Assembly (NCBI RefSeq): GCF_056712565.1 | Contig: NZ_CM160072.1 | DNA length: 64,000 nucleotides | Reading direction: 5' to 3' (one strand) | Shown: positions 1 through 64,000 of the stretch, in pieces | How positions within the stretch are numbered: position 1 is the first letter of the stretch | Layout of the letters: each line of letters starts with the position of its first letter | Made by a program: the position numbers and the translations under genes | Notes under the pieces: model-generated | Seen by the model: the letters and a program-made list of their open reading frames with translations, nothing else | Databases searched by the model: none | Told to the model about the DNA's origin: nothing

Positions 1-10369: not shown

Positions 10370-11362
10370 TTATTCGCGGAACAGCGCTTCGATATTCAGC
10401 CCCTGCGTTTGCAGGATTTCGCGCAAACGGCGCAGGCCTTCAACCTGAATCTGGCGAACACGTTCACGGGTGAGGCCAATTTCACGACCTACATCTTCCA
10501 GTGTTGCCGCTTCGTACCCCAGCAAACCGAATCGACGTGCCAGTACTTCACGCTGTTTGGCGTTCAGCTCGAACAGCCATTTGACGATGCTCTGCTTCAT
10601 ATCGTCATCTTGCGTGGTATCTTCCGGACCATTCTCTTTTTCATCGGCCAGGATGTCCAGCAACGCTTTTTCGGAATCACCACCCAGCGGGGTGTCTACC
10701 GAGGTAATGCGCTCGTTAAGACGAAGCATACGGCTGACGTCATCAACTGGCTTATCCAGTTGCTCTGCGATCTCTTCCGCACTTGGTTCGTGGTCCAGCT
10801 TATGGGACAACTCACGTGCGGTTCGCAGGTAAACGTTCAGCTCCTTTACGATGTGAATCGGCAAACGAATAGTACGGGTTTGGTTCATAATCGCCCGTTC
10901 GATCGTCTGGCGAATCCACCAGGTTGCGTATGTTGAGAAGCGGAAACCACGTTCCGGGTCAAACTTCTCTACCGCGCGGATCAGCCCCAGGTTGCCCTCT
11001 TCGATCAGGTCCAGCAACGCCAGACCACGATTGCCATAACGGCGGGCAATTTTTACCACCAGACGCAAGTTACTCTCGATCATCCGGCGGCGAGAGGCGA
11101 CATCTCCACGCAGTGCGCGACGCGCAAAATAAACTTCTTCTTCGGCCGTTAACAGTGGTGAATAACCAATCTCACCAAGGTAAAGCTGAGTCGCGTCCAG
11201 CACACGCTGTGTGGCTCCCTGCGATAACAGTTCCTCTTCGGCCAAATCGTTATCACTGGGTTCCTCTTCTACTAAGGCCTTTTCGTCAAAAACCTCAACT
11301 CCGTTCTCATCAAATTCCGCATCTTCATTTAAATCATGAACTTTCAGCGTATTCTGACTCAT
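10370..11362 (-). CDS. rpoS: RNA polymerase sigma factor RpoS (sigma-38)
   Basis: Translation beginning [71 protein letters not shown] is RpoS; 330 aa from the internal ATG (the track ORF extends 12 codons upstream). Confidence 0.95.
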
Positions 11363-11930
11363 AAGGTGGCTCCTACCCGTGATCCCTTGACGGAACATTC
11401 AAGCAAAAGCCTGGTTCCGCCGATTTATCGCTGCGGCAAATAACGCAGCGGGTTTACGGATTTCCCCTTGTAACGAATTTCAAAATGCAAGCGTGTTGAA
11501 CTGGTTCCGGTGCTACCCATGGTTGCTATTTTTTGCCCCGCCTTCACTTCTTGTTGTTCCCGGACCAGCATTGTGTCGTTATGGGCGTAGGCACTCAGGT
11601 AATCATCATTATGTTTGATGATAATCAGATTACCGTAGCCGCGCAGCGCGTTACCGGCATAAACAACGCGGCCATCTGCGGTCGCGATAATTGCCTGTCC
11701 TTTGCTGCCTGCGATATCAATCCCCTTGTTGCCCCCCTCAGAAGCGCCAAAGGTTTCGATCACTTTGCCCTCAGTCGGCCAGCGCCAGGTGGAGATAGGC
11801 GTACTGGTTGATGTACTGCTGACAGTCGGCTCGGTTGTGCTTGCTGTTGGTACCGTTACAGGCGCTGTGACCGTGGTCGCAGTTGGCTTGTTGTTCGGCA
11901 ACATTTTGTTAGCACTCTGTTCACCCGAAG
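11363..11930 (-). promoter_or_regulatory. rpoS long 5' leader/promoter region embedded in nlpD (extent approximate)
   Basis: Established knowledge: the main rpoS promoter lies inside nlpD and yields a long (>500 nt) leader that is the target of sRNA regulation. Boundaries not determined from sequence. Confidence 0.45.
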
Positions 11931-12564
11931 ACTCAGAATACGTAATTGTCGGTTGCGACGCAACAGCAACGGTGGAATTTTGTGCAGGCTTGATCACAAC
12001 TCCTTGCTCTGCTGCGTCGGCCTGGGTAATGGCATTTCCGCCTGTGATTGGCGTACCGGAAGCATTACCCACCTGTAAGGTCTGACCGACGTTCAGCGCG
12101 TATGGTGCCTGAATATTGTTGCGCTGAGCAAGGTCACGGAAATCGTTGCCAGTAATCCAGGCGATATAGAAAAGCGTGTCGCCTTTTTTCACGGTGTATG
12201 TACTGCCGCTATAACTGCCTTTCGGAATGTTCCCATACTGACGGTTGTAGACGATTCGTCCGTTTTCCATCTGTACCGGCTGCTGAGCTACTGGCTGCAC
12301 TGGCTGGATTTGCGGTTGTTGAGTAGCCTGAATTTGTGGCTGCTGTACCGGCTGAATTTGCGGTTGCTGTGCTGTAGACGTCGTTCCCATTTTCGGCGGC
12401 GGCGTAATCAACATACCAGAATTGGTATTTGCAGGCGCATTGCCATTAACGGAGCTGACCGGTGCCGGTGGATTTGAAGTGTCAGAACAGCCTGCCAGCC
12501 ATAGCGAAACCAGTGACAATGCCGCAATGCGGCGAACGGTGAATTTTGGGCTTCCCGCGCTCAT
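11425..12564 (-). CDS. nlpD: Murein hydrolase activator lipoprotein NlpD (LysM + M23 peptidase domains)
   Basis: 379-aa ORF with lipoprotein signal (LWLAGCS), Q/P-rich repeat linker and C-terminal M23 peptidase domain; immediately upstream of rpoS. Confidence 0.93.
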
Positions 12565-12703
12565 TTATCCCCCAGGAAAAATTGGTTAATAACCAGTGAC
12601 ATAATTACCGTGCAAGGCACCATACTGAACACTGGAAAAGATGTTCACGATACGCTGACTTGCGGCAAAATAACCAGGAAAAATCCAGGTATTTCCTCAC
12701 GTT

Positions 12704-14065
<1,362 letters not shown>

Positions 14066-14085
<20 letters not shown>

Positions 14086-15115
14086 AATCACCTGTTGTGT
14101 TGATAAGTTCCCTGACAACGCTGGTTGCAAAACTTCCCGCCGGAAGCCAGAAATGGATTTCTACGGTGACGTCATCCCACCAGTTCCAGCTTAATTGTTG
14201 CGGATACAGCAGCATCGCTCTGCGCGCGGCTTCAACTTTTTCGCGCACCAGTAAGGTTTGTAATTCAGTTTCTTCGGCGACAGCTGCTTGTTCGAATGCC
14301 AGCGCTTCACGCTGAGTTCCCCATTCGCCACTGCCCGGCAATGCGGCGGTTATCATCAGCTCTTTATCGTTGACGCGACGCTGTAATTCCGCCAGTTCTT
14401 CGGTGGTTGCGACAAACCAGCTACCACGTCCGGCTAATTGTAGCGCATCGCCGTCAACAACTTGATTAACGTCTGCTTTTTTGAGGCGCTCAGCAACAAT
14501 CTGATTAAACAACGCACTGCGGGCTGCCGACAACCAAAAACTCCGTTTATTGCGATCGCGCACCGGAGTATTGGTTTGCGCCCAGCGCAGCGCACCCTGC
14601 AAGTTGCTACCGCCAATCCCAAAACGTTGGGCACCGAAGTAGTTCGGTACACCTTTTACGCAAATGTCGATCAGACGTTGTTCAACGTCATCGCGATTGC
14701 TCACTTCGCGTAGTACCAGGGTAAAGGCGTTACCTTTCAGCGCCCCTAAACGCAGCTTGCGCTTGTGCCGCGCATACTCCAGCACCTGGCAGCCTTCCAG
14801 TTGAAAGGCGCTCAGATCGGGCATCTCTTTGCCCGGCACGCGAGCGCATAACCACTGTTCCGTAACAGCATGTTTATCTTTTTGCCCAGCGAAGCTGACT
14901 TCACGGGCATGAATTTTCAGGAATTTCGCCAGTGCATCCGCCACAAAACGGGTATTGCAGCCGTTTTTGAGGATTCTAACCAGAATATGCTCACCTTCAC
15001 CATCAGGCTCAAAGCCCAAATCTTCCACCACCACAAAGTCTTCCGGATTGGCTTTCAGCAGCCCGGTGCCTTGCGGTTTACCGTGGAGGTAAGTGAGATT
15101 ATCAAACTCAATCAT
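14066..15115 (-). CDS. truD: tRNA pseudouridine(13) synthase TruD
   Basis: 349-aa [19 protein letters not shown]...; gene order surE-truD-ispF-ispD as in E. coli. Confidence 0.9.
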
Positions 15116-15591
15116 TTTGTTGCCTTAATGAGTAGCGCCACCGCTTCACAGGCAATCCCTTCCCCACGTCCGGTAAATCCCAGTTTTTCCGTAGTAGTGG
15201 CTTTCACGTTAACATCATCCATATGGCAGCCGAGATCTTCGGCAATAAACACGCGCATTTGTGGGATATGCGGCAGCATCCTCGGTGCCTGAGCGATGAT
15301 AGTGACATCGACGTTGCCGAGGGCATAACCTTTCGCCTGAATACGACGCCAGGCTTCGCGCAACAGCTCGCGGCTGTCGGCACCTTTAAATGTCGGATCG
15401 GTATCCGGGAACAGCTTGCCTATATCTCCCAGCGCCGCCGCGCCAAGCAATGCATCGGTCAACGCATGGAGCGCCACGTCGCCATCAGAATGCGCCAGCA
15501 GCCCTTTTTCGTAAGGAATGCGTACGCCACCAATGATAATTGGGCCTTCACCGCCAAAGGCGTGTACGTCAAAACCGTGTCCAATTCGCAT
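15112..15591 (-). CDS. ispF: 2-C-methyl-D-erythritol 2,4-cyclodiphosphate synthase
   Basis: 159-aa [47 protein letters not shown], the canonical IspF sequence. Confidence 0.95.
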
Positions 15592-16301
15592 TATGTATTC
15601 TCCTGATGGATGGTTCGGGTGAGGTAAAATTCGGCCAGCGCCAAATCCTCCGGGCGCGTTACCTTGATGTTATCCGCGCGGCCTTCAACAAGTTGCGGAT
15701 GAAAACCGCAATATTCCAGCGCCGAGGCTTCGTCGGTAATGGTAGCGCCTTCATTTAGAGCGCGCGTCAGGCAGTCATGTAACAGCTCACGAGGGAAAAA
15801 TTGCGGCGTCAGCGCGTGCCATAAGCCGTTGCGATCAACGGTATGAGCAATGGCATTTTTGCCCGGTTCGGCACGTTTCATCGTATCGCGCACCGGCGCA
15901 GCGAGGATCCCTCCCGTGCGGCTGGTTTCGCTCAACGCCAACAATCGCGCGAGGTCATCCTGATGCAGACAAGGACGAGCGGCGTCATGCACCAATACCC
16001 ACTGCGCGTCGCCAGCGGCTTTCAGACCTGCCAGCACGGAATCGGCACGCTCTTCACCACCATCAACAACCGTGATTCGTGGATGATTCGCCAGAGGAAG
16101 TTGTGCAAAGCGGCTATCGCCAGGACTTATGGCAATGACGACACGTTTCACCCTGGGATGCGCCAGCAGCGCATGCACCGAGTGTTCAAGAATGGTTTGA
16201 TTACCGATTGAGAGATATTGCTTAGGACATTCCGTTTGCATTCGGCGGCCAAATCCGGCCGCCGGAACCACGGCGCAAACATCCAAATGAGTGGTTGCCA
16301 T
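15591..16301 (-). CDS. ispD: 2-C-methyl-D-erythritol 4-phosphate cytidylyltransferase
   Basis: 236-aa ORF with IspD nucleotidyltransferase motif ([10 protein letters not shown]); start overlaps ispF region. Confidence 0.95.
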
Positions 16302-16319
16302 GTTAATTCCCGGGCTGAT

Positions 16320-16631
16320 TTATCGATTATTTTGCCCCGCAGACTGTGCGCGCTTTGACGCGTCAGGCACCAGACGATAAAACGTTTCGCCCGGCCTGGT
16401 CATGCTGAGTTCATTACGCGCACGCTCTTCGAGCGCCTCCTGGCCGCCATTGAGATCGTCAATTTCGGCAAAAAGCTGATCGTTTCGCGCTTTAAGTTTC
16501 GCGTTTGTAGCTTGCTGTGCCGCCACATCATTATTGACGCGAGTATAGTCATGTATACCGTTCTTACCGAACCACAGCGAATACTGTAGCCAGACCAGAA
16601 TAGCCAGCAACAGCAGCGTTAGTTTACCCAT
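16320..16631 (-). CDS. ftsB: Cell division protein FtsB
   Basis: 103-aa ORF with N-terminal TM helix and coiled coil ([25 protein letters not shown]). Confidence 0.9.
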
Positions 16632-16823
16632 CCTGCCCCCTGAAAAACGGCATCTTCATCCCATGCATCCGAAGACGACTCTACATCCTCTGTTGGGGAT
16701 ACCGCGACAACGCGGGCAAATGTACCACATTTGTCCATTGTTACGTATACCCAGGGCGTGCAGAACATAATCTCATTATTAGTTACGGATTGAATTATGA
16801 ACAGAATAGAGAGGAAAGAACAA

Positions 16824-17147
16824 TTAACCCAGTAGCCACATAAACAGCGCACCAAACATAATGCCAACCGTCGCCAGAGTGAAAACAATACTGTAGCGTA
16901 GCTTTCCGTCCATCAATGAATGCAGTGCAATCCCCACCACTACAGCGACGGGCATCAGCGCCAGAAAGAAAGGCCAGGTGTAGATAAAAAAGAGCAGCGT
17001 GTTAGAGCCATAAATCAACATCGGAATTGCCAACGCGCACAGCCACGATAAAAAACCAACCACAGCGCCAGGCAGCGACCATGTGGTGTCTTCAACCTCA
17101 GTAAGGCTGTCGTTATTTGTTAATGTAATGTTGTGGCTGTTACGCAT
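16824..17147 (-). CDS. ygbE: Inner membrane protein YgbE (DUF3561)
   Basis: 107-aa hydrophobic ORF between ftsB and cysC, matching the K-12 order. Confidence 0.75.
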   Translation of the reverse strand: MRNSHNITLTNNDSLTEVEDTTWSLPGAVVGFLSWLCALAIPMLIYGSNTLLFFIYTWPFFLALMPVAVVVGIALHSLMDGKLRYSIVFTLATVGIMFGALFMWLLG

Positions 17148-17196
17148 ATCTGATCCTGTTACTTTGACGAACCGGGCATGAAAACCCGGTGGTGTC

Positions 17197-17802
17197 TCAG
17201 GATCTGATAATATCGTTCTGTCTCAACAGATCTAATAATTGCTGTACCAAATTTGTTACTAATTGTTCACCATTGAGATGAATTTCTGCCGATTCAGGCG
17301 CTTCGTAAACGGAATCTATTCCCGTAAAGTTGCGCAGTTCACCGGCACGCGCTTTCTTATATAAACCTTTTGGATCGCGGGCTTCGCAAATCGCCAGCGG
17401 CGTATCGACAAACACTTCGATAAAGCGCCCTTCTCCTACGCGTTCGCGAACCATCTGGCGTTCGGCGCGGTGTGGCGAGATAAATGCGGTCAGCACCACC
17501 AGTCCGGCTTCAACCATCAAATTCGCCACTTCACCGACGCGACGGATATTCTCTTTACGGTCGGCATCGCTAAAACCGAGATCGCTGCATAATCCGTGGC
17601 GAACGTTGTCGCCATCCAGCAGATACGTACTGACGCCAAGTTTATGTAACGCCTCCTCCAGCGCCCCCGCGACGGTTGATTTACCGGAACCAGAGAGGCC
17701 GGTAAACCACAGCACAACACCACGATGACCGTGGTGCTGTTCGCGTTGTTGCGGAGTTACTGGGTGGCTATGCCAGACGACGTTTTCGTCATGCAGAGCC
17801 AT
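17197..17802 (-). CDS. cysC: Adenylyl-sulfate (APS) kinase
   Basis: 201-aa ORF with P-loop (GLSGSGKST), canonical CysC. Confidence 0.95.
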
Positions 17803-19229
17803 TATTTATCTCCCAGTAAATCGCGCGCACCCCAATGCGGGAAATGGCGGCGAACCAGGGCATTCAATTCCAGTTCGAATGCACTGAATTCAGATGGCGC
17901 AGCAGTTGCCTGGCTAACTGGTTCGTGCACCATACCGGCACCTACGGTCACATTACTCAGGCGATCGATAAAAATCAGCCCACCGGTAACCGGGTTTTGC
18001 TGATAACGATCTAACACCAGTGGCTCGTCAAAGGTGAGATCTACCAGGCCGATGCCGTTCAGCGGCAGGTTTTCAACTTCGCGTTGGGTAAGGTTATTGA
18101 TATCAACCTGATAATGAATGCCATCAACACGAGCACGCGTCTTCTTACCGGCAATTTTGATGTCGTAACTCTGGCCCGGGGAAAGCGGCTGTTCCGCCAT
18201 CCATACCACATCCACCGACGCGCTCTGCACAGCCGGTAACGCTTCGTCTGCCGCCAGCAGCAGATCGCCACGGCTGATGTCGATCTCATCCGTCAGCACC
18301 AGGGTGATCGCTTCTCCGGCAAAGGCTTCTTCGCGATCGCCATCAAAGGTCACGATCCGCGCGACGTTTGATTCCACACCAGAGGGCAGCACTTTGACAC
18401 GTTGCCCGACTTCCACACGACCGGATGCCAGCGTTCCGGCGTAGCCACGAAAATCGAGATTCGGACGGTTAACGTACTGCACCGGGAAGCGCATTGGCTG
18501 AGCATCCACCACTCGCTGGATCTCCACGGTTTCCAGCACTTCTAGCAGTGTCGGACCGCTGTACCACGGCATACTTTCACTTTGCGAAGCCACGTTGTCG
18601 CCTTCCAGTGCGGAGAGCGGCACAAAGCGGATATCCAGATTACCCGGCAGCTGCCCGGCAAAAGTCAGATAATCTTCACGAATACGGGTGAACGTCTCTT
18701 CACTGTAATCCACCAGATCCATTTTGTTGATCGCCACGACCAGATGTTTGATCCCCAACAGTGTGGAGATAAAACTGTGACGACGGGTTTGATCGAGCAC
18801 GCCTTTACGGGCATCGATCAGTAAGATCGCCAGTTCACATGTCGATGCGCCAGTCGCCATATTGCGGGTGTACTGCTCGTGCCCTGGGGTGTCGGCGATA
18901 ATAAATTTACGCTTCTCGGTAGAGAAATAGCGGTAGGCCACATCAATAGTGATGCCCTGTTCGCGCTCAGCTTGCAGGCCGTCCACCAGCAGTGCCAGAT
19001 CCAGCTTTTCGCCCTGGGTGCCGTGACGCTTACTGTCGTTATGCAGCGATGAGAGCTGATCTTCGTAGATTTGGCGGGTATCGTGCAGCAGGCGACCAAT
19101 CAGGGTACTTTTGCCGTCATCGACGCTACCACAGGTCAGAAAACGCAGCAGGCTTTTATGTTGTTGCGCAATCATCCAGGCTTCGACGCCGCCTTCATTG
19201 GCGATTTGTTGTGCAAGTGCGGTGTTCAT
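17802..19229 (-). CDS. cysN: Sulfate adenylyltransferase subunit 1 (GTPase)
   Basis: 475-aa ORF with EF-Tu-like GTPase motifs ([18 protein letters not shown]). Confidence 0.95.
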
Positions 19230-19230
19230 C

Positions 19231-20139
19231 TTAAAAATACCCCTGACGTTTTTTCAGCTCCATAGACCCCGCCTGGTCGCGGTCAATTACGCGGCCCTGA
19301 CGTTCACTGGTGGTGGAAACCAGCATCTCTTCGATGATCTCCGGCAGTGTTTGCGCATTTGACTCCACCGCGCCGGTCAGCGGCCAACAGCCCAGTGTGC
19401 GGAAACGCACCATCCGTTTTTTAATCACTTCGCCCGATTGCAGGTTGATACGGTTGTCATCAATCATCATCAGCATACCGTCGCGTTCCAGAACCGGACG
19501 TTCCGCAGCGAGATACAGCGGAACAATGTCGATATTTTCCAGCCAGATGTATTGCCAGATATCCTGCTCGGTCCAGTTTGAGAGCGGGAAGACGCGGATG
19601 CTTTCGCCTTTGTTAATTTGCCCGTTGTAGTTGTGCCACAGCTCCGGGCGCTGATTTTTCGGATCCCAGCGATGGAAGCGGTCACGGAAAGAGTAGATTC
19701 GCTCTTTAGCGCGGGATTTCTCTTCGTCACGGCGCGCACCACCGAAGGCGGCATCAAAACCGTATTTGTTCAGCGCCTGTTTCAGGCCTTCAGTTTTCAT
19801 AATATCGGTATGTTTCGCGCTGCCGTGTACGAATGGATTAATCCCCATCGCCACGCCTTCCGGGTTTTTATGCACCAGCAGCTCGCAGCCGTAGGCTTTC
19901 GCCGTACGATCGCGGAACTCATACATCTCGCGGAATTTCCAGCCGGTATCGACATGCAGCAACGGGAAAGGCAGCGTACCTGGATAAAACGCCTTGCGCG
20001 CCAGATGCAGCATGACGCTGGAATCTTTACCGATAGAGTAGAGCATCACCGGATTTGAGAATTCTGCAGCCACCTCGCGAATAATGTGGATGCTTTCCGC
20101 CTCCAGTTGCCGCAGGTGGGTAAGTCGTTTTTGATCCAT
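19231..20139 (-). CDS. cysD: Sulfate adenylyltransferase subunit 2
   Basis: 302-aa [30 protein letters not shown]..., PAPS-reductase-like fold; cysDNC operon order. Confidence 0.95.
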
Positions 20140-20390
20140 AACCGTTCCTTTGCAATACCGCTATTTTCTTGCCATCAGATGTTTCGACTATAGGGAGCGT
20201 AAGAGAACGAATGAAATTACCAATTAGAATGAGTAGTTCCTTAACGGAATAACGATTTGGCAAAGCTAATATCAAAAAGTGCTTAAGGCACCGGATTTCG
20301 GGCGTTTAGGAAGATTTGAAATTGTTTTAGCGCAGCAGCAGTTTCATACTATGGCGGTAAAAAAATTTGCATGGTATTTAAGGACTCACT

Positions 20391-21428
20391 ATGTTTTCCG
20401 CATTGCGCCACCGTACCGCTGCCCTGGCGCTCGGCGTATGCTTTATTCTCCCCGTACACGCCTCGTCACCTAAACCTGGCGATTTTGCTAATACCCAGGC
20501 ACGACATATTGCTACTTTCTTTCCGGGACGCATGACCGGAACTCCTGCAGAAATGTTATCTGCCGATTATATTCGCCAACAGTTTCAGCAAATGGGTTAT
20601 CGCAGTGATGTTCGGACATTTAATAGTCGGTATATTTATACCGCCCGCGATAATCGCAAGAGCTGGCATAACGTGACGGGAAGTACGGTGATTGCCGCTC
20701 ATGAAGGCAAAGCGCCGCAGCAGATCATCATTATGGCGCATCTGGATACTTACGCCCCGCTGAGCGATGCTGACGCCGATGCCAATCTCGGCGGGCTAAC
20801 GTTACAAGGAATGGATGATAACGCCGCAGGTTTAGGTGTCATGCTGGAACTGGCTGAACACCTGAAAAATACGCCTACCGAGTATGGTATTCGATTTGTG
20901 GCGACCAGCGGCGAAGAGGAAGGAAAATTAGGCGCTGAGAATTTACTCAAGCGGATGAGTGACACCGAAAAGAAAAATACGCTGCTGGTGATTAATCTCG
21001 ATAACTTAATTGTTGGCGATAAGCTGTATTTCAACAGTGGCGTAAACACACCTGAAGCAGTAAGGAAATTAACGCGCGACCGGGCGCTGGCAATTGCCCG
21101 CAGCCATGGAATTGCCGCCACCACAAATCCAGGTTTGAATAAAAACTATCCGAAAGGCACCGGGTGTTGTAATGACGCAGAAATATTCGACAAAGCCGGT
21201 ATTGCTGTACTTTCGGTGGAAGCGACTAACTGGAATCTTGGCAATAAGGATGGTTATCAGCAACGCGCAAAAACAGCCGCATTCCCTGCGGGAAATAGCT
21301 GGCATGACGTAAGACTGGATAATCAACAGCATATTGATAAGGCACTTCCTGGAAGAATAGAACGTCGCTGCCGTGATGTTATGCGGATAATGCTACCGTT
21401 GGTGAAGGAGCTGGCGAAGGCATCTTAA
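20391..21428 (+). CDS. iap: Alkaline phosphatase isozyme conversion aminopeptidase
   Basis: 345-aa ORF with signal peptide and M28-peptidase-like core; divergent from cysD as in E. coli. Confidence 0.9.
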   Translation: MFSALRHRTAALALGVCFILPVHASSPKPGDFANTQARHIATFFPGRMTGTPAEMLSADYIRQQFQQMGYRSDVRTFNSRYIYTARDNRKSWHNVTGSTVIAAHEGKAPQQIIIMAHLDTYAPLSDADADANLGGLTLQGMDDNAAGLGVMLELAEHLKNTPTEYGIRFVATSGEEEGKLGAENLLKRMSDTEKKNTLLVINLDNLIVGDKLYFNSGVNTPEAVRKLTRDRALAIARSHGIAATTNPGLNKNYPKGTGCCNDAEIFDKAGIAVLSVEATNWNLGNKDGYQQRAKTAAFPAGNSWHDVRLDNQQHIDKALPGRIERRCRDVMRIMLPLVKELAKAS

Positions 21429-21552
21429 TGGGTTTGAAATGATTACTCCCTTGCCTGCAGGAAATCAATGCCACCAGAAACAGAGTATAAAAAAGGGTGC
21501 AGGAGACCAAACCATCACAATTCAGTACGCGGGGTTTTACCCCGCGTGGTGG

Positions 21553-21705
21553 CTACTTCTTCGATTCGTAAGCGAGAACTGCCTTAAACTCCATACCACG
21601 TTCTCTGATACTCAACTCACACAACGAGTCGCCTACCATCAACGTGAATCCCAGTACTGTACAACACAGTACGATGATTGCCACAAGGGCATATTTTGTC
21701 AGCAT
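21553..21705 (-). CDS. Hok/Gef-family type I toxin (small membrane peptide), HokE-like
   Basis: Translated by hand from the minus strand: [50 protein letters not shown] (50 aa, ATG to TAG). Hok-family hallmarks: N-terminal TM helix, conserved SLCE motif and C-terminal AYE(S/P)K. GGGAGG Shine-Dalgarno 7 nt upstream. Below the 60-aa cutoff, so absent from the track. Confidence 0.8.
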
Positions 21706-21969
21706 GTCTTGCCTCCCTGCAAAGAAGAGACTAACATCCGAATTGCTTAGGTTCGAACGTAGGCCTCAGGTTGATAGAAATATCGCCTGGGGCTTTTGTC
21801 CATCTGGAACCTCGCGAATGCTTAACGCCAGACAGCCTCAAGCACCCAATGCCATTCTATACCTGTTAATTCTCCCTGCGACGTTCTCGTTTAAATGCCG
21901 GAATGCTGCTCGCAAAATAAAAACGCCCCCATCATTTCTGACAGAGGCGTTTAATTTATCCGGCAATAT

Positions 21970-22704
21970 TTACCCTTCGTGTAATCCACATTCCCTTTTT
22001 AAGCCAAAGAAACGCGTTTCTTCTTCCGCCATGCCGGGTTCCCATTTACGGGTTGTATGGGTATCGCCCACCGATAAATATCCTTCATCCCATAATGGGT
22101 GATATTTCAGGCCATGTTTTTGCAGGTACTGATAAATAGTTCGGTTATCCCAGTCGATAATCGGCAGCACTTTAAATACGCCACGCTGAATTGCCAGCAC
22201 CGGTAAATTGGCGCGGCTGCCGGATTGTTCACGGCGCAGGCCAGCAAACCAGGTTTGCACATTCAGTTCTTTCAGCGCCCGGTTCATCGGTTCGACTTTG
22301 TTGATGTCATTGTACTTTTCAATGCCTTCAACGCCCTGCTCCCACAGTTTGCCGTAGCGTGCTTCCTGCCAGGCGGCGCTTTCGGTAGCACGGTACACTT
22401 TCAGGTTGAGCTTGAGTTTATCCGTTAACTCGTCAATAAAGCGGTAGGTTTCCGGGAACAGATAGCCGGTATCGGTGAGGATCACTGGAATATCCGGGCG
22501 AATCTGATTCACCAGATGCAGACTCACCGCCGCCTGAATGCCAAAGCTGGAAGAAAGTACATATTCACCGGGCAGATTATCCAGCGCCCAGGCTACGCGG
22601 CCTTCAGCGTCCAGTTTTTCCAGTTGGGCGTTAGTTTCCGCCAGCGCCAGAATCCGGTCTACCTTTGGCAGTTCGTTCAGGGCGTTTAGATCGAGTTTGG
22701 ACAT
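21970..22704 (-). CDS. cysH: Phosphoadenosine phosphosulfate (PAPS) reductase
   Basis: Start placed at [23 protein letters not shown]... (244 aa); C-terminal ECGLH motif; followed by cysI and cysJ. Confidence 0.93.
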
Positions 22705-22723
22705 AAGTTCCTCACTGTTTGCC

Positions 22724-22765
22724 TTGCCTGATGCAACGCTTACACATCTTATCAGGCCTACAAGA
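22724..22765. repeat. REP-like palindromic element in the cysI–cysH spacer
   Basis: Sequence gcctgatgcaacgct...tcttatcaggcctacaag resembles E. coli REP units (compare the element near 29200..29270). Coordinates approximate. Confidence 0.45.
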
Positions 22766-22777
22766 CCGGGCTGATGG

Positions 22778-24490
22778 TTAATCCCACAAATCGCGCGCCG
22801 GATCGAGCACCGGGCGAATGATGCCCGCACGCACCGTAAAGTCGCCGAAGCCTTCACCCACTTCGCGCTCTTTCGCCCAGCGCCCTATCAGTTCATCAAG
22901 CGACGCCAGGATTTCCGGCTCGGTGATGTTTTCTTTATACATCCGTGGGATACGTGTCCCAATGCGGTTGCCGCCAAGATGCAGGTTGTAGCGACCCGGC
23001 GCTTTCCCCACCAGACCCACTTCCGCCAGCATCGCGCGACCACAACCGTTCGGGCAGCCTGTTACACGCATCACGATATGCTCATCGCTGACACCATGTT
23101 TCGCCATTAAATTATCGATGTTGTCGATAAAAGACGGCAGGAAACGCTCCGCTTCCGCCATCGCCAGCGGGCAAGTCGGGAATGACACGCAGGCCATTGA
23201 GTTTTCACGCTGCGGCGTGACGGCATTCATTAACCCGCTTTCTTTGGCGATCTTCTCGATCTTCGCTTTCTCGCTTTCCGGCACGCCGGCGATGATCAGA
23301 TTCTGGTTCGCCGTAATGCGGAAATCACCTTTGTGGATCTTCGCGATCTCCAGCAAGCCGGTTTTCAGCGGACGTCCCGGATAATCAAGAATGCGACCAT
23401 TTTCGATAAACAGCGTCAGGTGCCAGTTATCATCAATGCCCTTAACCCAGCCAATACGATCGCCGCGTCCGGTAAACTCATACGGGCGAATCGGCTCGAA
23501 TTTGATCCCCGCGCGACGTTCGACTTCCGCTTTAAATGTCTCAACCCCCACCCGCTCCAGCGTGTATTTGGTTTTGGCATTTTTACGATCGGTACGATTA
23601 CCCCAGTCGCGCTGAGTCGTCACAACGGCTTCCGCTACCGCCAGCGTATGTTCCAGCGGTAAATAACCAAACTCACTCGCCGTGCGGGCGTAGGTTTTCT
23701 TGTTGCCGTGTTCAATGGAAAGCCCACCGCCCACCAGCAGGTTAAAGCCCACCAGCTTGCCGTTTTCGGCGATCGCCACGAAGTTCATGTCGTTGGCGTG
23801 CAGATCGATATCGTTCTGCGGCGGGATCACTACCGTGGTTTTGAACTTACGCGGCAGGTAGGTCTGACCAAGGATCGGCTCTTCATCAGTAGTGGCGACT
23901 TTTTCCTGATCGAGCCAGATCTCCGCATACGCGCGGGTACGAGGCAGCAGATGTTCAGAAATTTTCTTCGCCCATTCATATGCTTCCGCGTGCAGCTGCG
24001 ACTCGTAAGGGTTCGAGGTGCAGAGTACGTTACGGTTCATGTCGTTGGCGGTCGCCAGCGCATCAAGACCGACCGAGTGCAGCATCTGGTGCACCGGTTT
24101 GACGTTCTTTTTCAGAATGCCGTGGAACTGAAACGTCTGGCGGTTGGTCAGGCGAATGCTGCCATAGATGGTGTTTTCACCGGCAAATTTGTCGATCGCC
24201 TGCCACTGTTTAGTGGTAATCACCCCACCCGGCAGACGACAGCGAAGCAGCATCGCGTGACGTGGTTCCAGCTTCTGTTCAGCACGTTCGGCGCGGATGT
24301 CGCGGTCATCCTGCTGATACATGCCGTGGAAGCGGATCAGCAGGAAGTTATCACCCTTAAAGCCGCCGGTCAGACCGTCGTTTAAATCTTCCGCAATGGT
24401 GCCGCGCAGGTAGTTGCTTTCAAGCTTCATGCGCTCGGCGTCTGTCAGTTTTCCTTCGACCACTAAAGGTCCTGGATGTTTTTCGCTCAT
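22778..24490 (-). CDS. cysI: Sulfite reductase hemoprotein beta subunit
   Basis: 570-aa [25 protein letters not shown]... with siroheme/4Fe-4S cysteine motifs. Confidence 0.95.
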
Positions 24491-26289
24491 TAGTAGACAT
24501 CTCGCTGATAACGGCGCTCTACGCGCAGCTCACTTAAAAATTCATCCGCCGCTTCGGTGTCCATGCCACCAAATTCGGCAATCACTTCCAGAAGTGCCTG
24601 CTCAACGTCTTTCGCCATGCGATTAGCGTCGCCGCAGACATAAATGTGGGCACCGTCATTGATCCAGCGCCACAGCTCTGCGCCCTGTTCGCGCAGTTTG
24701 TCTTGTACGTAAATTTTTTCTTTTTGATCGCGCGACCAGGCGAGATCGATGCGCGTCAGCACGCCTTCTTTGACGTAACGCTGCCATTCCACCTGGTAGA
24801 GGAAATCTTCCGTAAAGTGTGGGTTGCCAAAGAATAGCCAGTTTTTACCCGGCGCTTCGTCGGCAGCACGCTGCTGCATAAAGGCACGGAACGGCGCGAT
24901 GCCGGTGCCAGGGCCAATCATGATCACCGGGGTTTCCGGATTGGTTGGCAGGCGGAAGTTGTCGTTATGTTCGATAAAGACGCGGACTTCACCCTCTTCT
25001 TCCACACGATCCGCGAGGAAGCTGGAGGCACCACCGGCACGGGCGCGGCCTTCCACGTCGTAACGCACCACACCAACGGTAACGTGCACTTCGTTCTCGA
25101 CTTCCGCCTGCGAGGAGGCGATGGAATACAGGCGCGGGGTCAGCGGGCGCAGCAGATTAATCAGCGCTTCGGCATCCAGTTGCGCCGGAGAGAAACGCAC
25201 CATGTCGACAATCGGCGTCGTCGCGGCGTAATGCTGTAACTTCGCTTTATCGCCCACCAGCGGCAGCAGCGTTTCGCTGCGGGTAAGCGTGGCATAGTTC
25301 TCAACAATGTTGGCGGTGTTGACGGTCAGTTCGAAGTGCCACTGTAGCGCTTCGTTCAGAGGCAACGTTTTGCCCTCGACGGTGACAGGTTCATCGCCTT
25401 TCAGCCACAGCAGTTCGACAAGTTCTTTCACCAGTGCCGGATCGTTCTGATACCAGACGCCCAACGCGTCACCCGGCTGGTAACGCAGGCCAGAGTCACC
25501 TAAGTCAATTTCAATGTGACGAACGTCTTTTTCAGAGTTACGCCCGGTAATTTTCTGGTTAACCGAAAGGCTGGCCGCCAGCGGCGCGTCTTTGCTATAC
25601 GGGCTGGTGTGGATTTCATTTACCGTGCCAGTAGCGACGGATTGCGAAGGTGCCGCGACAGGCGCACGCGATTTAAGCGCATCAACCACGCGGGCGCGCC
25701 ACTCGCTGGCAGCAGCCTGGTATTCAACGTCGGCATCGACACGGTCGAGCAGGCGTTCACCGCCCAGTTCCGCCAGCTTACTGTCAAAATCTTTCCCGGA
25801 CTGGCAGAAAAATTCATAAGAGCTATCGCCGAGGCTAAACACGGCAAACGCGGTGTTTTCCAGCTTTGGCGCTTTTTTGGAGAACAGGAACTTATGCAGC
25901 GCGACGGCTTCTTCCGGCGGTTCCCCTTCCCCTTGCGTTGACGTCACCACGATAAGCAGTTTTTCGCTGGCGATTTGTTTGAATTTATAGTCACCCGCGT
26001 TCACCAGCTTAACGTTCAGTTTTGCCGCTAATAAATCATCGCGTAATGCTTCAGCAACCCGGCGCGCATTGCCGGTTTGCGAGGCGGAGATAATAGTTAT
26101 ACCCGGCATTTCTGCGGCGGGCGCTGGCGTCGCTGCAAGCGCAGCAGGCTGCTGGTTGAGCACGCCCCAGAAATAGCCAGAAACCCAGGCAAGCTGGGTA
26201 GGAGTTAAATCGGTCGTGGCCGCCTGAAGGCGTGCCAGTTGCTCCGGGTTCAACGGAAGCAACGCGGAAGGTGGGACCTGTGTCGTCAT
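24490..26289 (-). CDS. cysJ: Sulfite reductase flavoprotein alpha subunit
   Basis: 599-aa ORF with flavodoxin-like and FAD/NADPH-binding domains; overlaps cysI start. Confidence 0.95.
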
Positions 26290-26604
26290 GCGTCGTTATG
26301 TTCCAGTAAGCAAAGCTGTTTCTGCGCCCTGTCAGCGCCCATAAAACAGAAGAGAAGGTAAGGTTAACGGGGTGAACGGTGTGGATTAAAGACGGGATAG
26401 CGATAACTAATAACCAAATCGACTAACCTGTTTTAGCAATAGTCTTTAACAACAAAATAGATTAACCAACCCAATGAAAAACAAATGAATATTGCCCATC
26501 AATAAGATAAATCAGCGATTTTGCGCAACAAAGTCGTTTTAGATAATGCGAAAAAACAGCCTTTCCGGTACTCTACGGCGGTTTTATCGTCATGTAGAGA
26601 AATT

Positions 26605-26970
26605 ATGATGTCCACCACGTTATTTAAAGATTTCACCTTCGAAGCCGCTCACCGCTTGCCGCACGTCCCACAAGGGCATAAATGTGGTCGCCTGCACGGG
26701 CATTCCTTTATGGTGCGACTGGAAATTACCGGGGAAGTCGATCCGCATACGGGCTGGATTATCGATTTCGCTGAACTGAAAGCGGCGTTTAAACCAACTT
26801 ATGAGCGCCTCGATCACCATTATCTCAATGATATTCCTGGTCTGGAAAACCCAACCAGCGAAGTTTTAGCAAAATGGATTTGGGATCAGGTTAAACCCGT
26901 TGTGCCGCTGTTAAGTGCGGTGATGGTAAAAGAAACCTGCACCGCAGGTTGTATCTATCGCGGCGAATGA
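26605..26970 (+). CDS. queD: 6-carboxy-5,6,7,8-tetrahydropterin synthase
   Basis: Start set at [35 protein letters not shown]... (121 aa); the track ORF extends 28 codons further upstream. Confidence 0.9.
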
Positions 26971-27047
26971 TAAGAGTGTGTCGGCGGTCAATTTCCCTTA
27001 AGTAACGCTATGTTAGGGTGTTGTGTTCTGGATATCTGGGGCATGAC

Positions 27048-28319
27048 ATGGAAGACGACTGCGACATTATTATTATTGGTGCCGGTATTGCTGGCACCGC
27101 TTGCGCGTTACGCTGCGCGCGAGCGGGTTTATCCGTTCTGTTACTGGAACGAGCGGAGATTCCCGGCAGCAAAAATCTTTCCGGCGGGCGGCTATACACC
27201 CATGCGCTCGCGGAACTCCTCCCGCAATTTCACCTGACCGCGCCCCTTGAACGACGCATCACTCACGAAAGTCTTTCTCTGTTAACGCCAGATGGCGCAA
27301 CGACGTTTTCCAGCTTACAGCCCGGCGGTGAATCCTGGAGTGTATTACGTGCACGATTCGATCCGTGGCTGGTTGCCGAAGCCGAAAAAGAAGGTGTCGA
27401 ATGCATCCCCGGTGCGACGGTAGATGCACTGTATGAAGAAAACGGCAGGGTGTGTGGTGTCATTTGTGGTGACGATATTCTTCGCGCCCGTTATGTGGTG
27501 CTGGCAGAAGGTGCCAACAGCGTCCTCGCGGAACGCCACGGGTTAGTGACTCGTCCTGCTGGCGAAGCGATGGCATTGGGGATCAAAGAAGTGCTGACGC
27601 TGGAACCATCCGCTATTGAAGAACGTTTTCATCTGGAGAATAACGAAGGCGCAGCGTTGTTGTTCAGCGGCGGGATCTGTGATGACTTACCCGGCGGCGC
27701 ATTTCTTTATACTAATCAACAAACGCTCTCGTTAGGGATTGTTTGCCCGCTCTCCTCCCTTACGCAAAGTCGTGTTCCGGCAAGCGAGCTGCTGGCTCGC
27801 TTTAAAACGCATCCGGCAGTGCGCCCGCTTATCAAAAACACGGAATCACTGGAGTATGGTGCGCATCTGGTGCCAGAAGGTGGCCTGCGCAGTATGCCGG
27901 TGCAATACGCCGGTAACGGCTGGCTGCTGGTGGGCGATGCGTTGCGCAGTTGCGTCAATACCGGAATTTCCGTGCGCGGTATGGATATGGCGCTAACTGG
28001 CGCGCAGGCGGCGGCACAAACGCTGATAAGCGCCTGCCAGCACCGCGAGCCGCAAAATCTGTTTCCGCTTTATCATCACAACGTAGAGCGCAGCCTGCTG
28101 TGGGATGTTCTACAGCGTTATCAGCATGTTCCGGCGCTTTTGCAACGCCCTGGCTGGTATCGGGTGTGGTCTGGGTTAATGCAGGATATTTCCCGTGATT
28201 TATGGGATCAGGGGAATACACCTGTTCCACCGCTGCGCCAGTTGCTCTGGCGTCATTTACGTCGTCACGGCTTGTGGCATCTGACGGGCGATGTTATCAA
28301 GAGTCTGCGATGTCTGTAG
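27048..28319 (+). CDS. ygcN: FixC-like FAD-dependent oxidoreductase (electron-transfer flavoprotein-quinone oxidoreductase family)
   Basis: Start at MEDDCDIIIIGAGIAGTACALRCARAG (FAD dinucleotide-binding motif), 423 aa. Confidence 0.85.
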   Translation: MEDDCDIIIIGAGIAGTACALRCARAGLSVLLLERAEIPGSKNLSGGRLYTHALAELLPQFHLTAPLERRITHESLSLLTPDGATTFSSLQPGGESWSVLRARFDPWLVAEAEKEGVECIPGATVDALYEENGRVCGVICGDDILRARYVVLAEGANSVLAERHGLVTRPAGEAMALGIKEVLTLEPSAIEERFHLENNEGAALLFSGGICDDLPGGAFLYTNQQTLSLGIVCPLSSLTQSRVPASELLARFKTHPAVRPLIKNTESLEYGAHLVPEGGLRSMPVQYAGNGWLLVGDALRSCVNTGISVRGMDMALTGAQAAAQTLISACQHREPQNLFPLYHHNVERSLLWDVLQRYQHVPALLQRPGWYRVWSGLMQDISRDLWDQGNTPVPPLRQLLWRHLRRHGLWHLTGDVIKSLRCL

Positions 28320-28570
28320 CCCGTAATCTCTGGCGCGCTGCCGATGCGCCGCACATTGTTCCAGCTGACTCCGTTGAGCGCCAGACGGCACAACGGTTGA
28401 TTAACGCCTGTCCAGCAGGTCTTTTTTCGCTCACACCTGAAGGTGGCTTACGTGTTGATTATCACGGCTGCCTGGAGTGTGGCACCTGCCGTTTGCTGTG
28501 CGACGAATCAACACTACAACAGTGGCGCTATCCGCCTTCCGGATTCGGCATCACCTACCGCTTTGGATAA
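28310..28570 (+). CDS. ygcO: FixX-like ferredoxin
   Basis: 86-aa ORF beginning MSVARNLWRA with Cys cluster (CLECGTCRLLCDE); start overlaps ygcN stop. Confidence 0.8.
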   Translation: MSVARNLWRAADAPHIVPADSVERQTAQRLINACPAGLFSLTPEGGLRVDYHGCLECGTCRLLCDESTLQQWRYPPSGFGITYRFG

Positions 28571-28586
28571 ATAATAAGGATAATTT

Positions 28587-29162
28587 ATGCCCCTCTTACA
28601 CCTGCTCCGCCAGAATCCGGTGATTGCTGCCGTTAAAGATAATGCCAGCCTGCAACTGGCAATCGACTCTGAATGCCAGTTTATTTCCGTGTTGTACGGC
28701 AATATCTGCACCATTAGTAATATCGTTAAAAAGATTAAGAACGCCGGGAAATATGCTTTTATTCATGTTGATTTGCTGGAAGGCGCGTCAAATAAAGAAG
28801 TGGTGATTCAGTTTTTGAAACTGGTAACCGAGGCGGACGGAATTATCAGTACCAAAGCCTCAATGCTGAAAGCAGCAAGAGCGGAAGGTTTTTTCTGTAT
28901 TCATCGACTGTTTATTGTTGATTCGATTTCGTTTCACAACATTGATAAGCAAGTTGCGCAATCGAATCCGGATTGTATTGAGATCCTGCCAGGCTGCATG
29001 CCTAAAGTGCTGGGCTGGGTGACGGAGAAAATCCGCCAACCGCTGATTGCTGGCGGGCTGGTGTGCGATGAAGAAGATGCGCGTAATGCGATTAACGCGG
29101 GTGTTGTGGCGCTTTCCACCACGAATACTGGGGTCTGGACGTTAGCGAAAAAATTGCTTTGA
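28587..29162 (+). CDS. ygcP: GlpP-like putative RNA-binding antiterminator
   Basis: 191-aa ORF (MPLLHLLRQNPVIAAVKDNASLQLAIDSECQ...) matching the K-12 YgcP position; GlpP-family assignment is from memory of the annotation. Confidence 0.75.
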   Translation: MPLLHLLRQNPVIAAVKDNASLQLAIDSECQFISVLYGNICTISNIVKKIKNAGKYAFIHVDLLEGASNKEVVIQFLKLVTEADGIISTKASMLKAARAEGFFCIHRLFIVDSISFHNIDKQVAQSNPDCIEILPGCMPKVLGWVTEKIRQPLIAGGLVCDEEDARNAINAGVVALSTTNTGVWTLAKKLL

Positions 29163-29197
29163 CGGGATAATCGTAACAAGTTGAATTTGGTGTGATT

Positions 29198-29270
29198 TGT
29201 AGGCTGCACGCCACATCCGACATTCAGCGCCTGATGCGACGCTTGACGCGTCTTATCAGGCCTACAAGTC
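29198..29270. repeat. REP/BIME-type repetitive extragenic palindromic element(s)
   Basis: Characteristic E. coli REP sequence ...gcctgatgcgacgcttgacgcgtcttatcaggcctacaag between the convergent ygcP and ygcQ. Coordinates approximate. Confidence 0.6.
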
Positions 29271-29309
29271 CCCAGCCCAGAACCATCGGCAGGATCATCC
29301 GGCAGCACG

Positions 29310-30170
29310 TTATTGGCAATCTGCGTGAATGTTTGTCACCAGTGCCTCCAGCACCACTTTCCAGTCATCAACCACGCCAACATCTGCCTGTGAAAATACC
29401 GCTGCACTGGCGTCATGATTAATCGCCACCACAAACTTGCTATTGCGTACGCCCGCCATTAACGCTGCTGCGCCGGAAGCGCCAACAACAATACACACCT
29501 CAGGTGCCAGCAGATGTCCGGAAATACCAATCACTTTTTCGGCATCAACGCCACCGTTCATCACTCGTGCCCGACTGTAGCCCACTTCGGCTCCCATCTT
29601 TTCTGCCAGCATAGCGATTTCCTGGTTATCTGCCTCTCCGCCCTGCCCCACCACCAGCACCCGTCTGGCCTCAGCTAATGGGTCACGGGTAACATTTTTC
29701 AGGTTTTCGACGCTGATAAGCCAGTCTGGAAGCGCGCCGGGAACAATGTTCAGTTGCTGCATCCCAGAGGGCAACGTGGCGTTTTTATCTGCTCCCGCCT
29801 GACGTGCCAGCGAAAGGCATAGCGGGCGTTTTTCTGTTTGCAGCGTCGCCGTCAACGCATTTCCCCAGTGGGATTTGCGCACGCTTACGGTTGGAATATC
29901 TAACGAAGTCACCTGGCAGATGCTTGCACCATGTAAACGCCAGGCCAGCCGGGTCGACAGTTCATCGCCAAACGCGCCCGGAGGAAAAAGGACAACCTCC
30001 GCAGGCGTTCGTTGCCACTGTTCCACCAGCGCATCCAGCACCTGTTCCGCAACCATCGGCTGTGGTTCTATTTGCCAATGCGTTAGTGTGCTGCCGCTGA
30101 AATCCTGCGCCGCCAGCCAGCCCGCCATTGCGGCATGTTCCTGATTTATTGTCACAATTGCGATATTCAT
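29310..30170 (-). CDS. ygcQ: Electron transfer flavoprotein alpha-subunit homolog (FixB-like)
   Basis: Start at MNIAIVTINQEHAAMAGW... (286 aa); ETF-alpha-like C-terminal FAD-binding region. Confidence 0.85.
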   Translation of the reverse strand: MNIAIVTINQEHAAMAGWLAAQDFSGSTLTHWQIEPQPMVAEQVLDALVEQWQRTPAEVVLFPPGAFGDELSTRLAWRLHGASICQVTSLDIPTVSVRKSHWGNALTATLQTEKRPLCLSLARQAGADKNATLPSGMQQLNIVPGALPDWLISVENLKNVTRDPLAEARRVLVVGQGGEADNQEIAMLAEKMGAEVGYSRARVMNGGVDAEKVIGISGHLLAPEVCIVVGASGAAALMAGVRNSKFVVAINHDASAAVFSQADVGVVDDWKVVLEALVTNIHADCQ

Positions 30171-30946
30171 GGCTGCATCCTTTGGCGTAAATAGTCCTGC
30201 CATAGCTTTTGCGCTTTTTCTGCAACCGTTTGCCCATCAATCAGCGCCGCTCTGCGTCGTTGCTCTGGCCTTGCCAGTTGCAGGCACTGTATCGCTGGCG
30301 CTTCCGCGGCAACAGTTTCGCGGGTAATCTCCGCTTTCCCCGCCGCCATTCGCTGGCGCATTCCCGGTACTGGCAAGGCCACTTCACCACACTGACGCAC
30401 GGCAATCACCGCAGGCAAGCGAACCCGGCAACAGCGCACCCCATGTTCAGTACGCTGTTCGAGGGTGATAAACGGTGCGTCGAGAGTAAAGCGCTCCACC
30501 TGGGTGAAGCAGGGCCAGACCAGCATTTCCGCCAGCAAAAATGGCGTTTGCCCATTCTGCCCTTCGCTGCTTTGGCAGCCAGTAATTATCAGATCCAGCG
30601 GATTCTGGTACTGCCATTCGGCAATATGGAGAGCGACAAATTCCGGCGCAAAGCGCAGATCTGCCGCCGTCTCCAGCAATACAGCTTCCTCAAACCCAAG
30701 TGCCATGAGATAGCGCAGCCAGTGCAACGCCCGTTCATCCCCCATGCTCAACGCGGTTAAAGACATCGGCGTACCGTTTTTTCTCTGCGCCAACAGCAGC
30801 GCGGCGGCAGCCTGTTCATCGGCACCGAGTAAACTTCGCAGAAGCGAAACATCCGGTCCGATATTACCCTGAGCCGCCGCCAGCCACTCTTTTTCCGCCA
30901 GCATCCCGGCATCCGGTTCGGCTTTAAACGCTAACAGTATGTTCAT
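30167..30946 (-). CDS. ygcR: Electron transfer flavoprotein beta-subunit homolog (FixA-like)
   Basis: Start at MNILLAFKAEPDAGML... (259 aa); overlaps ygcQ start. Confidence 0.85.
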   Translation of the reverse strand: MNILLAFKAEPDAGMLAEKEWLAAAQGNIGPDVSLLRSLLGADEQAAAALLLAQRKNGTPMSLTALSMGDERALHWLRYLMALGFEEAVLLETAADLRFAPEFVALHIAEWQYQNPLDLIITGCQSSEGQNGQTPFLLAEMLVWPCFTQVERFTLDAPFITLEQRTEHGVRCCRVRLPAVIAVRQCGEVALPVPGMRQRMAAGKAEITRETVAAEAPAIQCLQLARPEQRRRAALIDGQTVAEKAQKLWQDYLRQRMQP

Positions 30947-32261
30947 TCGCACCTCCTGCATTTCCCGCCGCCACCAGCGGGAGTGCTTTGGTTTCTGGTG
31001 CCCATAGCCAGGTCACAACAAAACCAACCAACAACACTGCCGCCAGGAGCAATAAGGTGGCTTGCATTCCCCACTGTGCCAGCACCCACGGCAGCAGGCC
31101 AGTACTTACCGCCGCCCCCAACCGACTCATGGCGGTGGCAAAACCGACGCCCAGCGAGCGAATGTCAGTAGGAAAACTTTCCGCAGGCAAAATGCCCACC
31201 AGATTACTGACTGCCGAAATGGTGGTGCTGAAGAGAACAAAAAGCAGCAGCGTTAATGAACTGCCGGAAGGCAAACAGGCCATTACTACCAGCGTTGCCG
31301 TTAGCAGCAAAAAACTTCCCAGTAAAAATCTGCGATGCGCTAACAAGTGGGTCAACACTAACCCTAATAACGCGCCAACAATTAACAACGCATTAAGCAT
31401 CAGGCTGGCAGTCAGCGCATCTTCCAGACCAATAGTTTGGGCGATGGTCGGCAGCCAGGTATAAATCACAAACCATGGGATTACGAGGCAGACAAAGAAG
31501 ACGCTGTTAAACGCCGTGCGCCGCCAGTAGCGCGAAGAGAACAAGGTTTTGATGTGTTTATGGGTCGCCGTTGCCACTTCATCGCCCAGTAAAACATGGG
31601 GACCAAAGTAGCGATGCACGATAGCGTGAGCTTCTGCAAAACGCCCCTGGCGCAGTAGCCAGCGTGGCGATTCTGGCGTTCCCCAGCGTAATAACGTAAT
31701 CAACAACGCGGGCAGAGCTGCCGATGCCAGCAGCCAGCGCCAGGCCTCCGGGCTTTCGCTAATAAAGTGATGTCCGGCAATACTTGCCAACACATAGCCT
31801 ACGGTCCACACCACGCTGAACGCGCCCAGCAAAACACCGCGATGGCGGCGCGGAGAAAATTCAGCCAGCAAAGTGTGACCTACTGAGTAATCGCCTCCCA
31901 GACCAATGCCGATCAAAATGCGCAATCCAATAAGATGCTCTGGCGTGGTGGCAAAAAATTGCAAGAACGAAGCGAGCGTAATCAGCATAAAACTGAAGGT
32001 GAAGATTTTTTGCCGTCCGATATGGTCGGAGATCCACCCCAAAACCAGGCTGCCAAGAAACAAACCAAGTAACGCCGAGCCGCCGATCATCCCCGCCATA
32101 AACGGCGTCAGTTGCATGGCGGGCGTAAGCTGAATAATGGCGTAACCAATAACGCCGAGGACATAACCGTCGGTCAGGTGTGCGCCGAAAGTGAGCGCAG
32201 CAATTCGACAGTGAAAACGGTTAAGCGGTAAATCATCCATTCGCACCGGTGAAGTGTTCAT
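30924..32261 (-). CDS. ygcS: MFS-family transporter
   Basis: Start at MNTSPVRMDDLPLNRFHCRIAALTFGAH... (445 aa); 12-TM MFS-like hydrophobic profile. Confidence 0.85.
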   Translation of the reverse strand: MNTSPVRMDDLPLNRFHCRIAALTFGAHLTDGYVLGVIGYAIIQLTPAMQLTPFMAGMIGGSALLGLFLGSLVLGWISDHIGRQKIFTFSFMLITLASFLQFFATTPEHLIGLRILIGIGLGGDYSVGHTLLAEFSPRRHRGVLLGAFSVVWTVGYVLASIAGHHFISESPEAWRWLLASAALPALLITLLRWGTPESPRWLLRQGRFAEAHAIVHRYFGPHVLLGDEVATATHKHIKTLFSSRYWRRTAFNSVFFVCLVIPWFVIYTWLPTIAQTIGLEDALTASLMLNALLIVGALLGLVLTHLLAHRRFLLGSFLLLTATLVVMACLPSGSSLTLLLFVLFSTTISAVSNLVGILPAESFPTDIRSLGVGFATAMSRLGAAVSTGLLPWVLAQWGMQATLLLLAAVLLVGFVVTWLWAPETKALPLVAAGNAGGANEHTVSV

Positions 32262-32354
32262 CTTTACCCCTTCATTGTCCGGTAATAAGAACGGCTTCTC
32301 GCCTGAGAAGCCGAAAAGGCAACGCCCCGTCATCGCGGAACGCTGCCTGACACA

Positions 32355-33809
32355 TTATTTTTCAATCGGATAGATAGTACCCGTGTTCATAATGCCATTA
32401 GGATCGAACTGCTTTTTCAGCCCTTCCAGCAACGCCCACGCGCTGCCGTGTTCCAGTTTGCTCCAGTGAACGCGATGTTTACCGATACCGTGGTGGTGCA
32501 CCATCGAACCGCCGAGACGAATGGTTTCTTCGCAGATGATTTTGTTGAGCGGATTGTGGTACTTGTCGATTTCCTCTTCCGGCTTACAGTCAACGACGTT
32601 GTAGTCGTAGACGAAGTACATGTTGGTGCCGTTCTGATAGCTATGAGAGGAGTGACCGCCCAGCATGGTGATGTCGTCGGCGTGCGGGAACTCGGTACGA
32701 ATACGGTTAATAACGCTTTCGTAGATTTCGTGAATGCAGCTCCAGCAGCCGGACACTTCGGTGGTAAAGCCCATGTTGCCGGTTTTGAGGATCTGCACAC
32801 GTTCGGCAGCCACTTTATCCGGTCCCCAGTTCAGGTTGTTAAACCAGGTTTCGATCAGCTTGCTGTCCACGCGCTGGCACTGCGGGTAGCGCGCCACGAT
32901 TTCAGCAATCCCTTCACCCGTCGCCTTCGCAATGCGAGGGTTACCTTCAGCCATAAAGATCAGCACGCATTTGCCGTCGGCAAAATGGGTGAAGTGTTGG
33001 GTGCCATCTTCAGCATCATACAAACGAGCAATCGACGGACGATACCCTTCCACCATGATTTCACGCAGGATGTTGAAGCCGGTTTTCATGTCTTCCAGCA
33101 CATAGCCATAGAAGAGATTGTTTTCCGGCGTAAATTTGAAGATTTTCACTGTGACTTCAGTGATATAGCACAGTGCACCTTCGTTGCCGATGATGATATG
33201 ACGAATGTCCGGGCCAGCCGCGCGACGTGGCACGTTTTTAATGCGTGTGACGGTGCCATCTGCCAGCACCGCTTCCAGACCAACGACCATATCCTCGATT
33301 GCGCCGTAGAGTGTGGAAAACTGCCCGATACTGCGGGTCGCCACCAGGCCGCCCATCTGCGCCAGCGGCTTTGACTGCGGAGAATGCCCCGTGGTGTAAC
33401 CTTTTTCACGCAACGCGTTTTCCAGCACCTCCAGCGGAACGCCACATTGCGCCGTGGCCTGCATATTCTCAATATCAATATTAATGATTTGATTCATGGC
33501 GGAGCCGTCGAGCACCACCGAGTTTTCCACAACGGTTTCCAGCCCACCTTCGGTAGCGGAAGCACCGGTACGCGGCACACCATTAATTTTGTGCGCATTC
33601 ATAAAATTCAGCACACGGGATACTTGTTCTGTGGAACCGAGTTTTACGACCGCTGCCGGAATCGGCAAAGTATAAATGCCATGAATATCCGGAAATTTAC
33701 GAAAACGGTCAATACTGTTTTTCTTTAATACTGTTTCATCGGTAATTACGCGATCTGCACCAACAATTTCCTTTAGCTGGTCGACAATCGCTGCGCGAGA
33801 TAAAGACAT
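32355..33809 (-). CDS. ygcU: FAD-linked oxidoreductase (alkyl-DHAP-synthase/glycolate-oxidase-like FAD-binding PCMH domain)
   Basis: 484-aa ORF MSLSRAAIVDQLKEIVGADRVITDETVLKK... Confidence 0.85.
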   Translation of the reverse strand: MSLSRAAIVDQLKEIVGADRVITDETVLKKNSIDRFRKFPDIHGIYTLPIPAAVVKLGSTEQVSRVLNFMNAHKINGVPRTGASATEGGLETVVENSVVLDGSAMNQIINIDIENMQATAQCGVPLEVLENALREKGYTTGHSPQSKPLAQMGGLVATRSIGQFSTLYGAIEDMVVGLEAVLADGTVTRIKNVPRRAAGPDIRHIIIGNEGALCYITEVTVKIFKFTPENNLFYGYVLEDMKTGFNILREIMVEGYRPSIARLYDAEDGTQHFTHFADGKCVLIFMAEGNPRIAKATGEGIAEIVARYPQCQRVDSKLIETWFNNLNWGPDKVAAERVQILKTGNMGFTTEVSGCWSCIHEIYESVINRIRTEFPHADDITMLGGHSSHSYQNGTNMYFVYDYNVVDCKPEEEIDKYHNPLNKIICEETIRLGGSMVHHHGIGKHRVHWSKLEHGSAWALLEGLKKQFDPNGIMNTGTIYPIEK

Positions 33810-33878
33810 AGTAATTCCTTCCTGATAATAAAAATGGAATAATCATTAATAAGAGAAAACAGAAACCACCGTTATGGA

Positions 33879-34664
33879 TTAGCGCACTAAATAACCGCCA
33901 TCAACCACTAATAAATGTCCGTTGACATAATTCGATGCCGGACTTGCGAGGAATACGGCTGCGCCCATTAAATCCTGAGTATCGCCCCAACGGTTTGCCG
34001 GAATATAATCAAGAACGCGCTGGTTAGTTTCTGGATTACTACGGGTCGCCAGAGTGATATCGGTAGCGTAATATCCCGGGGAAATACCATTCACCTGAAT
34101 ATTATATTGACCTAATTCATCGCAATAGGCTTTGGTGAATCCGGCAAGAGCATGTTTAGTGGCAGAATAAGCCGGTGACCATTGACCACCTGAGTAAGAG
34201 AACAATGAACAGATATTAATGATTTTACCGCTTTTCTGCGGGATCATAATTTTTGCAGCTTCATAGCTTAACTCGAATGCGGCGGTAAGGTTCACGTCAA
34301 TCATCGGATCCCAGTCGGCACGCCCGAAGTCCAGCACCTTATTCAGCTTACATATACCGGCATTGTTAACCAGAATATCGACGGTACCGAAACGCTCACA
34401 GCAGGCAGCGATAATCTTCTGCGGTGCGCCTTCTGCGGTGATATCCACCTGCATGAAGTCCACTTCAACACCCTGTTTTTCAATCATTTCCTTTGTTTCG
34501 CCGTTATCTTTGACGAAACTTGGAATAAAGACATTTGCGCCAGCCTTGGCCAGCGCCATGGCAAATGCCTGGCCTAATCCGCTATTCCCGCCGGTAACAA
34601 TTGCTGTTTTACCTTTCAGGGAGAAAAAATCCATTGAGAACGCATTGAGAGATTCGATTGACAT
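33879..34664 (-). CDS. ygcW: Short-chain dehydrogenase/reductase
   Basis: Start at MSIESLNAFSMDFFSLKGKTAIVTGGNSGLGQ (TGxxxGxG SDR motif), 261 aa; GGAG RBS upstream. Confidence 0.85.
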   Translation of the reverse strand: MSIESLNAFSMDFFSLKGKTAIVTGGNSGLGQAFAMALAKAGANVFIPSFVKDNGETKEMIEKQGVEVDFMQVDITAEGAPQKIIAACCERFGTVDILVNNAGICKLNKVLDFGRADWDPMIDVNLTAAFELSYEAAKIMIPQKSGKIINICSLFSYSGGQWSPAYSATKHALAGFTKAYCDELGQYNIQVNGISPGYYATDITLATRSNPETNQRVLDYIPANRWGDTQDLMGAAVFLASPASNYVNGHLLVVDGGYLVR

Positions 34665-34688
34665 AGTTAGCTCCAATTTCCGTAAGGC

Positions 34689-34736
34689 AAAAAAAAAGAA
34701 AGGTAACTTCCCCCGCGAGAGGGAAGTTACCTTTCT
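34689..34736 (-). terminator. Intrinsic-terminator-like hairpin plus U9 tract in the ygcW leader (candidate attenuator)
   Basis: Perfect 14–16 bp inverted repeat (aaaggtaacttccc / gggaagttaccttt, 8-nt loop) preceded on the + strand by nine A residues, which gives a hairpin followed by U9 on the minus strand about 25 nt upstream of the ygcW start codon. Confidence 0.5.
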
Positions 34737-34910
34737 CATTATCTCTGGTAACTGGAGATAATTTTTAGCATAAGGGCATAACTGCTAATGTGATCGTAAT
34801 CACAGAGTGATGTTCGTATTATCAAATAGTTTTAAAAAGCAGAAGCGTGATTACTCTCACACAACACCTTTTCTTTCCATGTTATTTCTTATTGCAATTA
34901 CTAGAGACCT

Positions 34911-34958
34911 GAGAAAAGTAATCCACCTGAAAGGGCGGCTTACTTTTCTCTTTTTTTT
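34911..34958 (+). terminator. Intrinsic-terminator-like hairpin plus T8 tract in the yqcE leader (candidate attenuator)
   Basis: 11-bp inverted repeat (gagaaaagtaa ... ttacttttctc, 18-nt loop) followed by eight T residues on the + strand, ending about 25 nt before the yqcE ATG. Confidence 0.45.
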
Positions 34959-34982
34959 GTCTATTACAAATGGGAATACGAT

Positions 34983-36260
34983 ATGCAACACAACTCATAT
35001 CGCCGTTGGATAACCCTCGCGATAATTAGTTTTAGCGGCGGCGTTAGTTTCGACCTGGCTTATTTACGTTATATTTATCAAATTCCCATGGCAAAATTTA
35101 TGGGATTCAGCAATACCGAGATAGGTTTAATAATGAGTACCTTTGGTATTGCGGCCATTATTTTCTATGCCCCTAGCGGCGTTATTGCCGATAAATTTTC
35201 ACACCGCAAAATGATTACTTCCGCGATGATCATTACCGGATTACTGGGCCTGATAATGGCAACATATCCACCACTGTGGGTAATGCTCTGTATTCAGGTC
35301 GCCTTTGCGATAACGACGATTTTAATGCTGTGGTCGGTGTCGATTAAAGCCGCATCGTTGCTGGGCGATCATAGCGAGCAAGGGAAAATTATGGGCTGGA
35401 TGGAAGGGCTGCGCGGCGTCGGTGTAATGTCGCTGGCGGTGTTTACCATGTGGGTCTTTTCTCGCTTTGCACCGGATGACAGCGCCAGCCTGAAAACGGT
35501 CATTATTATCTATAGTGTGGTTTACATTCTGCTGGGCATTTTGTGTTGGTTTTTTGTTAGCGATAACAACAATCTGCGCAGTGCCAATAACGAAGAAAAA
35601 CAGTCATTCCAGCTTAGCGACATCCTGGCCGTTTTGCGCATCAGCACCACCTGGTATTGCAGCATGGTGATTTTTGGTGTCTTCACCATCTACGCCATTC
35701 TGAGTTACTCCACCAACTATCTGACCGAAATGTACGGCATGTCACTGGTGGCAGCGAGCTACATGGGGATTGTGATCAACAAAATCTTCCGCGCGTTATG
35801 CGGCCCACTTGGCGGCATTATCACCACCTACAGCAAAGTGAAATCCCCTACCCGCGTGGTCCAAATCCTTTCCATCATCGGTTTGCTGGCATTGACAGCC
35901 CTGCTCGTTACGAACTCTAACCCGCAATCGGTCGCGATGGGGATTGGCTTGATTTTATTACTGGGATTCACCTGTTACGCCTCACGCGGGCTGTATTGGG
36001 CCTGCCCTGGCGAAGCGAGAACACCGTCTTACATTATGGGCACCACGGTAGGTATTTGTTCGGTGATTGGATTCCTGCCGGATGTCTTCGTTTACCCGAT
36101 TATCGGCTACTGGCAAGACACCCTGCCCGCTGCAGAAGCCTACCGCAACATGTGGCTAATGGGCATGGCGGCGCTTGGCATGGTGATCATCTTTACCTTT
36201 TTGCTGTTCCAAAAAATTCGTACTGCTGATAGCGCCCCCGCAATGGCTAGCAGCAAGTAA
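34983..36260 (+). CDS. yqcE: MFS-family transporter
   Basis: 425-aa multi-TM ORF MQHNSYRRWITLAIISFSGGVSFDLAY... Confidence 0.85.
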   Translation: MQHNSYRRWITLAIISFSGGVSFDLAYLRYIYQIPMAKFMGFSNTEIGLIMSTFGIAAIIFYAPSGVIADKFSHRKMITSAMIITGLLGLIMATYPPLWVMLCIQVAFAITTILMLWSVSIKAASLLGDHSEQGKIMGWMEGLRGVGVMSLAVFTMWVFSRFAPDDSASLKTVIIIYSVVYILLGILCWFFVSDNNNLRSANNEEKQSFQLSDILAVLRISTTWYCSMVIFGVFTIYAILSYSTNYLTEMYGMSLVAASYMGIVINKIFRALCGPLGGIITTYSKVKSPTRVVQILSIIGLLALTALLVTNSNPQSVAMGIGLILLLGFTCYASRGLYWACPGEARTPSYIMGTTVGICSVIGFLPDVFVYPIIGYWQDTLPAAEAYRNMWLMGMAALGMVIIFTFLLFQKIRTADSAPAMASSK

Positions 36261-36286
36261 GCCAGGAAAATTACAGGAGAAAAATC

Positions 36287-37765
36287 ATGTCGAAAAAATA
36301 CATCATAGGGATTGATGGCGGAAGTCAGAGCACAAAAGTGGTGATGTACGATCTGGAAGGTAATGTGGTTTGCGAAGGCAAAGGCTTATTGCAGCCGATG
36401 CACACGCCAGATGCCGATACCGCAGAACATCCTGACGACGATTTATGGGCATCATTATGCTTTGCCGGCCACGATTTGATGAGCCAGTTTGCCGGGAATA
36501 AAGAAGATATTGTCGGCATTGGCCTGGGATCCATCCGTTGCTGCCGTGCGTTATTGAAAGCCGATGGCACGCCTGCTGCGCCGTTGATTAGCTGGCAGGA
36601 TGCACGCGTAACGCGTCCCTACGAACACACTAATCCTGACGTGGCATATGTCACCTCTTTTTCGGGTTATCTGACGCACCGTTTAACGGGCGAATTTAAA
36701 GATAATATCGCCAACTATTTTGGTCAGTGGCCGGTGGATTATAAGACCTGGGCATGGAGCGAAGATGCCGCGGTAATGGAAAAGTTTAATATCCCCCGCC
36801 AGATGCTTTTTGACGTGCAAATGCCGGGCACCATTCTTGGGCATATCACACCACAAGCTGCGCTGGCGACACATTTCCCGGCTGGGCTGCCGGTTGTTTG
36901 TACCACCAGTGATAAACCGGTAGAAGCTCTGGGAGCCGGGTTACTGGATGATGAAACGGCGGTAATTTCTCTTGGCACCTATATCGCGTTAATGATGAAC
37001 GGCAAAGCACTGCCGAAAGATCCGGTCGCGTACTGGCCGATTATGTCTTCTATTCCGCAAACATTGCTGTATGAAGGTTACGGTATTCGCAAAGGCATGT
37101 GGACGGTGAGCTGGCTGCGCGACATGTTAGGCGAGTCGTTAATTCAGGATGCCAAAGCACAGGATCTTTCACCGGAAGATTTGCTCAACAAAAAAGCGTC
37201 TTGCGTGCCACCTGGTTGTAATGGGCTGATGACGGTGCTGGACTGGCTGACCAATCCGTGGGAACCGTACAAACGCGGAATTATGATCGGCTTTGATTCC
37301 AGTATGGATTACGCATGGATATATCGTTCGATACTGGAAAGCGTGGCGCTGACGCTGAAGAATAATTACGACAATATGTGTCATGAAATGAATCACTTTG
37401 CAAAGCATGTGATCATTACTGGCGGCGGTTCGAACAGCGATCTGTTTATGCAGATTTTTGCCGACGTGTTCAACCTTCCGGCACGCCGTAACGCCATTAA
37501 CGGTTGTGCAAGTCTGGGGGCAGCGATTAATACGGCGGTAGGTCTGGGGCTATACCCGGATTACGCAACGGCTGTCGACAAAATGGTTCGCGTGAAAGAT
37601 ATCTTTATGCCTGTTGAGAACAATGCCAAACGCTACGACGCGATGAATAAAGGCATTTTCAAGGAGTTAACCAAACATACTGATGTAATCCTGAAAAAAT
37701 CGTATGAAGTGATGCATGGGGAATTGGGGAATGCGGATTCGATCCAGAGCTGGTCGAATGCGTAA
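36287..37765 (+). CDS. ygcE: FGGY-family carbohydrate kinase
   Basis: 492-aa ORF MSKKYIIGIDGGSQSTKVVMYDLEG... with FGGY kinase N-terminal motif. Confidence 0.85.
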   Translation: MSKKYIIGIDGGSQSTKVVMYDLEGNVVCEGKGLLQPMHTPDADTAEHPDDDLWASLCFAGHDLMSQFAGNKEDIVGIGLGSIRCCRALLKADGTPAAPLISWQDARVTRPYEHTNPDVAYVTSFSGYLTHRLTGEFKDNIANYFGQWPVDYKTWAWSEDAAVMEKFNIPRQMLFDVQMPGTILGHITPQAALATHFPAGLPVVCTTSDKPVEALGAGLLDDETAVISLGTYIALMMNGKALPKDPVAYWPIMSSIPQTLLYEGYGIRKGMWTVSWLRDMLGESLIQDAKAQDLSPEDLLNKKASCVPPGCNGLMTVLDWLTNPWEPYKRGIMIGFDSSMDYAWIYRSILESVALTLKNNYDNMCHEMNHFAKHVIITGGGSNSDLFMQIFADVFNLPARRNAINGCASLGAAINTAVGLGLYPDYATAVDKMVRVKDIFMPVENNAKRYDAMNKGIFKELTKHTDVILKKSYEVMHGELGNADSIQSWSNA

Positions 37766-37810
37766 GTGAGGAAGGCCGGGCGGGAAACTGCCCGGCATGA
37801 ACATACCTGA

Positions 37811-37900
37811 ATGGTTATCCCCGCTGACGCGGGGAACTCATATCCGGTTTTTGCTGGTGGGCCGCGCCGTTCGGTTTATCCCCGCTGGTGCGGGGAACTC
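37811..37900 (-). CRISPR. Minimal orphan type I-E CRISPR array: two repeats and one 32-nt spacer
   Basis: Repeat A at 37872..37900 (cggtttatccccgctggtgcggggaactc) is the reverse complement of the E. coli type I-E repeat GAGTTCCCCGCGCCAGCGGGGATAAACCG with one mismatch. Repeat B at 37811..37839 (atggttatccccgctgacgcggggaactc) is a degenerate copy with 4 mismatches, as expected for a terminal repeat. Spacer 37840..37871: atatccggtttttgctggtgggccgcgccgtt. Location between ygcE and queE matches the K-12 CRISPR-II position. Confidence 0.85.
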
Positions 37901-38230
37901 TCTAAACATAACCTATTATTAATTAATTATTTTTTAAGCCAGTCACAATCTACCAACTTTACAGTATCACACAAACAACACATCCATTATGTTAAAGAGC
38001 ACTTAATCCATTGATTAAAAAGATAAATATTTAAAATAACTCTATTCAAACTAAAATCTACCAAACTTTACCGCAATAATTTTCACTCCAGCGAAAAATT
38101 AACGCCACAGAATTTGTAGAGAATGATAATGATTAGTCCAGAATGGGCAAAATGGAGGTTTTTCAGAGGCGACAAAGAATATAAATGAGTAGAAGTCTTT
38201 ACAGATTCCACCCATTTATAACGCTTATAA
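37901..38230 (-). promoter_or_regulatory. AT-rich putative CRISPR leader adjacent to the less-degenerate repeat
   Basis: About 330 bp of very AT-rich non-coding sequence abutting repeat A, on the side where a type I-E leader is expected. Extent not defined from sequence. Confidence 0.5.
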
Positions 38231-38238
38231 ATGTTTAA

Positions 38239-38910
38239 TCAGGCAATATTCAAATATTTATGTGTCTGCATCGACAAACGCCAGTTGCGCGCAATGCAGG
38301 TATCGATACATAAACGCGTAGCATCTTCCTTCTGGCTAATTGGCTGAAGTGCAATGACTCGCGGTTTATCATCGGTCAGCGTCGCCAGCAATTCGTCCAG
38401 TGCTTCAATATCACGTACGCGTCCCACTGGATGCTTGATTTCGTTGGCTCGCTCCAGGGCTTGCGACAATACTTCATAGCCGCCGCGCATGTTCAGCTTT
38501 GGCGATACGGTAACCCAGGTATTCGGTGTGCAGCGTACCTCATGAGTACCACTGGTTTCGATCTGGCAGCTAAAACCGTTCTTTTCGAGCAGGTCAGTCA
38601 GTGGCAGCAAATCATGAATGCAAGGCTCACCACCCGTAATCACCACGTGACGCGCGGTGTATCCCTGACGGCCAATGACAGCCAGCAAATCTTCACTGCT
38701 CGCCGCCCCCCACTTATCACTCTCTTTGGTCTTCGCCAGAATGCTGAAAAGGGAGACTTCCCGATCCTCAAGCTTTTCCCAGGTGTGTTTGGTGTCGCAC
38801 CAGGCACAGCCAACCGGACATCCCTGTAAACGAATAAAAATGGCGGGGACGCCGGTAAAGTAACCCTCACCTTGCAGGGTCTGGAACATCTCGTTAATCG
38901 GGTACTGCAT
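38239..38910 (-). CDS. queE: 7-carboxy-7-deazaguanine synthase (radical SAM)
   Basis: 223-aa ORF MQYPINEMFQTLQGEGYFTGVPAIFIRLQGCPVGCAWCDTKHTW... with radical-SAM Cys motif. Confidence 0.9.
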   Translation of the reverse strand: MQYPINEMFQTLQGEGYFTGVPAIFIRLQGCPVGCAWCDTKHTWEKLEDREVSLFSILAKTKESDKWGAASSEDLLAVIGRQGYTARHVVITGGEPCIHDLLPLTDLLEKNGFSCQIETSGTHEVRCTPNTWVTVSPKLNMRGGYEVLSQALERANEIKHPVGRVRDIEALDELLATLTDDKPRVIALQPISQKEDATRLCIDTCIARNWRLSMQTHKYLNIA

Positions 38911-39082
38911 AGCATTCTCTGTGAAGTGGATAATTGTTAATTATTGCAGATCCTGCCACAACAATCATGTCTTATTAACATTCTGTTACAGGCAGGTTTG
39001 ATGCAAAAATTGGCTCAGATCATTAAGAATAAAATGAAGCGGCGTATTATGTTTTCAAGGATTAAATGAAAGGGATTTAAAC

Positions 39083-39691
39083 ATGTTTAGAATATTCATC
39101 GCGTTTATATTTATTTTCAATTTATCAGGTTGCGGTTATAACGATATTCAAACCTATGATGAACAGGTTAATGCCTCCTGGTCAGAAGTATTAAATCAAT
39201 ATCAACGTCGCACCGATCTTATTCCTAATCTTGTCGCTAGTATTAAAGGTTACTCCAGCCATGAACAAGAGGTACTAGAAGCCGTAACATTGGCACGTAG
39301 TCAGGCTAATCGCGCCAGTAGCGATCTTCAGAAAACTCCGGGAGATGAACAAAAATTACAAGCCTGGCAACAGGCGCAGGCGCAGGCGCAGGTGACTCGC
39401 ACTCTCGGGCAGTTAACGATTATTAGTGAGCGTTACCCTCAGTTAAAGGCTCAAGAGCTCTATCAAAACTTAATGGTACAGCTCGAAGGAAGTGAAAATA
39501 GAATTGCCGTTGCGCGAGGAAGATATATTAAAGCCATTGAACAATATAATGTCACTATCCGCAAATTCCCCGCTGTATTAACCGCAAAGGTCATGGATTA
39601 CACACCAAAGAAAAATTATTTGCCGGATGATGTCACCGCAGTAAGTAAAGCCCCAACAATAGATTTTAGCCAGAATGCTAATGCTCATTAA
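39083..39691 (+). CDS. lemA: LemA-family protein
   Basis: 202-aa ORF with N-terminal lipoprotein-type signal/anchor (FIFIFNLSGCGYN) and LemA-like helical domain; AT-rich codon usage. Confidence 0.8.
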   Translation: MFRIFIAFIFIFNLSGCGYNDIQTYDEQVNASWSEVLNQYQRRTDLIPNLVASIKGYSSHEQEVLEAVTLARSQANRASSDLQKTPGDEQKLQAWQQAQAQAQVTRTLGQLTIISERYPQLKAQELYQNLMVQLEGSENRIAVARGRYIKAIEQYNVTIRKFPAVLTAKVMDYTPKKNYLPDDVTAVSKAPTIDFSQNANAH

Positions 39692-39704
39692 GCGGGGACG
39701 TTCT

Positions 39705-40598
39705 ATGCGAAATTTTATCTTCCTTATGGCTTTCTTCTGTTCATCTGTGTTTGCTACACAAATTCCAGTACCTGAATCACCCAGGTATGTGAATGACTTA
39801 ACCGGCACATTAACAAACAGCGAAGTAAACACCCTGACCAACCAGATTAAAGCCCTGACGCAAAAAAACCACGCACAGTTGGTCGTGTTAGTGGTTGATA
39901 CAACAGGCGATGAAACCATTGAGCAGTACGCAACGCGGGTATTCGATAGCTGGAAACCGGGTGATAAAGACCGTGATGATGGCGTTCTACTGTTAGTCGC
40001 CTGGCAGGATCATACCGTGCGTATTGAAATCGGTTACGGGCTGGAAGGTATTATTACGGATGCACAGTCCGGGAAAATTATTCGCAACAGTATTATTCCG
40101 GCATTTAAAAAAGGCGACCTGGCTGGTGGTTTACAAAAGGGGATCAACGATATTGAAAGTCGCCTGACGGGGAATAATTCAGCAACGATAACACCGACCG
40201 ATCACCCTTTGTCCTTTAGCGGTTGGTGGGCTTTATTAGTCTGGGCGATAATACTGACGTTTATTTCTGCCAGAGGATATATCAAAACGTTGGGAGTAAT
40301 TTGCTTCGCAGCCATTGTACTGGCCTTTGTTTTACCTATAGCAGGTTTCAGCGGAAGCTGGGGAGTACTCACAACATTACTCTGCTTCGCCACACCGTTT
40401 CTGGCAGTTGCCATCGCTTTTACCCCCTTCGGCAAAAAGGTTCGGGATTCGATGCGTGATGCCAACCAGCCATCACGCCATACAAGAAGCAATTCTTCCT
40501 CCCACTATTCATCATCGTCATCCTCTTCATTCGACAATGACAATTTTAGCGGTGGTGGCGGTTCATCTGGTGGCGGTGGCGCTTCCGGGCGCTGGTAA
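39705..40598 (+). CDS. TPM-domain (DUF477/YgcG-like) membrane protein, paralog 1, with Gly/Ser-rich C-terminal tail
   Basis: Start chosen at MRNFIFLMAFFCSSVFA (signal peptide); alternative ATGs lie at 39675 and 39681. TPM domain (LVVLVVDTTGDETIEQYATRVFDSWKPGDKDRDDGVLLLVAWQDHTVRIEIGYGLEG), 2–3 TM helices, poly-Ser linker, C-terminus GGGGSSGGGGASGRW. Confidence 0.75.
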   Translation: MRNFIFLMAFFCSSVFATQIPVPESPRYVNDLTGTLTNSEVNTLTNQIKALTQKNHAQLVVLVVDTTGDETIEQYATRVFDSWKPGDKDRDDGVLLLVAWQDHTVRIEIGYGLEGIITDAQSGKIIRNSIIPAFKKGDLAGGLQKGINDIESRLTGNNSATITPTDHPLSFSGWWALLVWAIILTFISARGYIKTLGVICFAAIVLAFVLPIAGFSGSWGVLTTLLCFATPFLAVAIAFTPFGKKVRDSMRDANQPSRHTRSNSSSHYSSSSSSSFDNDNFSGGGGSSGGGGASGRW

Positions 40599-40612
40599 CA
40601 AAAGGAATTGAT

Positions 40613-41761
40613 ATGCGTATTTTTCTCTTACTTCTGATGCTATGCGGTTTTCAGGTATTCGCTGAACGATTGCCTTCAGTGACTGACTTAACCGGGACAT
40701 TAACGACAGAAGAACAAAGTGCTTTAAATCAACAATTACAGACTCTCGAGCAGCAAAACCACTTCCAGGTGGCCGTGTTGGTTACGCCGACAACAGGGGG
40801 CAAAAACATTAAACTTGCAGCCTCGCAGAGATACGGGGTATATCACTGGAAACCCGTTGGAGAGAAGCGATATGGCGAAGGTATTTTAATTCTCGTCGTT
40901 TGGCCGGAAGGGCTGGCGTCAATGAAGATTGGACATGGACTGGAACAGATGTTGCCGCCGGAACAAGCTGCGCAAATTGTTCGTTACCATATGCAGCCAG
41001 AATTCGAAAAAAACAATCTCTTTGCTGGATTAACGGGCGGAATTGAAAGCATCGCACAGTTTACCCATATCAAAGCGAACCTTAGCCCTTTGGATGCTTT
41101 AGCCAATCATCTGTTTGCTAATCCGCAACTTTCGCTGCCATGCCTTGCCTGGACAGTGCTGATGATCGTTGCCATCATTGTCCTCTGGCGATTTACCAGC
41201 CGTCCAGGACCTGGCATATGGATGATATCAATGATTACACCTACGGTCTGGTTTTTCTGCTTTCAGGACGATGTCATCATTCGGCGGGTGTCGGTCGTTT
41301 GTTTTAGTTTATTTTTCGCAGCAATCTGCTGGCAGCGTCTCGCAGTAGTTTTTAATATGTGCCGCGTATTTCCTATGATGCTGGCCCCAAAAAATAAAAA
41401 CGCGAAAGTGAAAAAACAAAAGAAGACTCCGCAAGTTCGTGAATCAGGACGAAATTCATTGTTTGTCGTGATGCTGATAATTATTGTGGGATGGTGCCTG
41501 GTGTTCGCCAGTAATAAAGATATTGCATTCATCTCAACAATTATTGGGTTAATTGATCATTTTATCGGCCCAATAACCATTGCTGGCATCGTTCTGCTGA
41601 TCATTGTGGCCAAATTTACTGGCAATCTTAAGCTGGGGTCAGGAGAAAAAAGCAACAGGAAAACGGGGAATCGTAATGCTCATTCTCGCTCTTCGTCGAG
41701 AAATTCTTTCCGCGGTGGTGGCGGTTCTTCAGGAGGCGGCGGTTCATCCGGCCGTTGGTGA
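40613..41761 (+). CDS. TPM-domain membrane protein, paralog 2 (more divergent, extended multi-TM region), same C-terminal tail
   Basis: 382-aa ORF with ATG start and AGGA RBS; signal peptide MRIFLLLLMLCGFQVFA; TPM-like N-terminal domain; long hydrophobic and lysine-rich middle region; C-terminus RGGGGSSGGGGSSGRW. Confidence 0.75.
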   Translation: MRIFLLLLMLCGFQVFAERLPSVTDLTGTLTTEEQSALNQQLQTLEQQNHFQVAVLVTPTTGGKNIKLAASQRYGVYHWKPVGEKRYGEGILILVVWPEGLASMKIGHGLEQMLPPEQAAQIVRYHMQPEFEKNNLFAGLTGGIESIAQFTHIKANLSPLDALANHLFANPQLSLPCLAWTVLMIVAIIVLWRFTSRPGPGIWMISMITPTVWFFCFQDDVIIRRVSVVCFSLFFAAICWQRLAVVFNMCRVFPMMLAPKNKNAKVKKQKKTPQVRESGRNSLFVVMLIIIVGWCLVFASNKDIAFISTIIGLIDHFIGPITIAGIVLLIIVAKFTGNLKLGSGEKSNRKTGNRNAHSRSSSRNSFRGGGGSSGGGGSSGRW

Positions 41762-41766
41762 TCGTA

Positions 41767-42660
41767 ATGCGCTTAATCTTTATTCTATTCACTTTGTGGT
41801 GCCTTCCTGGGCTTGCCCAGCAAATTGCTGTGCCGGAACTGCGCCAACAGGTGACCGATATTACTGGTACGTTAAGCACTTCTGAACAACAATCACTGAC
41901 ACAGCAACTGCAGGATATTACACATAAAACACGGGCGCAGGTCGCTGTATTAGTAGTGCCGTCCACCGGAGACGATTCCATTGAACAATATGCTACAAGG
42001 GTTTTTGATAGCTGGAAACTGGGAGATAAGCAGAGAAACGATGGTATTTTACTTCTGGTTGCCTGGGAGGATCATGCTGTTCGTATTGAGGTTGGCTACG
42101 GGCTGGAAGGGGTGGTTACCGACCTGCAAGCGGCGAAGATTATCAGGGATATATTGATCCCTGCCTTCAAAAGTGATGACCTGATGGGTGGATTAACACT
42201 GGCAAGCGAAAATATCGGCGCGCTTCTGTTGAATGGTGAATTACCGGAAGACAGGGGGGATTATTACAGTATCAATCCCCCTATTCCATTATCGCTTGCT
42301 GTAATTATATTGCTGGCGGTACTTTCATATTTTATTGTTTTTACCGATCCGTCGAATTTACCCTGGATCACTCTCACTGGCGCCATTTACGGGATGGTAT
42401 TCCTCTATGTTGCCGAGCCAGGACCATGGACCAATTTAATCGTTGCCTGCGGTATGTTAACGCCTTTTGCGATCGTACCACTGGTTGTTTTTTGGCTTAT
42501 CGTCAATAAAAAGCTACGCGCCAAATACAAAAAACTCAGTAAAGAAAGAGCTTCAAGAAAAGGTTCTTCTTCATCCTCTTCCGGTGGAGGCTCAAGTGGC
42601 GGCGGATTTAGCGGCGGGGGCGGTTCTTCTGGCGGTGGCGGCGCGTCCGGTCGCTGGTAA
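41767..42660 (+). CDS. ygcG: TPM-domain membrane protein, paralog 3 (probable ygcG ortholog), same C-terminal tail
   Basis: Start at MRLIFILFTLWCLPGLA (the track ORF begins 4 codons earlier at a TTG). TPM domain about 70% identical to paralog 1 by eye (VAVLVVPSTGDDSIEQYATRVFDSWKLGDKQRNDGILLLVAWEDHAVRIEVGYGLEG); C-terminus GGGSSGGGFSGGGGSSGGGGASGRW. Adjacent to eno as ygcG is in K-12 (from memory). Confidence 0.75.
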   Translation: MRLIFILFTLWCLPGLAQQIAVPELRQQVTDITGTLSTSEQQSLTQQLQDITHKTRAQVAVLVVPSTGDDSIEQYATRVFDSWKLGDKQRNDGILLLVAWEDHAVRIEVGYGLEGVVTDLQAAKIIRDILIPAFKSDDLMGGLTLASENIGALLLNGELPEDRGDYYSINPPIPLSLAVIILLAVLSYFIVFTDPSNLPWITLTGAIYGMVFLYVAEPGPWTNLIVACGMLTPFAIVPLVVFWLIVNKKLRAKYKKLSKERASRKGSSSSSSGGGSSGGGFSGGGGSSGGGGASGRW

Positions 42661-42670
42661 CTCAACCATA

Positions 42671-42700
42671 AAAAACGCCAGCCCGAAGGCTGGCATTTTT
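42671..42700. terminator. Bidirectional rho-independent terminator between the TPM operon and eno
   Basis: GC hairpin gccagcc-cgaa-ggctggc flanked by an A-run upstream and a T-run downstream on the + strand. Coordinates approximate. Confidence 0.6.
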
Positions 42701-42719
42701 AAATCAGATAAAGTCAGAC

Positions 42720-44033
<1,314 letters not shown>

Positions 44034-44105
44034 TCACTAGTTAAACTGAAACTCCAGACAAACAACGCGTACCCAGGGTACGCGTTGCCGTTCTAACTTT
44101 TTTAC

Positions 44106-45758
<1,653 letters not shown>

Positions 45759-45970
45759 TTAGGTTGAAAAGACGATGGAATAACCAGGACGGGAAAGCAG
45801 TATACCCGAACATGACCTGTGCCACAAACTTTCATTATCCCTCCTCTTCGCCAGCGCACTATTGAAATCAGGAGTGAGAAAATAGCCCCTTTGGGGTAAA
45901 TGTTTTTGACGCAAATCAAGCGCTTGTCATTTAAAAAATGACACAAATCGCGCTTGACCGCGTAATTCCC

Positions 45971-46762
45971 TTAGAGATCAATTTCCTGCCGTTTTACCTG
46001 TTGCCAGACTTCTTCCATTGTTTCGAGGTCAACACCTGTCATTTCCAGTCCACGCGCGGTAACAATACGCTCCACTTCGCGAAAACGACGCTCGAATTTT
46101 TCGTTCGCTTTTTGCAATGCGATTTCCGCTTTTGTCCCTAAATGACGAGCCAGATTGACCGTGGCAAACAGCAGGTCACCCATTTCCTCCTCCAGTTTAG
46201 CCTGGTCGACAACAGCCTGCCGCGCCTCGTACATCACCTCGTCGATCTCTTCGTAGACTTTATCTACTACCGGACCAAGCGTCGTCCAGTCGAAACCAAC
46301 GTTGGCGCAACGTTTCTGGATTTTTTGCGCACGCATTAAAGCCGGTAAACTACGAGGAATATCGTCCAGCGCCGAATGCTGCGCTTTCTGCGCGCGCTCT
46401 TCGGTTTTGATTTGCTCCCAACGGGCAAGCACTTCACTACTATTTTCGGCAGAACTGTCAGCAAAAACATGCGGATGGCGACGCTCTAATTTATCGCTAA
46501 TAGCAGCGCAAATATCATTAAAGTCAAAGCGCCCTTCTTCCTGAGCCATTTGTGCGTAAAACACCACCTGGAACAGCAGATCGCCCAGTTCACCGCGCAG
46601 ATCGTCAAAATCTTCACGGGCGATGGCGTCCAGCACCTCGTAGGTTTCTTCAAGGGTGTAAGGCGCAATGGTGGCAAATGTCTGCTCTTTATCCCACGGG
46701 CAGCCGTTTTCCGGGTCGCGCAGGCGCTGCATGATGGTGAGCAAACGGTCGATTTGATTCAT
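45971..46762 (-). CDS. mazG: Nucleoside triphosphate pyrophosphohydrolase MazG
   Basis: 263-aa ORF with tandem MazG domains, immediately downstream of mazEF. Confidence 0.9.
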   Translation of the reverse strand: MNQIDRLLTIMQRLRDPENGCPWDKEQTFATIAPYTLEETYEVLDAIAREDFDDLRGELGDLLFQVVFYAQMAQEEGRFDFNDICAAISDKLERRHPHVFADSSAENSSEVLARWEQIKTEERAQKAQHSALDDIPRSLPALMRAQKIQKRCANVGFDWTTLGPVVDKVYEEIDEVMYEARQAVVDQAKLEEEMGDLLFATVNLARHLGTKAEIALQKANEKFERRFREVERIVTARGLEMTGVDLETMEEVWQQVKRQEIDL

Positions 46763-46833
46763 TGAATTGTCCTGAAAATTGCGGGTCCGTCAGGTGTAAA
46801 CCTGTGACCAGAATAGAAGTGAGTTAGTAACAC

Positions 46834-47169
46834 CTACCCAATCAGCACGTTAATTTTGGCTTTAATGAGTTGTAATTCCTCTGGGGCAACTGTTCCTTTC
46901 TTCGTTGCTCCTCTTGCCCGCCAGGCGATACTTTTTACCTGATCAGCTAACGCTACGCCATCACGTTCCTGACCGGATAGAACAACTTCGAACGGATATC
47001 CTTTTGATTGCGTTGTACAAGGAACACACAGACACATACCTGTTTTGTTGTTGTACATGAACGGACTCAGGACAACAGCCGGACGATGTCCGGCTTGCTC
47101 GCTACCTTTTGTCGGGTCAAAATCAACCCAAATCAGATCGCCCGTATCGGGTACGTATCGGCTTACCAT
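46834..47169 (-). CDS. mazF: Type II toxin MazF (mRNA interferase)
   Basis: 111-aa [66 protein letters not shown] sequence (here [14 protein letters not shown]...). Confidence 0.9.
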   Translation of the reverse strand: MVSRYVPDTGDLIWVDFDPTKGSEQAGHRPAVVLSPFMYNNKTGMCLCVPCTTQSKGYPFEVVLSGQERDGVALADQVKSIAWRARGATKKGTVAPEELQLIKAKINVLIG

Positions 47170-47417
47170 TACCAGACTTCCTTATCTTTCGGCTCCCCCC
47201 AGTCGATATTCTCGTGGAGGTTTTCCGGCGTGATGTCGTTGACCAGTTCAGCAAGCGTAAATACGGGCTCTTTACGCACTGGCTCAATAATTAATTTGCC
47301 ATCCACCAGGTCAATCTTCACTTCATCATCAATATTCAGATTGAGCGCCTGCATTAACGTAGCCGGGATCCGCACCGCCGGTGAATTTCCCCAACGCTTT
47401 ACGCTACTGTGGATCAT
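47169..47417 (-). CDS. mazE: Type II antitoxin MazE
   Basis: 82-aa [50 protein letters not shown]...; stop overlaps mazF start. Confidence 0.9.
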
Positions 47418-47494
47418 AACCCTTTCCTCAAACCGCGATCATATGTAGATACAGTATATATCAATCTACATTGTAGATACGAGCAAGTTTCGGC

Positions 47495-49729
47495 CTAACT
47501 CCCGTGCAACCGACGCGCGTCGATAACATCCGGTACCTGGTTGAGTTTACCCAGCACGCGCCCCAGCACTTGCAGGTTGTAAATCTCAATGGTCATGTCG
47601 ATGGTCGCCAGTTGCTGTTTGGTGTCGCTACGGCTGGCAACGCCAAGTACGTTCACCTTCTCGTTGGCGAGAATGGTCGTGATATCACGTAACAACCCAC
47701 TACGATCATTAGCCACCACGCGGACCACCAGCGAATATCCGGCGGAGTAGCTCTCGCCCCATACCGCGTCAACAATGCGTTCTGGCGCATGGGAGCGCAG
47801 TTCCGCCAATTGTTCGCAATCGGCGCGGTGTACTGAAATACCGCGCCCCTGGGTAATGAAGCCGACAATCTCATCTCCAGGAATCGGCTGGCAGCAGCGC
47901 GCGATGTGGTGCATCAGGTTACCGACCCCTTCTACCACCACACGACCGTTATCTTTACTGCGGTTTTGCGGCGTGTAGCTTTTTTGCTGAAGCTGTTTCA
48001 GCGCGGCGGCGTCCTGCTCTTCGGCACTCGGCTTATTAAATTGCGATTGCAGGAAGTTCACCATCTGATTGAGACGGATATCCCCGCCACCAATCGCCGC
48101 CAGCAACTCGTCGACATCATTGAAGTTGTAACGCGGCAGCAGATGTTTTTCTGCTTCTTTCAGGCTGATCCCCAGATGTTCCAGCTCGTCGTCAAGAATT
48201 TGCCGCCCAGCCAGAATGTTTTTGTCACGGTCCTGTTTACGGAACCAGGCGTGAATTTTCGAACGCCCACGGCTGGTTGTGACGTAACCGAGGTTTGGGT
48301 TTAACCAGTCACGGCTGGGGTTCGGCTGTTTCTGGGTGATAATTTCAATCTGGTCGCCCATCTGCAGCTGGTAGGTGAACGGCACAATGCGCCCGCCAAT
48401 TTTTGCCCCGATGCAGCGGTGTCCGACATCACTGTGGATGTGGTAAGCGAAGTCCAGCGGCGTTGATCCCGCAGGCAAATCAACGACATCACCTTTCGGC
48501 GTAAAGACGTACACTCGGTCGTCAAAGACCTGACTACGTACTTCGTCGAGCATTTCGCCGGAATCAGCCATCTCTTCCTGCCACGCAATCAGTTTACGCA
48601 GCCAGGCAATCCGGTCTTCATGTCCCGAACGTGCGCCGCCAGCAGCCGCGCCCTCTTTATATTTCCAGTGCGCAGCAACACCCAACTCTGCATCTTCATG
48701 CATCTGTTTGGTGCGGATTTGGATCTCAACGGTTTTGCCACCCGGCCCCAGAACCACGGTATGAATGGACTGATAACCGTTTGGTTTCGGGTTAGCGACG
48801 TAATCGTCAAACTCATCCGGCAGGTGGCGATAGTGAGTGTGCACTATCCCCAGTGCGGCATAACAATCCTGTAAACGCTCGGCGACAATACGTACCGCAC
48901 GCACATCAAACAGCTCATCGAAGGCGAGGTTCTTTTTCTGCATTTTGCGCCAGATACTGTAGATGTGTTTCGGACGGCCATACACTTCAGCTTTAACGCC
49001 TTCAGCTTTCATCTCAGCGCGCAGATGGCCGACAAACTCTTCGATATAGTGTTCGCGGTCGAGACGGCGTTCATGCAGCAGTTTTGCGATGCGTTTGTAT
49101 TCGGTCGGGTGGAGATAACGGAAGCAGTAATCTTCCAGCTCCCATTTCAGTTGCCCAATCCCAAGACGGTTCGCCAACGGCGCGTAGATATTGGTGCACT
49201 CTTTTGCCGCCAGTACGCGTTCATCTTCCGGCGCATCTTTTACTTCGCGCAGGTGAGCAATACGCTCCGCCAGTTTGATGACCACGCAGCGAAAATCATC
49301 GACCATCGCCAATAACATCCGGCGAACGTTATCGACCTGTTCGGAGGAAACAGAATCAGTGTGCGTCGCTTTCAGCTGGCGGATCGCCGCCATATCACGC
49401 ACGCCGTGAATAAGGTTAACGACCGACTTACCGACGCTCTCACGCAGCACATCTTCGCTGACTACGTTGGCATCAGCCAGAGGGAACAGCAGCGCCGCCC
49501 GCAGCGTGTCAATGTCCATACTTAATGTCGAGAGGATCTCCACCATCTCAACACCACGCCACAATAACAGACTGGCATCCGGATGCCCCTGCGTCTGTTG
49601 CAGACAATACGCCCAGGTTTCGGCTAAGCACTCACACGACTTCTGGCTGGTAATACCCAGACTTGCGATCCATTTTTCCGGATCAAATTCACCAGCCTTA
49701 TTGATATGTGCACTTCTTACCGCAACCAT
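47495..49729 (-). CDS. relA: GTP pyrophosphokinase ((p)ppGpp synthetase I)
   Basis: 744-aa ORF MVAVRSAHINKAGEFDPEKWIASLGITSQKSCECLAETWAYCLQ..., canonical RelA. Confidence 0.95.
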   Translation of the reverse strand: MVAVRSAHINKAGEFDPEKWIASLGITSQKSCECLAETWAYCLQQTQGHPDASLLLWRGVEMVEILSTLSMDIDTLRAALLFPLADANVVSEDVLRESVGKSVVNLIHGVRDMAAIRQLKATHTDSVSSEQVDNVRRMLLAMVDDFRCVVIKLAERIAHLREVKDAPEDERVLAAKECTNIYAPLANRLGIGQLKWELEDYCFRYLHPTEYKRIAKLLHERRLDREHYIEEFVGHLRAEMKAEGVKAEVYGRPKHIYSIWRKMQKKNLAFDELFDVRAVRIVAERLQDCYAALGIVHTHYRHLPDEFDDYVANPKPNGYQSIHTVVLGPGGKTVEIQIRTKQMHEDAELGVAAHWKYKEGAAAGGARSGHEDRIAWLRKLIAWQEEMADSGEMLDEVRSQVFDDRVYVFTPKGDVVDLPAGSTPLDFAYHIHSDVGHRCIGAKIGGRIVPFTYQLQMGDQIEIITQKQPNPSRDWLNPNLGYVTTSRGRSKIHAWFRKQDRDKNILAGRQILDDELEHLGISLKEAEKHLLPRYNFNDVDELLAAIGGGDIRLNQMVNFLQSQFNKPSAEEQDAAALKQLQQKSYTPQNRSKDNGRVVVEGVGNLMHHIARCCQPIPGDEIVGFITQGRGISVHRADCEQLAELRSHAPERIVDAVWGESYSAGYSLVVRVVANDRSGLLRDITTILANEKVNVLGVASRSDTKQQLATIDMTIEIYNLQVLGRVLGKLNQVPDVIDARRLHGS

Positions 49730-49776
49730 CGTCCTCTCCTTTAGGGACCAGACCTGCCGAAATCGGCAAATCGTAA

Positions 49777-51078
49777 CTATTTAACGCGCGAGAAAAGTAC
49801 CATCGATTCCAGATGTCCCGTGTGTGGGAACATATCCAGCATCGCCAGTCGCGCAATGGTATATCCTGCTTTTAATAACGCTTCGCTATCCCGAGCCAGC
49901 GTTGCAGGGTTACAGGATACATAAACTATACGAATAGGTTCCAGTTTTATAATTTGCTGCATAACACCTGCGGCACCTGCTCGCGCCGGGTCCAGCAACA
50001 CTTTATCGAAGCCGTTTTTCGCCCACGGCTGCTTTGTGACATCTTCTTCAAGATTTTCGTGATAAAACGTCACATTCTGTAAGCCATTAAGACGCGCATT
50101 CTGCTGGCCTTTTTCCACCAGCGCCGGAACACCTTCTACACCCACCACACTGGCAGCTTGTGTCGCCAATGGCAGTGTAAAGTTGCCCATACCGCAGAAC
50201 AGATCCAGTACGCAATCTTCAGGTTCCACATCCAGCCATTCCAACGCACGCGCTACCATTTTCTGGTTCACACCCGCATTGACCTGAATAAAATCGCGCG
50301 GGCTAAAAGTTAAGCGCAACCCATTTGAGTCATACCAGGGCATCTCACCAGAGACGGTTTCGAGTATCTCACTATCGGGGGCGAGATACAGATCCAGGCC
50401 TTCAGAATGCGAAAAGCATTCCAGTTTTTCGCGATCTGCCGAACTTAGCGGTGCGGTATGGCGCAAAATCATTAGCGTGCCGCTGGTTGCCTGTACCAGT
50501 TCAACATGACCAAGATGGCGCATAGCTTGTAAGCTGCCCAGGCATGCCCTGACTTTGGGCAGCAATGCTTCAAGTTGGGGCACTAAAATGGGGCATTGTT
50601 TAACGTCGACAATGTCACTGGAGCCCGCTTTGCGAAACCCCATCTGAAGTTGCTGTGTTTTCGGTAAGTAGTTCAGACTTAAACGCGCGCGACGGCGATA
50701 GCCCCAGGGAACATCGGCGATCACTTCAGAGACTTCGTGTTTCATTAATCGGGCGAGTGCCGCACTTTTGCTTCGCTGCTGTAAATCCACACTGGCGTGT
50801 TGTTGCTGACAGCCGCCGCATACGCCAAAATGAGGACAGCGTGGCGTTTCGCGTTCCGGGCTATCGCTTAATCGGCGTACGACTTTAGCGCGGGCATACT
50901 GTTTTTTATCTTCAGTAACAGTAACTTCCGCGTTTTCCTGCGGCAATAATCCGGGGATAAATAATGTTTTGCCGTTATGTCGCGCCACACCCTGACCAAA
51001 AGAGTCGAGGTCGTTGACTGAAACGGTTATGATCTGACGCGTCGTCGTGCGTCGTTTTGCAGAGTAGAATTGCGCCAT
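49777..51078 (-). CDS. rlmD: 23S rRNA (uracil1939-C5)-methyltransferase RlmD (RumA)
   Basis: 433-aa [43 protein letters not shown]... with TRAM domain, Fe-S cysteines and SAM methyltransferase fold. Confidence 0.9.
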
Positions 51079-51134
51079 TGGCGAGACTTTCTCAATTTAA
51101 CAGTGTGACCTTAATTGTCCCATAACGGAACTCC

Positions 51135-53891
51135 ATGACCAACTACAGCCTGCGCGCACGCATGATGATTCTGATCCTGGCACCGACCGTCCTTATTGGT
51201 TTATTGCTGAGTATCTTTTTCGTCGTGCATCGCTATAACGACTTGCAGCGTCAACTGGAAGATGCCGGTGCCAGCATTATTGAGCCGCTTGCAGTTTCTA
51301 CTGAATATGGCATGAGTCTGCAAAATCGCGAATCTATCGGTCAGTTAATAAGCGTACTGCATCGTCGCCATTCTGATATTGTTCGCGCGATTTCGGTTTA
51401 TGATGAAAATAACCGACTCTTTGTCACCTCCAATTTTCATCTTGATCCCTCATCAATGCAGCTCGGCAGCAACGTGCCGTTTCCTCGCCAGCTCACTGTC
51501 ACTCGTGACGGCGATATAATGATCCTCCGCACGCCGATTATTTCTGAAAGTTACTCCCCCGACGAATCGCCCAGTAGCGATGCCAAAAATAGTCAAAATA
51601 TGCTGGGATATATTGCGCTGGAGCTGGATCTTAAATCGGTTCGCTTGCAGCAATATAAAGAGATCTTTATTTCCAGCGTGATGATGCTGTTTTGTATCGG
51701 TATTGCGCTTATTTTTGGCTGGCGCTTAATGCGCGATGTAACCGGTCCGATTCGCAACATGGTGAATACCGTCGACCGCATCCGTCGCGGGCAACTCGAC
51801 AGCCGGGTGGAAGGTTTTATGCTCGGCGAACTGGATATGCTGAAAAACGGTATCAACTCGATGGCAATGTCGCTGGCGGCTTATCACGAAGAGATGCAAC
51901 ACAATATCGACCAGGCGACGTCCGATCTGCGTGAGACGCTGGAGCAAATGGAGATTCAGAACGTTGAGTTGGATCTGGCGAAAAAGCGCGCCCAGGAAGC
52001 GGCGCGTATTAAATCCGAGTTTCTGGCAAATATGTCACACGAGCTGCGTACACCACTGAATGGTGTTATTGGCTTTACCCGCCTGACGCTGAAAACAGAA
52101 TTAACACCAACGCAGCGCGATCACCTGAATACGATTGAACGTTCGGCAAATAATTTGCTGGCAATTATTAATGATGTTCTCGACTTCTCGAAACTGGAAG
52201 CCGGTAAGCTGATTCTGGAAAGTATTCCATTCCCACTACGCAGCACGCTGGATGAAGTCGTTACCCTGCTGGCACATTCTTCTCACGATAAAGGGCTGGA
52301 ACTGACGCTCAATATTAAAAGCGACGTGCCTGATAACGTGATCGGCGACCCACTACGATTACAGCAAATCATCACTAACCTGGTAGGGAATGCAATTAAA
52401 TTCACCGAGAATGGCAACATTGATATTCTGGTAGAAAAACGTGCGCTGAGTAATACCAAAGTGCAAATTGAAGTGCAGATTCGGGATACCGGCATTGGTA
52501 TTCCTGAACGCGATCAATCGCGCTTATTCCAGGCCTTCAGACAGGCTGATGCCAGTATTTCCCGCCGTCATGGTGGCACCGGGCTGGGGCTGGTGATTAC
52601 ACAAAAACTGGTTAATGAAATGGGCGGCGATATTTCGTTCCATAGCCTGCCGAATCGTGGTTCAACTTTCTGGTTCCACATTAATCTCGATCTGAACCCG
52701 AACATTATTATCGAAGGGCCATCCACCCAGTGCCTCGCTGGTAAGCGCCTGGCCTATGTCGAACCAAACTCCGCAGCAGCACAATGCACGCTGGATATTT
52801 TAAGTGAAACGCCGCTGGAAGTGGTTTATAGCCCAACGTTCTCCGCGCTGCCTCCCGCGCATTACGACATGATGTTATTAGGCATAGCGGTGACCTTCCG
52901 CGAGCCGCTAACAATGCAACATGAGCGATTAGCGAAAGCAGTATCGATGACCGATTTCCTGATGCTGGCACTTCCTTGCCATGCACAAGTCAATGCTGAA
53001 AAACTTAAGCAAGATGGTATCGGCGCGTGTCTGCTGAAACCATTAACACCTACGCGCCTGTTGCCTGCCCTGACGGAATTTTGTCATCACAAACAAAACA
53101 CGCTTTTGCCTGTAACCGATGAAAGTAAGCTGGCAATGACAGTCATGGCGGTTGATGACAACCCCGCTAACCTGAAACTTATCGGCGCATTGCTGGAAGA
53201 TATGGTGCAACATGTGGAACTTTGCGATAGCGGGCATCAGGCGGTTGAACGGGCGAAACAGATGCCGTTCGATTTAATCTTAATGGATATTCAAATGCCG
53301 GACATGGACGGCATTCGGGCATGTGAGCTCATCCACCAGCTCCCGCATCAGCAGCAAACGCCGGTTATCGCGGTAACGGCGCATGCGATGGCCGGGCAAA
53401 AAGAGAAACTGCTTGGCGCGGGGATGAGTGATTATCTGGCCAAACCGATCGAAGAAGAGCGATTGCATAATTTGCTGTTGCGCTACAAGCCTGGCAGCGG
53501 TATTTCCTCTCGCGTCGTGACGCCCGAAGTCAACGAAATTGTGGTCAACCCGAATGCGACCCTCGACTGGCAACTGGCACTACGCCAGGCAGCAGGAAAA
53601 ACCGATTTAGCGCGCGATATGCTGCAAATGTTACTCGATTTCCTGCCTGAAGTTCGCAACAAAGTTGAGGAACAGCTGGTTGGAGAAAACCCGGAAGGCC
53701 TGGTTGATTTGATTCATAAACTGCATGGCAGTTGCGGCTATAGCGGTGTACCGCGTATGAAGAATCTCTGCCAACTGATCGAACAACAGCTACGTAGCGG
53801 TACTAAAGAAGAAGATTTAGAGCCGGAGCTGCTGGAACTGTTGGACGAGATGGATAATGTAGCGCGCGAAGCCAGCAAAATTCTCGGGTAA
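51135..53891 (+). CDS. barA: Hybrid sensor histidine kinase BarA
   Basis: 918-aa ORF with N-terminal TM/HAMP, HisKA ([14 protein letters not shown]), HATPase, receiver (VDDNPANL...[14 protein letters not shown]) and C-terminal HPt domains. Confidence 0.95.
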
Positions 53892-53964
53892 TGGACGTCT
53901 TGTCGAGTAGCAACCGGATTTTTATGACGCTGGTTTCAGATTGGTGACAAGTGCCTGTGTTTAT

Positions 53965-53998
53965 GCCGGATGCGGCGTTAACGCCTTATCCGGCCTGC
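53965..53998. repeat. REP element
   Basis: gccggatgcggcgttaacgccttatccggcctgc is the classic E. coli REP consensus. Coordinates approximate. Confidence 0.65.
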
Positions 53999-54083
53999 AA
54001 AACCAATTAAATTCAATGAATTAAAAAATGATGTAGCCCTGATACGTAGCGCAACAGGCAATTTTGCGTTTGGCATCAGTCTC

Positions 54084-54118
54084 AAACCGGCTCCAGATAG
54101 AGCCGGTTTTGGTTTTCT
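54084..54118. terminator. Hairpin plus T-rich tract between barA and gudD (probable terminator)
   Basis: aaaccggctc-cagatag-agccggttt followed by ttggttttctg on the + strand. Coordinates approximate. Confidence 0.5.
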
Positions 54119-54121
54119 GTC

Positions 54122-55462
54122 TTAACGCACCATGCACGGACGCTTGTTATCGAACGTCCAGCCGGGGATCAGGTACTGCATTCCCATCGCATCGTCACGC
54201 GCGCCAAGCCCGTGTTTCTGATACAGCTCGTGCGCTTTCATCACTTGATCCATATCGATTTCTACACCCAGCCCCGGTTTTTCTGGCACCTGAACCAGAC
54301 CGCCTTTGATCTCTAACGGTTCTTTGGTCAGGCGCTGATTACCTTCCTGCCAGATCCAGTGCGTATCAATCGCGGTGATTTTACCCGGTGCGGCAGCGGC
54401 AACATGGGTAAACATCGCCAGGGAAATATCGAAGTGGTTGTTGGAGTGTGAACCCCAGGTCAGGCCAAATTCATGACACATTTGCGCCACACGTACCGAA
54501 CCTTGCATCGTCCAGAAATGCGGATCCGCAAGCGGGATATCAACGGATTGCAACGAGAGCGTATGGCCCATCTGCCGCCAGTCGGTGGCGATCATATTGG
54601 TTGCGGTCGGCAGGCCAGTTGCGCGACGGAACTCTGCCATCACTTCACGCCCGGAGAAACCTTGCTCCGCACCACACGGATCTTCTGCATAAGCCAGCGA
54701 ACCTTTCAGGTATGTACCGATTTTAATCGCTTCTTTCAGCGACCAGGCACCGTTAGGATCGAGCGTAATACGCGCCTGCGGGAAACGTTGCGCCAGTGCC
54801 ACAATAGATTCGGCTTCTTCTTCCCCGGCCAGTACACCGCCTTTCAGTTTGAAATCGTTGAAGCCATATTTTTCATACGCCGCTTCCGCCAGGCGCACCA
54901 CCGCATCCGGCGTCATCGCTTCTTCATGACGCAGGCGATACCAGTCGCATGAGTCATCCGGCTGGCTTTGATACGGCAGCGGTGTAGCTTTGCGATTGCC
55001 GACGAAGAACAGATAACCGAGCATTTCGACTTCGCTACGCTGTTGACCATCGCCCAGCAGCGATGCCACGTTTACCCCCAGATGCTGCCCCAGCAGATCC
55101 AGCATTGCCGCTTCTATCCCGGTAACTACATGAATAGTGGTACGCAAATCAAATGTCTGCAAACCGCGCCCACCGGCATCACGATCGGCAAAAGTATTAC
55201 GCACCAGCGTCAGAACGTTTTTGTATTCACCCAGCGTTTTACCCACCACCAGCGGAATCGCATCTTCCAGCGTTTTACGGATTTTCTCGCCGCCGGGAAT
55301 TTCCCCTACGCCAGTGTGACCGGAATTATCTTTGATAATCACAATATTACGCGTGAAGAACGGTGCATGTGCACCACTCAGATTCATCAGCATACTGTCA
55401 TGACCCGCCACCGGGATGACCTGCATTTCAGTAACAACAGGCGTCGTAAATTGAGAACTCAT
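54122..55462 (-). CDS. gudD: Glucarate dehydratase
   Basis: Start at [32 protein letters not shown]... (446 aa), enolase superfamily. Confidence 0.9.
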
Positions 55463-55482
55463 ATTTATGTCCTTTTTCAGAA

Positions 55483-56823
55483 TCAATGACGGCCGAAAAC
55501 GGGACGTTTACGGTCAAAGGTCCAGCCGGGGATCAGGTACTGCATCGGGCCTGCGTCGTTACGCGCACCGCCAGGCAGACGTTTATAGGCCTCATGTGCC
55601 TTTTGTACCTGTTCCCAGTCCAGTTCCACGCCCAGACCGGGCGCATCAGGAACGGCAATTTTTCCGTTTTTAATCTCCAGCGGATTTTTGGTCAGACGAC
55701 AATCGCCCTCCTGCCAAATCCAGTGGGTATCGATAGCGGTAGGATTACCCGGTGCCGCCGCGCCCACATGGGTAAACATCGCCAGAGAGATATCAAAGTG
55801 GTTATTAGAATGGCAGCCCCAGGTCAGCCCCCAGTCGTCGCAAAGTTGCGCCACGCGGACTGCACCGGAAAGCGTCCAGAAGTGCGGATCGGCAAGTGGA
55901 ATATCTACCGCATTGAGCATCACCGCATGACCCATTTCGCGCCAGTTGGTGGCGATCATGTTGGTCGCGACGGGCAAGCCGGTCGCCCGTCGAAACTCCG
56001 CCATCACTTCACGACCGGAGAAACCCTGCTCAGCGCCGCACGGGTCTTCCGCATAGGTAAGGACATCATTCAGCCCTTTGCACAGAGAAATGGCTTCATC
56101 AAGCAGCCAGGCACCATTGGGATCAACGGTAATCCGCGCATCAGGGAAGCGTTTCTTCAATGCACGAACAGTGTCGATTTCTTGCTCGCCAGGTAACACG
56201 CCACCCTTAAGTTTGAAATCTTTAAAGCCATAGCGATCCTGTGAGGCTTCCGCCAGACGCACAACGGCTTCGCTGTTCATCGCTTTCTGATGCCGCAACT
56301 GATACCACTCATGGTTGCCCGGCGTATTTTCCAGATAAGGAAGATCGGTTTTGGTCCGATCACCGATATAAAACAGATAACCGAGAACGGTAATAGCATC
56401 ACGTTGCTTGCCTGGCCCTAACAGTTCGCAGACCGGAACATTCAGCGCCTGACCTAACAGGTCAAGCAAGGCGGCTTCCAGCGCCGCCACGGCATTAACG
56501 CGCAATTCAAAAGTCCAGGCACCTTTGCCGAAGGTATCAAAATCGGCTGCCTGATTACCTTTATGCACCTGCTGAACCACTTTATTCAGGCGCGCAACTT
56601 CCTGGCCCAGCACCATCGGAATAGCCTTGACCAGTGTTTGATAAATCACCTCTCCGCCCGGCGCTTCACCAATGCCGGTATGCCCGGCATTATCGGTGAG
56701 TACCACAATATTGCGGGTGAAATATGCGTTATGTGCACCACCAATATTAAGCAACATGCTGTCATGTCCGGCGACCGGAATGACTTTCATATCAGTAATA
56801 ACAGGACTGGATTGTGTCGTCAT
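55483..56823 (-). CDS. gudX: Glucarate-dehydratase-related protein
   Basis: 446-aa paralog of gudD ([31 protein letters not shown]...). Confidence 0.9.
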
Positions 56824-56824
56824 C

Positions 56825-58177
56825 TTATTGCCCCGCGACAGGTTTCAGCTCAATACGCTTGATATCGCCCACCAGCACCAGGTAGCTGAGTACCGCGATT
56901 AAGGCATGAACACCAACATAAATCAGCGCCCCATTAAAGGAGCCAGTCGTGCCAACGATATAACCAATTGCGATTGGCGTGACGATGCCAGAAATGTTAC
57001 CAAACATGTTAAACAGGCCACCGGAAAGACCGCTGATCTCTTTTGGCGCAGTATCAGCCATTACAGCCCAACCCAGCGCACCGATCCCCTTACCGAAGAA
57101 GGCCAGCGCCATAAAGCCGATGATCATCCACTCAACGTTGACGTAGTTGCAGAACACCATCACCATCGACAACAACATGCCCATCACGATCGGTGTTTTA
57201 CGCGCAATGTTCAGTGAACCCGTGCGACGCATCAGCCAGTCGGAAATAATCCCACCCAGCACACCGCCGATAAAACCGCAAACCGCCGGAACGGAAGCCA
57301 CAAAGCCCGCTTTCAGAATCGACATCCCGCGCGCCTGCACCAGATAAACCGGGAACCAGGTAATAAAAAAGTAAGTCAGGGCGTTGATACAGTACTGACC
57401 GATATAAACGCCGATCATCATCCGTGACCCGAGCAGCTGTTTGATCTGCCCCCACTTCACGCTAAACGGCACTTTAACTTTGGTGTTTTGCTGATCCATA
57501 TTGATCAGCGCGCCACCCGCGGCGATGTACTCCAGCTCTTTCTGATTTACGCCCGGATGTTGATTTGGCTCGTGGATGACTTTCAACCAGATAAAGCTGA
57601 TGACAATGCCCAGACCGCCCATAAAGAAAAAGACGTGTGACCAGCCCACTTCATGCGTCAGCCAGCCCATAATCGGCGCGAAGATAACCGTTGCGAAGTA
57701 TTGAGCGGAGTTAAAAATCGACACCGCCGTTCCCCTTTCCTGCGCCGGAAACCAGGCCGCAACAATGCGACTGTTGCCGGGGAAAGAGGGCGCTTCAGCA
57801 AGCCCGACCAGGAAGCGCAGCGTAAACAGGGCAACGATAATGCCGAATCCACTAAAGATATCGACGAAGCCTTGCAGCAAGGTAAACATCGACCAGATAA
57901 AGATCGACCAGAAGTAGACGCGTTTTGAACCAAAACGATCCAGCAACCAGCCACCAGGGATCTGCCCGATAACATACGCCCATGAGAAGGCAGAGAACAC
58001 ATAGCCCATTCCCACGGGATCAAGGCCGATATCTTTGGCCATTTCCGAACCGGCAATAGAAAGCGTAGCGCGGTCGCCGTAGTTGAAGGATGTGACGATA
58101 AACAACATCACCACTATCCAGTAACGAGCATTCGTGCGTTTTTCCACACTGCTCGCAGCCTGACTTAAAGAACTCAT
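56825..58177 (-). CDS. gudP: Glucarate/galactarate MFS transporter
   Basis: 450-aa 12-[48 protein letters not shown]... Confidence 0.9.
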
Positions 58178-58501
58178 TGTTGCACTCCTGAAAATTCGCG
58201 TTAGCCACGCTCACTCTGGACTGCGACATCGCCAGGAAATCAGAGGTGACGTAGGGTGTTTTTGCCGTTTTTATAGGTCGTTCACCGAATACGGCGCGTG
58301 TTTATATCTGGCAATAGCAGTATAAAAAGCGCGCCATAGCGGCTCACCGTGCAACAACACAACATTAATGCGTTCAATGAGGCCCGATTTTGGCATTAGC
58401 CCTGGACGGTGGAATCCACTTCACGGAAATGAAAACAAGAACAAGAAAGGAAGGGTTAAAACGAAGAAATAAAGAAGAGTATGAAATGGATCGCTTGACT
58501 C

Positions 58502-58558
58502 CAGGCAAACGCCAGTAAAAATCCGCGCTATGAAGCAGTTTTTACTGGCATTTGCCTG
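58502..58558. other. Long near-perfect inverted repeat (about 20-bp arms, 17-nt loop) in the yqcA–gudP intergenic region
   Basis: caggcaaacgccagtaaaaa ...17 nt... tttttactggcatttgcctg, one mismatch in the arms, no adjacent U-tract on either strand. Coordinates approximate (±2). Confidence 0.5.
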
Positions 58559-58610
58559 AAAAGATTCGATTCAGCACCGCTAAAACGGCATTTACCGCTC
58601 GCTGAACATA

Positions 58611-59060
58611 TCAGGACAACATCGTGCCCCAATGTTCAACCCACGGATTTGATTCCGTTTCCGGTTCCGGGTTCTCACTGGCGTCAATCAACAGCATTTC
58701 GCCAACCCGCTGAGCGCTCTGTTCCTGCAACAAGGCATCGAACTGTTTGCCGCCATTGCAGAAATTCACATAACTACTGTCGCCGAGCGCAATCACGCCA
58801 TAACGCAGATTCGGCTGGAAGCCCAGACTATCTTTGATTCCCTGAAAGAGTGGCACAATGCTATCAGGAAGGTCGCCCTGCCCGGTCGTGGACGTAACCA
58901 CCAGAACATACTTATCCTGATAGGGCAGCCAGTCGCTTAATTCAGGATCTTCAAATACCGTTGCTTTGTGGCCCTGCGCGGTCAGAATCGCTTCCGCTTC
59001 TTCGGCCACTAACAGTGAATTCCCGTACATGGTGCCGACAAAAATACCAATTTCCGCCAT
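58611..59060 (-). CDS. yqcA: Flavodoxin-like protein YqcA
   Basis: 149-aa [34 protein letters not shown]... with flavodoxin FMN-binding signature. Confidence 0.85.
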
Positions 59061-59077
59061 ACCGTTTTCTCCCTGGA

Positions 59078-59860
59078 TTAGGAACTTATCTCTCCATCCT
59101 GACCCGATGGCGCACTGAACTCAACCCTTTCATTTTCAGGAAGCAGACCCCGCCAGCCAAATTGTGATAACGCCTGCATCCAGGTGTCGTCCAGGCCCGC
59201 GTGAATAGTCAGCGGCTCGCCAGTAAAAGGATGCGTCAATGACAACTGACTAGCATGCAGCATTAACCGCTGAAGGCCAAAATGTTCAGCACCGCTGCGA
59301 TTCTGGCGTAAATCACCATGTTTGCTGTCGCCAATAATCGGGTGGCGCAAATGGGCAAGATGGCGACGGAGCTGGTGCTTACGTCCGGTTTTCGGCTCCA
59401 GTTCTACCAGGCCGTAGCGCGTGGTCGGGTAACGTCCGGTCGCTACCGGCATTTCTACGGTCGCCAGACCGCGATAATGCGTCACTGCTGGCTGCGGGCC
59501 TTTATCTTCGCGGGCAAATTTATCAGCGATTTTGTCCAGTTCTTCCACCAGTGGATAATCCAGCACCGCTTCTTCCATCAACCAGCCGCGCACAATCGCA
59601 TGGTAACGTTTCTGGATTTGGTGCTGTTCAAACTGTTGTGCCAGCAGCCGTCCGGCCTCGCTGGATAATCCCATCAACAACACACCAGAAGTGGGTCGGT
59701 CCAGACGATGAGCAGTAAACACATGCTGGCCTATCAGGTCACGCACGGTTTGCATGACCACTACTTTCTCGTCGCGATCCAGCCAGCTGCGGTGAACCAG
59801 CCAGCCGGAGGGTTTATTTACCGCAACCAGCCATTCATCCTGATAGAGTATTTCCAGCAT
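59078..59860 (-). CDS. truC: tRNA pseudouridine(65) synthase TruC
   Basis: 260-aa ORF with RluA-family catalytic motif ([12 protein letters not shown]). Confidence 0.9.
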
Positions 59861-60189
59861 TAGCTCGCATCATCCGCAAAAAGAGCATCCAGTTTTTCCA
59901 GCTCAGCCAGAATAAGCGCGCGTTGCGGATGATCAGTCGCCAGCGCCATTTCATAATAGGGCGCAACAGCAAAAGCGCCCGGTAACGGCTGGTTGTTATC
60001 TAACAAATCGTGCATCCGCGGAATCAGTACCCATTGCAACCACTCCAGTGGTTCCATGGTGTCCATAAAGAACGGCTGGGTACTCGCAAATTGATGCGGC
60101 AGGGGTTCATCGTTTCGCCAGTGCTGATGTTCACGCAGTAACGCTTCAAGCGCCTGCAACTGGAGACGAACGCGGTCATGAGTGGTCAT
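59860..60189 (-). CDS. yqcC: DUF446-family protein YqcC
   Basis: 109-aa ORF; position downstream of truC as in E. coli. Confidence 0.8.
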   Translation of the reverse strand: MTTHDRVRLQLQALEALLREHQHWRNDEPLPHQFASTQPFFMDTMEPLEWLQWVLIPRMHDLLDNNQPLPGAFAVAPYYEMALATDHPQRALILAELEKLDALFADDAS

Positions 60190-60231
60190 AAAGCAACCTC
60201 AATAAGAAAAACTGCCGCGAAGAATAGCAGG

Positions 60232-60600
60232 AATAAAAAAAGGGAGCACTGTATTCACAGTGCTCCCGGTTCGTTTCGCAGCATTCCGGCTACTTTTGTT
60301 GCTCCCTGCTCATCCTTGACAACTTTTCCTCTGGCCTTGCGGCCAATCGTTCATCCTGAACTATTGCTTCCTGCTCACACCACCCCGATGTGATACTTCA
60401 TCCTGAAGTGTTCCTGGCCTTCCTGACCCACCGAATCATCCTGACCGGTTCTCATTCTCCATCCTGGAGGTGTCCTTTAACGCGTCCTGCGTCATCCTCT
60501 TCGCTTCATCCAGAAGCCTTTCCCTGAAACACCATCCTGGTGTGTCCTTCAGAAGTGTCATCATCCTGATGTTCACTTCGTTGTCTGACTCCCTGTCGAC
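60232..60600 (-). ncRNA. csrB: CsrB small RNA (CsrA-sequestering)
   Basis: 369-nt span on the minus strand carrying about 20 CAGGA(U/A)G / AGGA motifs (seen as catcctg repeats on the + strand), 5' end GTCGACAGGGAGTCAGAC, and a 3' terminator hairpin (gggagcactgtattcacagtgctccc) followed by a U-tract. The length equals that of K-12 csrB. Confidence 0.88.
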
Positions 60601-60810
60601 GAAGATAGAATCGTCTTTTTCTCGAAGTCTTACAAGGCGCTTACAGACAATGCCTTAAGGATAATTTCATATGAAAGTTAAGAATTAACAAGCAACATTT
60701 TGTTTTTAAATGAAAATAACGATTCTTATCTTTTTAAGTATTCGCTTATTTCCTGGCGATCTCCTACAGAGTCTGTAAGAGATCTCTCACAACCAGATGG
60801 GGTATTTGGA

Positions 60811-61356
60811 TTACAGAAGAGGCTTAAGTTGATTAAGGAATTCCGCAAGATTTGAGGCTAAATGCGTCCGTTTACGTGTTCCCAGCGTCTCTTTGCACAC
60901 TTCACCGGAGAGATTACACACCGAGATGACCTCTAACTCTTCTTCCAGCGTCGCGATAAATAGCGTGGGCGGCAGTTTTAGCCTTTTCTGAGTCACCAGA
61001 TGACCAATCAGATTTTCCTGCACCCGACGGAAGTCGTCTTCACTCCAGGTTTGCAGCAATGTCAGTTTGATATCGCCAAACTGCGCGTGCATATCCCCGG
61101 CAAACTGAGTCGTATAAAAGGTATGAATCGTGGGTTGTATCACAATATCAAAAGCGCGTTCAACCGCGTTTACATTTTGTTCCCCGGTAAACGGCTGGGG
61201 TTGCCAGTATACGGCATCTTCGGTAGTTGAAATAATGCACGGTGAAGGAACGCCGTACAGTTCCTCACTTAACGGCCAGCTTTTATGCTCTTCATGCCAC
61301 GCATCGCAGTAGCGTGCAGTAAAATCTTTCAGGGCTTGTGCGGTCAAATCGTCCAC
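60811..61356 (-). CDS. syd: SecY-interacting protein Syd
   Basis: 181-aa [45 protein letters not shown]... Confidence 0.85.
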
Positions 61357-61423
61357 TAATTTCTCTCTTCACTTAAACCAGATACACTTGTCGTTTAGTT
61401 TATCTGGTTTATGACGGTGAAAC

Positions 61424-62272
61424 ATGTCTTCTTATGCAAACCATCAGGCACTTGCGGGCCTGACACTTGGAAAATCAACCGATTACCGGGATACCTATGA
61501 CGCCAGCCTACTGCAAGGCGTTCCACGCAGCCTGAATCGCGACCCGCTGGGTCTGAAAGCGGATAACCTGCCTTTTCACGGTACGGATATCTGGACGCTG
61601 TATGAACTTTCCTGGCTGAATGCGAAAGGTTTGCCGCAGGTCGCTGTCGGTCATGTTGAACTTGATTACACCAGCGTAAATCTGATTGAGTCGAAGAGTT
61701 TTAAGCTCTATCTCAACAGTTTTAACCAGACGCGTTTTAATAACTGGGATGAGGTGCGCCAGACGCTGGAGCGCGACTTAAGCACTTGCGCCCAGGGTAA
61801 GGTTAGCGTGGCGTTATATCGTCTTGATGAACTGGAAGGCCAGCCGATAGGTCATTTCAATGGCACCTGCATTGATGACCAGGATATCACTATCGATAAC
61901 TATGAATTCACTACTGACTATCTGGAGAATGCCACCAGCGGTGAAAAAGTAGTGGAAGAGACGCTTGTCAGCCACCTGCTGAAATCAAATTGCCTGATCA
62001 CCCATCAACCAGATTGGGGATCGATCCAAATTCAGTATCGTGGACGCCAAATTGACAGAGAAAAACTGCTGCGTTACCTGGTTTCTTTCCGTCATCACAA
62101 CGAGTTCCACGAACAGTGCGTGGAACGCATCTTTAATGACCTGTTACGCTTCTGCCAGCCAGAGAAATTGAGCGTTTACGCACGTTATACCCGTCGTGGC
62201 GGTCTGGACATTAACCCGTGGCGCAGTAATAGCGATTTTGTCCCATCGACCACAAGACTGGTTCGGCAATAA
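61424..62272 (+). CDS. queF: NADPH-dependent 7-cyano-7-deazaguanine reductase
   Basis: 282-aa ORF with QueF motifs (E(S/L)K(S/A)hK(L/Y)(Y/F/W) as [12 protein letters not shown]). Confidence 0.9.
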
Positions 62273-62383
62273 ATTTTTTCTCAATTTTGCGTGCTGGATT
62301 CACGCAGAAGGTTGTGAAAGGTCAGCAGGCAGGGCTATTGTAATCAAAGGGAATGACGATATTCGTCCCATAAGGAGTTTTTC

Positions 62384-63748
62384 TTGATTACACATATTAG
62401 CCCGCTTGGCTCCATGGATATGTTGTCGCAGCTGGAAGTGGATATGCTTAAACGCACCGCCAGCAGCGACCTCTATCAACTGTTTCGCAACTGTTCACTT
62501 GCCGTACTGAACTCCGGTAGTTTGACCGATAACAGCAAAGAATTGCTGTCTCGTTTTGAAAATTTCGATATTAACGTCCTGCGCCGTGAACGCGGCGTAA
62601 AGCTGGAACTGATAAATCCCCCGGAAGAGGCTTTTGTCGATGGGCGAATTATTCGCGCTTTGCAGGCCAACTTGTTCGCGGTTCTGCGTGACATTCTCTT
62701 CGTTTATGGGCAAATTCATAACACCGTTCGTTTTCCCAACCTGAATCTCGACAACTCCGTCCACATCACTAACCTGGTCTTTTCCATCTTGCGTAACGCT
62801 CGCGCGCTGCATGTCGGTGAAGCGCCAAATATGGTGGTCTGCTGGGGCGGTCACTCAATTAACGAAAACGAGTATTTGTATGCCCGTCGCGTCGGGAATC
62901 AGCTGGGCCTGCGTGAGCTGAATATCTGCACCGGCTGTGGTCCGGGAGCGATGGAAGCGCCGATGAAAGGTGCTGCGGTCGGACACGCGCAGCAGCGTTA
63001 CAAAGACAGTCGCTTTATTGGTATGACAGAGCCGTCGATTATCGCCGCTGAACCGCCTAACCCGCTGGTCAACGAATTGATCATCATGCCAGATATCGAA
63101 AAACGTCTGGAAGCGTTTGTCCGTATCGCTCACGGTATCATTATCTTCCCTGGCGGTGTGGGTACAGCAGAAGAGTTGCTGTATTTGCTGGGAATTTTAA
63201 TGAACCCGGCCAACAAAGATCAGGTTTTACCATTGATCCTCACCGGCCCGAAAGAGAGCGCCGACTACTTCCGCGTACTGGACGAGTTTGTCGTGCATAC
63301 GCTGGGTGAAAACGCGCGCCGCCATTACCGCATCATCATTGATGACGCCGCTGAAGTCGCTCGTCAGATGAAAAAATCGATGCCGCTGGTGAAAGAAAAT
63401 CGCCGCGACACTGGTGACGCTTACAGCTTTAACTGGTCAATGCGCATTGCGCCAGATTTGCAAATGCCGTTTGAGCCGTCTCACGAGAATATGGCTAATC
63501 TGAAGCTTTACCCGGATCAACCCGTTGAAGTGCTGGCTGCCGACCTGCGCCGTGCGTTCTCCGGTATTGTGGCGGGTAATGTAAAAGAAGTCGGTATTCG
63601 CGCCATTGAAGAGTTTGGTCCTTACAAAATCAACGGCGATAAAGAGATTATGCGTCGTATGGACGACCTGCTACAGGGTTTTGTTGCCCAGCATCGTATG
63701 AAGTTGCCAGGCTCAGCCTACATCCCTTGCTACGAAATCTGCACATAA
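62384..63748 (+). CDS. ppnN: Pyrimidine/purine nucleotide 5'-monophosphate nucleosidase (LOG-family)
   Basis: 454-aa ORF with LOG-family PGGxGTxxE motif ([11 protein letters not shown]). Confidence 0.88.
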
Positions 63749-64000
63749 TCTCCCCTCCCCCGGTGACGTTTGTTGCCGGGTTTTCTCGTTTTTGGTCACT
63801 TACTCATCAACTCATTTCATTTGTTATATGAATGTTTCTTACCACCCTCACGCGACAAATATCACCACAGTTAATATGTCATACAATTTATGTTGGAACG
63901 CAAACGTTTCCCTATTTTCATAAACCACATTTTATCGCCATGAAAAAGAAATTATCGCCATGATTAACTAAAAGTATTGATTTTTTCAGTTCAACCTACA

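Follow-up and report, generated by a model that had tools for sequence, protein, structure and literature searches.

Between iap and cysH, Escherichia coli K-12 carries a CRISPR array followed by cas2 through cas3. The locus described here raises the question of what became of that immune system in a genome where the two flanking genes are separated by little more than a toxin gene. The original prediction, which gave the K-12 order correctly, held that the cas operon and the CRISPR-I array are missing, that a Hok-family toxin-antitoxin module is found there, and that the module had replaced the immune locus. The first two statements are borne out and the third is not. We conclude instead, with considerable confidence, that the gap is the cas-E-less CRISPR-I allele known as arrangement B, in which hok/sok is a resident and from which the CRISPR-Cas cassette was most likely lost anciently. 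The features that frame the gap in the window (the whole 64-kb stretch of DNA that was analysed) are as follows.

20391..21428, + strand: iap (alkaline phosphatase isozyme conversion aminopeptidase), an open reading frame also annotated in FDAARGOS_536 and ATCC 11775
21429..21439, no strand: the 11 bp after the iap stop codon, TGGGTTTGAAA, common to cas-bearing and cas-less alleles
21440..21487, no strand: a 48-bp stretch, TGATTACTCCCTTGCCTGCAGGAAATCAATGCCACCAGAAACAGAGTA, non-coding and allele-specific, in the position of the CRISPR array and cas operon
21921..21952, - strand: intrinsic terminator of the cysJIH operon, from a terminator scan (14-pair stem, then a T-run)
21970..22704, - strand: cysH (phosphoadenosine phosphosulfate reductase), an open reading frame also annotated in FDAARGOS_536 and ATCC 11775

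The layout is therefore iap, 11 shared base pairs, the 48-bp stretch, hok/sok, the cysJIH terminator and cysH. The gap runs from 21429 to 21969 and measures 541 bp; the boundaries proposed for it (iap ending at 21428, cysH at 21970, about 540 bp between them) are correct. Weak Rfam matches to ctRNA_p42d and Spot 42 over the cysJIH terminator fall under the gathering scores, and we take them to be terminator look-alikes.

When 24 Cas proteins, eight from each of three type I-E variants (K-12, O157:H7 and KTa005), were compared with the window by tblastn, the best match had an E value of 0.018, and the sole match inside the iap–cysH gap had an E value of 3.3, which is to say that the gap holds no cas sequence. 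Nor is any cas gene annotated for the window stretch in near-identical genomes. The 29-nt type I-E repeat consensus (at most three mismatches) and the palindromic core of the repeat, CCCCGCNNNNGCGGGG (at most one mismatch), are both absent from 21429-21969; within the window, each matches only at 37811-37900. The tblastn and repeat scans uphold the claim that cas open reading frames and type I-E repeats are absent from the gap. CRISPR arrays can misassemble from short reads, and one might suppose that repeats and a cas region had been collapsed or dropped from this assembly; we consider that practically inconceivable, since the same compact layout occurs in 1106 complete genomes, is 100% identical in FDAARGOS_536, and has its junction filled by an unrelated 48-bp sequence that is conserved across species.

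The module beside cysH is made up of the elements listed below, on both strands.

21488..21847, - strand: putative full-length hok transcript unit, placed by the start of the Rfam sok match at 21847, by folds and by homology
5' end of this transcript, probable start at 21847, - strand: GGGUGCUUGAGG, the tac element
3' end of this transcript, ending at 21488, - strand: CUCCUGCACCC plus a U-run, the fbi element, complementary to the 5' end GGGUGCUUGAGG
21527..21547, - strand: GC-rich hairpin GCGGGG-TTTTA-CCCCGC, the 3' hairpin of the hok transcript, immediately after the stop codon
21553..21705, - strand: hok toxin open reading frame, 50 codons (50 aa), Pfam PF01848 Hok/Gef, RefSeq 'Hok/Gef family protein' WP_000956458.1
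21699..21737, - strand: upstream open reading frame of 12 codons, from frame translation, its stop codon overlapping the hok start
21709..21797, + strand: predicted sok antisense unit, from conservation and the precedents of sok in plasmid R1 and sokX as annotated in K-12
21709-21714, + strand: predicted sok -35 element TTGCCT, from conservation
21732-21737, + strand: predicted sok -10 element TAACAT, from conservation
~21744-21797, + strand: predicted Sok RNA of ~54 nt, with a terminal hairpin and U-run
21854..21859, - strand: candidate hok promoter -10 element TAGAAT, 6 nt upstream of the probable start at 21847

The assignment of the toxin to the Hok family holds: the hok frame is intact, it is accompanied by a sok antisense region, and its product covers model positions 1-42 of 42 in PF01848 (E = 6.3e-10). 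It scores 53 bits against the NCBIfam HokA model, under the cutoff of 89, and matches the Hok subfamily model under cutoff as well. The leader is matched at full length by the Rfam sok model RF01794 (21690-21847, - strand; 112 bits against a gathering score of 59, E = 1e-26). In the predicted minimum-energy fold of the transcript the segment GGGUGC..GAGGCU pairs with the 3' end, and a consensus fold of 11 homologues retains this 5'-3' fold-back (pairs 1-13 with 342-354) in 11 of 11, with compensatory changes at 10 pairs elsewhere. Because the fold-back is kept and the paired positions covary in these models, the module appears to be under constraint.

The hairpin at 21527-21547 is likewise kept in other genera, and its pairs (301-322) are conserved in the consensus fold. 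We considered whether it could be a degenerate CRISPR repeat and rejected the idea: the order of its arms is reversed relative to a CRISPR repeat, and the hok 3' region, to which it belongs, is kept by genera lacking cas genes at the site. In the window the G-run of this hairpin, near 21534, reads GCGGGG, one base shorter than the GCGGGGG of most homologues, and the stem still forms. The 12-codon frame upstream of hok (21737-21699) ends 4 nt into hok; its counterpart in Atlantibacter is longer and reads on into hok, and the frame is possibly a truncated equivalent of mok. On the opposite strand, Escherichia, Atlantibacter and Lelliottia all keep both sok hexamers and the hairpin, and the predicted unit lies within the Rfam sok match and is exactly the part that K-12 keeps. 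A simple sigma-70 promoter scan reported neither the expected sok promoter (8/12 matches) nor the hok promoter; we infer both from conservation and analogy.

The hok/sok (parB) system of plasmid R1 and the chromosomal hokA-E loci of E. coli are known from the Gerdes laboratory, and the window module resembles them in its Hok/Gef toxin of about 50 aa, its leader and antisense region matching the sok model, its predicted 5'-3' fold-back and its small upstream frame. It differs from R1 hok/sok in that it is chromosomal and at a fixed site, in that its mok-like frame has just 12 codons, and in that its toxin falls under the NCBIfam HokA and Hok cutoffs. By analogy with R1, we would expect the full-length hok mRNA to be stable, folded back and translationally inert, and to become translatable after trimming of its 3' end. 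The short-lived Sok antisense RNA would pair with the hok leader and trigger its decay, so that loss of Sok would allow the 50-aa membrane toxin Hok to be made. Since the module sits at a fixed chromosomal site and is not borne on a plasmid, it has no evident role in post-segregational killing.

It is easy to see how such a module could be mistaken for the successor of CRISPR-Cas. In the window no gene but hok separates iap from cysH, and K-12 has cas genes and no hok open reading frame, so that the two systems seem mutually exclusive if just these two genomes are compared. Among complete E. coli genomes (n = 5426, searched by megablast with the gap, the module being counted when at least 80% of it was present) that impression disappears. 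The hok/sok module lies beside cysH in 4146 of the 5426, against 1106 with the compact, cas-less gap, and, with an identical Hok protein, it is found between cas3 and cysH in thousands of cas-bearing genomes, a co-occurrence that refutes the idea of a clean replacement. The identical Hok protein, WP_000956458.1, is encoded between cas3 and cysH beside complete type I-E operons in O157:H7 and KTa005; the order in O157:H7 is iap, array, cas2 through cas3, hok, cysH, with the same Hok as in the compact genomes. In KD602 an identical Hok adjoins a cas operon that is truncated and disrupted by an insertion sequence. Other genera, without cas genes between iap and cysH, carry the module in this position too.

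K-12, the reference against which the replacement was proposed, is itself the unusual case at this locus. Its hok open reading frame and the hok 3' region are gone and only the sok side is left, with similarity to the window starting at position 21703, the first base of the hok start codon. K-12 lacks hok because its E2-type cassette extends to the position equivalent to 21703. Published surveys agree: only strains with the E2 cas variant lack hok sok, according to Almendros 2014 (mBio, PMC3903273), and a 2025 survey (PMC12736100) places hok and sokX beside cysH in 90% of uropathogenic strains and sokX alone in K-12-like strains. We therefore regard replacement of the type I-E locus by the toxin-antitoxin module as highly improbable. 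In our reading hok/sok is a long-standing occupant of the cysH side of the interval, a fixed neighbour of cysH that did not arrive in exchange for CRISPR-Cas.

The element in KD602 is an IS4-like IS421 (IS186-type) located in the G-run of the hok 3' hairpin (~5950-6010 of locus L005, corresponding to window position 21532). This insertion fits the published GC-rich insertion hotspot at the boundary, and the hairpin is an IS186/IS421 site in other strains.

Where the cassette would have been is defined closely by alignment. The comparison with K-12, put forward at the outset as the means of placing the junctions, sets the left end at 21439 and finds the K-12 match resuming at 21703. By blastn against KTa005 and K-12 alike, similarity ends at 21439, and the left junction lies at 21439/21440 within about 3 nt; the preceding motif TGGGTTTGAAA is also present in E. 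albertii. The right junction lies at 21487/21488. Homology to cas-bearing strains resumes at 21488, the same nucleotide serving as the boundary for three left-hand sequences unrelated to one another (the 48-bp allele, the region upstream of E1 cas3 and the 3' end of the oppositely oriented cas3 of KTa005), and this nucleotide coincides with the 3' end of the hok transcript.

In cas-bearing strains a cassette of 9-10 kb, from the array trailer through the cas3 promoter region, occupies the place of the 48 bp. What follows on the iap side in such strains is, according to PMC3903273, the array trailer, made up of a degenerate repeat and a fixed spacer. Nothing equivalent to the 48-bp stretch exists in the K-12 and KTa005 loci, where k-mer and blastn comparison found chance 10-mers only. 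The stretch is present in 1127 of the 5426 complete E. coli genomes, one copy in each and always at the iap–cysH site. E. whittamii, Escherichia sp. E1V33 and strain E69, which have a compact hok allele with a diverged 48 bp, keep it with substitutions. Against the empty iap–cysH sequences of other genera in our species scan it showed no evident similarity.

That scan, made with the Iap protein and one genome per species, yielded 80 loci, 55 of which hold both iap and cysH. The distance between the two genes is under 250 bp in about 32 of the 55, and the junction is empty in most Enterobacteriaceae species. Type I-E cas genes are found at the site in about 13 loci, including those of Salmonella diarizonae, E. 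albertii, some Citrobacter, Klebsiella grimontii, Raoultella terrigena and Pluralibacter. In Atlantibacter (three species) and Lelliottia (one) hok/sok lies between iap and cysH and directly abuts the iap stop codon, with Hok identities of 82-86% and DNA identity of about 80%. E. albertii NBRC 107761 retains 54 bp of the 3' end of the module at 96% identity beside an E1-type cas3 (L056, 20451-20504), and the following ~530 bp of that locus contain no hok open reading frame. Other cargo is also seen at the site: a RES/Xre type II toxin-antitoxin pair above NCBIfam cutoffs in one locus (L085), a type VI secretion Hcp/TssD gene in a second (L069), and a small gene followed by an HTH antitoxin-like gene in a third (L068). 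Since different species hold type I-E CRISPR-Cas, hok/sok, a RES/Xre pair, an Hcp gene or nothing between the two genes, the scan suggests that the iap|cysH junction is a general insertion hotspot across Enterobacteriaceae.

The KTa005 locus (L001, 4819-14003) is a rare third type I-E variant at iap–cysH. Identity to K-12 is 98-99.7% for cas1 and cas2, and for the Cascade proteins and Cas3 it drops to 26-56%, whether the K-12 or the O157 type is taken for comparison. The cas3 gene lies on the opposite strand, with the stop codon exactly at the junction with the hok module. A cas3 of this type occurs in 27 of the 5426 complete genomes, at 99% identity or more in all of them; the nearest Cas3 proteins in the species scan are those of Enterobacter sp. 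BIGb0383 (69%), Raoultella terrigena (62%) and Pluralibacter (62%).

How the cas-less allele arose is a harder matter. The parsimony scenario set out in PMC3903273 derives arrangement B by deletion between the intergenic blocks IG6 and IG3. Starting from the common cas-bearing arrangement, a plain deletion does not yield the window sequence, since cas-bearing alleles contain nothing that corresponds to the 48 bp. The diverged cas-less allele in other Escherichia and the empty junctions elsewhere fit an old allele, one that possibly never held a cassette. Carried to its end, this line of thought makes the compact allele the ancestral, never-occupied state of Escherichia, into which type I-E cassettes were later inserted in other lineages, displacing the 48 bp. 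Such a history would account for the absence of the 48 bp from cas-bearing alleles and its presence, with substitutions, in E. whittamii, E1V33 and E69. It would also suit the close spacing of iap and cysH, which lie <250 bp apart at ~32 of the 55 species loci, and a gap without repeat or cas remnant, when intermediates of decay do keep them (eight repeats and a cas3 fragment in L011, solo repeats in L055). It is harder to reconcile with the E1-type cas genes beside a hok remnant in E. albertii and the E1-like cas genes in Salmonella, which point to an old cas-bearing state, with the published parsimony scenario, which is one of deletion (PMC3903273), and with a second site in the window.

37811..37900, - strand: orphan type I-E mini-array (CRISPR-II), in the ygcE-queE locus (37771-38236), 16 kb from the gap

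This mini-array consists of an AT-rich leader, a consensus-like repeat GAGTTCCCCGCACCAGCGGGGATAAACCG, a 32-nt spacer AACGGCGCGGCCCACCAGCAAAAACCGGATAT and a degenerate terminal repeat, and its locus is 100% identical to that of ATCC 11775. As a relic it testifies to the former presence of type I-E material in the lineage; an array at ygcE-queE needs type I-E Cas1-Cas2 to have been present once, or else import by recombination. Taking both sides together, we think a site that was never occupied a real but distinctly less probable history, and we favour an old loss, with the resulting allele kept by recombination. The type I-E cassette would most likely have been lost in an old event that left the 48 bp standing in its place, and the cas-less allele would then have spread and persisted by homologous recombination within the conserved sequences that border it (iap to the left, hok/sok-cysH to the right). 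Whether the cas-less and cas-bearing forms of iap-cysH represent an old presence/absence polymorphism across Escherichia species, as opposed to a recent deletion in B2, is in our estimate evenly balanced; the older date is indicated by the ending of both alleles and the rare third cas variant at one nucleotide and by the conservation of the 48 bp across Escherichia lineages.

A role for the spacer AACGGCGCGGCCCACCAGCAAAAACCGGATAT against cas genes or phage was considered and set aside, no protospacer being found in the three cas loci or in 50,697 phage or 72,556 plasmid records; these searches gave chance partial matches only. In FDAARGOS_536 a 6.7-kb sucrose (scr) cluster, encoding a kinase, a porin, a PTS IIBC subunit, sucrose-6-phosphate hydrolase and a LacI-type regulator, occupies ygcE-queE (L008, 37770-44490) instead of the orphan array. 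A sucrose cluster is likewise found at ygcE-queE in many uropathogenic strains (PMC12736100).

The nearest complete genome to the window is that of ATCC 11775, the E. coli type strain, at 99.978% identity over 40.8 kb of the window; FDAARGOS_536 is 100% identical across the gap and 99% overall. We take ATCC 11775 to belong to phylogroup B2. Arrangement B is typical of B2 lineages, and strains without cas are mostly of this phylogroup (PMC12736100). The suggestion that cas genes of another type, such as type I-F, might exist elsewhere in the genome proved well founded in this near relative: ATCC 11775 has a type I-F locus between clpA and infA, comprising cas1f, cas3f, csy1, csy2, csy3 and cas6f with two arrays. 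By way of this near-identical genome, and for a region outside the window, it can be inferred that the window lineage was not left without CRISPR-Cas. In ATCC 11775 csy2 (L093, 15725-16648, outside the window) is annotated as a pseudogene with an internal stop, and the type I-F system there may be non-functional for that reason. Two other features of the window may be recorded here.

~46830-47410, - strand: mazE-mazF type II toxin-antitoxin pair, in the order relA, mazE-mazF, mazG as in K-12, a second toxin-antitoxin system in the window
60232-60591, - strand: CsrB small RNA, a full-length Rfam match of 381.7 bits

The compact iap–cysH layout is real, ordinary and already published. It matches the written description of arrangement B in Almendros 2014 (PMC3903273): cas-E genes, leader and CRISPR2.1 array are absent, and hok sok and the cysH-proximal intergenic blocks remain. 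Arrangement B is found in strains outside the cas-E1 and cas-E2 groups, mainly B2 (PMC12736100 and PMC3903273), and corresponds to Groups V-IX of the 2025 survey, which are without Region B CRISPR-Cas components (PMC12736100). Nothing substantive separates the window from it, and the 48-bp filler goes unmentioned in the portions of the PMC3903273 text drawn on here. With K-12 MG1655 the window shares its flanks and the sok-side sequence next to cysH (21703-21969, ~95% identical); K-12 has the array, eight cas genes and a sokX remnant without hok, and the window is the reverse. With the O157:H7-type (E1) locus, arrangement A, it shares everything from 21488 to cysH, the Hok protein, the end of iap and the 11 bp after it, and it has 48 bp where O157:H7 has the array trailer, array, leader, cas2 through cas3 and the AT-rich region upstream of cas3.

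The value of this analysis is mainly corrective, in that comparison of a B2-type E. coli with K-12 alone creates a false picture of a toxin-antitoxin module displacing CRISPR-Cas. It is K-12 that is exceptional, having lost hok. The cas-less allele is common to about a fifth of complete E. coli genomes. To the published account we add the exact junctions, the private 48 bp and its presence in other Escherichia, the hok/sok of Atlantibacter and Lelliottia at the same site, and the varied cargo carried there across Enterobacteriaceae; these additions refine the published scenario and leave its substance unchanged. The iap–cysH interval is a textbook example of how CRISPR-Cas modules are gained, lost and exchanged when conserved flanking sequences recombine.

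Follow-up and report, generated by a model that had tools for sequence, protein, structure and literature searches.

A structurally complete copy of the chromosomal hokX/sokX locus beside cysH in Escherichia coli

Described hok/sok systems and the cysH-iap locus

The hok/sok (parB) system of plasmid R1 combines a hok mRNA that carries the elements tac and fbi, a Sok target hairpin, an anti-SD/SD hairpin (SD, Shine-Dalgarno sequence) and a GC hairpin past the stop codon with a cis-antisense Sok RNA whose −35 box overlaps the hok SD (PMC9841398). A third component, mok, is a 70-codon ORF out of frame with hok equipped with an SD of its own and starting at an AUG within the Sok target; its translation is required only up to the hok SD and start, and mutations of its start codon abolish toxicity (PMC9841398). 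The locus described here shares the RNA elements of R1, whereas the mok AUG is missing, and the plasmid-stabilisation role of R1 hok/sok is not applicable to a chromosomal copy.

On the E. coli chromosome, the locus between cysH and iap has been named hokX/sokX (PMC7232551), and 90% of urinary isolates carry hok and sokX beside cysH, the rest having sokX alone, as in K-12 (PMC12736100). According to the preprint bioRxiv 10.1101/2025.08.07.668861, Pedersen & Gerdes (1999) reported that chromosomal hokA, hokB and hokC neither mediated post-segregational killing nor became activated by rifampicin. The same preprint reports that HokE is toxic on expression, and that hokB, hokC, hokD and hokE need A-to-I editing by TadA of a Tyr codon in a TACG motif, which supplies the second disulfide Cys (bioRxiv 10.1101/2025.08.07.668861).

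The window analysed here is a stretch of 64,000 nucleotides, in which positions 21488..21860 very probably form a chromosomal type I toxin-antitoxin module, hokX/sokX, with an overall mechanism of the hok/sok type. The module is flanked by cysH, cysI and cysJ on one side and by iap on the other, and cysH lies immediately upstream of hok in every genome examined. Because an identical protein is already annotated and a cysH-adjacent locus is in the literature, this is a known locus, and it is an ordinary member of its kind that is structurally complete here. The same locus lies beside cysH in E. coli B, in K-12 (sokX, b4701), in O157:H7 (HokG) and in the AIEC strain NRG857c ('hok-5'), where the HokX protein is identical or 98% identical and the Sok region is homologous to the annotated sokX. 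Searches of the literature under the names hokG, mokE and mokX returned unrelated papers only.

A 561-nt query comprising the cysH end, the leader, hok and the 3′ region matched 5425 of 5426 complete E. coli genomes, and at least 80% of the query was covered next to cysH in 4145 of the 5426, with RefSeq annotating a 'Hok/Gef family protein' at the locus position in the covered genomes. In strain FDAARGOS_536 the region is 100% identical and WP_000956458.1 is annotated. Approximately 20% of complete E. coli genomes are without hok altogether, and others have IS186/IS421 in the hairpin that follows the gene. The copy in the window is complete, in contrast to E. coli B, where IS421/IS186 in the GC hairpin has removed fbi, and to K-12, where everything from the hok ATG onward is lost and sokX only is left. 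In K-12-type genomes the homology to hokX stops exactly at the G of the hok ATG (position 21703 of the window; K-12 piece L004, 1180..1470), the whole toxin ORF is gone, and the leader and sokX remain beside cas3.

In this strain hokX abuts iap because the CRISPR-Cas I-E region is absent: the interval 21429..21488, from the iap stop to the 3′ end of the hok mRNA, is a gap of approximately 60 nt that holds no CRISPR array and no type I-E cas operon. This iap/hok junction is common to 1123 of the 5426 complete genomes. In other strains cas3 comes after hokX, in either orientation, and WP_000956458.1 is also present in strains where cas3, not iap, follows hok. On the other side, an intrinsic terminator of cysH (21921..21952, minus strand; 14-bp stem and U-tract) separates cysH transcription from the hok promoter, and a weak, sub-threshold Rfam match to ctRNA_p42d is a chance resemblance explained by this terminator. 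Elsewhere in the window, the CsrB small RNA gene lies at 60232..60591 (minus strand; full-length Rfam match, 382 bits), and a mazE/mazF-like pair of 82 and 111 aa at 46834..47417 (minus strand), between mazG-like and relA-like ORFs, is presumably a second toxin-antitoxin module.

The HokX toxin and its gene

The hokX (hokG) ORF occupies 21553..21705 on the minus strand and encodes 50 aa from an ATG start, followed by a stop codon. It was recovered by an ORF listing with a 20-aa cut-off, and was missing from the default list only because 50 aa is below the default of 60 aa. A sequence-only reading of the window had described the ORF as an overlooked Hok-family gene, preceded by a GGGAGG SD and put at about 80% identity to HokE. 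Translation confirmed the ORF, and the family assignment is supported by a significant match to Pfam HOK_GEF (PF01848; E=6.3e-10), in which residues 5-46 of the peptide align with the full model (1-42), and by the 112-bit Rfam match to the leader (see below). The conserved Cys of the LCE motif is present as Cys29 within SLCE, the SD lies at 21712..21717 (minus strand), 6 nt 5′ of the ATG, and identity to HokE of K-12 and NRG857c is exactly 40/50, or 80%. The other E. coli paralogues are more distant, with 24/50 (48%) identity for HokA and 19/50 for both HokC and HokD. The implied novelty did not survive, as the identical protein is both RefSeq WP_000956458.1 ('Hok/Gef family protein') and the Swiss-Prot entry 'Putative protein HokG' (HOKG_ECO57), and is therefore already annotated and named. 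An exact protein look-up found the sequence on at least 1000 contigs, and the peptide is identical across distant E. coli lineages.

With only 50 aa, under default ORF thresholds, the frame could be read as a chance small ORF or a pseudogene fragment and no gene at all. This reading is refuted by the Pfam and Rfam matches, by the occurrence of the identical curated protein on at least 1000 contigs and by purifying selection; the complete set of flanking regulatory elements also speaks against it, and its probability is close to nil.

HokX is a paralogue of HokE, and some sources label the identical protein 'protein HokE'; orthology to HokE, which is encoded at the ybdK-entD locus, is ruled out by the identity of only 80% together with the different location. 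Membership of the HokA or PRK09738 subfamilies is also ruled out, since the peptide scored 53 bits against the NCBIfam HokA equivalog NF007290 (cut-off 89) and 39.5 bits against the Hok subfamily NF007279 (PRK09738; cut-off 73). A plasmid-type hok was rejected because the plasmid Hok relatives found by tblastn are distant (approximately 40-43% identity), and tblastn against phage sequences gave no match to the peptide. Klebsiella and Enterobacter have hokX-type loci, annotated as HokE or Hok/Gef and often as 67-aa proteins, whose Hok is 84-92% identical; their genomic contexts differ from the one here, for example beside mutS or between TehB-like and AraC-type genes, and they are sometimes in tandem. 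Tandem hokX-type modules were seen in Enterobacter (L016, 1023..1175 and 1501..1653; L017, 1501..1653 and 1979..2131), and hokE of NRG857c is likewise a tandem of whole hok/sok modules (L007, 502..654 and 1006..1158). Between such copies, small leader indels change the frames of upstream ORFs.

Comparison of hok with its relatives in other genera gave dN/dS values of 0.08-0.28, and the Hok peptide is therefore under purifying selection. The gene also contains a TACG motif at 21567..21570 (minus strand), formed by the TAC codon of Tyr46 and the G of the GAA codon of Glu47 (both codons, 21565..21570). Given this TAC GAA context and the presence of Cys29, an editing site for TadA is expected at hokX by analogy with the other chromosomal hok genes; once the A at 21569 is edited, codon 46 would read as Cys in place of Tyr and so supply the partner for Cys29. 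In EHEC EDL933, RNA-seq and ribosome-footprint reads have been reported on the Rfam sok_15/sokX feature (PMC5331693), a weak indication of transcription of the locus in a strain other than this one. The chances that the Hok toxin is actually made in vivo appear to be even.

Fold of the hok mRNA and placement of Sok

The full-length hok mRNA would be approximately 360 nt (21488..21847, minus strand), with its ends placed by homology. The 5′ end (21847) was set at the start of the Rfam model and of a conserved GGGTGCTTGAGG / GGGTGC motif found in 17 loci, and the 3′ end (approximately 21488) at the fbi element with the U-tract after GCACCC and at the end of inter-strain homology, 21488 being the last position at which this CRISPR-less strain is homologous to strains with cas3. 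A putative promoter has a −10 box TAGAAT at 21854..21859, 6 nt upstream of the presumed +1 and below the threshold of a consensus scan, and a poor −35 box GTCGCA at 21877..21882, both on the minus strand. The leader itself (21690..21847, minus strand) matches the full length of Rfam RF01794 ('sok') with 112 bits against a gathering threshold of 59 (E=6e-26).

In the minimum free energy (MFE) fold of the 360-nt RNA, nt 1-6 are paired with nt 348-353, and nt 9-14 with nt 340-345, which is the predicted closure of the 5′-terminal tac element GGGUGCUUGAGGCU (21834..21847, minus strand) with the fold-back inhibition element fbi, GGUCUCCUGCACCC (21495..21508, minus strand). When the last 45 nt were shuffled, closure (at least 8 of the first 14 nt paired with the tail) was seen in 2/150 sequences, and the native fold had an energy of −133.2 kcal/mol compared with −119.5 ± 2.9 kcal/mol for the shuffled tails; the closure is therefore no folding artefact. 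Further downstream in the leader, an anti-SD UCUUCUUU (21721..21728, minus strand) is predicted to pair with the hok SD region, nt 120-127 pairing with nt 133-141 in the MFE fold (consensus helix columns 162-165/171-174).

Related loci were drawn from NRG857c (hokA, hokC, hokD and two hokE copies), two plasmids, and the hokX-type loci of Enterobacter, Klebsiella, Citrobacter, Scandinavium and Superficieibacter. The fold survey covered loci with the 5′ motif, to the exclusion of NRG857c hokB and two plasmid loci, and the hokX of E. albertii, which is ended by the contig end, was left out of the leader analysis. Each of the other 16 intact chromosomal loci folded has nt 1 paired, in its MFE structure, with a site 56-62 nt past the hok stop; the corresponding distance in the two plasmid loci is 65 nt. 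The closure is lost in E. coli B hokX with its IS421/IS186 insertion. RNAalifold of the 17-locus alignment predicted the closure along with the inner tac stem and both the Sok-target and the anti-SD/SD hairpins, with compensatory changes in 18 of 47 pairs, including pairs of the leader helices. When the mRNA was truncated at its 3′ end, the tac-ucb hairpin of the Rfam model was not the MFE structure, being 5.6 kcal/mol less stable (−110.1 versus −115.7 kcal/mol), and refolding after processing is therefore without computational support.

A GC hairpin (GCGGGGTAAAACCCCGC / GCGGGGUAAAACCCCGC; 21529..21545, minus strand) begins 7 nt past the stop codon, where the sequence-only reading had placed it, and is conserved in all 17 loci. 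The mRNA does not end at this hairpin, which by analogy with R1 is likely an internal stop or stabiliser for 3′ exonucleolytic processing; fbi is located on its 3′ side. IS elements have entered at the GGGG-N-CCCC sequence of the hairpin, IS421/IS186 in hokX of E. coli B and IS186B in hokE of K-12 (L006, approximately 3455; L005, approximately 1508), and an insertion at this point removes fbi. An IncHI2 plasmid hok has an IS421-family transposase gene approximately 190 nt downstream. No IS element is present at the hokX/sokX locus of the window; the ORF is whole, and the tac/fbi closure and predicted promoter and terminator of Sok are all present, in agreement with the initial description of the locus as intact.

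The Sok RNA, which had not been pinned down by eye, was located by aligning the window with K-12 sokX (b4701; 59 nt, on the strand opposite to cysH). By this homology, Sok (SokX) is predicted to be an antisense RNA of approximately 59 nt at 21745..21803 (plus strand), preceded by a probable promoter with a −35 box TTGCCT (21709..21714), a 17-nt spacer and a −10 box TAACAT (21732..21737), the position of which relative to the start of K-12 sokX matches. As in R1, the −35 box overlaps the complement of the hok SD. The promoters of hok and Sok both escaped a consensus promoter and terminator scan of 21400..22000, because each matches only 7-8 of 12 consensus positions (8/12 for Sok), and homology was used to place them. 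The only terminator that the scan returned is that of cysH. The predicted Sok RNA folds into a 5′ single-stranded tail and a long terminator-like hairpin followed by UUUUG (−23.3 kcal/mol, z = −3.1). Judged from the sequence, the locus thus has a predicted cis-antisense Sok, with a predicted promoter and terminator of its own and complementarity to the leader that precedes hok. The Sok-target loop contains a YUNR U-turn (CUAA in the window), which the alleles do not all share.

Rfam RF01794, described as 'sok antitoxin', marks the hok-sense strand over 157 nt, whereas K-12 sokX is 59 nt and lies on the opposite strand. Pipelines that copy Rfam matches consequently assign 'sok' to the wrong strand and give it an incorrect length, an example being the EHEC table of PMC5331693.

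Loss of the mok start and translation of hok

A start codon that is in frame with hok and has GAGG ahead of it occurs at a distance of 51-60 nt from the hok ATG, on its upstream side, in hokA, hokC and hokD, in the plasmid loci and in hokX-type loci of Klebsiella and Enterobacter. The GAGG, the SD of an ancestral mok, is retained in the window at 21764..21767 (minus strand), inside the Sok-complementary region, but the triplet 7 nt further downstream (21754..21756), where mok would be expected to start, is TCG and not ATG. The comparison took in seven E. coli hokX alleles, those of the window, KTa005, B and K-12 plus three of greater divergence, and a canonical mok start (ATG, GTG or TTG, in frame, at or near −51) was absent from all seven. 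Six of the seven have no in-frame start before the stop codon upstream of hok, and the remaining allele (L028) has only a TTG, 135 nt upstream. The hokX-type loci of Klebsiella and Enterobacter have the same leader, upstream frame, hairpin and fbi, and differ from E. coli hokX by an in-frame mok ATG with a GAGG SD 51 nt before the hok ATG. The closest paralogue of the locus, hokE/sokE (ybdK-entD), is similar in leader, Sok hairpin, GC hairpin and IS186 target, and is also without the mok ATG at −51. The absence of a canonical mok start codon from E. coli hokX and hokE is the only mildly novel point of this analysis.

The sequence-only reading had pointed to a 12-codon ORF that overlaps the start of hok and could play a mok-like part. 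This upstream ORF (uORF) is present at 21699..21737 on the minus strand (ATGTTAGTC...TGCTGA, i.e. ATG TTA GTC ... TGC TGA; overlap with hok, ATGCTGA), is identical in 7/7 E. coli alleles, and is the only ORF that crosses the hok SD and start in E. coli hokX. Codons 4-6 of the uORF make up the anti-SD, its stop is 4 nt past the hok AUG, and the Sok-complementary region ends 8 nt upstream of its AUG and approximately 28 nt from the hok SD. Covering the anti-SD/SD and lying near the Sok target, the uORF is placed as a substitute for mok would need to be, and, with the canonical mok start lost in the E. coli alleles, it is the sole candidate coupling ORF, or mini-mok. Another ORF, which begins with the ATG at leader nt 45, does not qualify as a conserved mok, since it has 34 codons in E. 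coli B-type alleles, is closed by a TAA here, and shifts frame between the two hokE copies. That the uORF is a mok-like coupling frame is plausible but unproven, at odds slightly short of even; the wider proposal, that the hokX (and hokE) lineage of E. coli lost the mok start and shifted coupling to a minimal 12-codon leader ORF, is more doubtful.

Several properties of the uORF are consistent with its being a by-product, hok being read from its own strong SD after processing of the mRNA, without coupling, and Sok acting only through RNase III decay. No SD can be recognised for the uORF, its AUG arises as the complement of the Sok −10 box (TAACAT to ATGTTA), and its stop is fixed by the Leu2-Thr3 codons of Hok (CTG-ACA, giving TGA), a stop that four of the six Leu codons would keep. 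It is also found in the related loci in Klebsiella, Enterobacter and Citrobacter, some of which have a canonical mok, so that it is no specific replacement; in Scandinavium it stops before the SD, and in hokE and Superficieibacter it runs into hok as an in-frame fusion. The fusion in hokE results from a 4-nt difference before the hok ATG that puts the upstream ATG in frame and gives a 62-codon, N-terminally extended form and not a 12-codon uORF. However, the hok SD and AUG are partly paired with the anti-SD inside the uORF, the arrangement that makes coupling necessary in R1, and the Sok target ends approximately 28 nt short of the hok SD, so that Sok would need an intermediary ORF to repress hok translation directly. 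Translation of hok without coupling is considered improbable, at about one chance in four.

The lost mok start (ATG to TCG) also allows the reading that the locus is disarmed and that Hok never reaches harmful levels, the locus being a neutral or slowly decaying relic or, as in K-12, a source of Sok only. The canonical start is absent in the seven E. coli alleles and kept in Klebsiella and Enterobacter, the R1 mutations described above show what loss of a mok start does to toxicity, chromosomal hok loci tested earlier did not kill (preprint summary, bioRxiv 10.1101/2025.08.07.668861), and about a fifth of complete genomes are without hok, with others interrupted by IS186/IS421 in the hairpin. 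Against this stand the dN/dS of Hok and its identical peptide across distant E. coli lineages, the retention of the tac/fbi, SD and Sok elements, and the 12-codon uORF, which satisfies the positional requirement for mok in R1. The recurrent inactivation by IS elements or deletion in some lineages itself suggests a cost, i.e. activity, of the intact form. On balance a disarmed locus seems unlikely, somewhat less so than translation of hok without coupling.

The preferred reading remains a module of the hok/sok type, the identity and overall mechanism of which are held to be very probable; the following steps are proposed by analogy with plasmid R1. The weak promoter would yield the hok mRNA of approximately 360 nt, in which pairing of the 5′ tac with the 3′ fbi would keep the transcript untranslatable and refractory to Sok. 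Slow 3′ trimming to the GC hairpin would remove fbi and allow the leader to refold. In the refolded mRNA, translation of a short upstream frame would open the anti-SD/SD hairpin and let ribosomes reach the hok AUG; in E. coli hokX the coupling frame would most probably be the 12-codon uORF, which is favoured because the ancestral mok AUG has been lost. The constitutive, unstable 59-nt Sok would pair with the leader just upstream of the uORF, block initiation and trigger cleavage of the duplex, so that the 50-aa membrane toxin would be made only if Sok runs out. Full toxicity may in addition need editing of Tyr46 to Cys by TadA.

If coupling through the uORF is true, a single 6-nt stretch would serve as both the antitoxin promoter and the start of the coupling ORF of the toxin, a distinct variant of hok regulation. 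The main value of the analysis lies in correct annotation, hokX being a known and widespread chromosomal hok paralogue. The absent mok AUG in hokX and hokE raises a small, testable question, namely how and whether these copies are translated, and the hokX/sokX of this strain, complete here, unlike those of K-12 and B, offers a suitable background in which to test the activity of a chromosomal hok.

Follow-up and report, generated by a model that had tools for sequence, protein, structure and literature searches.

Two leader attenuators and a putative catabolic pathway in the ygc cluster of Escherichia coli

Introduction

Which compound does the ygc cluster of E. coli serve to degrade, and how is the cluster switched on? 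The region lies at positions 26605-37765 of the window, a 64,000-nucleotide stretch of contig NZ_CM160072.1 (assembly GCF_056712565.1). It is 100% identical to several sequenced E. coli chromosomes, and 5060 of 5426 complete genomes contain at least 80% of it. The ygc cluster is already known and near-core in E. coli. The original prediction was right to call it conserved core content, while "island", its other term, is a loose one. As that prediction held, the substrate is undefined: no published assignment was found in the literature searched, and YgcU was still named "FAD-binding oxidoreductase" in a paper of March 2026 (PMC13012123).

Results

The coordinates of all named genes agree with the open reading frames and with the RefSeq annotation of the identical stretch, and all reading frames of the region are intact. 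The genes form three operons, ygcNOP, ygcWUSRQ and yqcE-ygcE, the last two of which are divergent. The features are as follows.

queD, 26608-26970, plus strand: open reading frame with RefSeq annotation
ygcN, 27048-28319, plus strand: FAD oxidoreductase resembling FixC and carrying an ETF-QO ubiquinone-binding domain; putative ETF:quinone oxidoreductase
ygcO, 28310-28570, plus strand: small ferredoxin-type protein resembling FixX, partner of YgcN; 10-nt overlap with ygcN
ygcP, 28587-29162, plus strand: RNA-binding antiterminator of the GlpP family; third in operon ygcNOP
ygcQ, 29310-30170, minus strand: ETF alpha, divergent and short (286 aa)
ygcR, 30167-30946, minus strand: ETF beta; 4-nt overlap with ygcQ, 23-nt overlap with ygcS
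ygcS, 30924-32333, minus strand: MFS transporter (Sugar_tr), sugar-porter/organic-cation-like branch
ygcU, 32355-33809, minus strand: FAD_binding_4 plus FAD-oxidase_C, alkyl-DHAP-synthase-like flavoenzyme by its residues
ygcW, 33879-34664, minus strand: SDR resembling KduD; first in operon ygcWUSRQ
ygcW leader attenuator, 34685-34757, minus strand: covariance model 73.7 bits, E 8.5e-13
CRP site TGTGATCGTAATCACA, 34789-34804, no strand assigned: common to both divergent promoters
yqcE leader attenuator, 34892-34961, plus strand: covariance model 70.2 bits, E 4.8e-12
yqcE, 34983-36260, plus strand: MFS transporter, distant relative of the D-galactonate (anion:cation symporter) group
ygcE, 36287-37765, plus strand: FGGY-family kinase (FGGY_N plus FGGY_C)

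Profile matches and coordinates bear out the predicted parts list of two MFS transporters, kinase, SDR, flavoenzyme, ETF, ETF-QO-like pair and antiterminator. The inclusion of queD did not hold: it adjoins the cluster in only 23 of 83 related loci, is a syntenic neighbour within Enterobacteriaceae only, and is unrelated to the ygc system.

YgcP matches PF04309 (G3P_antiterm) over its full length (210.6 bits) and the structure of Listeria GlpP (3kts, E 1.2e-27). Both divergent operons open with a conserved leader RNA that has two mutually exclusive folds, a strong intrinsic terminator as the default and a 6-bp antiterminator hairpin, P1. In the predicted fold P1 encloses a purine-rich loop (AGAG..GAGAAA) and would sequester the 5' half of the terminator. 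In the ygcW leader, P1 is formed by 34752-34747 paired with 34731-34726 around the loop AGAGAUAAUGAGAAA, and the terminator stem (34737-34696) is followed by a U run (34695-34687). The yqcE leader has P1 at 34897-34902 paired with 34917-34922, the loop AGAGACCUGAGAAA, a terminator at 34911-34950 and a U run at 34951-34958. The terminator folds reach -34.2 and -22.3 kcal/mol and the P1-enforced folds -15.6 and -6.5 kcal/mol; the terminators lie ~25-30 nt upstream of both start codons. For P1, all 246 cells were paired and three pairs covary; the terminator was 88% paired, with compensatory changes at the shared column 31.

When the 64-kb window was searched with the covariance model, these two leaders were the only strong sites (at least 70 bits), and nearly every Enterobacterales locus searched likewise had two sites. 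Leader and YgcP occurred together in 58 loci and were both missing from 20; YgcP without leader was never found, and the leader was seen only in loci also encoding YgcP. The motif, RUUACY-AGAG..GAGAAA-RGUAAY plus terminator, was defined in the present analysis and was not found in Rfam 15. These data suggest that the leaders are two previously undescribed RNA switches through which the cluster is switched on.

The CRP site between the leaders is the sole perfect match in the 64 kb (0.07 expected) and, like the two leaders, it is fully conserved. The ygcW/yqcE spacer is bound by CRP in vivo and in vitro, and yqcE-ygcE is activated (PMC4287617, PMC12871828, PMC8085971; the first two with ChIP and footprint data), which fits the predicted catabolic role. 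The original prediction had missed the attenuators and the CRP site, which would explain how the antiterminator acts. G3P-dependent antitermination by GlpP has been described (PMC9604022). The GlpP system of B. subtilis (glpD, glpFK and glpTQ leaders) resembles that of ygc in protein family (PF04309), in the leader terminator just 3' of the promoter, and in a regulon kinase that could make a phosphorylated inducer. The ygc system differs in its regulon and presumably in its ligand, and it works alongside CRP in a host that is Gram-negative.

In sequence and fold, the best PDB matches of YgcU are alkyl-DHAP synthase (ADPS/AGPS), the eukaryotic ether-lipid-forming flavoenzyme, with which it shares a PCMH FAD domain and a cap domain. 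YgcU R262, Y398 and H438-440 align with the catalytic Arg419, Tyr578 and His615-617 of ADPS, whose functions are taken from PMC3509576, and are invariant in 14 orthologues. The predicted "FAD oxidase" is a flavoenzyme and, to judge from these residues, specifically an alkyl-DHAP-synthase-like one. Unlike ADPS, the bacterial YgcU has no ~190-residue N-terminal part gating a fatty-chain tunnel, and its residues 275-344 do not align (its structure model is weak, pLDDT 67). A further difference is its place in a catabolic operon with ETF genes directly downstream in most lineages, which implies a net electron transfer that ADPS does not perform. Judged from the BCCT and MFS transporters, YgcU would be oriented towards soluble substrates.

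The 83 related loci encode YgcU in 81 cases, YgcW in 76, YgcE in 69, ETF in ~60 and YgcP in 54; ygcW-ygcE-ygcU is the core across phyla, usually with ygcP and the ETF pair. YgcW and YgcU of E. coli are 62-81% identical to those of Sporomusa, Desulfobacterales, Halobacillus and Photobacterium, and Halobacillus has a minimal module, P / W-E-U-BCCT. Outside Enterobacterales the transporters are of the betaine/choline/carnitine type (BCCT or OpuAC-ABC), often near MttB-family methyltransferases. In Firmicutes, Desulfobacterota, SAR324 and Photobacterium they lie within the module or behind the same leader; the nearest matches of the module binding protein are EgtUC, ProX and OpuBC/CC. MttB, corrinoid and MtrH genes also adjoin the module or stand behind the leader. 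The Alkalihalobacillus operon has extra genes for a Zn-ADH, a BADH-like ALDH and an aspartase-like lyase, a set that would convert homoserine betaine to fumarate and trimethylamine. A BCCT or OpuAC transporter is absent from the E. coli cluster. YgcS is restricted to Enterobacterales, where outside E. coli ygcS stands first in a ygcS-Fae-AKR-ALDH operon, and YqcE orthologues also occur in Photobacterium and Eubacterium modules.

These observations bear on the polyol or acid-sugar substrate of the original prediction, with MFS uptake, oxidation by SDR and flavoenzyme, an FGGY kinase acting on the ketose, and an ETF/ETF-QO sink. YgcW is almost KduD (347.7 bits, cut-off 369), YgcE matches xylulokinase, AI-2 kinase and gluconokinase models best, YgcS and YqcE match sugar-porter models and the D-galactonate transporter group, respectively, and activation by CRP also fits. 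However, the modules with so similar W and U proteins have betaine-type rather than sugar transporters, and no typical sugar-route aldolase, isomerase or dehydratase is conserved with the module in the 83 related loci. The YgcU residues are those of ADPS, not of a dehydrogenase, and all NCBIfam equivalog cut-offs are missed. The sugar route is only partly supported, and we consider it unlikely.

An alternative glycerol/G3P route, with YgcE as a glycerol-type kinase, YgcU, ETF and YgcN/O as a 2-dehydrogenase of G3P or an analogue, and YgcP sensing G3P, appears improbable. It would account for the full-length GlpP family match of YgcP, for glycerol-kinase Arg83, Trp103 and Asp245 kept in YgcE, and for an ADPS-type site, which binds a DHAP moiety. 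But E. coli already has GlpK, GlpD and GlpABC, and SDR and betaine-type transporters would be left without a role; YgcE has Cys in place of glycerol-kinase Glu84 and scores 102.7 bits against GlpK (cut-off 590).

YgcU has also to be compared with LctBCD, the lactate dehydrogenase-ETF complex of Acetobacterium woodii (PDB 7qh2), in which a GlcD-family flavoenzyme likewise stands beside an ETF pair. On a reading modelled on LctD-LctBC, YgcU would depend on ETF to dehydrogenate a D-2-hydroxyacid (of the lactate, glycolate or 2-hydroxyglutarate type), and the remaining genes would supply this acid. LctD, D-LDH and D2HGDH, of the same fold family, all match YgcU, and ygcU adjoins ETF genes as in the lct operon. 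YgcU, however, carries ADPS-type motifs, with HHHGIGK at the position of the EHG metal and substrate motif found in lactate/glycolate-type dehydrogenases, and reaches 143.9 bits with the GlcD equivalog (cut-off 567.9). Within the wider module it is the accessory enzyme U2 that resembles LctD. E. coli lacks U2, whose LctD/GlcD-type EHG and His motifs make it the better candidate. Kinase and G3P-type antiterminator would be left unexplained, and we give this reading little credence.

Like E. coli FixABCX and YdiQRST (carnitine and other pathways), the ygc cluster encodes both ETF subunits (alpha and beta) together with FixC-like and FixX-like proteins, a flavoprotein and a ferredoxin, respectively. 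YgcN passes PF21162, the ETF-QO ubiquinone-binding domain (31.3 bits, cut-off 27.7), and scores 361 bits with NF007542 (FixC), below the equivalog cut-off of 610; YgcO scores 83 bits with NF011993 (FixX-like, cut-off 166) and 20.1 bits with Fer4_9 (cut-off 27). Because every NCBIfam equivalog cut-off is missed, the four proteins are divergent paralogues, not FixABCX orthologues. In contrast to the known systems, the four ygc genes belong to two separate operons. Among related loci, only those of Enterobacterales have the FixCX-like pair, and the ETF shares just 26-41% identity with same-module ETFs of other phyla. The ETF is missing from aerobic Bacilli, from SAR324 and from the Erwinia/Pantoea group. 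The predicted ETF/ETF-QO sink has its components, but is not a conserved core of the module.

Within Enterobacteriaceae, ygcQ, ygcR, ygcN and ygcO have 5-15 times as high a dN as ygcW, ygcU and ygcP (ygcQ 0.30-0.63 against other Enterobacteriaceae). Together with numerous truncated or fused YgcS and YgcU variants among E. coli sequences, and less than 80% of the region in ~7% of complete genomes, this would suit a cryptic, partly decaying remnant that keeps W-E-U-P, has a weakly selected electron-transfer half and offers no growth substrate in laboratory strains, but intact frames, ETF dN/dS still at ~0.1-0.2 (dS saturated) and conserved leaders and CRP site make such decay doubtful at best.

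Discussion

We tentatively favour the view, at somewhat less than even confidence, that the ygc module serves to catabolise a C1-substituted glycerol-like compound, depends on CRP and is gated by an antiterminator. The substrate would be taken up by YgcS and/or YqcE, and YgcE would phosphorylate its free primary hydroxyl to a glycerol-3-phosphate analogue. By analogy with G3P and GlpP in B. subtilis, this phosphate ester may be the YgcP ligand, upon which YgcP would bind P1 and prevent termination. YgcW would oxidise C2 to give a 1-substituted DHAP, the reverse of alkyl-DHAP reductase; the order of kinase before SDR is a guess. YgcU would then deprotonate C1 and capture it on flavin N5, and either expel the substituent or oxidise C1. 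Reducing equivalents would pass from YgcU via ETF (YgcR/Q) and YgcN/O to quinone, and the three-carbon phosphate would enter glycolysis.

Several observations run counter to this pathway. The E. coli MFS pair comes from families usually carrying sugars or organic anions, and the ETF is absent in several lineages and fast-evolving in Enterobacteriaceae. YgcU lacks the ADPS N-terminal domain and has the unaligned stretch 275-344, and YgcE has Cys for Glu84. ADPS chemistry is redox-neutral, and simple reversal leaves the tight U-ETF linkage unexplained. The proposed pathway does not account for the LctD-like U2, nor for the accessory set of Fae-like, AKR and ALDH genes.

Most speculatively, the substituent of the C1-substituted glycerol-like compound is possibly a betaine-type (trimethylammonium) group, e.g. 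the ether-linked head group of deacylated DGTS-like betaine lipids. If so, the pathway would be ether-lipid backbone synthesis run backwards.

Gene content of the ygc region

The gene cluster that the original prediction placed at 26605-37765 was recovered by ORF calls, by RefSeq annotation of an identical stretch and by domain searches, which upheld the labels from ygcN to ygcE one by one. The stretch is the E. coli ygc region, with 100% identity to several complete genomes; the sequence of the cluster itself is known. Gene order was read from the ORF calls and the RefSeq annotation, and genes that overlap or lie close together within each block point to three operons. Upstream lies cysJIH and downstream queE.

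26605-37765, ygc region: queD (+); ygcN-ygcO-ygcP (+); ygcQ-ygcR-ygcS-ygcU-ygcW (-), read from the ygcW end; yqcE-ygcE (+)
29179-29262 (+), convergent ygcP/ygcQ gap: REP-like palindromic element, stable hairpins on both strands
32292-32313 (-), just within the 5' end of ygcS: 9-bp GC-rich hairpin, then a weak T-rich tract
34789-34804, spacer between ygcW and yqcE: perfect CRP palindrome
36287-37765 (+): ygcE

The REP-like element scored 39.3 bits against Rfam naRNA4 (RF02564), below the gathering score of 59.5, and the hairpin in ygcS gave no match to the leader model.

The cluster had been regarded as conserved core content. At least 80% of the region is indeed present in 5060 of 5426 complete E. 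coli genomes, but queD lies outside the system: its adjacency is restricted to Enterobacteriaceae (23 of 83 related loci). Both queD and queE were treated as unrelated neighbours, and queD was not counted in.

None of the cluster proteins reached an NCBIfam equivalog cut-off in the domain and profile searches. The parts of a FixABCX-type module are present, with PF01012, PF00766 and PF21162 above cut-off (ETF beta, ETF alpha with its FAD domain, and a FixC-like protein with a quinone-binding domain). To this extent the proposed FixABCX-like module stands, but all Fix equivalogs were missed (FixC, 361 against 610; FixX, 83 against 166; FixB-type, 61.7 against 549; ETF beta, 41.6 against 445). 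Judged by these scores, YgcN, YgcO, YgcQ and YgcR are paralogues of FixC, FixX, FixB and FixA, not orthologues. For the 4Fe-4S ferredoxin domain Fer4_9, YgcO gave 20.1 bits (cut-off 27). The kinase YgcE carries FGGY_N (PF00370, 71 bits) and FGGY_C (PF02782, 78 bits), and an Asp aligns with the catalytic Asp245 of glycerol kinase; it remained far under the equivalog cut-off of every named FGGY kinase model. YgcW, an SDR protein, fell just short of KduD, the 2-dehydro-3-deoxy-D-gluconate 5-dehydrogenase (NF005390, 347.7 against 369; TIGR01832, 273.8 against 338.85), and this assignment was rejected.

A kinase-SDR-flavoenzyme module recurs across phyla

YgcU orthologues 65-76% identical to the E. 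coli protein occur in Sporomusa, Desulfobacterales, SAR324, Photobacterium, Halobacillus/Virgibacillus, Geosporobacter, Syntrophomonadaceae, Saccharopolyspora and rumen Eubacterium. ORFs were called and clustered in the 83 related loci.

Number of loci (of 83) holding each protein
YgcU: 81/83
YgcW: 76/83
YgcE: 69/83
ETF alpha / ETF beta: 61/83 / 59/83
YgcP: 54/83
YqcE: 46/83
YgcS: 41/83
YgcN: 35/83
YgcO: 21/83
U2 (second GlcD-type flavoenzyme): 17/83
BCCT transporters: 14/83
OpuAC-type ABC systems: ~7 of 83

Beyond Enterobacterales the genes usually follow each other as ygcP, ygcW, ygcE, ygcU, ETF beta, ETF alpha and U2, sometimes with a second ETF pair, and then a BCCT or ABC transporter. The Halobacillus module is reduced to ygcP and a ygcW-ygcE-ygcU-BCCT string. 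Identity to the E. coli proteins is 62-81% for YgcW and YgcU, 39-61% for YgcP and 43-58% for YgcE, and merely 26-41% for the ETF subunits; FixCX-like genes and YgcS are confined to Enterobacterales. This pattern of conservation and identity argues for a functional unit consisting of the SDR, the FGGY kinase and YgcU together with the antiterminator YgcP, while the electron-transfer half, on the same sequence comparison, is the variable part. The idea of a catabolic, ETF-linked pathway of unassigned substrate is borne out, with its weight shifted to the core of YgcW, YgcE, YgcU and YgcP.

Among Enterobacteriaceae, dN was 0.15-0.63 for ygcQ, ygcR, ygcN and ygcO versus 0.02-0.07 for ygcW, ygcU and ygcP, with dS saturated and ratios therefore rough. 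Among the E. coli YgcS database entries, many are shortened to 329-420 aa or fused with ETF or YgcU domains (P0121, P0137, P0139, P0141, P0144, P0148, P0156, P0180 and P0215), a pattern suggestive of frameshifts or altered stop codons in some of the strains; many E. coli YgcU entries are truncated or fused as well. The fast dN and these entries together indicate that the electron-transfer half of the E. coli cluster may be under relaxed selection.

E. coli YgcE is nearer to Firmicute kinases (55-58%) than to those of Serratia, Erwinia and Budvicia (46-48%; 36287-37765 compared with loci L003, L063, L034 and L038). This suggests, at the level of sequence identity, replacement or transfer of the kinase and two kinase lineages in the module. 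Two loci carry unexpected taxonomic labels. L005, labelled a Planctomycetota MAG, has a ygcU 100% identical to that of E. coli, and L028, labelled Chryseobacterium sp. 18061, has one 88% identical within Enterobacteriaceae-type synteny (cysJ, cysI); both are probably contaminating or mis-binned enterobacterial contigs.

YgcU shares active-site residues with alkyl-DHAP synthase

YgcU has a VAO/PCMH-type FAD-binding domain (PF01565, 124 bits) and a cap domain (PF02913, 72.4 bits). Its nearest solved relatives by sequence are the guinea-pig and Dictyostelium alkyl-DHAP synthases (ADPS, also AGPS), the flavoenzymes that form ether lipids (E 2e-40 with a single sequence, 2e-56 with a profile), followed by lactate, glycolate and 2-hydroxyglutarate dehydrogenases. 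In the profile alignment Arg419, Tyr578 and the His615-617 loop of ADPS correspond to R262, Y398 and H438-440 of YgcU, which do not vary among 14 orthologues drawn from several phyla. The ADPS numbering was fixed by the mutant entries 4bc7 (Arg419His) and 4bca (Tyr578Phe), whose titles agree. A Foldseek search with the predicted YgcU model returned AGPS chains as its top 36 matches (E 2e-28, TM 0.67); this AlphaFold model, built on a 14-sequence alignment, is mediocre (pLDDT 67) and served for fold ranking, not for pocket analysis.

In ADPS the Tyr is the base that takes the C1 proton from acyl-DHAP; the carbanion joins flavin N5, the acyl group departs and an alcohol adds (PMC3509576). YgcU is predicted to be ADPS-type in its chemistry. 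However, the alignment begins at ADPS residue 194 and YgcU residue 38 (658 and 484 aa in total), and YgcU lacks the N-terminal region that in ADPS, with its N-terminal domain and gatekeeping helix, gates the hydrophobic tunnel for a C16 lipid. It would therefore be ADPS-like in chemistry without being an ADPS. Moreover, ADPS exchanges acyl for alkyl on DHAP redox-neutrally, whereas YgcU is genetically linked to ETF, which argues for net redox chemistry.

Membership of YgcU in the GlcD, D-lactate or D-2-hydroxyacid dehydrogenases was rejected. The GlcD model TIGR00387 gave 143.9 bits against a cut-off of 567.9, and the EHG-type metal/substrate motif is absent: HHHGIGK of YgcU occupies the position of (G/S)EHG(I/V)G in LctD and U2. 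The latter bears LctD/GlcD-type "EHG" and His motifs.

Two leader RNAs are tied to the antiterminator YgcP

The divergent operons ygcWUSRQ and yqcE-ygcE are separated by 318 bp. This spacer contains the perfect CRP palindrome at 34789-34804, the sole one in 64 kb (0.07 expected). Binding of CRP here was predicted (PMC1794230), found by ChIP in ETEC (PMC4287617) and measured in vitro with a Kd of ~1.7 nM (PMC12871828), and CRP activates yqcE-ygcE (PMC8085971).

On each strand the spacer encodes a strong hairpin with a U run that ends ~25-30 nt ahead of the start codon. The sequence RUUACY-AGAG(N)GAGAAA-RGUAAY is common to the two leaders, and its two hexamers can pair to a 6-bp hairpin, termed P1, that shares bases with the 5' strand of the terminator. 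The element adjoins YgcU loci in ~90 distinct versions from Gammaproteobacteria, Firmicutes and Actinobacteria. In an alignment of 41 sequences, all 246 cells of P1 were paired and 3 of its 6 pairs showed double changes (slid controls, 17-65% paired), and the terminator was 88% paired with compensatory changes. The compensatory column 31 has its partner in column 11 in P1 and in column 67 in the terminator. Terminator folds are far more stable than the best folds that keep P1 (-34.2 versus -15.6 and -22.3 versus -6.5 kcal/mol); hence, the default state should be "off" and P1 must be stabilised.

A covariance model run over the whole window found two strong sites (at least 70 bits) only, at 73.7 and 70.2 bits; other hits, of ~30 bits, are reverse-strand images of the two leaders. 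Two sites were also found in nearly all Enterobacterales loci searched. Elsewhere, sites precede ygcW operons, BCCT, MFS and ABC transporter genes and an MttB operon, and in some Clostridia a site lies at the junction of ygcE and ygcU. There it forms a third leader copy within the operon, placed after the kinase gene and before the orthologue of ygcU (L063 9848-9914, L065 9826-9915, L068 8713-8800), and would gate the downstream genes separately. Leader and YgcP occurred together in 58 of the 83 loci and were both missing from 20; five had the leader alone (four on short contigs), and none had YgcP without a leader. The ygcNOP operon has no such leader, so that the regulator is expressed separately.

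YgcP matches PF04309 over its full length (profile positions 1-173 of 173, 210.6 bits) and the structure 3kts (E 1.2e-27). The B. subtilis system of GlpP, a G3P-dependent antiterminator, likewise combines a full-length PF04309 protein with a leader intrinsic terminator and a competing structure, and GlpP acts on glp leaders of this architecture (PMC9604022). By this analogy, YgcP is predicted to have as its ligand a G3P analogue, which need not be G3P itself. Rfam 15 contained no family matching either leader; a match to rliE (26 bits against a gathering score of 90) was merely terminator-like and was discarded. A leader-pattern scan of metagenomes yielded 5 loci only, all Enterobacterales-type clusters, and thus did not widen the regulon.

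Neighbouring genes point to quaternary amines

As the original prediction had held, no substrate or pathway for the cluster was found in open-access full text. Once unrelated matches had been removed, the open-access hits for the gene names were only regulon lists, a MazF proteomics match for YgcR and screens. In a March 2026 paper YgcU is still treated as an uncharacterised FAD-binding oxidoreductase (PMC13012123). Overexpression of YgcS helped NMN production (PMC8601175); this is an overexpression effect and does not identify a physiological substrate. The open-access literature likewise gave no description of a pathway of the FGGY, BCCT and ETF type or of betaine-lipid catabolism by such genes.

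The genome neighbourhoods of the 83 loci did not show the polyol or acid-sugar context that had been guessed. Some of them hold BCCT or OpuAC transporters and MttB genes, and the guess is probably wrong, as orthologous modules carry quaternary-amine transporters. The BCCT proteins most resemble carriers of glycine betaine, choline and carnitine, with scores under the cut-offs of those models. For the ABC binding protein the nearest matches were EgtUC (ergothioneine), ProX and OpuBC/OpuCC, proteins that each cage a trimethylammonium group. In several anaerobes the module contains or adjoins genes for MttB-family methyltransferases, a corrinoid protein and an MtrH-like methyltransferase, and in some Bacillota PanB-like and proline-racemase-like genes lie behind the leader. 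Genes of these types accompany the module in anaerobes at L071 8456-9877 and 10004-16626, L075 6997-14032, L058 4362-7279 and L055 20095-21437; in L075 they are placed behind a YgcP-type leader. An Alkalihalobacillus locus strings together OpuAC, an aspartase-like lyase, a BADH-like aldehyde dehydrogenase, a Zn-alcohol dehydrogenase, BCCT, YgcW, YgcE and YgcU. The E. coli cluster has no BCCT or OpuAC transporter.

In Erwinia/Pantoea/Paramixta-type loci (L034, L039, L045, L048, L049 and L092) the ETF/FixCX genes are swapped for a LysR-controlled set of ygcS, a Fae-like gene (PF08714), an aldo-keto reductase and an aldehyde dehydrogenase, which adjoins the ygcW-ygcU, yqcE-ygcE and ygcP genes. 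A Fae/AKR/ALDH-type set is joined onto BCCT-ygcW-ygcU-ygcE in SAR324 (L050 5033-12948), and ygcS-Fae-AKR stands alone in Yersinia pseudotuberculosis (L091 8627-12939).

Two further substrates were ranked low: glycerophosphocholine, because simple phosphodiesterases already cleave it, and 2,3-dihydroxypropanesulfonate, which E. coli excretes, because an anion is ill-suited to betaine-type transporters.

Proposed mechanism

What is observed comprises the genes and their arrangement in operons, the CRP site, two attenuators linked with YgcP, and ADPS-type residues in YgcU. The mechanism proposed from here on is modelled on GlpP with its ligand G3P and on the three enzymes that build the ether-lipid backbone, namely alkylglycerol kinase, an SDR alkyl-DHAP reductase and ADPS. 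A 1-substituted glycerol would be imported and phosphorylated by YgcE to a G3P analogue, the inducer of YgcP. YgcW would oxidise this analogue to 1-substituted DHAP, which YgcU would attack at C1. The ETF genes directly follow ygcU in most lineages, and a net two-electron transfer to ETF is therefore expected; in E. coli, the electrons would pass from ETF via YgcN/YgcO to quinone. Oxidative cleavage by YgcU is one option and plain redox poising of its flavin another. We consider this general scheme, catabolism of a 1-substituted glycerol via YgcE, YgcW and YgcU under YgcP, to have a little less than an even chance of being correct.

The substituent is the weakest step. Transporters and MttB genes point to a trimethylammonium compound, and cleavage of a glyceryl ether would need an ADPS-type enzyme; deacylated betaine lipids join both features. 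In that case, homoserine betaine would be released and turned into fumarate and trimethylamine by the accessory enzymes of Alkalihalobacillus. In its full form the idea is speculative and rather unlikely: YgcW, YgcE and YgcU would be a widespread bacterial reverse of ether-lipid backbone synthesis that cleaves glyceryl ethers, with the trimethylammonium head groups of deacylated DGTS and DGTA as lead candidates. An ETF-coupled ADPS-type flavoenzyme would perform the cleavage, and a GlpP-like protein responding to a phosphorylated intermediate would read the leader RNA, in at least five phyla.

Significance

The ygc genes are among the larger unassigned metabolic blocks of E. coli, and the E. 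coli cluster is one version of a module found in marine sulfate reducers, acetogens, halophilic bacilli and rumen bacteria. New are the cross-phylum module of YgcW, YgcE, YgcU and YgcP and its quaternary-amine transporters, the ADPS-type active site of YgcU, and a conserved antiterminator/terminator leader absent from Rfam. Given the module and the ADPS-type residues, the substrate to look for is no longer "some polyol" but a derivative of glycerol or DHAP that is substituted at C1 and probably cationic. The leader, for which a protein partner is defined, is a candidate for a new RNA family, and its two copies offer a direct reporter for the inducer search. The betaine-lipid idea, if true, would add a new ether-cleavage route and tie phosphorus-free lipids, abundant in algae and fungi, to bacterial carbon and methylamine metabolism.

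Follow-up and report, generated by a model that had tools for sequence, protein, structure and literature searches.

The ygc island, a conserved catabolic island of 10 genes, occurs in about 94% of the complete E. coli genomes and is also found in many Enterobacterales. A literature search covering ygcP, ygcW/yqcE and the remaining ygc genes turned up no study of what the island or YgcP does. Its two divergent arms, ygcWUSRQ and yqcE-ygcE, face each other across a ygcW-yqcE spacer of 318 bp. An initial annotation of the 64-kb stretch of DNA analysed here (the window) had placed a terminator-like hairpin before each of the two start codons and had proposed that YgcP controls both arms by antitermination. 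The locus raises the question of whether these hairpins are leader terminators and, if so, what might allow polymerase to pass them.

A hairpin followed by a U-tract was indeed found before each divergent start, on its own coding strand, and in both cases the distance from the terminator to the ATG (34664 for ygcW, 34983 for yqcE) is 24 nt (Table 1). Folding of both leaders gave strong hairpins. That on the ygcW side has ΔG −34.2 kcal/mol (z = −7.15 versus shuffled sequences). Its U9 tract was as annotated, but the stem, previously described as a perfect one of 14–16 bp, actually has 19 pairs, of which 17 are Watson–Crick and two are G-U, and a loop of 4 nt. The yqcE-side hairpin (about −20 kcal/mol, z = −3.5 versus shuffles) has the 11 contiguous pairs and the U8 tract that had been reported, together with five further upper pairs, giving a 16-bp stem.

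Two other features on the ygcW side were considered and rejected. The palindrome TTATCTC..GAGATAA beside the hairpin is not a second RNA hairpin because the transcription start site (TSS) falls within the palindrome, which leaves it outside the RNA. A leader peptide, or an alternative ygcW start (a 286-aa ORF beginning at the in-frame AUG at 34739 within the leader), was discarded because this AUG is not conserved.

Table 1. Features of the ygc locus in window coordinates
Feature	Position	Strand	Description
ygcP	28587..29162	+	GlpP-family (PF04309) putative antiterminator; proposed trans-acting factor
ygcW-ygcU-ygcS-ygcR-ygcQ	29310..34664	-	From annotation; probable single operon, judged from short or overlapping gaps
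ygcW leader element (ecr2774 RNA)	34686..34757	-	Complete motif of ~70 nt, from TSS cluster to end of U-tract
ygcW U9 tract	34697..34689	-	Directly 3′ of terminator stem
ygcW terminator hairpin	34696..34737	-	5′ arm GAGAAAGGUAACUUCCCUC, holding box 2 (GAGAAA) and P1 3′ strand GGUAAC (34726-34731)
ygcW box 1, AGAGA	34742..34746	-	Within P1 loop
ygcW P1 5′ strand, (A)GUUACC	34747..34753	-	Pairs with GGUAAC(U) 34725-34731; candidate antiterminator
ygcW extended −10, TGcTAAAAA	34762..34770	-	Putative, from sequence and TSS position
CRP site 1, TGTGATCGTAATCACA	34789..34804		Centre ~41.5 bp upstream of ygcW TSS cluster (predicted geometry)
CRP-like site 2, cGTGATTACTCTCACA	34846..34861		Centre ~42.5 bp upstream of yqcE TSS; putative function
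yqcE extended −10, TGtTATTTC	34880..34888	+	Putative, from sequence, TSS and conservation
yqcE leader element (ecr2775 RNA)	34894..34960	+	Complete motif, from TSS (34896/7) to end of U-tract
yqcE P1 5′ strand, AUUACU	34897..34902	+	Pairs with AGUAAU 34917-34922
yqcE box 1, AGAGA	34903..34907	+	From sequence conservation
yqcE terminator hairpin	34911..34950	+	5′ arm GAGAAAAGUAAU, holding box 2 and P1 3′ strand
yqcE U8 tract	34951..34958	+	Directly 3′ of terminator stem
yqcE-ygcE	34983..37765	+	From annotation; downstream of yqcE leader

Whether transcription starts before or after the hairpins, a point on which the initial annotation had staked its proposal, can be read from public data. By dRNA-seq, a strong class I TSS was found closely upstream of each hairpin (Romero et al. 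2014, Mol Microbiol 94:963, supplement). In window coordinates these TSSs are at 34753-34757 (-) for ygcW and 34896-34897 (+) for yqcE. Short RNAs of 73 nt (ecr2774, ygcW leader) and 63 nt (ecr2775, yqcE leader) were catalogued in the same study, and their coordinates map onto the two leader elements, of which they are the RNAs. That study presented them as no more than short transcripts with a stem-loop, perhaps REP-like, and drew no link to attenuation, between the two RNAs or to YgcP. The 63-nt RNA was verified by northern blot, and the short leader RNAs are abundant in LB and in M9.

Term-seq 3′ ends are found at 34702 (-) for ygcW (40,640 reads, intrinsic score 15.8, Rho score 0.50, called ‘No’) and at 34947 (+) for yqcE (intrinsic score 11.4, Rho score 0.61, also ‘No’). 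These ends fall within the descending arm of the terminator and not in the U-tract, which was counted against the model. The view that these are leader terminators and not gene-end terminators is borne out at both hairpins by the short terminated RNAs and by 3′ ends that do not depend on Rho; Rho-independent terminators in the 5′ leaders of both operons are supported by public data. To place the U00096.2 coordinates of Romero et al. on the NC_000913.3 annotation, a shift of 1978 bp between the two versions was applied. This shift is internally consistent, with 3′ ends at U-tracts and TSSs 7 nt past the −10 elements. Its value is an assumed one, based on the coordinates of eno and omrA.

Compared at the level of sequence, the ygcW and yqcE leaders are paralogous copies of one motif of ~70 nt, with the consensus 5′-[G/A]UUACY–AGAGA–N2-4–GAGAAARGUAAC–variable stem-loop–UURCYUUUCUC–U7-9. 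Both leaders carry it in 52 enterobacterial loci (104 copies, 88-89 of them distinct, in ~50 Enterobacterales species). A covariance model, R1, which was trained on enterobacterial ygc leaders only, scored the ygcW leader (34686-34755) at 81 bits and the yqcE leader at 79 bits (E ~1e-14); both elements are far beyond chance. R1 detected no further forward-strand copy in the 64-kb window, where the weaker matches were the opposite strand of the same hairpins. When positions 33500-36000 were searched against Rfam with cmscan (E <= 10), there were chance matches only (rliE, at 26 bits versus a gathering score of 90, and others).

Each of the 88 distinct orthologues of the element folds into a single hairpin of 16-20 bp, followed by U6-9. 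In the alignment of these copies the terminator is 98% paired, with 64 different upper stems. The structures, which the initial annotation had expected to be conserved at orthologous loci, are kept with covariation in about 50 species. In box 1, G-A-G is invariant (three of the five positions) and the flanking A positions are at least 70% conserved over 89 sequences; this box is common to the enterobacterial, Firmicute and glp-type leaders. The motif also occurs in Firmicute ygc clusters, in Thalassobacillus (61 bits), Listeria and Bacillus. There the 5′ segment is changed to GUUGCU and its partner has changed with it, to AGCGAC. Four 5′ segments misplaced by MAFFT were re-aligned with the covariance model.

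The conserved 5′ segment, which lies 5 nt (ygcW) or 1 nt (yqcE) downstream of the TSS, is complementary to part of the terminator 5′ arm, and the helix that the two would form is called P1. In alignment A4, 99.1% of P1 cells are paired, compared with 15-62% in slid controls. Three of the six pairs show compensatory change (G-C/A-U 62/25; U-A/C-G 64/20; A-U/G-C 87/1), and G-U wobbles occur at two pairs, in 20 of 528 cells. Part of this covariation is shared with the terminator because the 5′ segment mimics the terminator 3′ arm. P1 position 1 has a partner (A4 column 34) that takes no part in the consensus pairing of the terminator, and in Serratia-type copies the 5′-arm UAAC faces a non-complementary 3′ arm and is still conserved and complementary to the 5′ segment. 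Few independent events lie behind the P1 covariation, most of which reflects a small number of changes specific to a lineage or a paralog.

In each of the 11 leaders folded, P1 was the MFE structure for a nascent RNA of 30-38 nt. On its own it is worth −1.4 to −6.7 kcal/mol, compared with −19 to −34 kcal/mol for the terminators, and this weakness implies that a stabilising factor would be needed. The folding results make P1, which overlaps the terminator 5′ arm, a candidate antiterminator that would form first in the nascent RNA.

The RefSeq product name of YgcP is only ‘putative anti-terminator regulatory protein’, and a search against NCBIfam returned no family at 1e-10. Pfam PF04309 (G3P_antiterm) matched the protein over its full length (1-173/173, E 1.6e-62), and matches were also obtained to the GlpP structures 3KTS (E 1e-27) and 1VKF. 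The earlier description of YgcP as a GlpP-family protein encoded in the island was confirmed by this full-length match, and the gene identities were confirmed as well. The ygcP gene adjoins the leaders in 52 of the 52 enterobacterial loci that have the ygcW-yqcE spacer, and it adjoins the motif in nine Firmicute loci, a set that was itself fetched with YgcP. The region upstream of ygcP is without such a leader.

In B. subtilis, GlpP antiterminates the glpD, glpFK and glpTQ leaders (Holmberg & Rutberg 1991/1992; Glatz et al. 1996/1998, via PMC9604022 and PMC10573289). Like YgcP, this regulator belongs to PF04309; its target is an intrinsic terminator in the 5′ UTR, and the genes for regulator and target are linked. 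Among these, the glpD 5′ UTR is proven to be acted on by GlpP; its sequence was taken from a printed paper supplement, and five clostridial glpP loci were added for comparison. The glpD leader has the layout GGUC(C)-UGAGAUGAGGAGA-GACC inside the terminator 5′ arm, and when nascent it folds into a hairpin of the ygc P1 type. As in the ygc leaders, a short 5′ segment is complementary to the terminator 5′ arm, with purine-rich GAGA and GAG boxes between. The similarity is architectural, because the literature on B. subtilis GlpP, as represented in these sources, gives no RNA-binding site at the nucleotide level. A motif common to both ygc leaders, which had been suggested as a putative YgcP binding site, exists: it is complementary to the terminator 5′ arm and is similar to the glpD target.

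In all five clostridial glpP loci the top R1 match was the leader before a GlpA/GlpO-like (G3P-oxidase/dehydrogenase-like) gene, these matches being weak (15-29 bits; E 2e-4 to 0.28 over 60 kb, four of them at E <=0.015). R1 gave no match in the one locus without glp genes. The ygc system differs from that of B. subtilis in several respects. The host is a proteobacterium, and the targets are an SDR, an FAD oxidase, ETF, an FGGY kinase and two MFS transporters rather than glycerol genes. The leaders are paired and inverted, and a CRP site precedes each of them at class II-like spacing. P1 is formed by the very first nucleotides of the RNA, and the effector is probably not G3P. From these comparisons the ygc leaders look like members of the GlpP-type antitermination class, a form of control undescribed in E. 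coli.

Other antitermination and attenuation systems were also compared. In the BglG/SacY systems (E. coli bgl, B. subtilis sac) a weak 5′ hairpin is likewise stabilised by a protein, and overlaps and excludes the stronger terminator of a sugar-catabolic operon. They differ in having CAT-PRD domains instead of the PF04309 TIM-barrel-like fold, in the RAT sequence, and in being controlled by PTS phosphorylation rather than ligand binding. No CAT/PRD gene is annotated in the island and none was found in an NCBIfam scan of seven island proteins. RAT-dependent antitermination of the BglG/SacY kind was rejected, as the island has no CAT-PRD gene and the leader motif is different. HutP and TRAP, attenuation proteins of B. 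subtilis, bind NAG/GAG repeats, and TRAP promotes termination. The single-stranded GAG/AGA purine boxes before and within the terminator 5′ arm of the ygc leaders may be reminiscent of such repeats; the proteins are unrelated, and the repeats differ in number and spacing.

The two inverted paralogous leaders share their spacer with the putative promoters and CRP sites. H-NS and CRP bind the spacer. CRP site 1 is bound in vitro with a Kd of 1.7 nM, and was seen by ChIP-seq in ETEC and predicted by PhyloScan. CRP-like site 2 is kept in orthologous spacers, and the sequence cATGyTATT of the yqcE −10 region is kept in nearly all of them.

The antitermination model of the initial annotation is thus supported in silico, and it is reasonably probable that both ygc leaders are two-state switches dependent on YgcP. 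Each promoter would comprise a CRP site about 41-43 bp before the TSS and an extended −10, and the first ~70 nt of transcript would constitute the switch. In the default state, which the transcript data show, the intrinsic terminator GAGAAARGUAAY...stem-loop...UURCYUUUCUC plus U8-9 halts polymerase 24 nt before the start codon and releases ecr2774 and ecr2775. In the induced state, YgcP would be loaded with a phosphorylated metabolite, probably the product of YgcE (an FGGY kinase) by analogy with GlpK and G3P. It would then bind nascent P1, whose helix is [G/A]UUACY : RGUAAY and whose purine-rich loop is AGAGA-N-GAGAAA. As P1 holds the first 12 nt of the terminator 5′ arm, locking it would block the terminator, and polymerase would read into ygcWUSRQ and yqcE-ygcE. 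The logic is apparently that of GlpP-dependent glpD/glpFK/glpTQ antitermination in B. subtilis, with what seems to be a homologous RNA.

It could be argued that YgcP is not involved, and that the leaders are constitutive attenuators and/or that ecr2774 and ecr2775 are trans-acting sRNAs made from CRP-controlled promoters, with residual read-through setting a low basal level. The abundance of the RNAs in both media, their ends (a terminator hairpin and U-tail, as in Hfq-dependent sRNAs) and their listing as candidate sRNAs by Romero et al. agree with this. We consider it unlikely, however, as conservation lies in the complementarity of 5′ segment and terminator arm and not in an exposed seed, and the element is always directly before the first ygc/glp gene, beside a GlpP-family gene, across phyla. 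A function in trans would in any case be compatible with attenuation in cis. It is distinctly improbable that P1 and its loop sense a small molecule, another protein or the ribosome directly, in the manner of a riboswitch, while YgcP does something else. Only ~30 nt lie ahead of the terminator 3′ arm, and these make a 6-7-bp helix and a variable loop of 14-18 nt with no other conserved structure. Very small aptamers do exist, P1 and the terminator are mutually exclusive and the loop sequence is conserved; yet the motif strictly co-occurs with genes of the PF04309 family and is like the glpD leader, which depends on a protein, and neither an Rfam match nor a conserved leader ORF was found.

The covariation could also have its origin in DNA, since a palindrome just past the TSS would likewise give symmetric ‘covariation’. 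The inverted repeat GTTACY-N14-18-RGTAAC at +2 to +33 would then be the operator of a repressor, in a spacer to which H-NS and CRP are known to bind, and the hairpins would serve as terminators or insulators of the usual kind. This is very improbable: the 14-18-nt spacing, with its 3-nt insertions, would break helical phasing for a dimeric DNA binder, the G-U wobbles keep RNA pairing but break DNA symmetry, and the Firmicute half-sites are wholly changed with complementarity retained. Nor is a DNA-binding regulator encoded in the island. Hardly any credence is given to the idea that the elements are repetitive palindromes, or hairpins arisen by chance, and regulate nothing, as the category used by Romero et al. 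(simple stem-loop, perhaps REP-like) might suggest. Whereas REP/BIME and ERIC repeats have many dispersed copies per genome, the window has just two forward-strand copies, both at this locus, and such a repeat was rejected. A blastn search with the ygcW copy found one or two places in each E. coli genome carrying it (median two, the second place being uninspected). The orientation of the elements and their position relative to TSS and start codon are fixed, and they are conserved across orders and phyla.

YgcP-dependent antitermination is the preferred reading, and it can be extended, more tentatively. The ygc and Firmicute glp leaders may form one ancient, widespread and uncatalogued family of ‘GlpP-responsive antiterminators’, in which P1 and GAGA/GAG boxes over a terminator are recognised by PF04309 proteins. 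The signal for YgcP to turn on both arms in E. coli would then be a phosphorylated sugar or polyol distinct from glycerol-3-phosphate.

The RNA motif defined here is supported by covariance and has no counterpart in Rfam, and it gives YgcP a concrete candidate RNA target. The analysis also offers an explanation for two abundant short RNAs of E. coli K-12 that have been orphans, listed in Term-seq/RNA-seq studies with no function assigned. The proposed control would extend GlpP-type antitermination from Firmicutes to Enterobacterales and, if true, would be the second ligand-controlled protein antitermination system of E. coli K-12, besides Bgl. A screen with leader reporters would then be a direct handle on the inducer, and hence the substrate, of the ygc island.

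The DNA is part of an E. coli chromosome: over the 1.6-kb stretch 34000-35600 it matches strain ZJ3920 at 100% identity and K-12 at 95.6%; in K-12 both leader elements are identical and the spacer has no indels. The island runs queD, ygcN-O-P, ygcQ-R-S-U-W (reverse), yqcE-ygcE and queE, and in Enterobacteriaceae it is lodged between queD and queE (window 26608-38910). The description of YgcP as a GlpP-family protein was borne out by a full-length match to PF04309, which Pfam names 'glycerol-3-phosphate responsive antiterminator', and by matches to the solved GlpP-family structures 3KTS and 1VKF.

Features of the ygcW-yqcE region (window positions, except where a fetched locus is named)
Feature	Position	Strand	Details
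ygcP	28587-29162		full-length Pfam PF04309, E 1.6e-62
ygcW	33879-34664	-	annotation
ygcW-yqcE spacer			318 bp between the two divergent genes; site of the finding
ygcW-side stem	34737..34696	-	19 pairs, 4-nt loop, dG -34.2 kcal/mol, z -7.15
Term-seq end, ygcW	34702	-	38 nt upstream of ygcW; 40,640 reads; Rho score 0.50 ('No'); intrinsic 15.8; regulatory element none (PMC7815308)
TSS cluster, ygcW	34753-34757	-	converted coordinates
CRP site 1	34789-34804		perfect; centre about 41.5 bp from ygcW TSS cluster
CRP-like site 2	34846-34861		cGTGATTACTCTCACA; centre about 42.5 bp from yqcE TSS
TSS, yqcE	34896-34897	+	converted coordinates
yqcE-side stem	34911..34950	+	11+5 pairs, dG about -20, z -3.5
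Term-seq end, yqcE	34947	+	36 nt upstream of yqcE; 1,557 reads; Rho score 0.61 ('No'); intrinsic 11.4; regulatory element none (PMC7815308)
yqcE	34983-36260	+	annotation
ERIC-like insertion, locus L012	~16325-16470		leader element intact
ERIC-like insertion, locus L013	~12670-12815		leader element intact

Each stem is followed by a U-tract (nine U on the ygcW side, eight on the yqcE side), and each hairpin/U element ends 24 nt before the ATG. The initial annotation had position, strand and U-runs right, but the ygcW-side stem is longer than it claimed. An AUG in the ygcW leader (34737-34739, - strand) is in frame, which is why a mechanical ORF call gives 286 aa (33879..34739) against the annotated 261 aa; it is not conserved between species and lacks a convincing SD. 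At 34746-34768, overlapping both the ygcW TSS and the -10 region, lies the DNA palindrome TTATCTC-N9-GAGATAA. Reading the upstream DNA as RNA gives a hairpin here, but the palindrome was excluded as an RNA element because the mapped TSS lies inside it; as DNA it might, for example, be a protein-binding site.

Coordinates from a public dRNA-seq map were placed in the window using the NC_000913.3 annotation and a genome-version shift, which we take to be 1978 bp and which was checked by internal consistency. This map places two 'class I' TSSs and two short RNAs in the spacer: ecr2774 (73 nt, ygcW strand) and ecr2775 (63 nt, yqcE strand, northern-verified), both classed as 'simple stem-loop, perhaps REP-like' (Romero et al. 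2014, PMC4681348). After conversion, the 3' ends of the short RNAs fall at the U-tracts or slightly beyond. Term-seq ends in LB (Adams et al. 2021, PMC7815308, supplementary file 3) lie 3-6 nt inside the descending arms and not in the U-tract, whereas in the RNA-seq data of Romero et al. the ends run through it; the A-U-rich base of the stem may have been trimmed from the 3' end, or U-runs may have caused a mapping artefact. From these positions, the TSSs are upstream of both hairpins, and not downstream of them, and most LB transcripts stop at the hairpins. The hairpins and short RNAs are already in public datasets, where they stand without explanation.

Both promoters have an extended -10 with the TSS 7 nt further on, and each has one CRP or CRP-like site about -41.5/-42.5 from its mapped TSS, from which a class II-like geometry is inferred. 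CRP binds site 1 in vitro (Kd 1.7 nM) and in vivo in ETEC, and the site was also found by phylogenetic footprinting; CRP-like site 2 is kept in nearly all orthologous spacers. A genomic SELEX table (Shimada et al., K-12 map position 62.45) lists the spacer as bound by RpoD holoenzyme and H-NS, and H-NS silencing may be a further layer of control.

A scan for YgcP in one genome per species gave 64 loci. In the Serratia-, Pantoea- and Erwinia-type loci (L035-L057) gene order is rearranged, with ygcP adjoining ygcE, and ygcN/O/Q/R are often missing; the conserved core is therefore ygcP-ygcU-ygcW-yqcE-ygcE. This core is present in the Enterobacterales Escherichia, Citrobacter, Klebsiella, Enterobacter, Yokenella, Buttiauxella, Serratia, Rahnella, Ewingella, Budvicia, Limnobaculum, Pantoea, Erwinia and Izhakiella, and in the Firmicutes Listeria, Bacillus and Thalassobacillus.

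In 52 enterobacterial loci with divergent ygcW/yqcE, both leaders contain a common element of about 70 nt (104 copies, 89 distinct): (N1-5)[G/A]UUACY - (N0-3) - AGAGA - N2-4 - GAGAAARGUAAY - variable stem-loop - UURCYUUUCUC - U7-9. The structures are thus conserved in orthologous loci, and the shared motif that had been suggested upstream of both hairpins exists, as a conserved 5' segment complementary to the terminator 5' arm. The RNAalifold consensus is the terminator, its cells being paired in 98.2% of cases in the alignment based on the covariance model, and all 88 of 88 distinct sequences fold into a single 16-20-bp hairpin (dG -18.9 to -33.5), with 64 versions of the upper stem among them. 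The ygcW leader (72 nt, 34686-34757) is at least 99% identical in 4531/5063 complete E. coli genomes and the ygcP coding DNA (28587-29162) in only 1035/5115, and constraint is therefore stronger on the non-coding leader than on neighbouring genes.

The variable stem-loops of the two sides differ in most species; in L. allomyrinae, Budvicia diplopodorum and Enterobacillus tribolii (loci L038, L043 and L056) they are the same, which suggests gene conversion between inverted paralogous elements. The one other enterobacterial locus with the ygcW/yqcE pair, L034 of Limnobaculum eriocheiris (13856-13991), has a spacer of only 136 bp. Its sole hairpin, with A9 on one side and T9 on the other, looks like a merger of the inverted pair of leader elements into a single bidirectional hairpin; the spacer has lost the promoters, the CRP sites and both P1 segments. 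Citrobacter youngae and Klebsiella spallanzanii carry an ERIC-like repeat of about 127 bp between the yqcE leader terminator and the start codon.

The conserved 5' segment pairs with RGUAAY in the terminator 5' arm as a 6-bp helix, P1, a conserved alternative and candidate antiterminator that sequesters the first 12 nt of that arm. Counted on the 88 distinct sequences, P1 cells are paired in 99.1% of cases, falling to 15-62% after a shift of the partner by 1-3 columns. Pair 1 is G-C in 62 and A-U in 25, pair 6 U-A in 64 and C-G in 20, and pair 4 A-U in 87 and G-C in 1; G-U wobbles occur at two other pairs. The 5' segment, 5' arm and 3' arm read GUUACC/GGUAAC/GUUACC in E. coli ygcW, AUUACU/AGUAAU/CUUACU in E. 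coli yqcE and GUUGCC/GGCGAC/GUCGCC in an uncultured Enterobacteriaceae MAG (L031). These statistics overstate independence, since the compensatory changes go back to a handful of events, each specific to a lineage or a paralog.

P1 is more than a side effect of terminator pairing. Position 1 pairs with a base (alignment column 34) that is not among the consensus terminator pairs and is opposite a C in E. coli yqcE-type copies; this base nevertheless covaries with the 5' segment. The 5'-arm UAAC of Serratia-, Rahnella- and Pantoea-type copies faces a non-complementary 3'-arm stretch as an internal loop, but it does not vary and retains its complementarity to the 5' segment. In folds of eleven leaders, the MFE structure of the first 30-38 nt was P1 with a 14-18-nt purine-rich loop in 11/11 cases, and the full leader folded into the terminator. 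At -1.4 to -6.7 kcal/mol P1 is weak and can win only with something to stabilise it.

R1, a covariance model trained on enterobacterial ygc leaders only, matched Thalassobacillus immediately upstream of ygcW (61 bits), Bacillus sp. DNRA2 twice (before ygcU and before ygcW) and five Listeria species before the ygcU-ygcP-yqcE-ygcW-ygcE operon. In copies from Listeria and Bacillus, the 5' segment GUUGCU has AGCGAC as its partner, which is compensatory with respect to GUUACU/AGUAAC. The textbook GlpP target, the B. subtilis glpD 5' UTR (...ACGGUCCUGAGAUGAGGAGAGACCACAGC...GCUGUUGUGGUCUCUUUUUCU; PMC9604022 Table S4), has GGUC(C), a GAGA..GAG-rich loop and then GACC within the terminator 5' arm, and its nascent fold is a hairpin analogous to P1. 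In five clostridial loci a GlpP homologue adjoins a glycerol-3-phosphate oxidase/dehydrogenase-like gene, judged by NCBIfam matches below the curated cut-off (L066, L067) or DAO/Fer2_BFD Pfam domains (L069, L070, L071). All five leaders are of ygc-leader design, e.g. UUGC-GAGAGAGAUGAGUCAA-GCAA, and each is the best R1 match in its locus (E 2.4e-4, 3.7e-3, 5.2e-3, 0.015 and 0.28 over 60 kb); R1 found nothing in a sixth locus, without glp genes. The ygc leaders therefore appear to be part of a wider family of GlpP-controlled leaders, for which an Rfam scan of the leader region returned no model.

The classification of the short RNAs as perhaps REP-like does not fit the window, in which R1 finds two copies only (81 and 79 bits) and no further forward-strand copy over 64 kb, weaker matches being the opposite strand of the same two hairpins. 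A DNA operator is argued against by the variable spacing and by the G-U wobbles, and a protein-independent riboswitch is unlikely given how little RNA is conserved and the strict linkage of the motif to PF04309 genes. The elements could possibly be constitutive attenuators or yield trans-acting sRNAs, either of which is compatible with YgcP-dependent antitermination.

Transcription starts at promoters carrying a bound CRP site and ends by default at the leader hairpins. Effector-loaded YgcP would bind P1 and the GAGA/GAG loop on the nascent RNA, blocking the terminator so that polymerase reads on into ygcWUSRQ and yqcE-ygcE. The likely effector, by analogy with GlpK and G3P, is the phosphorylated compound made by YgcE, an FGGY kinase. 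Family scans of seven island proteins did not identify the island substrate; the set they revealed, a KduD-like SDR (YgcW), a GlcD-like FAD oxidase (YgcU), an ETF (YgcQR) and a FixC-like FAD-dependent oxidoreductase (YgcN), suggests a polyol or sugar acid as substrate. The mRNA might in addition be stabilised by the protein-bound 5'-terminal hairpin, an effect reported for GlpP/glpD.

A literature search found no paper on the function or target of YgcP. Every available computational and literature test supports the antitermination model of the initial annotation, and the ygc leaders would be best filed as a GlpP-type antitermination system that differs in being proteobacterial, non-glycerol, duplicated and divergent.

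Follow-up and report, generated by a model that had tools for sequence, protein, structure and literature searches.

A one-spacer CRISPR2.2-3 array with a spacer from lambdoid-prophage rusA in Escherichia coli lacking cas-E genes

The intergenic region between ygcE and queE (ygcF) of E. coli is the CRISPR-II locus (PMC3903273). K-12 and O157:H7 carry two arrays there: CRISPR2.3, beside a leader on the queE side, with six spacers in K-12 and one in O157, and CRISPR2.2, which consists of three degenerate units, each with 'AT' at its 5' end, the two being parted by about 450 bp of AT-rich DNA. A published variant, CRISPR2.2-3, is one array between ygcE and ygcF/queE that replaces CRISPR2.2 and CRISPR2.3, otherwise about 0.5 kb apart; it occurs in strains without cas-E and has very few repeats, two in strains rich in uropathogenic E. 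coli (UPEC) factors (PMC3903273, PMC4489801). Here we describe an array of this kind in a 64-kb stretch of DNA (the window, taken at its whole length), which matches the chromosome of the E. coli type strain, ATCC 11775 = DSM 30083, at 100% identity, and trace its sole spacer to a phage gene.

Anatomy of a fused array at the CRISPR-II locus

The array and its borders comprise the following features.

36287-37765, plus strand: ygcE, FGGY-family carbohydrate kinase, bordering the array on the terminal-repeat side
37811-37839, minus strand: R2, chimeric terminal repeat, GAGTTCCCCGCGTCAGCGGGGATAACCAT
37840-37871, minus strand: the sole spacer, 32 nt, AACGGCGCGGCCCACCAGCAAAAACCGGATAT, with lambdoid-prophage rusA as its source
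37872-37900, minus strand: R1, leader-proximal type I-E repeat of type A (GAGTT...), GAGTTCCCCGCACCAGCGGGGATAAACCG
37901-38238, minus strand: leader, homologous to K-12 leader 2.3
38239-38910, minus strand: queE (ygcF), bordering the leader

The array lies in the ygcE/queE intergenic region by RefSeq annotation and is read along the minus strand from the leader (38238-37901) through R1 (37900-37872) and the spacer (37871-37840) to R2 (37839-37811). An earlier note on this DNA, made from the letters alone, had proposed two 29-bp I-E repeats around a 32-nt spacer with an AT-rich leader on the consensus-repeat side, and this anatomy was borne out in each part. R1 differs from the E. coli I-E consensus GAGTTCCCCGCGCCAGCGGGGATAAACCG at one position (G12A) and R2 at 4 of its 29 bp, with a start-to-start period of 61 bp returned by a repeat finder. 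Aligning the repeats with the consensus, a check that the note had proposed, upheld the I-E match, and no consensus match with three or fewer mismatches arose in 100 shuffled windows (0/100). The core CCCCGC-N4-GCGGGG occurs at only two sites within the 64 kb, R1 and R2. A search for additional repeats, likewise proposed, found no third copy within the 64-kb window at up to eight mismatches; the remaining consensus matches, with 9-10 mismatches at 5162 and 51769, are unrelated sites. Each repeat is predicted to form the canonical hairpin, in which a 7-bp stem closes a tetraloop; the variants G12A of R1 and C13T of R2 are both located in this loop.

The leader is AT-rich and 338 nt long, and differs from the K-12 CRISPR2.3 leader at 14 of 339 aligned positions (about 96% identity), with only four of these differences within the 200 nt closest to R1. 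A promoter and terminator scan of the leader returned nothing beyond shuffle expectation, and an Rfam scan of the window left the array without a match. Two repeats and one spacer fall short of the multiple units by which CRISPR arrays are recognized; automatic CRISPR annotation commonly requires at least three repeats, and among the listed genomes carrying the spacer none has a RefSeq CRISPR annotation at this site.

Unit-by-unit comparison with K-12 and O157 revealed a chimeric junction within R2. Its 5' 'GA' is of CRISPR2.3 type, and its 3' 27 nt (...GTCAGCGGGGATAACCAT), together with the ygcE flank, are those of the CRISPR2.2 terminal repeat of K-12 and O157; beside ygcE, the CRISPR2.2 terminus of K-12 and O157:H7 reads ATGTTCCCCGCG(T/C)CAGCGGGGATAACCAT, and R2 with its flank is 98.6% identical to the K-12 CRISPR2.2 terminal repeat over 138 bp. 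The window array is the single-array form CRISPR2.2-3. Recombination in an O157-like arrangement, with the crossover falling between positions 3 and 12 of the repeat and linking the last repeat of CRISPR2.3 to that of CRISPR2.2, would yield exactly the observed structure. The 'GA' as against 'AT' 5' ends of the repeats point to fusion by deletion as the direction of this rearrangement, the alternative being an ancestral single array that was split later by insertion.

Two other strains carry the same backbone in different states. Strain 100416 (NZ_CM128593.1) has leader 2.3 and a solo chimeric terminal repeat without any spacer, strain 1190 has the chimeric terminal repeat and flank as in the window with four unrelated spacers, and the iap-cysH site of both is devoid of cas-E genes. 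The occurrence of zero, one and four spacers on one backbone in cas-E-less strains thus argues that the window array is one state of a series generated by repeat-repeat recombination. In strain 100416 an IS421 transposase also lies between hok and iap, a further decay step, such that both loci are affected in that strain.

Other parts of the window were recorded alongside. Between ATCC 11775 and K-12 (33879-38910 compared), divergence at fourfold-degenerate sites is 15-22% in ygcW, ygcE and queE, 8.7% in yqcE and 1.8% in eno. Divergence is unusually high in the genes next to the array, for which old recombination is a possible cause. The queE-eno region (39083-42660) contains a LemA-family gene along with three genes for TPM-domain proteins, of which one is annotated as a partial pseudogene, where K-12 has only yqcG and ygcG. 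The CsrB sRNA (RF00018, 382 bits) at 60232-60591 and the mazEF toxin-antitoxin pair at 46833-47416 are ordinary and K-12-like.

An empty cas-E site and a resident type I-F system

The site that houses the cas-E operon in other strains lies within the window.

20391-21428, plus strand: iap, left boundary of the empty cas-E / CRISPR-I site
21429-21969, no strand: empty cas-E site, 541 bp, with hok and sok only
21553-21705, minus strand: hok (Hok/Gef coding sequence), within the iap-cysH interval
21690-21847, minus strand: sok RNA (Rfam RF01794, 112 bits)
21970-22704, minus strand: cysH, right boundary of the empty cas-E site

The iap-cysH interval holds CRISPR-I and eight cas genes in K-12, and hok and eight cas genes in O157:H7. 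In the window its 541 bp are free of repeats, of a CRISPR2.1 leader and of cas remnants, and a word-11 blastn of the full cas-E loci of K-12 (E2) and O157 (E1) had no match in the window beyond R1, R2 and the hok/sok flank. The earlier note had taken the iap-cysH cas locus to be absent from the window; the site itself is present (20391-22704), and it is the cas-E operon that is missing from it. Because iap, hok/sok and cysH all lie in the window without cas-E, the evidence for loss is stronger than that on which the note had relied. An iap-hok/sok-cysH order without cas genes is known as 'arrangement B', derived by deletion from the cas-E1 arrangement A (Almendros et al. 2014, PMC3903273), and every strain has the hok/sok pair except E2 strains (PMC3903273).

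The search for cognate genes was extended to the chromosome with a composite query, in which a 7-kb strain-specific anchor was joined to cas3 and cas7-cas1 of both cas-E variants. The ATCC 11775 chromosome ranked first, with matches in three places, every matching genome having at least two. Two of these places probably correspond to a tRNA-Ser gene within the anchor and a second, identical copy of it, and the third is accounted for by cross-matching, at up to 92 bits locally, between the I-F repeats of the anchor and the second I-F array. E1- or E2-like cas DNA was not detected in the ATCC 11775 chromosome by this query, whose reach is the chromosome at megablast-level similarity to E1/E2, such that a very divergent or plasmid-borne I-E operon would escape it. 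None of cas3, cse1, cse2, cas7, cas5, cas6e, cas1 and cas2 was found in E1- or E2-like form in the chromosome. Given the empty iap-cysH site and the lack of detectable E1/E2-like cas DNA, the array is an orphan as to its cognate genes, so that the central proposal of the note, a minimal leader-bearing ygcE-queE array without cognate cas genes, stands on both the RefSeq flanks and the cas-E search.

The note had also allowed for cas genes elsewhere in the genome. Such genes exist, although they are of type I-F, with cas-E not detected in the chromosome. At the infA-clpA locus of ATCC 11775, outside the window (NZ_CP033092.2 3125218-3134994), a type I-F system is laid out in the order CRISPR4.2, cas6f, csy3, csy2, csy1, cas3f, cas1f and CRISPR4.1. 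Its csy2 has an internal stop and a pseudogene annotation, and its 28-nt repeat, GTTCACTGCCGTACAGGCAGCTTAGAAA, bears no sequence relation to the 29-nt repeat of type I-E; the system is non-cognate to the I-E array and probably defective. UTI89, S88, APEC O1, NU14 and others share, at 100% identity, a 7-kb stretch of the I-F locus that includes csy2 and the spacers of CRISPR4.2, and the csy2 stop is therefore presumably common to that lineage. In a survey, strains with I-F systems or without CRISPR-Cas belonged mostly to phylogroup B2 (PMC12736100), a literature context that suggests a host of phylogroup-B2 type.

A spacer derived from lambdoid rusA

The spacer is present in 230 of 5,426 complete E. 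coli genomes, ATCC 11775 included, at 100% identity and exactly once in each; carriers include CFT073, Nissle 1917, IHE3034 and APEC strains. Comparison of spacer identity across strains, which the earlier note had called for, thus returned one invariant sequence among the 230 carriers, whereas of the cas-E-less strains 100416 has no spacer and 1190 has four others. A BLAST search against GenBank phages and PLSDB plasmids, also suggested there, yielded chance-level matches only (E>=0.2). A weak match of 25/30 lies within a RusA-family gene on the Klebsiella michiganensis plasmid NZ_CP071395.1 (63188-63217), and suggests that rusA is conserved over the targeted stretch, which encodes ...HQQKPDID....

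In Cascade, every sixth base of the crRNA spacer is flipped out and unpaired. We therefore searched IMG/VR using the spacer with every sixth position masked, as a wobble-degenerate pattern. One viral contig matched, and a repeat of the pattern search gave the same single contig. The site reads ...CAGC ATG, then the protospacer AACGGTGCGGCCCACCAGCAAAAACCGGATAT, then TGAT. Protospacer and spacer agree at 31 of 32 positions, the sole mismatch falling at spacer position 6 as a synonymous GGC/GGT glycine change, and the 5' PAM is ATG, which with AAG forms the consensus of interference-proficient I-E PAMs (PMC6568314). By our estimate, a chance match with 27 specified bases is negligible (4^27, about 2e16). 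A 119-aa open reading frame, encoding a RusA-like Holliday-junction resolvase (phrog_140, E=1.3e-24; PF05866), contains the protospacer in frame. A gene for a RecA-dependent nuclease/DUF968 protein borders rusA on one side, and Dcm and Dam methylase genes and a Q-like antiterminator on the other; the prophage also holds lysis genes, a lambda-type terminase and, upstream, a cI-type repressor. This context is a lambdoid nin region.

The exact RusA protein was found on 103 contigs (200 index blocks), whose carriers are named E. coli by their sources, with one cluster member from Salmonella; GCA_001606755.1 (contig LOCS01000141.1) is one prophage carrier. Protospacer, mismatch and ATG PAM were identical at all six further loci examined, and hence at 7/7 loci. 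None of the 5,426 complete E. coli genomes has the allele, their best rusA being about 70% identical, and the prophage DNA has no close relative among GenBank phages and complete E. coli genomes. Among GTDB species representatives the masked spacer pattern gave no match, not even to the array, and the genome of the window is apparently outside that set. As the allele is missing from complete genomes, GenBank phages and GTDB representatives alike, the phage is rare. Genuinely derived from a phage, the spacer is a memory, the record of a past encounter with a lambda-like phage, and its rusA source is now identified for the type strain, CFT073, Nissle 1917 and IHE3034. A search for the spacer sequence in the searchable literature found no paper, and its rusA target may be a new, if small, detail.

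Two further readings of the spacer were set aside. It shares CGGTTT and GCTGGTG with R1 and was considered as a degenerate repeat, a candidate dropped once the external, in-frame 31/32 protospacer had been found. An 11-mer, GCAAAAACCGG in crRNA orientation (window 37845-37855), also occurs in spacer 1 of K-12 CRISPR2.3, the leader-proximal one. It is probably shared by chance, as the sequences diverge directly after it, with flanks differing on both sides, and, judged by eye, none of the forward frames of the K-12 spacer reads as rusA.

The PAM bears on which system took up the spacer. In Diez-Villasenor et al. 2013 (PMC3737337), the K-12 variant (cas-EK/E2, type-T repeats GTGTT...) takes spacers from CTT (=AAG) protospacers, with CAT (=ATG) undetected, whereas CTT and CAT protospacers alike serve the O157 variant (cas-EO/E1, type-A repeats GAGTT...). 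R1 and R2 are both of type A. Type-A repeats, an ATG PAM and the retained hok/sok pair are three concordant features, suggesting that the spacer was acquired by a cas-E system of O157 type (E1), since lost by deletion.

History, present state and relation to known systems

The whole of these data is very probably best explained by a fused CRISPR-II relic whose cas-E genes were lost, an inert fossil of immunity. Its spacer would have come from a lambdoid phage, taken up at a rusA protospacer beside an ATG PAM by an ancestor that carried a cas-E1/EO system of O157 type. Repeat-repeat recombination would then have joined CRISPR2.3 to the last repeat of the degenerate CRISPR2.2 array and trimmed it to one spacer, and a separate deletion between iap and hok/sok would have taken out cas3-cas2 together with the CRISPR2.1 array and leader. 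We infer this order of events, and with it the timing of the 2.2/2.3 rearrangement relative to cas loss.

In cis the array retains the parts of a working unit. R1 supplies a normal 8-nt 5' handle (AUAAACCG) and R2 a normal 21-nt 3' handle (GAGUUCCCCGCGUCAGCGGGG), and the degenerate 3' end of R2 lies outside the predicted crRNA. Cas6e cutting after each hairpin would thus give AUAAACCG, the spacer and GAGUUCCCCGCGUCAGCGGGG, a canonical 61-nt crRNA; with the leader present, hairpins predicted and both handles normal, Cas6e/Cascade could make one such crRNA. Against the sampled phage allele it would meet a consensus PAM, and its only mismatch would fall at a non-pairing position. With its canonical ATG PAM, rusA offers a concrete target on which to test whether relic arrays can be re-armed. 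Without Cas6e, Cascade, Cas3 and Cas1-Cas2 there would be no processing, no interference and no spacer acquisition; because its cognate cas genes are missing, the array is presumably inactive at present, as judged from gene content.

The earlier note had raised the possibility of a self- or cas-targeting spacer, which might explain the loss or exclusion of cas-E. This reading has an analogy in the orphan CRISPR4 (I-F) arrays of E. coli, which, like the window array, are short, conserved and found in lineages without the cognate cas genes, and which hold spacers against cas-F genes (PMC12736100). However, CRISPR4 spacers match cas1f, cas3f or csy3, whereas the window spacer matches phage rusA and no cas gene. 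Those anti-cas arrays are reportedly also described in a 2016 study by Almendros and colleagues. Against the K-12 CRISPR-I array and cas operon, the spacer reaches at best 20/32, within the 17-20/32 of shuffled spacers. In the 5,426 complete genomes no cas gene matched at E<=1, both cas-E variants and cas-F included; the array itself was the sole match, in one place per genome, and none of the 230 carriers has a second, non-array match that could serve as a self-target. With phage rusA a much better external source (31/32, ATG PAM), an anti-cas or self-targeting origin has next to no probability and is refuted at the sensitivity used, removing such a spacer as the cause of cas-E loss for the window array. 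Cross-use of the array by the resident I-F system at clpA-infA, via Cas6f and the Csy complex, is likewise highly improbable. The strain does encode cas1f, cas3f, csy1, csy3 and cas6f together with two I-F arrays, but the I-F repeat is unrelated to that of I-E and csy2 carries its internal stop. Cas6 enzymes are also repeat-specific, and the ATG PAM suits I-E, unlike the I-F PAM, CC.

A further reading is that the array is a standby memory kept by selection, such that a re-acquired cas-E module would gain a working leader and immunity to the rusA phage at once. The fully intact array in cis fits this idea, as do the similarity of leader 2.3 across cas-E1, cas-E2 and cas-less strains and the documented replacement of cas-E modules (PMC3903273). 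The leader also diverges much less from K-12 than do fourfold-degenerate sites of the flanking genes (4.1% versus 11.7%, p=3e-5). In contrast, it does not differ from neighbouring intergenic DNA (4.1% versus 2.8%, p=0.22), and in this comparison with K-12 no selection specific to the leader was found. Other cas-E-less strains lack the spacer or carry unrelated ones, as neutral decay predicts, and one spacer shared by 230 genomes is expected from recent common ancestry over 32 nt. Selective maintenance as standby memory is therefore unlikely, and we are equally doubtful that orphan array and leader have been kept in E. coli of ST73/ST95 type as a memory that can be re-armed; were it so, cas-E re-acquisition would confer an immediate acquisition site and immunity to the rusA-bearing family of lambdoid phages. 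We thus favour the inert CRISPR-II relic.

As such a relic, the array can be placed among known systems. It shares with K-12 MG1655 CRISPR2.3 and CRISPR2.2 the locus, a leader of about 96% identity, and the ygcE-side terminal repeat with its flank. K-12 MG1655, however, has six spacers, type-T repeats, the AT-rich stretch of about 450 bp and three degenerate CRISPR2.2 units, and retains its cas-E2 operon 16 kb away, whereas the window array has one spacer and type-A repeats, the intervening stretch is absent and there is no cas-E. BL21-type arrays supplied with cas genes in trans resemble it in being chromosomal I-E arrays with leader 2.3 in a cas-E-less strain, but they are multi-spacer arrays, and in the available text of that work acquisition in BL21-AI was scored on reporter plasmids rather than the chromosomal array (PMC3737337).

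The closest match is CRISPR2.2-3, which the window array resembles in its site, in being one array and not two, in its type 2 (I-E) repeats and in its queE-side leader 2.3. That form is said to have been reported by Diez-Villasenor and colleagues in 2010 as well. The element is real and of a kind already known, short CRISPR-II arrays of cas-E-less E. coli having been described since 2010. No structural difference separates the window array from CRISPR2.2-3, to which the present analysis adds the junction inside the terminal repeat and the series of zero, one and four spacers.

Follow-up and report, generated by a model that had tools for sequence, protein, structure and literature searches.

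The four genes between queE and eno in the window (the whole 64-kb stretch of DNA that was analysed) form one operon, lemA-TPM1-TPM2-TPM3, and this locus is the Escherichia version of a widespread, uncharacterised LemA-YgcG envelope module. The four-gene form is ancestral and the K-12 locus a reduced, mosaic derivative of it, and our best guess for the function of the module, to which we give a probability of about 0.45, is an envelope-stress maintenance scaffold.

The lemA-TPM operon and its products

Four open reading frames, lemA, TPM1, TPM2 and TPM3, were found on the plus strand between queE and eno.

38239..38910, minus strand: queE, conserved left flank, divergent from lemA (ORF list and RefSeq annotation)
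38911..39082, no strand: queE-lemA intergenic region with divergent promoters (alignment with K-12)
39083..39691, plus strand: lemA, LemA-family lipoprotein, 202 aa (Pfam PF04011, PDB 2ETD, lipobox)
39705..40598, plus strand: TPM1, YgcG-type, 297 aa (PF04536; RefSeq start 39705)
40545..40599, plus strand: tail-coding repeat copy 1, F-S-GGGG-SS-GGGG-A-SGRW and stop (direct-repeat family D1)
40613..41761, plus strand: TPM2, divergent paralogue, 382 aa (PF04536)
41708..41762, plus strand: tail-coding repeat copy 2 (D1)
41767..42660, plus strand: TPM3, YgcG-type, 297 aa (PF04536; RefSeq start GTG 41758)
41944..42122, plus strand: recombination zone in the conserved TPM core of TPM3 (BLAST comparisons with the window and with K-12)
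42607..42661, plus strand: tail-coding repeat copy 3 (D1)
42677..42694, no strand: intrinsic-terminator hairpin between the convergent TPM3 and eno
42720..44018, minus strand: eno, conserved right flank, convergent with TPM3 (ORF list and RefSeq annotation)

The spacers measure 13 nt (lemA/TPM1), 14 nt (TPM1/TPM2) and 5 nt (TPM2/TPM3), the last becoming a 4-nt overlap if the GTG start of TPM3 is used; the longest ORF of TPM1 begins at 39675. The strong terminator hairpin, GCCAGCC-CGAA-GGCTGGC, has a 7-bp stem with 6 G-C pairs and runs into the T-run ATTTTTAAAT, and together with spacers of only 5-14 nt it marks the genes as a single operon, as the sequence-only reading had proposed for these same-strand genes. 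DNA homology to K-12 spans queE to ~39117; by alignment, the queE-proximal ~105 nt of the intergenic region are identical to K-12 and the lemA-proximal half is more diverged. Promoter-like sites lie at 39023-39050 and 39066-39093, in a promoter scan that overall did not rise above chance.

RefSeq already annotates one 'LemA family protein' and three times a 'TPM domain-containing protein', and our Pfam search recovered PF04011 and PF04536, as the sequence-only assignment had it. LemA matches PF04011 over model positions 1-149 of 149 (E=4.4e-47) and the PDB entry 2ETD, 'lemA protein', with E=3e-32. Its lipobox, L-S-G-C at residues 14-17, is kept in orthologues from five genera, Escherichia, Klebsiella, Yersinia and Pseudomonas among them, and LemA is a helical-bundle lipoprotein on the periplasmic side; the TPM proteins each begin with a typical Sec signal peptide. 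The lipoprotein-type N-terminus of LemA and the envelope location of all four products, both predicted from the sequence, are borne out by these signals.

TPM1, TPM2 and TPM3 are inner-membrane proteins with a periplasmic TPM domain and three to five TM helices each, match PF04536 with E=2.6e-41, 1.5e-21 and 3.9e-38, respectively, and share 35-44% pairwise identity (42-44% for TPM3 with TPM1). In TPM1 the signal peptide and TPM domain are followed by three TM helices, a Ser-rich disordered linker and a Gly tail. Its AF2 model (mean pLDDT 79.7) places the helices at 173-189, 193-212 and 218-238 and disorder at residues 258-289, with a linker pLDDT of 30-40, after which the last 7 residues form a beta-strand at a pLDDT of ~90. 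D31, E73, R78, D92, D102, R106, E108, E114 and D119 are the invariant polar residues of the TPM domain. TPM2 combines a degenerate TPM domain, in which 18 of 42 highly conserved positions deviate from the family consensus, with about five TM helices, a Lys-rich loop and the Gly tail; its AF2 model is poor (pLDDT 56). Full-length relatives of TPM2 occur in Escherichia only, and its membrane region, with 11 relatives in 1.84 billion representatives, is lineage-restricted; a Klebsiella orthologue has lost the TPM domain wholly and retains the TM region and tail. TPM3 has, besides its TPM domain and a Lys/Arg-rich segment, a Ser/Gly linker, the Gly tail and, on visual inspection, three TM helices; of these helices a crude hydropathy scan picked up two, at 168-196 and 223-250, and missed the weaker middle one. 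Compared with E. albertii, dN/dS is 0.04 for lemA, 0.13 for TPM1, 0.21 for TPM2 and 0.13 for TPM3 at dS of 0.34-0.71, and all four genes are under purifying selection.

All three TPM proteins terminate in F-x-GGGG-SS-GGGG-(A/S)-SGRW (NFSGGGGSSGGGGASGRW, SFRGGGGSSGGGGSSGRW and GFSGGGGSSGGGGASGRW), the common tail that had been noticed from the sequence. The copies of the repeat encoding it differ at synonymous sites, which argues for conservation at the protein level and not by gene conversion. The tail had been taken as a feature of these paralogues, but it is present in almost all YgcG-family proteins sampled from Proteobacteria and is a hallmark of the whole YgcG family: a C-terminal peptide, GGGG-xx-GGGG-(A/S)-SG-x-W, after a Ser/Gly-rich linker past the last TM helix. 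The linker, predicted to be disordered in TPM1, and the tail are probably cytoplasmic; Lys/Arg-rich segments follow the last TM helix of the TPM proteins, and single-TM members of the family have RGGRRR right after the helix.

Ancestry, E. coli alleles and the canonical trio

In E. albertii the arrangement is identical, queE-lemA-TPMx3-eno, and at the same site Klebsiella has either lemA with a TPM3-like gene or lemA with TPM1-like and TPM2-like genes; the operon was inherited vertically at this position. The K-12 interval holds only yqcG (46 aa) and ygcG, of which yqcG aligns with the lemA leader and the first ~31 codons of lemA and is what remains of the 5' end of that gene, and ygcG is a mosaic allele of the TPM3 gene. 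This synteny, the divergence of the paralogues, whose 35-44% identity makes them old, and the yqcG remnant mark the four-gene form as ancestral. The sequence-only reading was right that K-12 has neither lemA nor the extra paralogues, but its ~2.5 kb expansion relative to K-12 is better read as a loss of lemA, TPM1 and TPM2 from most E. coli, K-12 included. An insertion at this site was rejected as an account of the locus, given the four genes in E. albertii and the subsets in Klebsiella. Neither flanking repeats at the locus, copies on E. coli plasmids nor a PADLOC defence match was found, and these checks gave no indication of a mobile element.

Among 5,426 complete E. coli genomes, ~20% carry the four genes (O157:H7 and urinary-tract strains among them), the K-12 form accounts for 72% and a third, degraded form for 6%, so the strain variability that had been anticipated is real. 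In ATCC 25922-type strains the third gene switches from TPM3-type to K-12 YgcG-type at 41944..42122, and the 3' two-thirds of K-12 YgcG recurs there on the TPM3 5' end; homology of the K-12 allele to the window resumes at ~42579, slightly upstream of the third tail repeat. Pseudogenes and IS insertions are common at the locus, and individual four-gene strains have a truncated TPM1 or IS1 in lemA. With ~80% of E. coli lacking the complete set, the function is dispensable in many niches, which counts against the favoured scaffold.

The usual module, present in 60 of the 80 species surveyed, consists of lemA, one YgcG-type gene and a gene for a TPM protein of ~165 aa without signal peptide or TM helix, which appears to be cytoplasmic. 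Three membrane TPM proteins were seen in one of the 80 (E. albertii), and no protein of the third type is encoded at the Escherichia locus or anywhere in the window. Enterobacterales retain the tail without any such protein, so it is not the sole partner of the tail.

Possible functions of the module

The sequence-only reading considered the LemA-TPM module to have no established function, and our literature search likewise gave no functional study. In the maintenance scaffold that we favour, LemA and TPM1-3 would form one membrane-spanning assembly, switched on by envelope or ion stress, in which the TPM domains, together with LemA, would dock from the outside onto membrane protein complexes or damaged membrane, much as other TPM proteins do at photosystem II and the levamisole receptor. 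On the cytoplasmic side the tail may act as a short peptide to which an internal partner docks. For the canonical module the candidate partner is the product of the next gene downstream, the TPM protein that has neither signal peptide nor TM helix; Escherichia, which lacks it, would have triplicated the membrane subunit instead. TPM2 would be a degenerate, mainly structural subunit, for which its degenerate domain and the domain-less Klebsiella orthologue count.

Counting for the scaffold, the K-12 remnant of lemA carries the RefSeq name 'cell envelope stress response protein YqcG', PhoP-P binds in K-12 to both of the segments assayed on the upstream side of queE, which cover 0-300 bp and ~300-600 bp as counted from the start codon (PMC4974570), a Flavobacterium sppA mutant shows induction of lemA and of a TPM gene (PMC13236525), and in two evolution experiments with Cupriavidus a YgcG residue toggled, salt tolerance being selected for in one of the two. 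There is also family precedent: the LemA relative MamQ is required for magnetosome membrane formation and is the only member of its family tied to a cellular process, the formation of a membrane compartment (PMC4902198), TPM proteins are accessory factors of PSII (10.1101/2024.10.28.620569), and a TPM-like fold is, by structure match, a subunit of the mycobacterial CIII2CIV2 supercomplex. Against it, stress induction is known from the K-12 remnant, whereas the lemA-proximal half of the promoter differs in this strain; docking of the tail in the AF2 model, if within one chain, would contradict the topology proposed above; and the TPM2 model is weak.

A catalytic role of the TPM domains is possible, since such domains have elsewhere been reported as weak phosphatases or ATPases. 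We consider it unlikely that the module is an enzyme system for metal or phosphate homeostasis, with the periplasmic TPM proteins as active phosphatases or nucleotidases and LemA as an accessory, in which phosphate release or hydrolysis of nucleotides or polyphosphate at the membrane would buffer divalent-cation stress. BA41, the closest solved structure, reportedly has ATPase/ADPase activity, BA42 is said to bind metal and TLP18.3 to be a weak acid phosphatase; the many invariant polar residues from D31 to D119 and the binding of PhoP, a Mg2+-sensing regulator, to the neighbouring K-12 region fit such a system, as do the canonical trios of conjugative or large plasmids, which lie in heavy-metal islands by P-type ATPases, HMA-domain proteins, DUF305 and ppk2. 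However, the neighbours of the Escherichia locus are housekeeping genes and no metal genes were seen close to it, TPM2 and its Klebsiella orthologue are kept despite their degenerate or missing domains, and the conserved tail across the membrane from the TPM domain is left unexplained. Nor does the field see a consensus function for TPM domains (10.1101/2024.10.28.620569).

It is improbable that the operon is a conflict or immunity module against phages or membrane-targeting toxins (T6SS effectors, colicins), its polymorphism kept up by antagonistic selection. At least four alleles and mosaic recombinants segregate at one fixed E. coli site, the TM regions are hypervariable, the lemA-TPM pair of Yersinia rohdei is embedded in a T6SS cluster, with a putative effector-region gene on one side and PAAR on the other, several genomes have CRISPR arrays or remnants flanking the locus, and some phages have LemA relatives. 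But LemA matched only 36 of 50,697 phage records and none from enterobacterial phages, other Enterobacterales have the pair in unrelated housekeeping contexts, PADLOC and the plasmids gave nothing, dN/dS is well under 1 throughout, and the variation, with its truncations, IS insertions and deletion, resembles decay and not diversifying replacement.

Just as doubtful is a trans-envelope stress sensor comparable to RcsF-IgaA or NlpE-CpxA, in which an outer-membrane LemA would touch the inner-membrane TPM proteins only upon envelope perturbation and the cytoplasmic tail would transmit the signal. The residue after the lipid-modified Cys of LemA is Gly, not Asp, which by the +2 rule of E. coli predicts outer-membrane sorting; the TPM proteins span the inner membrane with an invariant, apparently cytoplasmic peptide, and the remnant is named for envelope-stress induction. 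Yet neither the operon nor its immediate surroundings code for a kinase, a sigma/anti-sigma pair or any other output domain, the partner in the canonical module is a further TPM domain and not a regulator, and three sensor paralogues would be unusual. A decaying relic without present function in E. coli, as the remnant and degraded alleles and the lesions in single four-gene strains could be taken to mean, is hard to credit when the retaining lineages have four intact genes under purifying selection and a tail conserved despite synonymous change.

Relation to known systems

The TPM1 model matches BA41, 7TBR, PG0361, TLP18.3 and Psb32 by Foldseek, in alignments that cover the ~140-residue TPM domain and are silent on the tail or the LemA partner. 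TLP18.3 shares the TPM fold (probability 1.00, TM-score 0.77-0.78 normalised to target), and TLP18.3, Psb32 and MOLO-1 likewise have a domain facing away from the cytoplasm and anchored by TM helices; however, identity to TLP18.3/Psb32 is 14-15% in the structure-based alignment, the NCBIfam Psb32 model reaches only 31-34 bits where its cutoff is 160, and a photosystem is absent here. Among solved structures, BA41, BA42, PG0361 and Rhom172_1776 match the TPM domains best in both sequence and structure (for 5ANP, a sequence E-value of 8.6e-20, an rmsd of 1.6 Å and 34% identity), but they were studied only as isolated domains and their reported nucleotidase or metal-binding activities are not linked to LemA or a physiological role. 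MamQ has the LemA fold (NCBIfam MamQ, E=4e-26), although LemA scores 92 bits, far under the equivalog cutoff of 250, and MamQ has a single modelled N-terminal TM anchor in place of the lipobox and a magnetosome-island context.

K-12 yqcG-ygcG shares the chromosomal site and the queE-proximal promoter DNA, and YgcG is a YgcG-type TPM protein whose tail is identical; lemA is cut to the 46-codon yqcG, TPM1 and TPM2 are absent, and identity of YgcG to TPM3 is ~42-44%, varying with BLAST settings. The canonical trio of Proteobacteria and Leptospira shares the LemA lipoprotein, its conserved CGYN start included, and directly after it the YgcG-type protein, which likewise has a signal peptide, a TPM domain, TM helices and a Gly tail ending in W; where the trio has its ~165-aa TPM gene, Escherichia has three YgcG-type genes instead.

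Gene organisation and predicted proteins of the queE-eno interval

The four plus-strand ORFs that the sequence-only reading had placed at 39083-42660, between queE and eno, are present, and profile searches recovered the predicted families, all four proteins matching LemA (PF04011) or TPM (PF04536) at E=1.5e-21 or better.

Features of the queE-eno interval (window coordinates)
38239-38910, minus strand: queE, left-flank ORF
39083-39691, plus strand: lemA, 202 aa; LemA PF04011, E=4.4e-47, model positions 1-149 of 149
39705-40598, plus strand: TPM1, 297 aa; TPM_phosphatase PF04536, E=2.6e-41
40613-41761, plus strand: TPM2, 382 aa; PF04536, E=1.5e-21
41767-42660, plus strand: TPM3, 297 aa; PF04536, E=3.9e-38
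42677-42694: G+C-rich hairpin with a T-run, 3' end of the operon
42720-44018, minus strand: eno, right-flank ORF

Successive genes are separated by 13, 14 and 5 nt, and with the GTG start used by RefSeq for TPM3 the last pair overlaps by 4 nt. An Rfam scan of 37500-44200 matched no family. The complete genome of E. coli strain Z0117EC0054 is 100% identical over the operon region and annotates the same genes as a 'LemA family protein' and three 'TPM domain-containing protein' entries. The genes are thus already annotated, both families are known, and the locus does not form a new category. A single type I-E CRISPR repeat (1 mismatch) at 37872-37898, between ygcE and queE, is an orphan remnant at the place where K-12 has a full array; between cysH and iap, Z0117EC0054 has no cas operon, just a hok/gef gene.

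LemA matches the solved structure of the T. maritima protein (PDB 2ETD) at E=3e-32. Its N-terminus reads MFRIFIAFIFIFNLSGC-GYND, with the lipobox LSGC at residues 14-17, and the lipobox followed by a CGYN motif is kept in the E. albertii, Klebsiella, Yersinia and Pseudomonas orthologues (the lipobox in five genera), which argues that LemA is a lipoprotein whose helical domain is predicted to face the periplasm, in agreement with an earlier proposal that LemA-family proteins have an extracytoplasmic orientation (PMC3905215). Against the MamQ equivalog (NCBIfam NF040966) LemA scored 91.8 bits, under the 250-bit cutoff.

TPM1, TPM2 and TPM3 each start with a typical Sec signal peptide (MR-hydrophobic-A|x) and show the complete set of YgcG family features, namely signal peptide, TPM domain, transmembrane (TM) region and C-terminal tail; YgcG is the RefSeq name for many such proteins. 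The best known-structure matches of the TPM domain are BA41, Rhom172_1776 and PG0361. An AlphaFold2 model of TPM1, built from a 75-sequence alignment, has a mean pLDDT of 79.7 (above 90 in the TPM domain), superposes on 5ANP, 7TBR and 3PTJ, and contains TM helices at residues 173-189, 193-212 and 218-238, a short charged helix and a disordered, Ser-rich stretch at 258-289 (pLDDT 30-40). Foldseek with the TPM1 domain returned BA41 (rmsd 1.6 Å), 7TBR, PG0361, TLP18.3, Psb32 and LMTP1, and more distantly a subunit of about 145 residues from the mycobacterial CIII2CIV2 respiratory supercomplex. Against the Psb32 equivalog (NCBIfam NF047379, cutoff 160 bits) TPM1 and TPM3 scored 34.0 and 31.1 bits and TPM2 gave no match.

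Of the 42 highly conserved TPM positions, 18 are non-consensus in TPM2, compared with 5 in TPM1, 3 in TPM3 and 7 in K-12 YgcG, and the TPM2 substitutions E73K, R78Q, R106S, E108K and D119P fall in the conserved polar core that TPM1 and TPM3 keep. TPM2 has about five predicted TM helices and a Lys-rich loop; its structural model (pLDDT 56) is too poor for the membrane region to be interpreted. Full-length relatives are confined to Escherichia, and when the membrane region was compared with 1.84 billion representatives without a word index, 11 proteins emerged, nine of them 68-99% identical, a pattern that fits close relatives or fragments, and two at 36-39%, which would fit Klebsiella-like forms. 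The TPM2-like proteins of Klebsiella spallanzanii have a signal peptide, TM region and tail, and lack the TPM domain entirely. With the domain degenerate or absent and the TM region and tail kept, it is the membrane part and tail that TPM2 conserves, the TPM domain being dispensable.

The tail itself, F-(S/R)-GGGG-SS-GGGG-(A/S)-SGRW, is common to TPM1, TPM2 and TPM3, as had been noticed from the sequence, yet it is no hallmark of these three paralogues: the consensus GGF[SR]GGGG[SG][SF]GGGG[AS]SGxW, with an invariant terminal Trp, recurs in nearly all sampled YgcG-family proteins from Beta-, Gamma- and other Proteobacteria, in a survey that picks candidates by shared words and is thus biased toward tail-bearing sequences. 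The tail-coding segments of the three genes differ at many synonymous Gly/Ser codons, so that recent gene conversion is ruled out and the identity is kept by selection on the peptide. In the TPM1 model, residues 291-297 (window 40575-40595) unexpectedly form a beta-strand with a pLDDT of about 90 after a 30-residue disordered linker. All three proteins have a Lys/Arg-rich segment after their final TM helix and the simplest family members have one TM helix with RGGRRR directly after it, from which we infer that the Gly tail is cytoplasmic and the TPM domain periplasmic. This placement draws on the single-TM members and the positive-inside rule; a hydropathy-window TM count over about 95 homologues missed weak middle helices, including that of TPM3, and was not used.

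Alleles in E. coli and the K-12 remnant

A census of 5,426 complete E. coli genomes bore out the suspected strain variability of the interval: the four-gene interior, at least 80% covered, occurs in 1,102 genomes (20%), the K-12 yqcG-ygcG form in 3,929 (72%), and a third form, consisting of lemA, a truncated TPM1 pseudogene and an unrelated 120-aa ORF, in 340 (6%). The four-gene group takes in O157:H7, O145, NU14 and ATCC 25922; 782 of its members have the TPM3 type of the window, and in the other ~320 the third gene is a chimera that switches from TPM3-type to K-12 YgcG-type inside the conserved TPM core (window 41944-42122). Decay is seen within this group, as in an example of truncated TPM1, and a strain of the third form has IS1 inserted in lemA. 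The 120-aa ORF of the third allele (3902-4264 of locus L002), which follows the pseudogene, is unannotated and has predicted hydrophobic segments.

Every copy is chromosomal and at the queE-eno site (median one place per genome), and a search for flanking direct or inverted repeats around the operon found none. On these grounds, and from its synteny in E. albertii and Klebsiella, a mobile or inserted element was rejected. PADLOC-DB 2.0 gave no defence match for the four proteins, its lone LemA match being at chance level (E=0.018). Few phage records (36 of 50,697) or plasmid records (96 of 72,556) contain a LemA relative, and several of those 96 are chromosomes filed in error.

The operon had first been taken as an expansion of about 2.5 kb relative to the single ygcG of K-12, and the comparison reverses this polarity: the four genes have been retained, and K-12 is the reduced state, as indicated by synteny in E. 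albertii and Klebsiella and by yqcG being a stump of lemA. Homology between K-12 and window DNA ends 35 nt into lemA and picks up again at 42579, where TPM3 encodes its tail. K-12 yqcG (2311-2451 of the K-12 locus, L001) aligns to window 39049-39175, which comprises the lemA leader and first ~31 codons; the lipobox Cys is gone and a start codon 5' of the lemA start has been recruited. RefSeq names the 46-codon product 'cell envelope stress response protein YqcG', and from this alignment it appears to be a lemA gene remnant and no dedicated small-protein gene. The ST131 yqcG has an additional frameshift; the B. subtilis gene of the same name is unrelated. A simple deletion of the four-gene form was rejected as the origin of the K-12 allele, since the K-12 interior lacks DNA near-identical to the window allele, and in a homologue search with K-12 YgcG the best 120 sequences were from E. 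coli alone.

The order in E. albertii is queE-lemA-TPM1-TPM2-TPM3-eno, in K. quasipneumoniae queE-lemA-(TPM3-like)-eno, and in K. spallanzanii queE-lemA-(TPM1-like)-(TPM2-like without TPM domain)-CRISPR array-eno. The three paralogues share 35-44% identity among themselves, and single-copy Pseudomonas and Yersinia proteins are about equally distant. Synteny and divergence together make the triplication either older than the Escherichia-Klebsiella split or the subject of an exchange long ago between these genera; different lineages have lost different members since. Against E. albertii, dN/dS is 0.04 for lemA, 0.13 for TPM1, 0.21 for TPM2 and 0.13 for TPM3 (dS 0.34-0.71), so the genes are maintained by selection wherever they are kept. 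We regard this account of the operon's identity and evolution as close to certain. The array between the TPM2-like gene and eno in K. spallanzanii (L013 6860-8460) indicates that the queE-eno neighbourhood repeatedly hosts CRISPR arrays in enterobacteria.

Gene contexts across the family

One genome per species was scanned with the LemA profile and neighbours were classified in the best 80 loci, among which lemA adjoins a YgcG-type gene in 66 species.

Composition of the best 80 lemA loci
60 loci: lemA, one YgcG-type gene and one small TPM gene encoding neither signal peptide nor TM helix
5 loci: lemA and a YgcG-type gene only
8 loci: contig ends just after the YgcG-type gene
6 loci: no TPM gene found (three contigs very short)
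1 locus: lemA and three membrane TPM genes, without the small TPM (E. albertii)

The small TPM protein (about 165 aa in the plasmid trios), having neither signal peptide nor TM helix, is presumably cytoplasmic. Over the window a general TPM HMM found the three membrane proteins only, an HMM of the small type gave weak matches to TPM1 and TPM3 only, and tblastn for the small TPM in one E. coli chromosome filed among plasmid records gave no match. Enterobacterales generally have lemA with one YgcG-type gene in varied housekeeping contexts, the small TPM being absent. In Xanthomonas massiliensis (L071 6305-7966) a YgcG-type and a small-type TPM share one stop-to-stop ORF of 554 codons, which may reflect either a genuine gene fusion or a frameshift error in the sequence; a genuine fusion would favour a physical connection of the two types of protein.

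On a Pseudomonas plasmid (L015 5959-7933) and a Polaromonas plasmid (L016 5959-7948), canonical trios lie inside heavy-metal resistance islands with genes for a P-type ATPase, HMA-domain proteins, DUF305, an isoprenylcysteine carboxyl methyltransferase family protein and ppk2. In Yersinia rohdei a lemA-TPM pair (L007 7001-8524) is embedded in a type VI secretion cluster, with an FGE-sulfatase-domain gene on one side and a PAAR gene on the other; a general association with type VI secretion was rejected, Brenneria, Photorhabdus and Tenebrionibacter lacking such placement.

A proposed envelope assembly and its alternatives

We propose that LemA, from the periplasmic side, and TPM1-3 would build a single inner-membrane assembly that would be induced by envelope or ion stress and act as a maintenance or assembly scaffold rather than a metabolic enzyme. 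The stress component leans in part on the K-12 lemA remnant, named for induction by envelope stress, which Hemm et al. in 2010 reportedly were the first to describe; the link is taken here from the RefSeq product name. Also consistent with a stress-induced scaffold are binding of PhoP-P upstream of queE in K-12, in segments 0-300 bp and ~300-600 bp from the start codon (PMC4974570), the rise of lemA and a TPM gene in a Flavobacterium signal-peptide-peptidase mutant (PMC13236525), and the toggling of a YgcG residue during experimental evolution of Cupriavidus, in one experiment under selection for salt tolerance. A PhoP-box pattern search near lemA gave low-quality matches only, against a background of 52 chance hits, and literature searches on the LemA-TPM pairing, on ygcG and yqcG and on LemA in envelope stress returned almost nothing relevant. 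The scaffold component draws on the only characterised relatives, each of which assists a membrane system: TLP18.3 and Psb32 in PSII repair (10.1101/2024.10.28.620569), MOLO-1 at a receptor channel, the TPM-like subunit within the respiratory supercomplex, and the LemA relative MamQ in membrane compartment formation (PMC4902198). The invariant tail is most readily seen as a short docking peptide, and the confident terminal strand of the TPM1 model suggests that in canonical systems it would add a strand to the small TPM partner encoded next door, although this is weakened by enterobacteria keeping the tail without that partner. For the identity and evolutionary account combined with the scaffold mechanism we estimate a probability of about 0.45; taken by itself the scaffold mechanism is tentative, with the odds somewhat against it.

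A metal or phosphate hydrolase role for the TPM domains fits the heavy-metal plasmid contexts of the trio and the in-vitro activities attributed to BA41 and TLP18.3, but leaves both the degenerate TPM2 and the tail unexplained. A trans-envelope sensor is possible given the LemA +2 residue, although no output domain is encoded. The polymorphism at the locus and the Yersinia type VI context would suit a conflict or immunity role, but dN/dS values far under 1, the failure to match defence systems and the diversity of contexts in other genera contradict it. Pure decay is at odds with the purifying selection on the genes. Beyond the scaffold proposal, we consider it improbable that the tail is a strand-donating docking motif for TPM folds and that LemA-YgcG forms a trans-membrane relay, in which LemA and the TPM domain would lie outside and the tail inside would capture a TPM or other partner, and which Escherichia would have reassembled from three membrane subunits, as a hetero-oligomer with the degenerate TPM2 as its scaffold. 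If true, an envelope-stress or repair machine would have gone unrecognised and unstudied because K-12 is a natural null mutant.

Few bacterial envelope proteins without known function are as widespread as LemA and the YgcG-type TPM proteins, and K-12, which keeps a 46-codon lemA stump and one mosaic TPM gene, is unsuited as a model for them. The intact operon in the pathogen lineages O157:H7 and O145 and in the reference urinary and clinical strains NU14 and ATCC 25922 makes direct study possible in tractable E. coli strains, and this entry point to a large family is what the locus is mainly useful for. A further lead is that a stress-induced small protein of K-12, YqcG, is a gene remnant. Should the operon serve ordinary envelope housekeeping, the gain would be better annotation and caution on K-12 as reference at this locus. 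Within the literature searched, the Escherichia architecture (three membrane paralogues, small TPM absent, degenerate middle subunit), the polarity of the K-12 difference, the origin of yqcG as a lemA stump and the family-wide, apparently cytoplasmic motif appear to be undescribed. Unlike the canonical trio, with its single YgcG-type gene and small TPM, the operon described here has no small TPM and three YgcG-type genes instead, and this absence of the usual partner in enterobacteria, with extra membrane paralogues in its place, is itself a lead to follow.
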